The notes under the pieces were generated by a model. It made no database searches, had not been told where the DNA came from, and saw nothing but the letters and a program-made list of their open reading frames with translations. A stretch of 59,045 nucleotides of DNA, the filler included, from Dugesia japonica (taxonomy: Eukaryota): NCBI GenBank assembly GCA_001938525.1. It is 6 parts of 6 records of this genome, joined end to end, with 100 filler letters (N's around TTAATTAATTAA, not from the genome) between each part and the next. Parts side by side here need not be neighbours in the genome. Positions count along the whole stretch, not along the records: positions 1 to 10,211 come from MQRL01592121.1; 5 more parts are not named here. One strand, 5' to 3'. Shown one piece after another: positions 1 to 59,045 of the stretch. Position numbers and translations under genes: made by a program. Each line of letters starts with the position of its first letter. The stretch's first letter is position 1.

Positions 1-357
1 ATGAATTAGAAGTGTTTCAGAATATATTTTGATATCTAATAAATATTTATAATAGATTGGTGTTGTATTTTAACCTAACATTATTTATTTAAATTTAAGA
101 CAAAATTTTCGTTCACGTTAAAAATTTTATTTATTAAGAATTTTACTTTATTTTTCAATCGTTATTCTTGAAATTTAAAATGGAAATTTTTATTTATTTA
201 ATTAGCGAAATTTTCATTTACTGAAAAATTTTAATTTATTATTAAACCAAAAATTTATTATTTAAATTTTTCATCAATAATTTAAATATTTCTTCTAAAC
301 AAAAGATTTTAAAAAAATGATCACCAATCACACAAAAATTTCAACTCGCTTTTCAAC

Positions 358-1900
358 TCACAATTCCCTTTTGTAAGAAAATCCTTGATCTTCTCTACGC
401 TTGATTTTCTCTATGTAAAGTCTGTCGTGAACTTCCCTCTTGATCTTATAAGGTCTTTTATAACCATCTTGGTTCTTGCTTCTAGTTTCAATTTTCACAA
501 AGACTTCATCACCGACACCGAACTGTCTTTTGGTTAACATCTCTTCATCTTGGTCTTTATGCACTCATTGAGTTTTATTTTCGTACCGTTTTTCTCAGCT
601 AATTCTCTTTCCTAATATCATTTCAGAAGGGCTTTTCCCGATGGTTTTCTGTTTTGTAGCATTTAAGATAAATTCTATCTCTGGCAATACATCCGCCCAA
701 TCTGAGATTTTTCTTTCTTTAAGTGTTGCATTTATCATATCCCGCATAGTTCTAAACTGCCGATTTGTCCATTTGTGTTATGATGATATAGATTCAAAAA
801 CCTGAGGGTAATTCCATGTTTAGCTGCAAAATCTTTCATTGATTTAAACTCAAATCCTCTTCCACAATCAACTTGAATTTCTCTCGGACACCCGAAGTTT
901 AATAAATACTTCTCCATTATTGCTTTCCGTATGGTATCTTCATCTTGTCTTGTCATTGTTATCATGGCTAAATACTTACTGCATTGATCTATTATACCGA
1001 GAACATATTTCTTTCGGCCTCTTGTCTCCGGCAGTGGTCCACAAACATCTATAAATAACAGTTCAAACATTTAGACTGTCTGCGTCATTTTCGTTTCTTC
1101 CTTCGTTTTTGTTGTCAACACTTTAGCTTTTTGGCATGTTATACAACTTCAGACAATTTCTTGTACTTTGCTTCACAAAATTTTTGCGTTATATTTATGC
1201 TTTATATACACTGCTAATTTTTCTGCTCCAGCTTGACACAAAAGATGGTGTATCCTCATTATAACTTCTTCTACTTTATCATCAGGTATTCATGTTCCTT
1301 CACCATTTTCTCCAAAATAGCCTTGCTTTTCTTGAATATCTACTGTATTTAACATTTATGTTTTTAATTTTCCACTTTTGGAATCTTCATGTGACATTAG
1401 ACATTGTGCACATGTATCACATTTACTCCTTGACAACGAGTAAAAATTAGTAATGCGAAATCAGCACAGAAGGAAATTCTTTTCAATATATCCTACAGAT
1501 TTTCACTCTCATCTAATTCTACTGTTTGCATTATTTTCTCCTCCACCTTTTCTGGATCTGAGTCTTGTAAATTAGTAATGGTAAGACCGAGCTCAAAATA
1601 CATATTTATCCATAACTGCCCGCAAGTCTCTTTTCGTTTCATCTTCTTGCGCATATGAAATTTAAACTTCGTGTATTGATTCTTCCTCATCTTATAGGGA
1701 AGGACCTAATTCGTCCTCGTTCTCCAGTATCCTTACTAATTTCTAGATTGTAAAGTTTTTTAAATTCCTCCGTCTTCTTAGTCTCGGAGTGAGGTGCTCC
1801 AGTCATACTTTTCGGTTGGATGTGATCCATCAATTGTTCTCTGACTTTTAAACAGATTCTACGGATACTATTAGCATCCTTTTCGCTTTTGAAGTTTGTT
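358..1900 (-). mobile_element. Ty3/Gypsy LTR-retrotransposon remnant: gag-like fragment, end of RNase H, integrase (HHCC finger, DDE core, C-terminal domain); PR/RT deleted
   Basis: ORF 735-1070 has the rve core (FIDVCGPLP..KKYVLGIIDQCSK..FGCPREIQVDCG..YHHNTNGQI). 1075-1260 reads IHHLLCQAG..CITCQKAK (HHCC). 358-564 reads FGVGDEVFVK (C-terminal domain). A purine tract AAAAGGGAA followed by TGTGAG at ~362 suggests PPT and 3' LTR start. Many stops and frameshifts. Confidence 0.85.
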
Positions 1901-2639
1901 ACTATTGAAGTATTATTAGAGGAAATTTTATCTTCTATGTATCTTAGGCTATAAACACTGATTTTTTATCAAAAGATTTTCAAAACAAGGTGTATTTGCA
2001 AAATCTCTATTGCCCAATATTTGTGTAGTTGGAAAATCTACTTCATTTATAAATTTTTTAATATTAATACCTACTATAATGCGACTATCTAAGAATTTTC
2101 GTATTTTCTTCTAGAAGTTCTTTCCTTCTCCAATGCCACCCCGTTGATGATTTCTAGAGTAGAATGCTTTTCAAAGAAGATTGGTGTTGCTGTACAGGAC
2201 ACTAAAACTGTGAATGGTCTATTTATTGCATGAATCCATAAATTAGATGCTTTAAACTTATTTTTATATGCGGGAATACATCCATGATATTTGCCATTTC
2301 TCGGCCATAAATTGTTGTGATAAACATTGTCATCATTAGAGTATTAAAAAATTTAAACTTATTAAAAATTGCAATCGTTTCGTAACGCGCGTAATTGCTA
2401 TAATATTTAATTTCTGTAAAAGAATTATCTCATATCTGTCGATACACTTGTTTTTCTTTGTAAATCACATGGGCGTATGTTTCGATTCTTGGGAAAGTCA
2501 TCCAAGCTTTGTAAATGGGTCCCACTTAATTTTTCAAATGAAAACAAGCTCCGAAGATTTACAATTTGTTTGTATCTGATACTTCATAAAATCTCTTCAT
2601 ATCCTTGATTATTTATTTTAGCAATAACAAGTCAGGTCA

Positions 2640-3210
2640 CCATCGGTAGTCACTGCAGGATTTCATATAACACATAAAAAAACCCCGATTCATGTCTCAA
2701 AGGTTCTGGTTTTTTTTGGTGAACTGAAGCTGGTATTGTGAATTACGATTTTTGAACAATAATTAAACAGTAACAGATTTACACAGAACAATTTAAACGT
2801 GCCAAAAGAATATTGCTTCAGAAACAACTTGTGCTAATAAATATAAATCAAGTGATACTGTTACAAGAAAATTCAAGGCTTTTTATTGGAAAAACCATGC
2901 GACAAAAATTGAATCCCTGCAATCAGAAATTCTGTCACATTAACCTTATTTTCTGAATGGACTATTACCTATTTTTAGTTATAGGAAATCATTTCAAAAA
3001 TATTGAAGACATTTTAGCAGAAGTTAGCAGGTCTTTCGCATCAAAAGACACAGATTTTTATAAAAGTGGAATTTACAAACTAATGTCAGCTTAGAAATGT
3101 TGTTCATTATAACGATGACTATTTTTATTGTTTGATTTATATTTCAAATTTTATTTGACATTCATAGTTTTATAAACAAAAACCCCACGAACTTTCCGGT
3201 TCAACTGATA
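2640..3210 (+). mobile_element. Degenerate mariner transposase C-terminal half with right TIR
   Basis: Decayed motifs KPDFMSQKVL (KPGLHPKKVM), AGIVNYDF, VILLQENSR (LLHDNARPH), PYF..DYYLF (PYSPDL..DY.LF), FASKDTDFYKSGIYKL; ends in a TIR-like cacgaactttccggttcaactga followed by TA. Confidence 0.7.
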
Positions 3211-4349
3211 GAAGAACCAGTCTCTAAAATAATGTCTTACTCGAAAAATGTCAAATGTAAAAAATTTCATCTATATTTGTTTGATGAAAAGTGAGAAAAA
3301 GAAAATCGTCTGTTTTTGATCGACATTTTACCTAATATAAAATTTGAATTACAGACCAAATCAAAAATCGTGAAGTAACTGTTATTAGCTCTGATAATAC
3401 ATTTGTAATTGTATATATGGAATCGGAGCAGCTACAAAATGATTAATTCATTGTACAAAAATTGGGAAAAAATACAATTTCTGATCCAAGAGAAGTGAAT
3501 AAAAAATCCATTTTGAGTTGGATGTTAACGTTGCACATTCCTACCAAAACCTTAAAAGATGTAATACTATTAGCTGATAAACCAAGTAGTTATCAGGTTG
3601 AACTTAAAATGCTTATATACAGAAAGGCATGATCCAGCCAGGAAAGCTCCTTCCTATTAGATAAAAGAATGCTCAATAAGGTACCACAAATTAAGATATA
3701 TTCAAGCTATCAAGACGTATTGAAATTGAGAAGAAATATCCAAACACGTGTTTGCTAGTGATTTGAGGTAACCAAGTAGGTGATAACGAATATTTATTTG
3801 ATGTCTACTCATCGTCAAAAGTGGTAGCTTACCCTCCTTGTCCCTGATAAAGTAAGTCATGAATTACAATTTTCTCCAATTTTATTCCCAACGAAAGTTA
3901 TATAATCTATTTATTTAATTCCTTAATAATTTGCTTATTCAATTTATATTACATATTGTTTATTCTTTTCTCAACATAGTATGATTTTACATTTGTATGT
4001 TCATTGAAATTCTTTACTTTTCTAGCTGAGCCTAACTAATTATTGAAATTTGTCAGAATTTCGAAATTTTTATTTCGACATGAAGTTAATTCTTGTTATT
4101 ATGCGAGATTATTCTAATATTTCATTATACAATGTAAATTAGAAAGAGAGGTATACAGATTATAGATGGAGCTAACATAAAACGAGCACAACTGCTTTTA
4201 AAGGATTTATAAAAGTATAATAATAACTACTGTTCCTTAGCACTACCATTTTATTAGGCATCATGCTATTTTCTATATAACCTGAAAAATGCCCTTTTTT
4301 CATAAAAAAAATAATAAAATAATTTAGATAAAAAATAGAAAAATAAAAA

Positions 4350-4600
4350 ATTCTATGAAAAATTTTCCATGAAACATTTCCCATGAAAAATTTCCCATAA
4401 AAAATTCCACATAAAAAATCCACTATGAAAAATTTCCCATGAAAAATTCCTCGTAGAAAATTCCCTATGAAAAATTTGACACGAAAAATGCGCGATAAAA
4501 AATTCCCTATGAAAAATTTGACACAAAAAATCCTCCATAAAAAATTCCTCGTAGAAAATTTCCTATGAAAAGTTTGACACGAAAAATGCGCGGTAAAAAA
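4350..4600. repeat. Subterminal tandem array (~15-bp AAAAATT(T/C)CCATGA-type units with a ~60-bp higher-order duplication) upstream of Polinton pPolB
   Basis: Visible repeats; 4441-4500 is nearly duplicated at 4540-4598. ORFs 4172-4636 and 4353-4538 are by-products of this array. Confidence 0.85.
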
Positions 4601-4681
4601 AAATAAAAAAAAACCTCTTAAAGAGGATACTTCCATTTACCTCCTTTTTATATAAATATGATTAAAGTTTATCTTTATAAA

Positions 4682-7600
4682 ATGGTAGTAGAAACATTCA
4701 ATTGTAGTTACTGTAATAAAACCTTTAAAAAAAGGAGCTCTTAAAACTCATAAAAAAATATGCATGAGTTGTTAAATCCAACACCATGTGAAAAGTGTCA
4801 TGTGGTTTTTAGATCACCTATACATTATGAAAAACATAAAATGTCATCATTATGTTGGAATCCGATGGATGTAAGTTTAACATGTGAAATTTGTAATAAA
4901 AGATTTTCAAACCAAGGTGCAGCAAAAACTAATTATGCAAGTAGAAATCATAAAAGATTAATTCCTAATATAGAAATAATAGAACAAGAGACTGCAGAAC
5001 TTATGAATGTTTTTGGAATTAATATGTATAGAGGTTATAAAATACAATATTTTAAAGAGAGTAAAGTTGATTTTATAAAAGACATTTCTGACGAGGAAGT
5101 TAAAGTATTGACTTCTTACCATGATGAGTTAAAAGAAATAACAATAAGATTTTTTAACTTAAGAGCAGAAATAAATACTAGACTTTCTTCATTATGTTTA
5201 TATTCAAAAACTATAGAGGGAAAAGATGTGAAAAGAGAATTTAGATCTTATGCGAGTAATAAAAAAATAATAATGTTTGTAGAAATTGATCTGGTCATAG
5301 GAAAATTAATTGATGATATAGATAAATATACAACTAATAAAGCAAAAGCTGAAAGTGGATGGACTGTTGAATTTATAATAAATTTTACATTTACTCTTGA
5401 ACGATATAAATCACTAGCAGGGACTTATGTCAAGTTACCATTTATTAAAAAGGGAGTTGTAAATATAATTAATAATGATAATAGATGTTTTCTATATTCT
5501 GTTTTGGCACACAAGCACATTTACACAGATCCAACAAGACAAAGTCATTATATGCAGCACATTGATGAATTAAATTTAACAGGTATTGAATTTTCTACTA
5601 AACTTCGACATGTGCAAATGTTTGAAAGATTAAATAAATGGAAAATTAATTTTTTAGAATTAAAAATAATAAATGGAGAAAAAATATTACAAGCATTAAA
5701 GATTCCTCATCATGATGCAAATCCAGGACCTGAAGAAAATAAATGTAATTTATTGTTTTATAAAAATCATTATATTTTATGCAGAGATGTAGATGGATTT
5801 ATTTCTGTTGGTTATAGAAAAAAAATATGTTTAAATTGCATGAATTATTATGTAAGTGTAAATTTATTTACTAAACATCAAAGACAATGTATTTATTTTA
5901 AACCTCAAGAAATAAAATTTCCAACAAAAGAATATTACTCATTTGATGATTATAATTTTATGATTCCAACCCCATTTGTAGTTTATGCAGATTTTGAGGC
6001 GGGAATCAATTCAACAACAAATATACAAATGCCAATAGCTGTAGGTATTTATATTCATAGTCGACATCAAGAATTAATAAAAAATTGTTATAAAATTTTT
6101 TGGAGGAAATGTTATAATAGAATTTATAAGATATTTAAATCTATTAAATAAAAAAATATATGAAATTCTTGATTCAAGATNNNNNNNNNNNNNNNNNNNN
6201 NNNNNNNNNNNNNNNNNNNNNNNNNNNNNNATGTTATAATAGAATTTATAAGATATTTAAATCTATTAAATAAAAAAATATATGAAATTCTTGATTCAAG
6301 ATCATACGCTAAAATTAATAAAAAACCTAGAAGTTTTAAAGATGAATGCTTTTATTGTAAAAAAAATTAAATGAAGATCCAGAAGAAGTTTACAACTTTT
6401 TCAATGGAAAATTTATTGGTCCTGCACATGAAATTTTTAATAAAAAATATAAAAACATAAAGAAAAATTTCTTTGTACCATTTTATTTCCATAATGCAGG
6501 TGGTTATGATAATCATCTTTTCTTTAAAGAATTATTAGAAAAATACCCATCAAACATTACAGATATAATTCCACGCAATGATGAAGTTTATATTTCTTTT
6601 AGATTTAAAAAAATAAAATTTCTTGATTTATGTCCATTAATTACAATTGAAAAAATGGGAGAAAATTTAAAAGATCTTGGAATATATCCAATTTTTAAAT
6701 CTTTTAATTTAGAACCCAAAAAAGTTGTTTTTCCTTATGAATAGGCAAGAGGAGATAATATAAAAGAAGTGATGGAAATATTAAAAAGTAATAGAATACC
6801 AACAAGGGAAGAATGTTACAACACATTAAACAGCAAGAAATATCAGAAAAAGATTATAAACAATTTCTTGAAGATCTTAGTAAATTTCCTAATCTCTGGG
6901 AATACTTGCTACACTACATGAAACTTGATGTAATAATTCTTGCAGATTTTTTCCAAGATTTTAGAAAGACTTCTATGGGAAATTATGGAATCGATCCATG
7001 TTTTAATTACTCTTTATCAGTAGTTACATGGTCAGCAGGAATGAAATTTACAGGAGTTGAGTTATTATATGCAAAACCAGAAACCTATGATTACTTTTTA
7101 AAAAATGAAGAAGGAATTCGCGGAAGAGTATCTGCTGAAACCGGAGAAAGACAAGTATTTAGTTATACTAAAGATGAACCTTTTAAGAGAATAACAGAAG
7201 TTGAGAAAGAATATTTATTAAAATTAATGGAAAGTGGAGGAACTATTCCAGAAGAATTTTTCGAGGAATAATTTTTAAAATATATTGATCAAAACAGTTT
7301 ATATTCAGCTTGCATGAAAAGACCACTTCCAACTGGAGAGTTTACAGAATATACTGATTTAACATATGAAAAAGCGACACCCGAGCTCAATTTTCTCTGT
7401 GAAGTGGATTTAGATTATCCATGAGAAAACGAGGTATTTCCCATTAGCACCCGAAAGGTTAAATATACAAGATGAAATGTTGAGCCCATACCAAAGAAGT
7501 TTTAATAAAAAACTTCCCAAAGATAATTTAAAATTAACACTAAATCAATTCGAAAAAAAAATTACATTATTCTAGGAAGCACTTTAGATTTATATCTTGA

Positions 7601-8486
7601 ACTTGGAATGGTGTTGAAAAAAATTCATGTAAAATATAAAGTGCCGATGAGACCATGGTTTAAAGATTATATTCTTTTTAACGTTGAGAAATTTGACATT
7701 TAAAATGTCAAATAATGCATTTTATGGAAAAGCCTTGGAAAACCCAAGAAAATATACCAAGTTTGAAATGGAGGGATCTGACAAAGACTTTCGTTAAGAC
7801 TTTCAGGTTTGCATCAAGACCAGCTTATATTTATTCAAAAACATTTTCAGAAAATACATGCGCAATGCACATGTTACAATCTTATGTAAAATATAATAAA
7901 TTTCCTTTCATCGGTTTCACAGTATTGGAATATGCGAAAGAGCAAATGTATGATTTTGTGTATAAAAAGATGGCACCAGCAATTAGAACAGAAAATTATA
8001 AAATTCACTACACCGACACTGATTCATTGTTTGTAGAAATCAGAGGGCGNNNNNNNNNNNNNNNNNNNNNNNNNNNNNNNNNNNNNNNNNNNNNNNNNNN
8101 NNNNNNNNNNNGTATAATTTTACAATGTGATTTTATAAAGTCAAAAACTTATGGAGTTTTATTTGTATATGATGATGGAAGAACATAATTTAAACCAGTT
8201 CATAAGGGAATTTCTTTATCCAACAAATTAAAAATGGAACAGTTTGAAAATGTTTTAAAAAATCCAAATAAAATAGTTTATGGAAGGAATTATAGATTAA
8301 AAATCAGACTGTCATGAAGTTAAATTAGATTATCAAGATAAAATTGCATTAACTGCTTTTGATGACAAAGTTTTGATTGAAATAAACGGAATTATAACTT
8401 GGCCACATGGAAATCAATTTTGGTGTACAAGATGTGAAACGTGGCATTTTAGGTTAGATCTTTTATGGGGTAGATTAGACTGTTAA
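4682..8486 (+). pseudogene. polB: Polinton/Maverick protein-primed family-B DNA polymerase (pPolB) with three N-terminal zinc fingers; full length but frameshifted
   Basis: ATG 4682 CSYCNKTF..LKTHKKNMH, CEKCHVVF..H, CEICNKRF; ESGW; NNDNRCFLYS..HYIL (OTU-like); ExoI VYADFE (~5980); ExoII FHNAGGYDNH (~6487); KVVFPYE; ExoIII YMKLDVIIL; GIRGRVS; motif A YIDQNSLYSACM (~7281); motif B KMSNNAFYGK (~7702); motif C YTDTDSLF (~8009); KSKTY, HKGI, LTAFDDK..TWPHG; stop at 8484-8486. Confidence 0.95.
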
Positions 8487-9029
8487 TTTTTTTAAATCAA
8501 ACTTTGGATTTTCAATTTTAGATTTTAAAATTATTTTATGATTTTCACGAATCATAGATTTACTTGTAGAAATTTCTTCATCACTTAAAATATTATCATT
8601 TAAGGCTTTCTGTTGAAATATGAAAAGTTTATTTTTAACTGCCTCTAATTTTACAATAAGATTACTATACTTCTTTTGAATTAAAGATAAATTCAATGCA
8701 CCGGTAATTGGAATTGTAGAACCTATTCCAGTTATTATGGGAAGACCAATTGTATTAATTCCTATTCCAATAGGAGTTACAAAAATTACACCAACAATGA
8801 CAACGCCGGTTCCAATTATAATTTGAGCAACTTTTATTCCGTGATCGGCGGCGGCTCATTTTGCATAAAATTTTCGATAATGTTTTATTTTATCATTTAA
8901 AAAGTAAAGGTCATTTTCGAAATCTTTAATTCTTAAAGATGATAATTTACTTTTTAAATCTTCAAGTGTATAGGAATTTATTTCTTGTTGATAATTTTTT
9001 ATATGGGGATATAATGATTCTTCTACCAT
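8475..9029 (-). pseudogene. Polinton-associated two-TM membrane protein (184 codons, one internal TGA)
   Basis: ATG 9029 MVEESLYPHI..RIKDFENDLYFLNDKIKHY, then a Gly-rich hydrophobic hairpin (IIIGTGVVIVGVIFVTPIGIGINTIGLPIITGIG) and KALNDNILSDEEI. In frame with ORF 8475-8696. The pattern is recalled from invertebrate Polinton accessory genes. Confidence 0.7.
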
Positions 9030-9047
9030 TTTAATATAGGAAATTTT

Positions 9048-9464
9048 TTATAGTTCATCGAATATTTCTTTTATTTGACTTTTAGAATTAGCAGTTATAA
9101 TAATAAGGTTGTTAATATAAATATTTCTTGGCAAAATTAAATGAAATTTTTTTATGACTACGCTTATCAGTAGATTAGGTGGAATATTATTATTAATTTT
9201 ACCACCCTTTAATTTTAAGGTATTTATTTCTAATTTAAATTTTCCTAGTTTTTCAAATGTAAAATTTACAATTTCATCAGAACCAATAAAATTGATAATA
9301 ATACTAAATTTATGTATTTTTGTATATCCAGAAATAAGAGCGTATATTGGACCAAGTTTTTCAACAGCTGTAAAATAAAGTTTTAAAGGATTAGCAAGAA
9401 AAAAAAATAATGTTTTTCCAAAATATTCCCAGCGACCACTTATTATTACTTTTTCTAAACTCAT
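9048..9464 (-). CDS. Uncharacterised Polinton ORF, possibly the frameshifted C-terminal part of the fibre-like gene
   Basis: 138-aa ORF tightly packed between Polinton genes; coding-like sequence continues upstream (NDPLFPWILEYQKIK, ~9690-9775). Confidence 0.4.
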   Translation of the reverse strand: MSLEKVIISGRWEYFGKTLFFFLANPLKLYFTAVEKLGPIYALISGYTKIHKFSIIINFIGSDEIVNFTFEKLGKFKLEINTLKLKGGKINNNIPPNLLISVVIKKFHLILPRNIYINNLIIITANSKSQIKEIFDEL

Positions 9465-9765
9465 ATAAACTTTTTCAATAGACTAATATGGAAATCTATT
9501 ATTATTTTTACGAAAAAATAACATTTTAAAACATATATATAATTCTAAGTAAACATCATTCCATAGTAAATAATTATCAACTAATTCTTTTAATTTTTCT
9601 AATACTAATGAAGATTTAGTTTTTATATATATTTCTCAATTTTCATTAATTTTTTTCACATGATCTGGGTGAAGACTTTTTTTTATCTTTTGATATTCTA
9701 AAATCCAAGGAAATAAAGGATCATTTTTTAATAAAGAAATTTCTTTTTTCTCCGCAGGATTAATT

Positions 9766-10211
9766 TCATTCTTCACCAATATTTTGTTTTCTTAAACATT
9801 CAATTTCTTTTTTTAATTTTTCAACATCATCTTTTATTTGATAAAAAAACTTTAAAATAAATTGTTTGAGAAATTTATTATTTACTAGATCATCTTCTTC
9901 TTTAGGGTCATTAGAAATTTTAATGGTTTTTAATTTACTTTCAACCATTTTTAAATTTTCTTCATTATTAGTTTTAAATTTACTTTCGAAAAATTTTAAA
10001 TTTTCTACATTATTAGTTTTAAGGAATTTTAAATTTACTGCATCAAGTTCATCTTTGGGAGCATCAAAAATTTTTAAGGATTTAATTCTATCCCCAGACT
10101 CATTTACAAATCTTTTTTCATTGCTTGCATCTTGTATTCTTAGTTTGCTTGAAATTTGATTTAAGATTTCAGCATCATTCATCATTTGTGAGCTTTCTCC
10201 AAATATGTTCA
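9766..10211 (-). CDS. Polinton fibre-like protein (N-terminal part)
   Basis: Starts (M)NIFGESSQ at the scaffold edge; two repeats PKDELDAVNLKFL / PKEEDDLVNNKFL resemble the P-x4-DA(V/A)xK-x-Y stalk/neck repeat of fibres and trimeric adhesins; followed by a coiled coil. Confidence 0.55.
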
Positions 10212-10311
10212 NNNNNNNNNNNNNNNNNNNNNNNNNNNNNNNNNNNNNNNNNNNNTTAATTAATTAANNNNNNNNNNNNNNNNNNNNNNNNNNNNNNNNN
10301 NNNNNNNNNNN
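10212..10311. other. Artificial scaffold-joining spacer N44-TTAATTAATTAA-N44 (also at 18823-18922, 27883-27982, 36343-36442, 44915-45014)
   Basis: The identical 100-nt block occurs five times; TTAATTAATTAA puts stops in all six frames. Confidence 0.97.
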
Positions 10312-11069
10312 TGCACTTTATTCACCTTATTTACATTTATTATTATAATTTAAATGGTTTGGAAATTCGGATTATTAAACATTTTGAATTTTCATAACAA
10401 ATCAATACTTATAAAAAAATTATTAATTAGAATTAATATCATTTTAATTTCAAACAATTCTTTTAAATTTTAATTTTTTAAGAGATTAAACATCAAGTTA
10501 CAGTTTTTATTATAAAATAACTTCTTTTTTACAATTTTAAATTTTTTTAATTTATTAAAATTTGAATTTGTAATATCTTTTTTTAAGTTTTCATTGTTAA
10601 AAAGTGAAAAGTCGAGTTACCGATTTTTGTTATAAGATTAATTTATTTTTACAATTTAAAACTATGTTAAATTTCAATTGTAATATATAATAAACTTTAA
10701 AAATTTAATATAATATATTTAATATTTTTATAAAATATTGTTAATGAACTTCTAAATTTTCTTATTGAATTGCGCTTATTTTAATTTTTTGAATAAGATT
10801 TATAATTGTAAAGAATAAATTTTTTTTAAAAACATCTTTTTAAATTGGATATTGAATTTCGCTTGTTTATAAATTTATAAAAAAAATAATTTATAAAAAT
10901 TTCTTTTTAAATTATTTCTTTTAATGAATTTAAATATCAAAATTATTTTAGAACAAATTTAATTTTATAATAATTAATGGATAATTTTTCTAAAAATATT
11001 TATTTTGCAAATTCACATAAAATTGTGTTCGTCTAATTTTTGAGAAAATTTATTCGAGAAATTACATTT

Positions 11070-11166
11070 CATATAAAATAAAACCTTCGATCAAAATTTT
11101 TGTTTTTTCATTGATATTTGATAGCAATTCATATTTTGACTTAGTCTGCTTTAGGAATTGACTTTT
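11070..11166 (-). repeat. Degenerate copy of hammerhead-ribozyme repeat
   Basis: aaaataaaaccttcgatcaaaattttt..caattcatattttgacttagtctgctttaggaattgacttt matches the 38.7/48.7/52.0 kb copies; catalytic core is mutated. Confidence 0.75.
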
Positions 11167-13072
11167 AAAAAATTAGATTTCTTTCTCAAATCTTAAAAAA
11201 TTACTATCAAAAAAAATACACCAAATTATATTATTTAACTAACTTTTTACAAGAATTAAAAATTTTCCACTCTATTTTTATGCGATTTGTTTTGATTTAA
11301 CACGATCTAAATGGTTGCAAATTTATATGGACAAAGAAATTCTAAGAATTTTTTCCTATTTTTAATTGTAAGGAATTAAAATTTTAATAAGCAACTGTTT
11401 TTGTATGCATTTGCATTTTGAGTTTCGTGTTTAAACAAAATGTTAAAAAATAAATTTATTAAAAAAATTATTAAAATTTCTGTTTAAATTTGTGATCAAT
11501 ATTATTATTTAGACAATTTATATTTTTTATACTTTTTAATAATAAAATTATTTTAAAGAAATTCAATCGTTTAATCATAATTAAATCGATAATTATTTTT
11601 AAAGACTAAAAATTATTTTGCAATTCCTAGTTCATACCAATACTAGTGATAGCGATTGTTTTTAAGTTTTACGCAAATTTAAAGTGACAACCAACAAATT
11701 TTTATTCATTTTTCAAATCTTTAATGTTTATTAGTTATTGAGATGATTTTTTCTTTTTTAAATAAATATTAATTTGATTTAAATAATAACTTATGTAAAA
11801 TCTGAATGAAATAAAAAGTACAAGTAAGCATATGAAAATAAATTTTAATTTATTTTCAATTTTTTTTTATTTTTATTTTAATTTTGCTCTTTTTTTGTTA
11901 TTTTCGATTTTTTTTAATTTGCATAAATTATTAATATACTTAAAAACAAAAGTTCCCAACGCAAATTGAAATACCAAATTTTTAATATAAAATGCCATTT
12001 AGTTTATATTTTAAAATTCTATGAAATTTAAATTTTAAATCATGATTGAATAACTATTATTTTGATATTTAATATAGAAAAATTATTAAATAAAAAGTAA
12101 GCTGTAAATATTTGTGAAATCTGAATGAAATAAAAAGTACAAGTAAGCATATTAAAATGAATTTTGCTTTAGTTTATTTTATTATGTTCGCTGTTTTTTT
12201 ATTTTGTAGCAATCATGAATAATAAAATAAATAATTGGTGATTGTAAAAAAAGTATTAAAATAGCTACATATCTGACAGGCCCTAAACAAAGGCTTAATA
12301 ATACATATCAGTAATTAGTAGTTAAATTATGTAAAGTTGTATTTTAATGTATATAGTGAATATAATTTATGAAACTGTAAAATCTACGAATGAATACTGA
12401 TTATCCTGAGTGATCATGTAAATTATAAAATTTTGTAATAACAAAATATTTATTTGAATTTGAAAAGTGACAAAACATATAATGTTATTTAATGATAGCG
12501 ATAGACGAAAATAGACCCATAAAATAAAACGCACAGATAATTTCAAATGGTGAGAAGCCATTCAATAAATGATCCACAGCTCAATAAATATGATGAAAAC
12601 TTTATTGATTTAAANNNNNNNNNNNNNNNNNAGCAAAATTTATCAAATTTTAAAATTAAAGTAAATTAGGGTTTCTGACAATTATATTTGAAAATAGAAT
12701 CAAATAAAAATTTTATGGAGTAGATCCCGAACCCCTCACTAGTTTCGTTTTAGAGAAAGTTGACGTGTGGCCAATTGGTGACCAGCATGGCAAAATCATT
12801 TTTATTGGTAAATTTGCGAATGCAGAATTATCTCGAAGTTTTGTATTTGTCAATGTTTTATTGGTAGAGTCATGAGTGCAAAAAGTTTTGGGATTGATTA
12901 TAATTTGATAAAACATTTTATTTGATTTTTCTCTCTATGAATTTAATGTTTAGTGTGTATGATTAGAATATATAAACGAATGTAATTTTGCAAAAATTTG
13001 CCAAATTGGTCGAAGATTTTATCTTTTAAAAATTGGTGTATTTTTGTTTAAAANNNNNNNNNNNNNNNNNNN

Positions 13073-13354
13073 GAGTTTGTATTACTGTGGATAAAGATTT
13101 TTTTCAAAGTTGGGTAATCGATTATTTACGTCTATTCTGTAGACGCACTTAAATTTTACTTTGTGGAGTCAGCGGAACCCAAAAATTTTAATAAATAAAT
13201 TATATACCTAAAAACAATTATGGAAGCATTCAAGGATGCAACAATAAATTCACATGGGTATATATTTATCGATTTTACACAACATTGTACAGATGAGCTT
13301 AGAGTAGTATCTGATATTTTTAATCAAGTGAAATTAGAGTATATAAACAATTGA
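13073..13354 (+). pseudogene. Polinton A32/FtsK-like genome-packaging ATPase, C-terminal fragment
   Basis: 13220-13354 reads MEAFKDATINSHGYIFIDFTQHCTDELRVVSDIF, matching the Polinton ATPase tail AY.DAT..PYGYL.IDL.Q.T.D..R.RT.IF. No intact Walker A was found. Confidence 0.75.
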
Positions 13355-13702
13355 GCAATTACAGTATTTATTTGATTATAAAATTTTAAAAAGTTTAGTT
13401 GATCAGGTAAATGACGGTATGAAAAAATGGAATAATTCTAAAATGAAAAGTAAAAAGCTGACTGTAAAGAACAAGAAACAAAGAAAGAAGTATTCAGTAA
13501 AGAAGAAGCCTTCGAACAGAAAGCNNNNNNNNNNNNNNNNNNNNNNNNNNNNNNNNNNNNNNNNNNNNNNNNNNNNNNNNNNNNNNNNNNNNNNNNNNNN
13601 NNNNNNNNNNNNNNNNNNNNNNNNNNNNNNNNNNNNNNNNNNNNNNNNNNNNNNNNNNNNNNNNNNNNNNNNNNNNNNNNNNNNNNNNNNNNNNNNNNNN
13701 NN

Positions 13703-13989
13703 GTTCTAAAAGAGTCGACAAGGAAATTTTGACAGTTATATCCAACATTTGTTATAGATGATTTGCTAAAATTATTGTGAATATCGATCGTGATATTTTA
13801 ATTATAAGTGTTAAGAAAAATCTAAAATTACAACGTCATAATAGATCAATACTTTCACTTGTAAATACAAAGAATAAGAAATTGAATAGAAAAGTAATAT
13901 ATAAACAAGAAGTAGGATTCCTTACAGCATTATTACCAATTTCATTAGTATCATTAGGACTAAGTGAATTTTACATAAACAACAGATAA
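13703..13989 (+). pseudogene. Polinton small basic core protein with pX/cupiennin-like amphipathic C-terminus
   Basis: KLQRHNRSILSL..RKVIYKQEVGFLTALLP matches the Polinton small-ORF pattern RHK..LR.L..KRKI..Q.GGFL..LLP. Confidence 0.65.
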
Positions 13990-14039
13990 CTTAGAATCAT
14001 TGTTACATGTTTATCTCAAATTTATAATAAATTGTTGTA

Positions 14040-14790
14040 CTGGACAAAATTGAACCAATATGAACAGACCCAAAAAATTGTAGGGTTTAGAGTAGTGGAA
14101 AAACTATGGAAAGCAAGAAACAATTTGAAAAGCGACAAAAAGTGGTTATCAAACTAGTTAGCGCACAGTTTGAACAAGTCCAAGTTGAAAAGACTCCCAA
14201 CAAGACCGTATGAAACCTATAATTATGGTGATTTATGGCAAATGGATTTGATGGAAATGATACCTTATTAGGAAATTAATAAAGAATATACGTAAATATT
14301 GACATGTGTTGATGTATTTAGCATATTTGCAAAAGCTGTGCCTATAAAATCAAAATCTGCTAATGACATTAAAGCTAAAGTCAAAACAATCTATAAAACT
14401 GATTTGGGAAAAAATTCTACGATTCAAAAGTCAAGAATATTATCAATCATCTCAAAATAATCTTTAATCTGTATTTTTATAATGCAAAGTAGCATATAAT
14501 GAAAGATTTAATCGAACATTAAAAGATGCATTGGAAAAGTACTTTGTTCATACTGGTAATCAATCATGGATACATGCATTACCGATAGTAATTGACACTT
14601 AAAATCATACAGGTCATAAAGGATAAAATGGAGCAAAACATGTGTATGTATCATCTGATAATTCAATTAAATTGTGGCTTTTGAGACAACAACCAAAACT
14701 AATCAAGAAAACAAAAATTTAAAGTTGATAATCATGTTAGAATCTCAAAGATATCAGCTTCACCATTCATCAAGAATTTGGATAGTATGA
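14040..14790 (+). pseudogene. Polinton retroviral-like (c-) integrase, degenerate
   Basis: GFRVVEKLWK..KKWLS..AHSLNK..GDLWQMDLMEM..ILTCVDVFS.FAKAVPIKSK..TDLGK..ERFNRTLK..YFVHTGNQSWI..KFKVDNHVRISK, with stops and frameshifts. Confidence 0.92.
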
Positions 14791-14809
14791 ATGTATAGGG
14801 TTTATGAGT

Positions 14810-15693
14810 CCCATGCAAAATATAAAGACATCCTTATCACATGCAAAATATAGAGACGGCCCCATGCATAAAATCAAGACTGCCCCATTACATACATAAA
14901 TATAAAGTCTGCTAAAAAATACATTTATTTCAAAAAACCAATATTTCAATTATTATTTTCATTAATTGTGACACTTTTTCTTAAAAGAAATGTTTTTCAA
15001 AAAATGATAACGTTATACCCACCCTACCAAAAAATTTCAATTAAATCATTAAAAATCCGATAATTAATTAACTTTCAAACCATTTTTTCCCATTTCCCAC
15101 ACTCAAAATCTTTTTTAACACCTTTATACTACTTACAAACTTTAACGAATCAAATTACAGCACTAAAAATCAAAAATCAAAGCACATTCGTCCATCAACT
15201 TTTTCACCATCACATTAACTTTCCAACAACTATTCCCACATCGAAATCCATCAACTACAATTAAACTTATTTACCCTAAAAAAACACCCCATGATAACTC
15301 ATACTATTATGACAGTGCGCTACCACCTCATGTAGACCAAACCATCCATCCTACTCCATAAGTTCTTTAGACAACATATAGCCAATATTTTATTTCCAAC
15401 ACTCACAAACCAAAAAATCCACAAAACATTATCTCCAAGATCTCCACACCTCCTTTGAGTCCATTTTTACTCCTACACACACACCAAATCAACTTGACCT
15501 ACTTTAAGTTAACACCCGTAGCAACCCACACACACAAAAAATTAAAAAATTTCCAGATACACACTCAGGATCAAATAAAATTTGATCCGATCAAAAATTT
15601 TGATCTCAAAAATCTTAGAAAAAAAAGTATCACAAAAATAGTATCACAACCCATTCTTGTTGGTGGGGGTCCACATTGTGACAGTGCGCTGCT
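14810..15693 (+). repeat. Polinton right end: ~30-bp subterminal repeats plus long TIR ending ...GTGCGCTGCT
   Basis: Directly follows the integrase; homologous along its length to 20995-22193; similarity stops at the same base; terminus read inward is 5'-AGCAGCGCAC. Confidence 0.75.
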
Positions 15694-16143
15694 ATTCCTC
15701 TACTAATGACTTTATTTCTTTGATATTTTTGTCGATCTTCGTGGTTGATGGTCTTCCGGATCTAGGGTCATCTGTGACAGTCTTACGACCATCTAAAAAT
15801 CGTGCATGCCATTCATTAGTTATTGATTTTGATAAAGCATTGTGGCCATAGCACTTCTGTAGCATTTTCAAGGTATCAATACGTTTAATTTCGTTTTTGA
15901 CGCAGATTTTAATACAAATTCTTTGTTCAATTATATAATTATCATCCATCCTACAAATAGAAGATACCATTAAAATTAATTTAAATAAATTACTGAAGCT
16001 TTTTCAAATTACGATCTGTTCAGCTAGAATTTGGTGATGTAGTAAAACAAATATGTAGCAACTATTAAAAATAATAATTACATCTATAGCATTTATGTGT
16101 GAATGTTAAATTGTTTTGACCGGATATTTTTTGATCATGGTAG
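15694..16143 (-). mobile_element. Mariner element 5' part (TIR plus transposase N-terminal HTH), truncated by a Polinton end
   Basis: ORF 15692-15970 EQRICIKICVK..LKMLQKCYG..WHARFLDGR..DDPRSGRPST; TIR CTACCATGATCAAAAAATATCCGG begins at 16143, flanked by TA. Confidence 0.9.
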
Positions 16144-16145
16144 TA

Positions 16146-16987
16146 TATCTCACTTTTTCAACACTAAAAATGCATGACTGTAAAACACAAACATGCCCCT
16201 GTGAATTGTAGACTTCCATAACATTTTAGCTTAAGACTGTCTGATCATTTATCTATAAGCTACCCCCCACCTTTCCTTCACCATGATTTTCAAAAATTCT
16301 CACACACTTCGAAAAAATCAAAACCACACTTTTCCTATTCACCATTCCCCTTCTTCCTTAGAAAAATAAAGAACACCCAAAAAAATAATTTTCATCCGCC
16401 TACACTACTAACTACCTTCAAAAAAATAAATCAATAATCAAAAAAATTTACCCAACCCAACACCCACTCTTTCTACAACACCCATCTCATTCAAAACAAC
16501 AAAAATTCACTACACTACACTCCTTTTAACCCAAACACACAAAAACTCATCACCCTGTGTTGGTGCGCTCATAAATCTAGAACCCCTTGACGCATTTTTA
16601 CCCATGGTTACTTTCAGAAAAGTATATTCCGATTTCGAGGGTCCGGTCAAATCCACTCGCAAACAAAAAATACACTTCAACACACTCACACACACACATT
16701 ATCAACATACAACTTTCATCGAAATTTAGACCACACCTTCTACCATCCATCCATGATTCATACAAAAGCCTCAAAATAATTTTTTAACCCAAAAAAATTT
16801 AACAAAATTTAAAATTCCCTCATGAATTTAAACACCATCAAAAAATTGTTCGAATTTGATCCGTTCAAAAATCTGATTCAATAAAAAATTTAAAATCAAT
16901 AAATCCAAGATAACCTACAACACACTTCCTGCCTGTGTTATGTTTATTCGGGAGGAGATTGTGTTGATACGTTCACATCTACCTACT
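16146..16987 (+). repeat. More diverged Polinton-TIR-like A/C-rich segment ending ...CTACCTACT
   Basis: Same A/C skew and shared blocks (aatttgatccg.tcaaaaat..gat at 16852 vs 15579; ggtgcgct at 16562); inward-read terminus 5'-AGTAGGTAG. Confidence 0.45.
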
Positions 16988-18573
16988 TATAGGTTGTGTG
17001 AATATGTTTTCTGCTTTATTTGTTAGAAACGGATTACGTACCATAATTTGTACATAATCGAGCTTACTCTCTATCTGATCAAGCACCGCTGTCTTTTGTA
17101 AAACCAAATCTTCACATCCAGACACGCATGTTGGGCATCTGGTGAAATAAACAAGGTCCGATTCATTGAGTTGCTTCAACAAGCTGAACCATTACGGTTG
17201 CTCTTTACTGTGCCCAGTTTTCAGGGTAATATGTATTACTTGTATTAGATAATTCTTTTAACACAATAAATAGATAAGTAATATAAATAACCAAATACAC
17301 TTTTAATATTTTAAAATGTTTATTTTTTTATTTGATAATAGGTCTAGTTAGAAAAATGAATAAAGGCTACATAAGATGTGTTACAAGATTTATTGATAAT
17401 GATAAAAACATTAAAAGACATTTAAAATCGATTGTCGAAGAAAATCCTAAAATTATGTTATATAAAATAATATAATATAAACAATAATTTTGAAGAATCT
17501 AGTAAAATAGAAAACAACTTTGGTCTCTGAATTTTGACAAATGGACAATAAATGATAAATGTATTTTTAAATTAAAATTAAAATTTTATTTTGATTTTTT
17601 ATTTTACACAAAAGATTAATCAAATTCAATGTCACGAAAATCAACTCCACGTACTCTTTTCACTACATACAATCTACAAATAGGACAATTTTTCAATAAT
17701 GACGAACAGCTTTGGCAAGTTTTCCAATGACCACATGGAAGAAATATAACTTCAACAGGCTTATCGAGACAAACAACACAAATAAATTCAGATAGAATGA
17801 ATTCTAAAATTAAATATTTTATATTAATGTCATCTTATTATAACGTAAAAATGAAAAGCATTTGAAAATTTAACTATTAAAATTAATTCAATTATCACCC
17901 GTCAAAAATGACGATTTGTAAATGAAATTTTAGTAGTCAAAAATTTTATAATGGTCTGAAAAATTAAACTAAATTTTAAGGATAAAAAATAAACTGAAAA
18001 AAGTTTATTGATTTCAATAATTTAATAATTACAATATTTTTGATGAATGTGCAATTATTATTTAAAATTGTTCCTTGATTGGTTAATTGATATCCAATAT
18101 ACTTACAATAATGTCAACCTGACAGTTACGTTATTTTTTTAAAAATAATGTTATTATTAAAAATAATGTTACTTTATAATTTTAACGGTTCTCAAAGGTT
18201 AGTTTAATTTTAAATTTTTTTAATGTTACACTTTCATAATTTTTTTATAATTCCGTTCAAAATTTTATTTTTTACATGATTTTAAAAAAATAACAGTGAA
18301 TTTAAATTTTATTTATTTTTGTGTGACTGAAACATTTTGCTCTGTCACATCTTCAAAAAGTTTATTTACATTAATTTTTTATATAAATTAAAATTTGAAT
18401 GAAATTAGACTTTAATTTCATACATCGTATTTACAACTTGTATGCACTGTAATTATTGTACAAAAATGTTTTGTGCCATATTTTAAATTTCAATAAAAAA
18501 TACCGAAAATTATTGAAAAAAATTATTTATATGATCAAACTTTCATTTTACTAGTTATATTAATCGTTTATAT

Positions 18574-18822
18574 CAGCGGTTCTTAATCTGTGATAAGCTG
18601 GCCTCGAGGATTTAAAATATTAAAAATAATATTGAAATATTGAAAGTGTCAGTAGTAAATACAAGGTTTTTCAAATGATTTTCAAATTTGATTTTTTTCA
18701 TAAAGCAAACTTAACTGCAAGTAGGGAGTGCAATACCGGGATCCCGGGATTATCAAGTATTTATAAACTAAATAAAATACAACTACAAACAATTGTCAAA
18801 CAAAAATTTATTAACATTAACA
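18574..18822 (+). mobile_element. hAT (Buster-like) left end, cut by scaffold end
   Basis: CAGCGGTTCTTAATCTG TIR-like start preceded by the 8-mer GTTTATAT with central TA. Confidence 0.5.
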
Positions 18823-19680
18823 NNNNNNNNNNNNNNNNNNNNNNNNNNNNNNNNNNNNNNNNNNNNTTAATTAATTAANNNNNNNNNNNNNNNNNNNNNN
18901 NNNNNNNNNNNNNNNNNNNNNNGATCTTGGAAATAATTTTTCTGGGGTTTTTAAGATTTGGTTGTGGTAAGACCAAAATTCGGTCTATATATTGTTTTAA
19001 TGACTTTGAGGTTTGATGAATGGGTTGTCCTAGAAATGTGGTAGCGCACGGTCACAGTCGTATGAGTTATCGTGGGGTGTTTCTTGGGAAATGTATGTTT
19101 GTATGGGGTTGTAGGATTTTGTTGGTTGATGNNNNNNNNNNNNNNNNNNNNNNNNNNNNNNNNNNNNNNNNNNNNNNNNNNNNNNNNNNNNNNNNNNNNN
19201 NNNNNNNNNNNNNNNNNNNNNNNNNNNNNNNNNNNNNNNNNNNNNNNNNNNNNNNNNNNNNNNNNNNNNNNNNNNNNNNNNNNNNNNNNNNNNNNNNNNN
19301 NNNNNNNNNNNNNNNNNNNNNNNNNNNNNNNNNNNNNNNNNNNNNNNNNNNNNNNNNGTCATAATCTTTTGAAATCTTTATTTGTAGTAAAAATCCTGTA
19401 TTTTGCTTAAATTGATGAATTTATAGAAAGTAATGATAATTTTGTAAAAATGATGTATTTTTGAGTATTTTTGAGTGATAAGGGTTGTTTTTAATATTTT
19501 GTGATGTGGAAAGAAGAGAACCTTAATATTTTTTGAATTTTGTTTTTTGCGGGAAATTAAAAAAAATATTTTTTGGTTAGAAATTTAAAAAAATATATTT
19601 CGGCGGGAAATTTAAAATTTGATATTTCAATGGGAGGGGGGAATTTTTGTAATATAATTAAATTTAATATAATTAACATA

Positions 19681-20140
19681 GTTACTATATAAAAATACCA
19701 TCATATGCATTATATTACACGTTTGCTATGTAAATAATTCCCTCATAAGTCTTATATTATACAGTTTCTATGTAAATAATACACTCATAAACGCTATAAT
19801 ACACGGTTGCTATGTAAATAATACAAGGTAACTATGTAAATAATATACTCATAATCCTTATAATACACAGCTGCTATGTAAATAATATATTCATAAACCA
19901 TATAATACAGGGTTACTATGTAAATAATATATACTCATAAACCATATAATACAGGGGTTACTATGTAAACAATACACTAATAAACCCTATAATAGATAGT
20001 TGCTATGTAAATAATATACTTATAAACTCTATAATACAAGGTTACTATGTGAATAATATACTCATAATCCTTATAATACATGGTTGCTATGTAAATAAAA
20101 CATGGTAACTATGCAACTAATATGCTTATTAACTCTACAC
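19681..20140. repeat. Minisatellite, ~42-bp unit, ~12 copies
   Basis: Consensus approx. GGTTRCTATGTAAATAATAYACTCATAAACCYTATAATACAC; two copies shortened to ~22 bp. Confidence 0.92.
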
Positions 20141-20249
20141 AATCATAAAAATATTTTCTTATAAGTTTTAATCTATGGAAAGGCACCATCAATTTATGAT
20201 TTTTATGAAAAAAGTTCTAATTTTATCATTTTGCAAAGAAATGTTCTCA

Positions 20250-20670
20250 GCTAATGAAATTTTTTATTAAAAAATTACAACACTAATGAGATTGTTTGTT
20301 AAAACTTGCATCGGTAATGAGATTTTTTTATAAAAATTCCATTAGTAATGAGATTTTTTATTAAACGTTGCATAACTAATGAGATTTTTATTCAAAATTA
20401 CAACTCTAATGAGATTTTCTATTAAAAATTGCATCAGTTATGAGATTATTTTTTAAAACTTGCATTGTCAATGAGAGTTTTTATTTAAAATTGCATAACT
20501 AATGAGGTTTGTTATAGAAAATTGTCACTAGTAATATATTTTTTATAGAAATATATCATAACTAATATGTTTTTTTAGAAAAATTACACGACTAATATGT
20601 TTTTTATAGAAAAAATTAGGGGACTAATATGTTTTTTTAGAAAAATTATCTAGCTATATGTTTTTATGAA
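20250..20670. repeat. Minisatellite, ~31-32-bp unit, ~13 copies
   Basis: CTAATGAGATTTTTTATTAAAAATTGCATCA drifting to CTAATATGTTTTTTATAGAAAAAATT along the array. Confidence 0.9.
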
Positions 20671-20769
20671 AATAGTTCTGTTTTTGTAAAGAAAAGTTTT
20701 AATTTGAATATTTTATTATGTAAATATCACGAAAACTCTTCTCTTTGAACTCTTTTGATAGATATATTT

Positions 20770-20993
20770 TAATAAATGCAACTCAGAGGCAATACAGCTG
20801 CAACACGCATATACTGAAAATCATGTGCCTGGGAATTTTTTATTAATAAATAAGTTAGGTATGCGACTCAGATGCAACACACATACAACAAAAATCACGT
20901 GCCTGGGAATTTTTTATTAATTTTTTTTGACTTTTTAATAAATGCAATAGGTATGCAACACAAATCCAATGAAAATCACGTGCATATGAATTT
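20770..20993. repeat. Short array of ~3 longer units
   Basis: Three occurrences of TGCAACAC..AAAATCA(C/T)GTGC..GAATTTT. Confidence 0.75.
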
Positions 20994-21325
20994 TAGACTC
21001 TCCATCCCTTGTAAAAAATCAAATCTGCTCCATATCATGCTAAATATAGAATCTCCCTATGTTAAATATAGTCTCCCCATGCTAAATATCAAGACTGCTC
21101 ATGCCATGCAGTAATATTAAAAAATTAAGACTGCCCATACCATGCATAAATATCAAGACTGACCNATCTTAAGTAAAATATAAAGACAAATAATCAATAA
21201 TGCTTCAATCAAGACTGTCCAATCTCTTACAAAAATATCAAGACTTACCCATTTACTACAAAATATCAAGACTGTCCATGCCATATAAAATATCAAGACT
21301 GCCCTAACTCATACATGAATATAGT
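20994..21325. repeat. Minisatellite, ~28-31-bp unit, ~11 copies
   Basis: CCATGC..AAATATCAAGACTGC units; the same unit occurs at 14810-14910. Confidence 0.88.
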
Positions 21326-22639
21326 CTTCTCAAAAAAAAATTTAATTTAATTTAATTAAATTTAATTGTATTAAAAAAATTCCCCAACCCCAAAGATATA
21401 TAAAATTTTAAATTTCTCGCCGAAATATATTTTTTTAAATTTCCCGCAAAAAACAAAATTCAAAAAATATCAAGACTTCACTTTTCCCACATCGAAAAAT
21501 ATTAAAACAACCCTTCCCACTGAAAAATAATCAAAAAATACTCAAAAAATTTACAAAAATATCATAACTTTCTATAAATTCATCAATTTAAGCAAAATAC
21601 AGGATTTTTACTACAAATAAAGATTTCAAAAGATTATGACNNNNNNNNNNNNNNNNNNNNNNNNNNNNNNNNNNNNNNNNNNNNNNNNNNNNNNNNNNNN
21701 NNNNNNNNNNNNNNNNNNNNNNNNNNNNNNNNNNNNNNNNNNNNNNNNNNNNNNNNNNNNNNNNNNNNNNNNNNNNNNNNNNNAAATATTAACCAATCAA
21801 ATTTGAGCACAACCAATCAGAAATTAAGTCAGAATCGACATCCAAAATGTTTTCCATTGCATTACCTTTCTAACAATCCATCAACCAACAAAATCCTACA
21901 ACCCCATACAAACATACATTTCCCAAGAAACACCCCACGATAATTCATACGACTGTGACCGTACGCTATCACACTTTTAAGTTTAAAAATACACACACAC
22001 CTAGGATAAAAAAAAGATCCTATCAAAAAACATTTGATTCGATCAAAAAATTTTTTATCCCAAAAATCTTAGAAAAAAAACAATCACAAAAATACGGTCA
22101 CAATCGTAAGCAATTGTCGAGCCCTCCCTGGGGATTGATGGAGAGGGGGGTCCTTCAAATAGTGACCATTTTAAATTGTGATCGTGCGCTACTATCCCAT
22201 TACTCCTGGAAAACGGATGAATATCAGAAACAGATTGAACGAATGGTGGCGGGAATAGAAACAACTTTCAAAGAAATCTTAAGTAGTAGGTAAATTGTGG
22301 TGCATAACACCACTTGAAAAGACCTATTAAGGTTCCTCCGTCGACGATCGAATAAAAGTTTTAAAAAGTGGAGTTATTTTTGGTATATATTTTTAAAATT
22401 TTGAAAAAATAGACAATAATGATTATTATTGTAAAATTGCCGTTTAAATATGTTGTAAAGTCTTCCAATATAATGTTTATCTTGTTTGAATTTTTAATGA
22501 AAATGAAAAAAAAATCATAATCCTAATAGAATCCATCTCTGACAAATATAATAGTAAATCGTCATTTTTATTTAGTGTCTGGTATAAAGAATCTAACAAT
22601 CGAGGGCTCTATGAAAGATCCCCAGAAAAGCTAGAGCGT

Positions 22640-23270
22640 TATACACAAAAATATGCAAGTCTACATCGCAGAGTACAGCAGAAAAATGCTAGTCGTATTT
22701 TGCTTTTCATTTTGGTGGTAAAATGATGTTTCCTAATGAAAAAAGAATGTACATATTGAGTGGGATTAAATGTAGTTTGCGATGAACCTACCAATGTGGT
22801 AAATAAAAGTGACGGAACGGTTTGAAAATGTAAAAATGCTCTCTGTGGGTTCATGATTAAATTCATTTGTGAAAATCCTTTTTCACACTCACTTTGGTAT
22901 TGACTGTTTGCGTTAATGGATTTAAATTTTAGGCAAATGTTTCTCCATTGACAAATTACGTAAATCTTGAATTTTGCTCATTCGAATGAAAATCATTTTT
23001 TAATGTCCAAATTTTCCTTCCACTGAAGATTAAATTACTTTCAACAATTCTTAGGAATTTTTCGAGCACGAAAACATTAAAAGAACGAATAATTTATTTT
23101 ACCAACAGAACTTAATATACAGATTGTCATCGATTCTACTAATGCAGAATTAAGGTTTTCTGGATTGATGATTTGTTATTTACATATTCTTTTGCTTTCG
23201 TTGTACAATTCAATTCCAAAAAAACAAGACTTGTTCTTTGGCTTCAGTATATTGAGAATGTGGATCAGTT
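22640..23270 (-). pseudogene. hAT transposase C-terminal dimerisation domain remnant (KIAA1586/ZNF862-like group)
   Basis: Minus frame reads SECEKGFSQMNLIMNPQRAFL..TVPSLLFTTLVG...FNPTQYV. Confidence 0.75.
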
Positions 23271-23451
23271 TTTCTATAAATATAGATTTAAATTAAATTT
23301 TAAATTTTCTAGTTTGATTTGCTCAAGCATATGTGTAATTAAATGAAACATTTGATTGAATTACTTCATATTCAGATAAATTCCAAGATATAATATAAGT
23401 ATGGGGGAAAAGACGATTTTAAGCCAGGGGGGTATACTACCTTTTTCATTT

Positions 23452-23679
23452 TAGATTTTTCATGAAAAAATTTTACATTAAGAAATGTTTTACAAAGATT
23501 TTATTTTTTTAATTTTAGTGTCACAAACATCAAATTTTCAAAATGAAAAACTTTTCTTCAAAAGGTTTTCCATCAAAGAAAAATTTGATGTGTGACATTA
23601 AAAGTAAAAAATAATATCAAAATAAAACACTTCCTAAAAAGCATAAAAAATTTTTTCATGAAAAATCTAAAATGAAAAA
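23452..23679. repeat. ~230-bp imperfect palindrome upstream of second pPolB
   Basis: 23452-23539 is the reverse complement of 23578-23679; the central segment tgaaaaacttttcttcaaaaggttttcca also folds. Confidence 0.88.
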
Positions 23680-51088: not shown

Positions 51089-51400
51089 GGATATTCTCGG
51101 TGAAATTAATCAATGGCAATCAAATAAATTTGATTCTATATTAGAAATAAATACGCTTTCATTAGAAAAATTATGGTCAAATATTCTTAAAAATTCTCAA
51201 CATCCAATTTCAATAGATCCAGATCAGTTTATAACTCAATCCTTTGCATATTTAAGTATTGAAAATGAAAATGTAATGAGCAAGTTTTAAACTAAATGAA
51301 AATTTTATTTTTTTTCTATTATTTAGGCGAAGTCTCGTGCACATAGTGAGATTAGTAATTATGTACCAACAAAAGAATCTACTTCAGTACATACAAAAAT
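51089..51400 (+). CDS. Two probable host-gene exons (51089-51272, 51327-51400), product unidentified
   Basis: ttatttag/ acceptors, /gtaatg and /gtaagt donors, 54-nt intron, frame preserved: DILGEINQWQ...LSIENEN-AKSRAHSEISNYVPTKESTSVHTK. Confidence 0.7.
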
Positions 51401-51974
51401 GTAAGTATTATGTCTTTTAATCGTGATATGATTTCGATTATTGAAATTTCTAGTTAAATATGTAAGATATAATTATACTCTAATTTTTAGCNNNNNNNNN
51501 NNNNNNNNNNNNNNNNNNNNNNNNNNNNNNNNNNNNNNNNNNNNNNNNNNNNNNNNNNNNNNNNNNNNNNNNNNNNNNNNNNNNNNNNNNNNNNNNNNNN
51601 NNNNNNNNNNNNNNNNNNNNNNNNNNNNNNNNNNNNNNNNNNNNNNNNNNNNNNNNNNNNNNNNNNNNNNNNNNNNNNNNNNNNNNNNNNNNNNNNNNNN
51701 NNNNNNNNNNNGTCTTCAGGAATTGACTTTTACAATGGTTATGTCCAACAATTATTGTCGCAATAATTGCAATTGTAAAACAATATTAATTATAATGATA
51801 TAAATTTTCAAAATACAGTAAAACATGTTACACTCCTCTGTAAGCGCAAGAACTTTTCAATTTTAGAATGTTCATTCTTGACNNNNNNNNNNNNNNNNNN
51901 NNNNNNNNNNNNNNNNNNNNNNNNNNNNNNNNTTTAAAGGAAATCCCAAATTATAATTTTAATAATATTCATTC

Positions 51975-52121
51975 TTTTAAAATAAAAGCTTCGATCAAAA
52001 TTTTTGTTTGATTTTATTGATATTTGATAACAATTCGATATTTCGACCTTGTNGTCTTCAGGAATTGACTTTTACAATGGTTATGTCCAACAATTATTGT
52101 CGCAATAATTGCAATTGTAAA
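51975..52121 (-). ncRNA. Hammerhead repeat copy (ribozyme 52031-52067) joined to an inverted piece of its own distal segment
   Basis: CAAUUC-CUGAAGA..ACAAGGUC-GAAAU-AUC/GAAUUG (one N); 52074-52121 is the reverse complement of 48589-48634. A partial duplicate lies at 51712-51780. Confidence 0.72.
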
Positions 52122-52260
52122 ACAATATTAATTATAATGATATAAATTTTCAAAATACAGTAAAACATGTTACACTCCTCTGTAAGCGCAAGAACTTTTC
52201 AATTTTAGAATGTTCATTCTTGACATGTTTTTTTATCTATAAAATGAGTTAAAAATTTAA

Positions 52261-53030
52261 TGAGATTGATGAACCTGTTATGATGCTATCAATTTGTCAA
52301 TTCTCGGCTTTATTTTTGTCAGCAACATTCTTAAATCAATGTGATTAACTATTTGAAGTCGATTTCTTTTTTTTTGTAACCGCAGTGAACCAGCGTTCCA
52401 CTAAATACGATGAAGGAAATGCAAGTAAAAACTTTTGTATTGCTTCTTGTAATCCAGGATAAGCTTCAGGAATCTGCTTTTGTAGCCAGAACTGTTGGTA
52501 CCCGCCTTTGAATTTAAATTTTGACTCATCATTTGTTTTTATTTTCACCAATTCTTCTGGTAATTTTAAAGATTCTGCCGTGTTAAAACTTGAAAACGGA
52601 TCCAAAACCCAATCGGGCATGTTCGTATTAAAAATATCTTCAAATTGTTGGTTAAAGTTTGTATAGAGAACATTCAAGTGCTAACAATAAGTAAGTCAGT
52701 CATTATCATTTTTTTCTAGTCATGCTAAATTTGCAAAATTGATTGGAAACTGGCTGAATTCCCCTGTTCAAAGATTTTGTTTGTATAGAAACATTTTTGC
52801 TACAAATCTCCTTGAAATTTCAGATTTGTTTCATTAAATTTATCAAACAAGTCTGTCAAATAAGCTTTTGGATTCGATTAATTTTACTCGAAAACCATCA
52901 TCTCTATTTTCTAGGAACTCTAGCACCGAGTTAAAGAGTTTATAAAATCGATTTAAACAAGCACCTTTTGACAACCAATTAACTTCTGTCAAATAGCAAG
53001 AAGCTATTAAAATCTTCATACTTTTCAATA
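52261..53030 (-). pseudogene. hAT Buster-type (SCAND3/ZBED8-like) transposase remnant
   Basis: TEVNWLSKGACLNRF, PDWVLDPF, GYQQFWLQ..YPGL..FLLAFPSSYLVER, ending TKIKPRIDKLI..QVHQSH. Confidence 0.92.
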
Positions 53031-54959
53031 CATATACAAGTTATATAGAGAACAAAGAGTTTTTTATATTCTCACATCATGAGCCATTTGATCGATTCTT
53101 CTTCTAACTGTATTATTGCTCAAAGATATGTTCTTGATGATACTAGAAGCCAGCTTTACAACTCTCTTTCTTACATCACTTATGACGGGTAAATTCAAGT
53201 TTTGAATAAAATTTATAATCATAAATATAACCAAATTTTAACCATCATCTGTTTTTACATGTTACTTTTACTATTTAATATATAATTTTAAATTTTTGTT
53301 ACAAATTCGTTTTAATCTCAAATGCAATTTATTTTTGATTAATTTAAAAATATGTTTATTTTCTTATTTCCTCACAAGAGTTTTGCCAACGGGGTTACAT
53401 CTTTTTATGAGATAAAATTTATTTTAGCTATACAAAATTTTCTAACAAAAAATTTTATTTCTTTTGTCTACGATTTTATTACTTCATTAATTTTATAAAA
53501 ACTTGACATTTAGATAATTGATATTAGCTTTTAAATAATTCCATTCCTAGTCATTTTGAAAATCATCATTGCCTAATGTAAGATAGATATTTATTAATAG
53601 TGAAATTAATTTGAGAAACTGTTGGAAGTCCAGTATTATTTAAATGAGATTTTGTTTTTCCATAATTATTTTTAATTTTATTATAAGAATATTTGTGACT
53701 GTAGCTATAGAAGAAAAAAAATCATTTTCAGACCTAAATCAAAAATCAATTTACTCTTTCGAAGAAAATTTAATTTACAAAAAAAGAAACTGGTTTTAGA
53801 TTATTCTCAAGTTGAAATAATTTGAAGAGAGTTGTAATTTTATGTACTAAATCATTAAGAAGAAAATGTTCGGAAAATTGGATGAGAAATGAGTATTTAT
53901 GGAAAGAATTTAATTCTTGATAAAAACGAAAGTCAATAATTTCGTGAGATTTGATGTAGTTTAGTGATAGTTTGGTTTAATTAAATCTAAATAGAACCTG
54001 TCTGGTTGGGTATGGGCGATTTTAACTTTTGATTTATATATGAGAATTCTTAGACAAATTCTATGAAATCTTCATATATTTCATAATTTTTAGCTAATAA
54101 TATTAATAGTAATAATAATAATAACAATAATAATAACAAATTACAATAATAATCACAATCATCAGAAGCATATTTATAATTATCAGATCAAATAAACAAC
54201 ACATTTAATTTTTATTAGGGGATGATACAGTGTGCAGAGTTTGTCAAGATATTTATTACATATTTTAAAATTACATCGGTATTTTGAAAACTCCACATTT
54301 TTTTGAAAAATTGTATTATATTCCGCTAAAATTATATTTTATTAAAAATTACCATTATTTAAAATTTCTATTAAAATTCTGTAGAAAAACATAATTATTA
54401 TCTATCGATTTATTTTATTTAGAAAAATGTGATATATTTATTTCTTTAAAAAGTGGATAATCCAACATAGATGTAAATTTAAACATATGTAATGAATTAA
54501 ATTTAATGATGAAATACGAGAAATGTATTAATCTAATTTTAGAGAAACATAAAATATTCTTAGAAATATCAACTTGAAATTAATTTTCATGACTATCTTT
54601 TTCGAATTTCCTTTGAAGTTATTAAATAAAACGTATTTCATTTGATATTTTGTTTTAAACGTATCAGTTTATGATGAATAAAACAAAATTAATTGAAAAA
54701 ATATTTTTTCACAAATGNNNNNNNNNNNNNNNNNNNNNNNNNNNNNNNNNNNNNNNNNNNNNNNNNNNNNNNNNNNNNNNNNNNNNNNNNNNNNNNNNAA
54801 ATTTAACATTAAGTCAAGCCTGTATGTATGGTAGATTATTATATAGGGTTTCCCGATTTATTATATATTGCTATGTATATTATTATATATTGCAATCAAT
54901 TAAATAATCTGTAAATATGTTGAAATGTTTTGATATTAGATTTAACAATACCGTCAATA

Positions 54960-55342
54960 CTTGTAACCATTGCGAAACCTAATATGAAAATTTTCAAACT
55001 AATTTTTTGTCATTATTATCTACTTCCAGATTACGATAAGAAAGTGAATAAGAAGAGAGTATCCTTTCACAATTTCTGTATTTTTGGTGCAACAGTAACT
55101 CTTTAAGAGCACCGTGGTATCTGTGGAGATAGCTGTGAATAGTACTCAGAGAAACTTTGACGCCAAACTTGTATAAAATCCAATTGGATAGAATAATGAG
55201 AGTTGATTAGCAATTTTTCAAATTTTTTAAATCTTATTCTAAACTTAGTTTAGATCTTCTGTCTACACCGCACTTTGAAGGCCATACTTCACCGGATTTT
55301 AAATATCTCCTGACAATTGTTTTAACTGTCCGATATTTTTTT
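54960..55342 (-). pseudogene. IS630/Tc1-like transposase N-terminal (HTH) remnant
   Basis: YRTVKTIVRRYLKSG..KCGVDRRSKLS..FGVKVSLSTIH..LKRVTVAP..RNCE. Confidence 0.6.
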
Positions 55343-56879
55343 NNNNNNNNNNNNNNNNNNNNNNNNNNNNNNNNNNNNNNNNNNNNNNNNNNNNNNNNNN
55401 NNNNNNNNNNNNNNNNNNNNNNTTTTTAAAGATTATTTAATTGATTCTAAAGAGTATTTAATAGATCAAAAAACCGTATAATTATTTTTTACTTACCAAA
55501 ATAAAAGTTGATCACAAATTTATTATATTCTTCATTATATATGAACTGGTAATGCTGACAGTCTTCCGTACATCTTACATAGATACATCATAACAAGAAT
55601 TAATAAAATAATATTTGGTTACATTTAATTTAATTTCTATAATATACAATTCAAATGTTCCGGATATTTTCCCCAAACCTCTGATGAATTGAAATAGTCA
55701 TTTAATATTTGAATTCTAGTATTATTTTTAATAATAGTAAAACTATAGTTTTAAATAAATTCTTGTATAAAAGTGAAACATATTTCGAAAAGGAGTTTTG
55801 TGTATCGAGAACACTAATTGATTTTAAAAATTGTATTAAAAATATTAAAAAATCAATATATGAAAGAAAATATTTCGTCAAATTCTAAATGTAAATTAAA
55901 TTATTTTCAGTTTAAATAAATTATTTAAAAATTTAATGATTTAGTATAATATCGTTGGGTATTGAAATTATCTCACGCCAGTACGTTAATATGCTAAATA
56001 GATTGGTGGTCGATTAGNNNNNNNNNNNNNNNNNNNNNNNNNNNNNNNNNTAAAAATATGAATTTAATTAATTACTAAATTTAAGTCTTAATCTTTTAAA
56101 ACTATTTTCTTGACTTCATTGATTAACCCATTTACGTCATCTCGAAAAGTTAAGGTTCAAACAGAAATAGGTGCTCTCTTTTTAAATTTTTGGTTTGGGT
56201 ATGTACGGATGACACAATATATTTTTATCCATTAATGTAAATAGGTTAAGATTAATAAAACTGAATTGGATATAAATTTGTATGGTTATTTTTATGTTTG
56301 TAAGTTATTTTTTAAAACCGCTTAACATAATTTCCTTTAGATTTCAATTCTTTTTTTGAATATTACTGTGTTTATTGTTTGTCAAATGTATTCACACTTT
56401 GTATTCACTACGGTTATAATTATATTTTCAATAGATTTTCATCACTAAATAAAAAACAAATATTTTTAATTAGATTTCATTTAATAGAGAATGTTTTCAT
56501 TATAATTCTTCGGAATTTAATGAAATAATTTATTTGAAGTTCTTGGAAAGAAAATTTCGGGAAATTTATAAATTTAACGATGTAGAATATAATTTTTCCC
56601 GCAATCTATTGTTAAAAATAACAAAGGCAATTATTATTTTTATTAAATTTAATCAAAATTTAAGTCAGTAATGTTTTCAATTTATACACATTTACATGTT
56701 CTTTAGCACCAAACAGATAGCATAATGCATAAAATAATTATTATTTGTAATACTGACATAAATGAGTATGACAATCATTTTAAACACACAGAAATTATTT
56801 TTATTTTTTAAAAAAATATTTTTTTTGAATAAATGCATGAAACTATTAACTTTAAAGTTTTTAACATTAAAGTTTTTAA

Positions 56880-57000
56880 CTTTAAATTGGAAATAAGCCA
56901 TTTCAAATATGGAAATAAAATTTTCAAATTGAGAATAAACAATTTCAAATTTGAAATAAACATTTTCACATTGGGAATAATTAATTTGAAGTTGAAAAAT
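56880..57000. repeat. Subterminal tandem repeats of the adjacent transposon
   Basis: Repeated ATTTCAAATTTGAAATAAAC / TTTTCAAATTGRGAATAA units. Confidence 0.6.
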
Positions 57001-57105
57001 GACAACTATACATTTATATATAAAATAAAAATTAAAAAAACAATCATTTTCATTAAATGCACAAAATGAGAATAAGTTATAGAACACATCTCAGCAAAAA
57101 AACCA

Positions 57106-58160
57106 TTAAAATCGAACATCTGTGATATTTAACGCATCAGGTATGAATCTTTGTATATGAGCGATATATTTGGTGCATTCCAAAATTGTTAGATTTCTTA
57201 TACTTTCTATTATTATGTCTTCTAAATGCTGTAAACGATACTCGGTTTTGGTGATATTGACTCTGTCTTCACCAGACAAAATTTGTGGCATTTGATTGGC
57301 TAAATCTCTTTTAATGTCAGCTTTTAAATTTGGCCAAGCATGCTCGATAGCATTAAACATTGGGCTATATGGTCAAAGTCTTAGCAATTGATGACCAACA
57401 AATTCATTTTCCTGAAAACTTCTTCGATTGAAGCATGACAAGTCGAATTATCAGTTACTAATATAACTGTTGATTGATACATATTTTGAGCATTCCGAAG
57501 GCAATGACGTCCTAATTCTTTGGTTTATGTCTTCTAGCTTCTTGAAAGCTCCCTTTCTAATTTCGTCATAAAGAAAATCCATATTCCCGATACATCTAAT
57601 AACATGTATATTCGCTCCTTTGCAGCATGCAGAAATGTGTACAACGACTTCCTTTTTTAGATCGACCATTTCTTTTTGATATAAATAAATTGAAGTTGGT
57701 CTAATCGATGTAGATAATGGGGATATTTTCTACTTGGTATTCTAAATGTTGTTGAGCATAATTACTCATTTTAGTTTTATTCTCAGTATTTGCTTTTTCA
57801 GGTTCCATATGAATATATTTTAATGTCAACAACACGCCAACTGTTTTCATAAACATTCCATAGAAATGTCAATTTGGTGATTTTCGTGAAATTTTTGTTT
57901 TAATTCTTTCAAAGTTATTCTAGGGTTTTCTTCAACATACTGCTACATAAAGATATGGTGTGCAGCAAAAATTTTAGATCTTCTCCTTCCACCACGTTGT
58001 TTTTCGTTTTCTTGTTGATTGATCTATCGATGAACGGTGGATCTTTTCACTCNTAAGGTATTTGCAGATGATCATCAGTCTGCATTGTTATTATACAATG
58101 CACAAAGTTGTTTTTTAATATTGTCAGGTTCTGCTTCTTTTGTGTGTCATTTTTCATTTA
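57106..58160 (-). pseudogene. IS630/Tc1-like (DDE_3) transposase, degenerate, near full length
   Basis: LANTL.VKRSTV..QRGGRRS; CKGANIHVI.CIG..EIRKGAFKK; GHQLLRL*PYSPMFNAIEHAW.NLKA. Confidence 0.85.
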
Positions 58161-58212
58161 CGATGATGTCGTATATATTTAATAATATAATATTTAATTG
58201 ATTTTTTAAAAC

Positions 58213-58330
58213 CATAATTATTAAAAATATAAGAAATCTAACAGTTGTGCAATGCACCAGATATATCGCTCATATTCAAAGATTCATACCAGATGCCTTA
58301 AATATGACGGATCTTAAATTTTAATGGTAT
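58213..58330 (+). repeat. Inverted copy of the 3' end of the same transposase
   Basis: IRNLTVVQCTRYIAHIQRFIPDALNMTDLKF* versus IRNLTILECTKYIAHIQRFIPDALNITDVRF* at 57106-57218. Confidence 0.85.
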
Positions 58331-59045
58331 TTTTGCTATAATTTTAATTTCATTTTTTCTTTTCAATAATTTATTCGTTTAATTTATTATTTTATTTAGT
58401 ATATATTAAATATTATGTTACATATTATAGTGTTATAATTATTCTTATTAATATTAATATCAGTTTTATAGTATCGATTTGTTATAAATTACCATCATCG
58501 AAGAATTTCTATGAACTTATCGATAACTACTTCATCTCAATTTCCTTTTTTTATCAGTTCCGTCTTTATTAAAAGCAATCTACGCTATTAAACTGAGATG
58601 ATTGAAAAGTTTAATTTATACTTCAATCTTTGTTGCTGCTATTTGATTATATAGTTTAAACACAAATTGTCGAATTTTATCAAATTCTCAATTTTCAAAT
58701 TTATTAATAATAGACATGACAAATATCTTCAATCACTCCACATCATACTATTGAACGTACTTGATTTTTATTTTCTAGTACATCCTGTATTCAAATCTTT
58801 TTAAAATTTTATAAACTTTTTTTTGTATCTATACAAATATAAATTTTATATATTGGATTGTGTGGAACGTTCGTGCCGATTTTTTTTGAAAATTCAAAAG
58901 TAACATTTAAATTCAAAATTCATTTACTAAATTACATTATTCACATTTTATTCCATAGCCTTAATCCTTCTTTCATGAAATTTAAAGATGCCATCCTTCC
59001 ATCAGGTTTTCTGGTGAAAAAATTATCAAGATGACTTTTTGTATC

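Follow-up and report, generated by a model that had tools for sequence, protein, structure and literature searches.

Two loci in the genome of Dugesia japonica are decayed protein-primed polymerase (pPolB) genes of the Polinton/adintovirus type, probably of the Beta class, and we put at roughly 60% the probability that their predicted terminal protein (TP) bears a zinc-finger leader that is one of several interchangeable leaders and whose likely role is to anchor the primer-polymerase precursor on DNA, either at the element end or on host chromatin. The window, by which we mean the whole stretch of DNA analyzed (59,045 nucleotides), is a chain of short AT-rich scaffolds with N44-linker-N44 joints at 10212-10311, 18823-18922, and 27883-27982, and copy 1 (from 4682) and copy 2 (from 23894) lie on separate scaffolds. 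Their products share 37% identity over 321 amino acids and 45% over the 56 amino acids of fingers 2 and 3, their DNA is 66-68% identical in the longer pieces, and they form sister rows on a pPolB tree (99, starred). These joints and this divergence bear out the preliminary description of two divergent pPolB genes on different scaffolds, and the order along the gene, fingers, TP, vOTU protease, zinc site, exonuclease, and polymerase, agrees with its placing of a TP region and an OTU-like protease ahead of the exonuclease. A third pPolB fragment, holding the polymerase part only, begins another scaffold (28132-28696, - strand).

Copy 1 (4345-8486, all features on the + strand) is preceded by a 14-bp tandem array (4345-4600) near the left end of a multi-copy element, in which ATGAAAAAT occurs six times and TGCGCG twice. 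Depth in the contigs of four public DNA runs is about 10 over 3200-4199 and runs to hundreds from about 4200-4300 onward, and copy 1 therefore belongs to a large family with its left end near 4200-4350; these contigs hold many related copies, and among those listed none spans the finger region at near identity. The gene opens with an ATG and a broken first finger (4682-4763), with the Cys pair in the ATG frame, which has stops at 4742 and 4751, and the His/Cys ligands in a neighboring frame; either decay or an assembly slip may be the cause. Finger 2 (4787-4855) is C2HC with H-x5-C spacing, and finger 3 (4883-4951) is a degenerate finger of matrin/JAZ type with Asn in place of the first His ligand; the Pfam finger matches of copy 1 fall below cut-off. 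Downstream lie the predicted TP domain (5033-5407), assigned by model topology and Y-polymerase little-finger matches, with the predicted linking Ser in ESGW (5351-5362); the vOTU protease domain (5432-5797), which matches OTU structures and has its catalytic Cys (DNRCF, 5477) and His (KNHY, 5762); and, between vOTU and exonuclease, an internal C2HC zinc site (5828-5890) that is conserved family-wide, C359 and C362 being invariant in 105 rows. Everything from finger 2 through this zinc site to the first exonuclease motif falls within one 465-codon frame. Stops, frame breaks, and two N gaps interrupt the exonuclease and family B polymerase (5984-8486), whose motifs (5984, 6487, 7287, 7711, and 8009) are present but spread over several frames. 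An exact 72-nt duplicate flanking a 50-N gap at 6109-6302 is an assembly overlap inside copy 1, and the convergent frames that follow at 8475-10211 (- strand), among them a hydrophobic 126-amino-acid frame and a frame with a 45-bp repeat, are probably accessory genes of the element.

Upstream of copy 2 is a repeat region (23442-23730) with a short 14-bp array, four occurrences of ATGAAAAAT, one of TGCGCG, and a perfect 33-nt inverted pair (23442-23474 and 23647-23679). From the ATG at 23894 all three fingers (23909-23977, 24002-24070, and 24098-24166) share one frame (23894-24271, +), which breaks before the TP, between finger 3 and the TP, at about 24265-24271. The fingers are C2HC, C2HC, and a matrin/JAZ-type C2H2, and Pfam places zf-C2H2 (E 5e-10) and zf-C2H2_jaz (E 1e-9) above cut-off. 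A frame for TP, vOTU, and zinc site follows (24267-25220, +), with stops at 24585 and 24882, and then polymerase remnants (25222-25740, +) left after two large internal deletions that took out the exonuclease together with motifs A, B, and C of the polymerase. Neither copy reads uninterrupted from the ATG through three fingers into the TP; the frames of the two copies overlap, however, and the fingers and TP must therefore once have been a single reading frame. The claim that both genes open with three fingers accordingly stands for copy 2, with three in frame, and is qualified for copy 1 by the broken first finger. The shared YKI.YFKESKV block is conserved sequence, but it is two blocks about 60 amino acids apart, and copy 2 has YEI in place of YKI; the (G/E)SGW, D-x2-CF, and HY motifs are found in both copies as described (ESGW/GSGW, DNRCF/DDKCF, and KNHY). 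Beyond copy 2, the frames at 25884-27700 may resemble Polinton PZ and penton genes, a likeness for which follow-up searches gave no confirmation. A Pfam scan of 88 frames gave no match to an integrase, packaging ATPase, protease, or major or minor capsid protein of such an element, on scaffolds that end within 2.2 kb and do not reach the right ends of the elements.

A structure model was built on 105 rows (pLDDT 79, pTM 0.58), a single-sequence fold with pLDDT 31 having been discarded; the junction from leader to TP is poorly modeled (pLDDT under 50, residues 79-91). The modeled TP has Y-polymerase little-finger matches with Z 8.5 (rmsd 3.5, 115 aligned) and Z 8.1 (rmsd 2.7, 98 aligned), the vOTU matches OTU structures with Z 6-7.7, and Foldseek gave no match at E 0.001 or better. 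Although these Z values are middling, the predicted TP and vOTU are the folds reported for Polinton in the consulted part of PMC11161782, where the linking residue of the TP lies between helix 2 and the last strand. The Ser of ESGW occupies this position in the model, as in a PRD1-like TP with a linking Ser or Tyr, and the vOTU has its catalytic Cys and His. Among the best 150 of 2316 representatives scored the linking Ser is kept in 139, the OTU Cys in 147, and the OTU His in 141 of 150. The model thus supports a TP domain with Ser in the linking loop, followed by a vOTU.

How common such leaders are was assessed by a finger-blind survey, in which 2316 representatives were scored and the best 150 examined; because the query comprised the TP and vOTU only, fingers were unable to bias it. 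Rows with at least 95 amino acids before the Ser were counted (102 of 150) and the remaining 48, with under 95, were dropped. One or more fingers stand ahead of the TP in 31 of the 102, two or more in 16, and three or more in seven, against 1.6, 0.05, and 0.01 expected from shuffled N-termini, and a chance motif is rejected. The counts are a floor, as gene calls are truncated. Pfam backs the fingers in 11 of 15 relatives checked. Chimeric gene models may lie behind some of the database proteins: P0093 looks like one, with a C-terminal finger array, and in P0200 the finger lies far upstream. Intact relatives carry their fingers within the polymerase ORF, as the preliminary description supposed. 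In the unrelated P0105 family six full-length members of 1325-1340 amino acids keep three fingers in this ORF, and the five proteins scored in a spider family carry from three to five; fingers as a separate ORF are rejected. Polymerases of this kind account for many entries that databases list as "C2H2-type domain-containing protein" or "Zinc finger protein".

The remaining 71 of the 102 relatives have no finger, so the finger is dispensable. Rho_N leaders occur in four of 53 proteins scanned, and AT-hook-like repeats were read by eye in P0046; Rho_N or AT-hook-like leaders stand in the finger position in P0040, P0043, P0056, P0182, and P0046. Because scattered fingers, Rho_N, and AT-hook-like leaders are found at one position, the leader appears, on sequence comparison, to be a variable slot that has been repeatedly filled.

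The proposal that a triple-finger start marks one lineage did not survive the tree, a quick one in which 47 of 101 branches are open. The any-finger state clusters weakly (21 changes against 27.8 shuffled, reached in 1 of 300 shuffles), and the state with three or more fingers shows no clustering (eight changes against 8.7; 68 of 300 shuffles). The two copies belong to a local clade of 10 rows (SH-aLRT 93, unstarred). Six of its rows have a single matrin-type finger and one, a short row, has no finger; the others are the two copies and a further triple, so that a finger is present in nine of 10. In a 10-row alignment at 33-86% identity, the four ligands of the matrin-type finger are invariant, and the nearest relatives of the copies have that one finger. 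A unique lineage trait is thus rejected, three or more fingers being scattered over the tree. The zinc-finger leader is, as far as these sequences indicate, a common and widespread add-on of Beta-class polymerases, neither the hallmark nor the invention of one lineage.

Comparison with described systems places the copies close to Polinton/Maverick pPolB. They share with it, as far as the consulted part of PMC11161782 goes, the order TP-vOTU-EXO-PALM, a little-finger-like TP whose Ser lies between helix 2 and the last strand, the vOTU Cys and His, and the exonuclease and palm motifs; they differ in the zinc-finger leader ahead of the TP and in both being broken. With the Beta-class adintovirus PolB (PMC8502044) and pPolB2 with its HNH insert (PMC10748475) they share, in the portions consulted, the OTU domain. 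Divergence from pfam03175 and an Endonuclease VII/HNH insert characterize the Beta class and pPolB2. The copy-1 pieces have no pfam03175 match, relatives carry Endonuclease_7, and the insert of the copies is degenerate and goes unrecognized by Pfam: 6370-6864 aligns at 40% with residues 470-626 of P0063, overlapping the Endonuclease_7 match of that protein, while a Pfam scan of the copy-1 pieces gave no match to Endonuclease_7. The word "zinc" is absent from the main text of PMC11161782. In the parts consulted, no mention of fingers on PolB was found in PMC8502044 or PMC10748475, nor of fingers on pPolB in PMC11161782, PMC8097293, PMC3671162, or 10.1101/2024.03.25.586562. The preliminary description had allowed that a triple-finger start might already be general among pPolBs. 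This is nearly the case, in that fingers are common, yet no description of a finger leader was found in the accessible article text searched; the leader is apparently new to print.

As to function, the leader is likely a swappable DNA-binding tether of the TP-polymerase to element end or chromatin, a role proposed by analogy. The vOTU would cut between the TP and itself, a cut behind the TP that the consulted part of PMC11161782 argues from the size of the pGKL1 TP, and because it falls behind the TP the leader would remain on the genome-linked TP of free copies. This favors the earlier suggestion that the fingers stay on the released TP, as does the absence of a Gly-rich motif resembling a maturation-protease site between fingers and TP in both copies and the ten relatives shown. 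We suggest that the clade kept one matrin-type finger beside the TP and that the ancestor of the two copies gained two C2HC fingers, which would have raised affinity. The leader would thereby raise the DNA affinity first of the precursor and then of the TP-capped free genome, doing the job of the N-terminal DNA-binding domain of the phi29 TP or of NFI and Oct-1 at the adenovirus origin. The phi29 TP (PMC4357725, consulted portion) also has its DNA-binding part N-terminal to the priming domain, but its fold is unrelated, it has no zinc, and its sequence-independent binding is proven experimentally. Adenovirus pTP-pol (PMC5363728, consulted portion) has a homologous TP and is recruited to the origin in trans via DNA-binding domains of host proteins; in the copies the binders would be fused. 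A putative DNA-binding leader that varies and is found on about one-third of relatives offers a testable handle on how Polintons find their origin, for which the dead copies 1 and 2 are poor material and intact relatives, such as the P0105 family, better.

Repeats of 14-bp period stand directly upstream of both genes with ATGAAAAAT and TGCGCG cores in common, which raises the possibility that the fingers recognize the subterminal arrays of their own element sequence-specifically, as a self-encoded origin recognition module. We hold this possible but doubtful. In its favor, 10 of the 14 window matches to ATGAAAAAT lie within the two arrays, and the chance of finding such a 9-mer in common with a random 14-nt unit is 1.6%; array 1 shares four copies where random segments share at most two in 2000, a comparison that ignores tandem amplification. 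The window has just three occurrences of TGCGCG (4489, 4587, and 23687), all within the two arrays, and the motif is possibly a host transcription-factor site. Against specific reading, none of the eight base-contact residues of fingers 2 and 3 match between the copies despite the common cores, although the decay of copy 1 blurs this comparison either way. Sequence-specific C2H2 arrays of Krueppel type have a 28-amino-acid period, H-x3-H spacing, and a TGEKP linker; the copies have a period of 31-32 amino acids, H-x5-C/H spacing, and no TGEKP linker. By the matrin/JAZ pattern (C-x2-C...H-x2-S-x2-H, with zf-C2H2_jaz or zf-met), finger 3 is above cut-off in copy 2 and below in copy 1. Contact positions in the P0105 family vary at four of 12 against 25 of 1313 others, which speaks for specific reading, but this signal was found post hoc and rests on three haplotypes. 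The variable sites of P0105, P0216, P0218-P0220, and P0222 (near-identical, 1325 amino acids) number 29, of which four are at contacts, three of them in finger 1. Also in favor, a single-finger family shows no change at helix positions -1, 2, 3, and 6 among 20 of 20 members, with variation at 11 of the 18 remaining positions of the finger. Read from sequence, the pairing of shared cores with different helices would suit host-factor sites no less than targets of the fingers. A broader version, in which swappable self-encoded leaders (C2H2 arrays, matrin fingers, Rho-N, and AT-hooks) on the Beta-class Polinton TP replace the host factors that adenovirus needs, and contact residues co-evolve with each family's subterminal array and so bar cross-family replication, is a conjecture we consider rather unlikely.

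The preliminary description also proposed that the fingers could steer integration, which would then be directed to chosen host sites. A DNA-binding domain linked to the incoming genome could keep it on chromatin, and the hypervariable contacts in one of the related families would be consistent with a target in the host; according to the consulted part of PMC11161782, however, the TP should be removed before integration, and because it should come off first we judge this proposal weak and very improbable. RNA or protein binding is also within the range of C2H2-type fingers, and a leader that is near-neutral cargo, an RNA or protein binder, or a piece cut off at virion maturation seems improbable to us, if less so. 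Finger 3 is closest to zf-met/JAZ and finger number varies freely, as such a leader would allow, and a Gly-rich motif, a possible protease site, precedes the TP in 17 of 72 relatives, where shuffling predicts 5.4; it is nevertheless absent from this clade, and related families preserve their ligands and helix residues. Ubiquitin-binding finger types scored weakly in Pfam. The zf-met/JAZ proteins of large DNA viruses were the top feature matches (score 0.96), a lead only, since their recognition value is below threshold, and unlike the copies they are small stand-alone proteins.

Four RNA runs (6-25% of each read) have zero depth over fingers 2 and 3 (bins 4855-5156), with poly-A-type matches only nearby, and no RNA data set was among the matches listed. 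A word search found no close relatives of residues 60-260, and locus searches of metagenome and viral contigs gave no usable locus and no intact element with flanks. Elsewhere in the window, 738-1070, 32164-32379, 15695-16003, and 17619-17834 contain fragments of integrase (rve) and RT-RNase H along with a Mos1-type HTH and a RING finger frame, and 19031-21979 is a non-coding, transposon-like element of about 3 kb whose inverted arms are long and which has internal arrays of 42, 31, and 27 bp.
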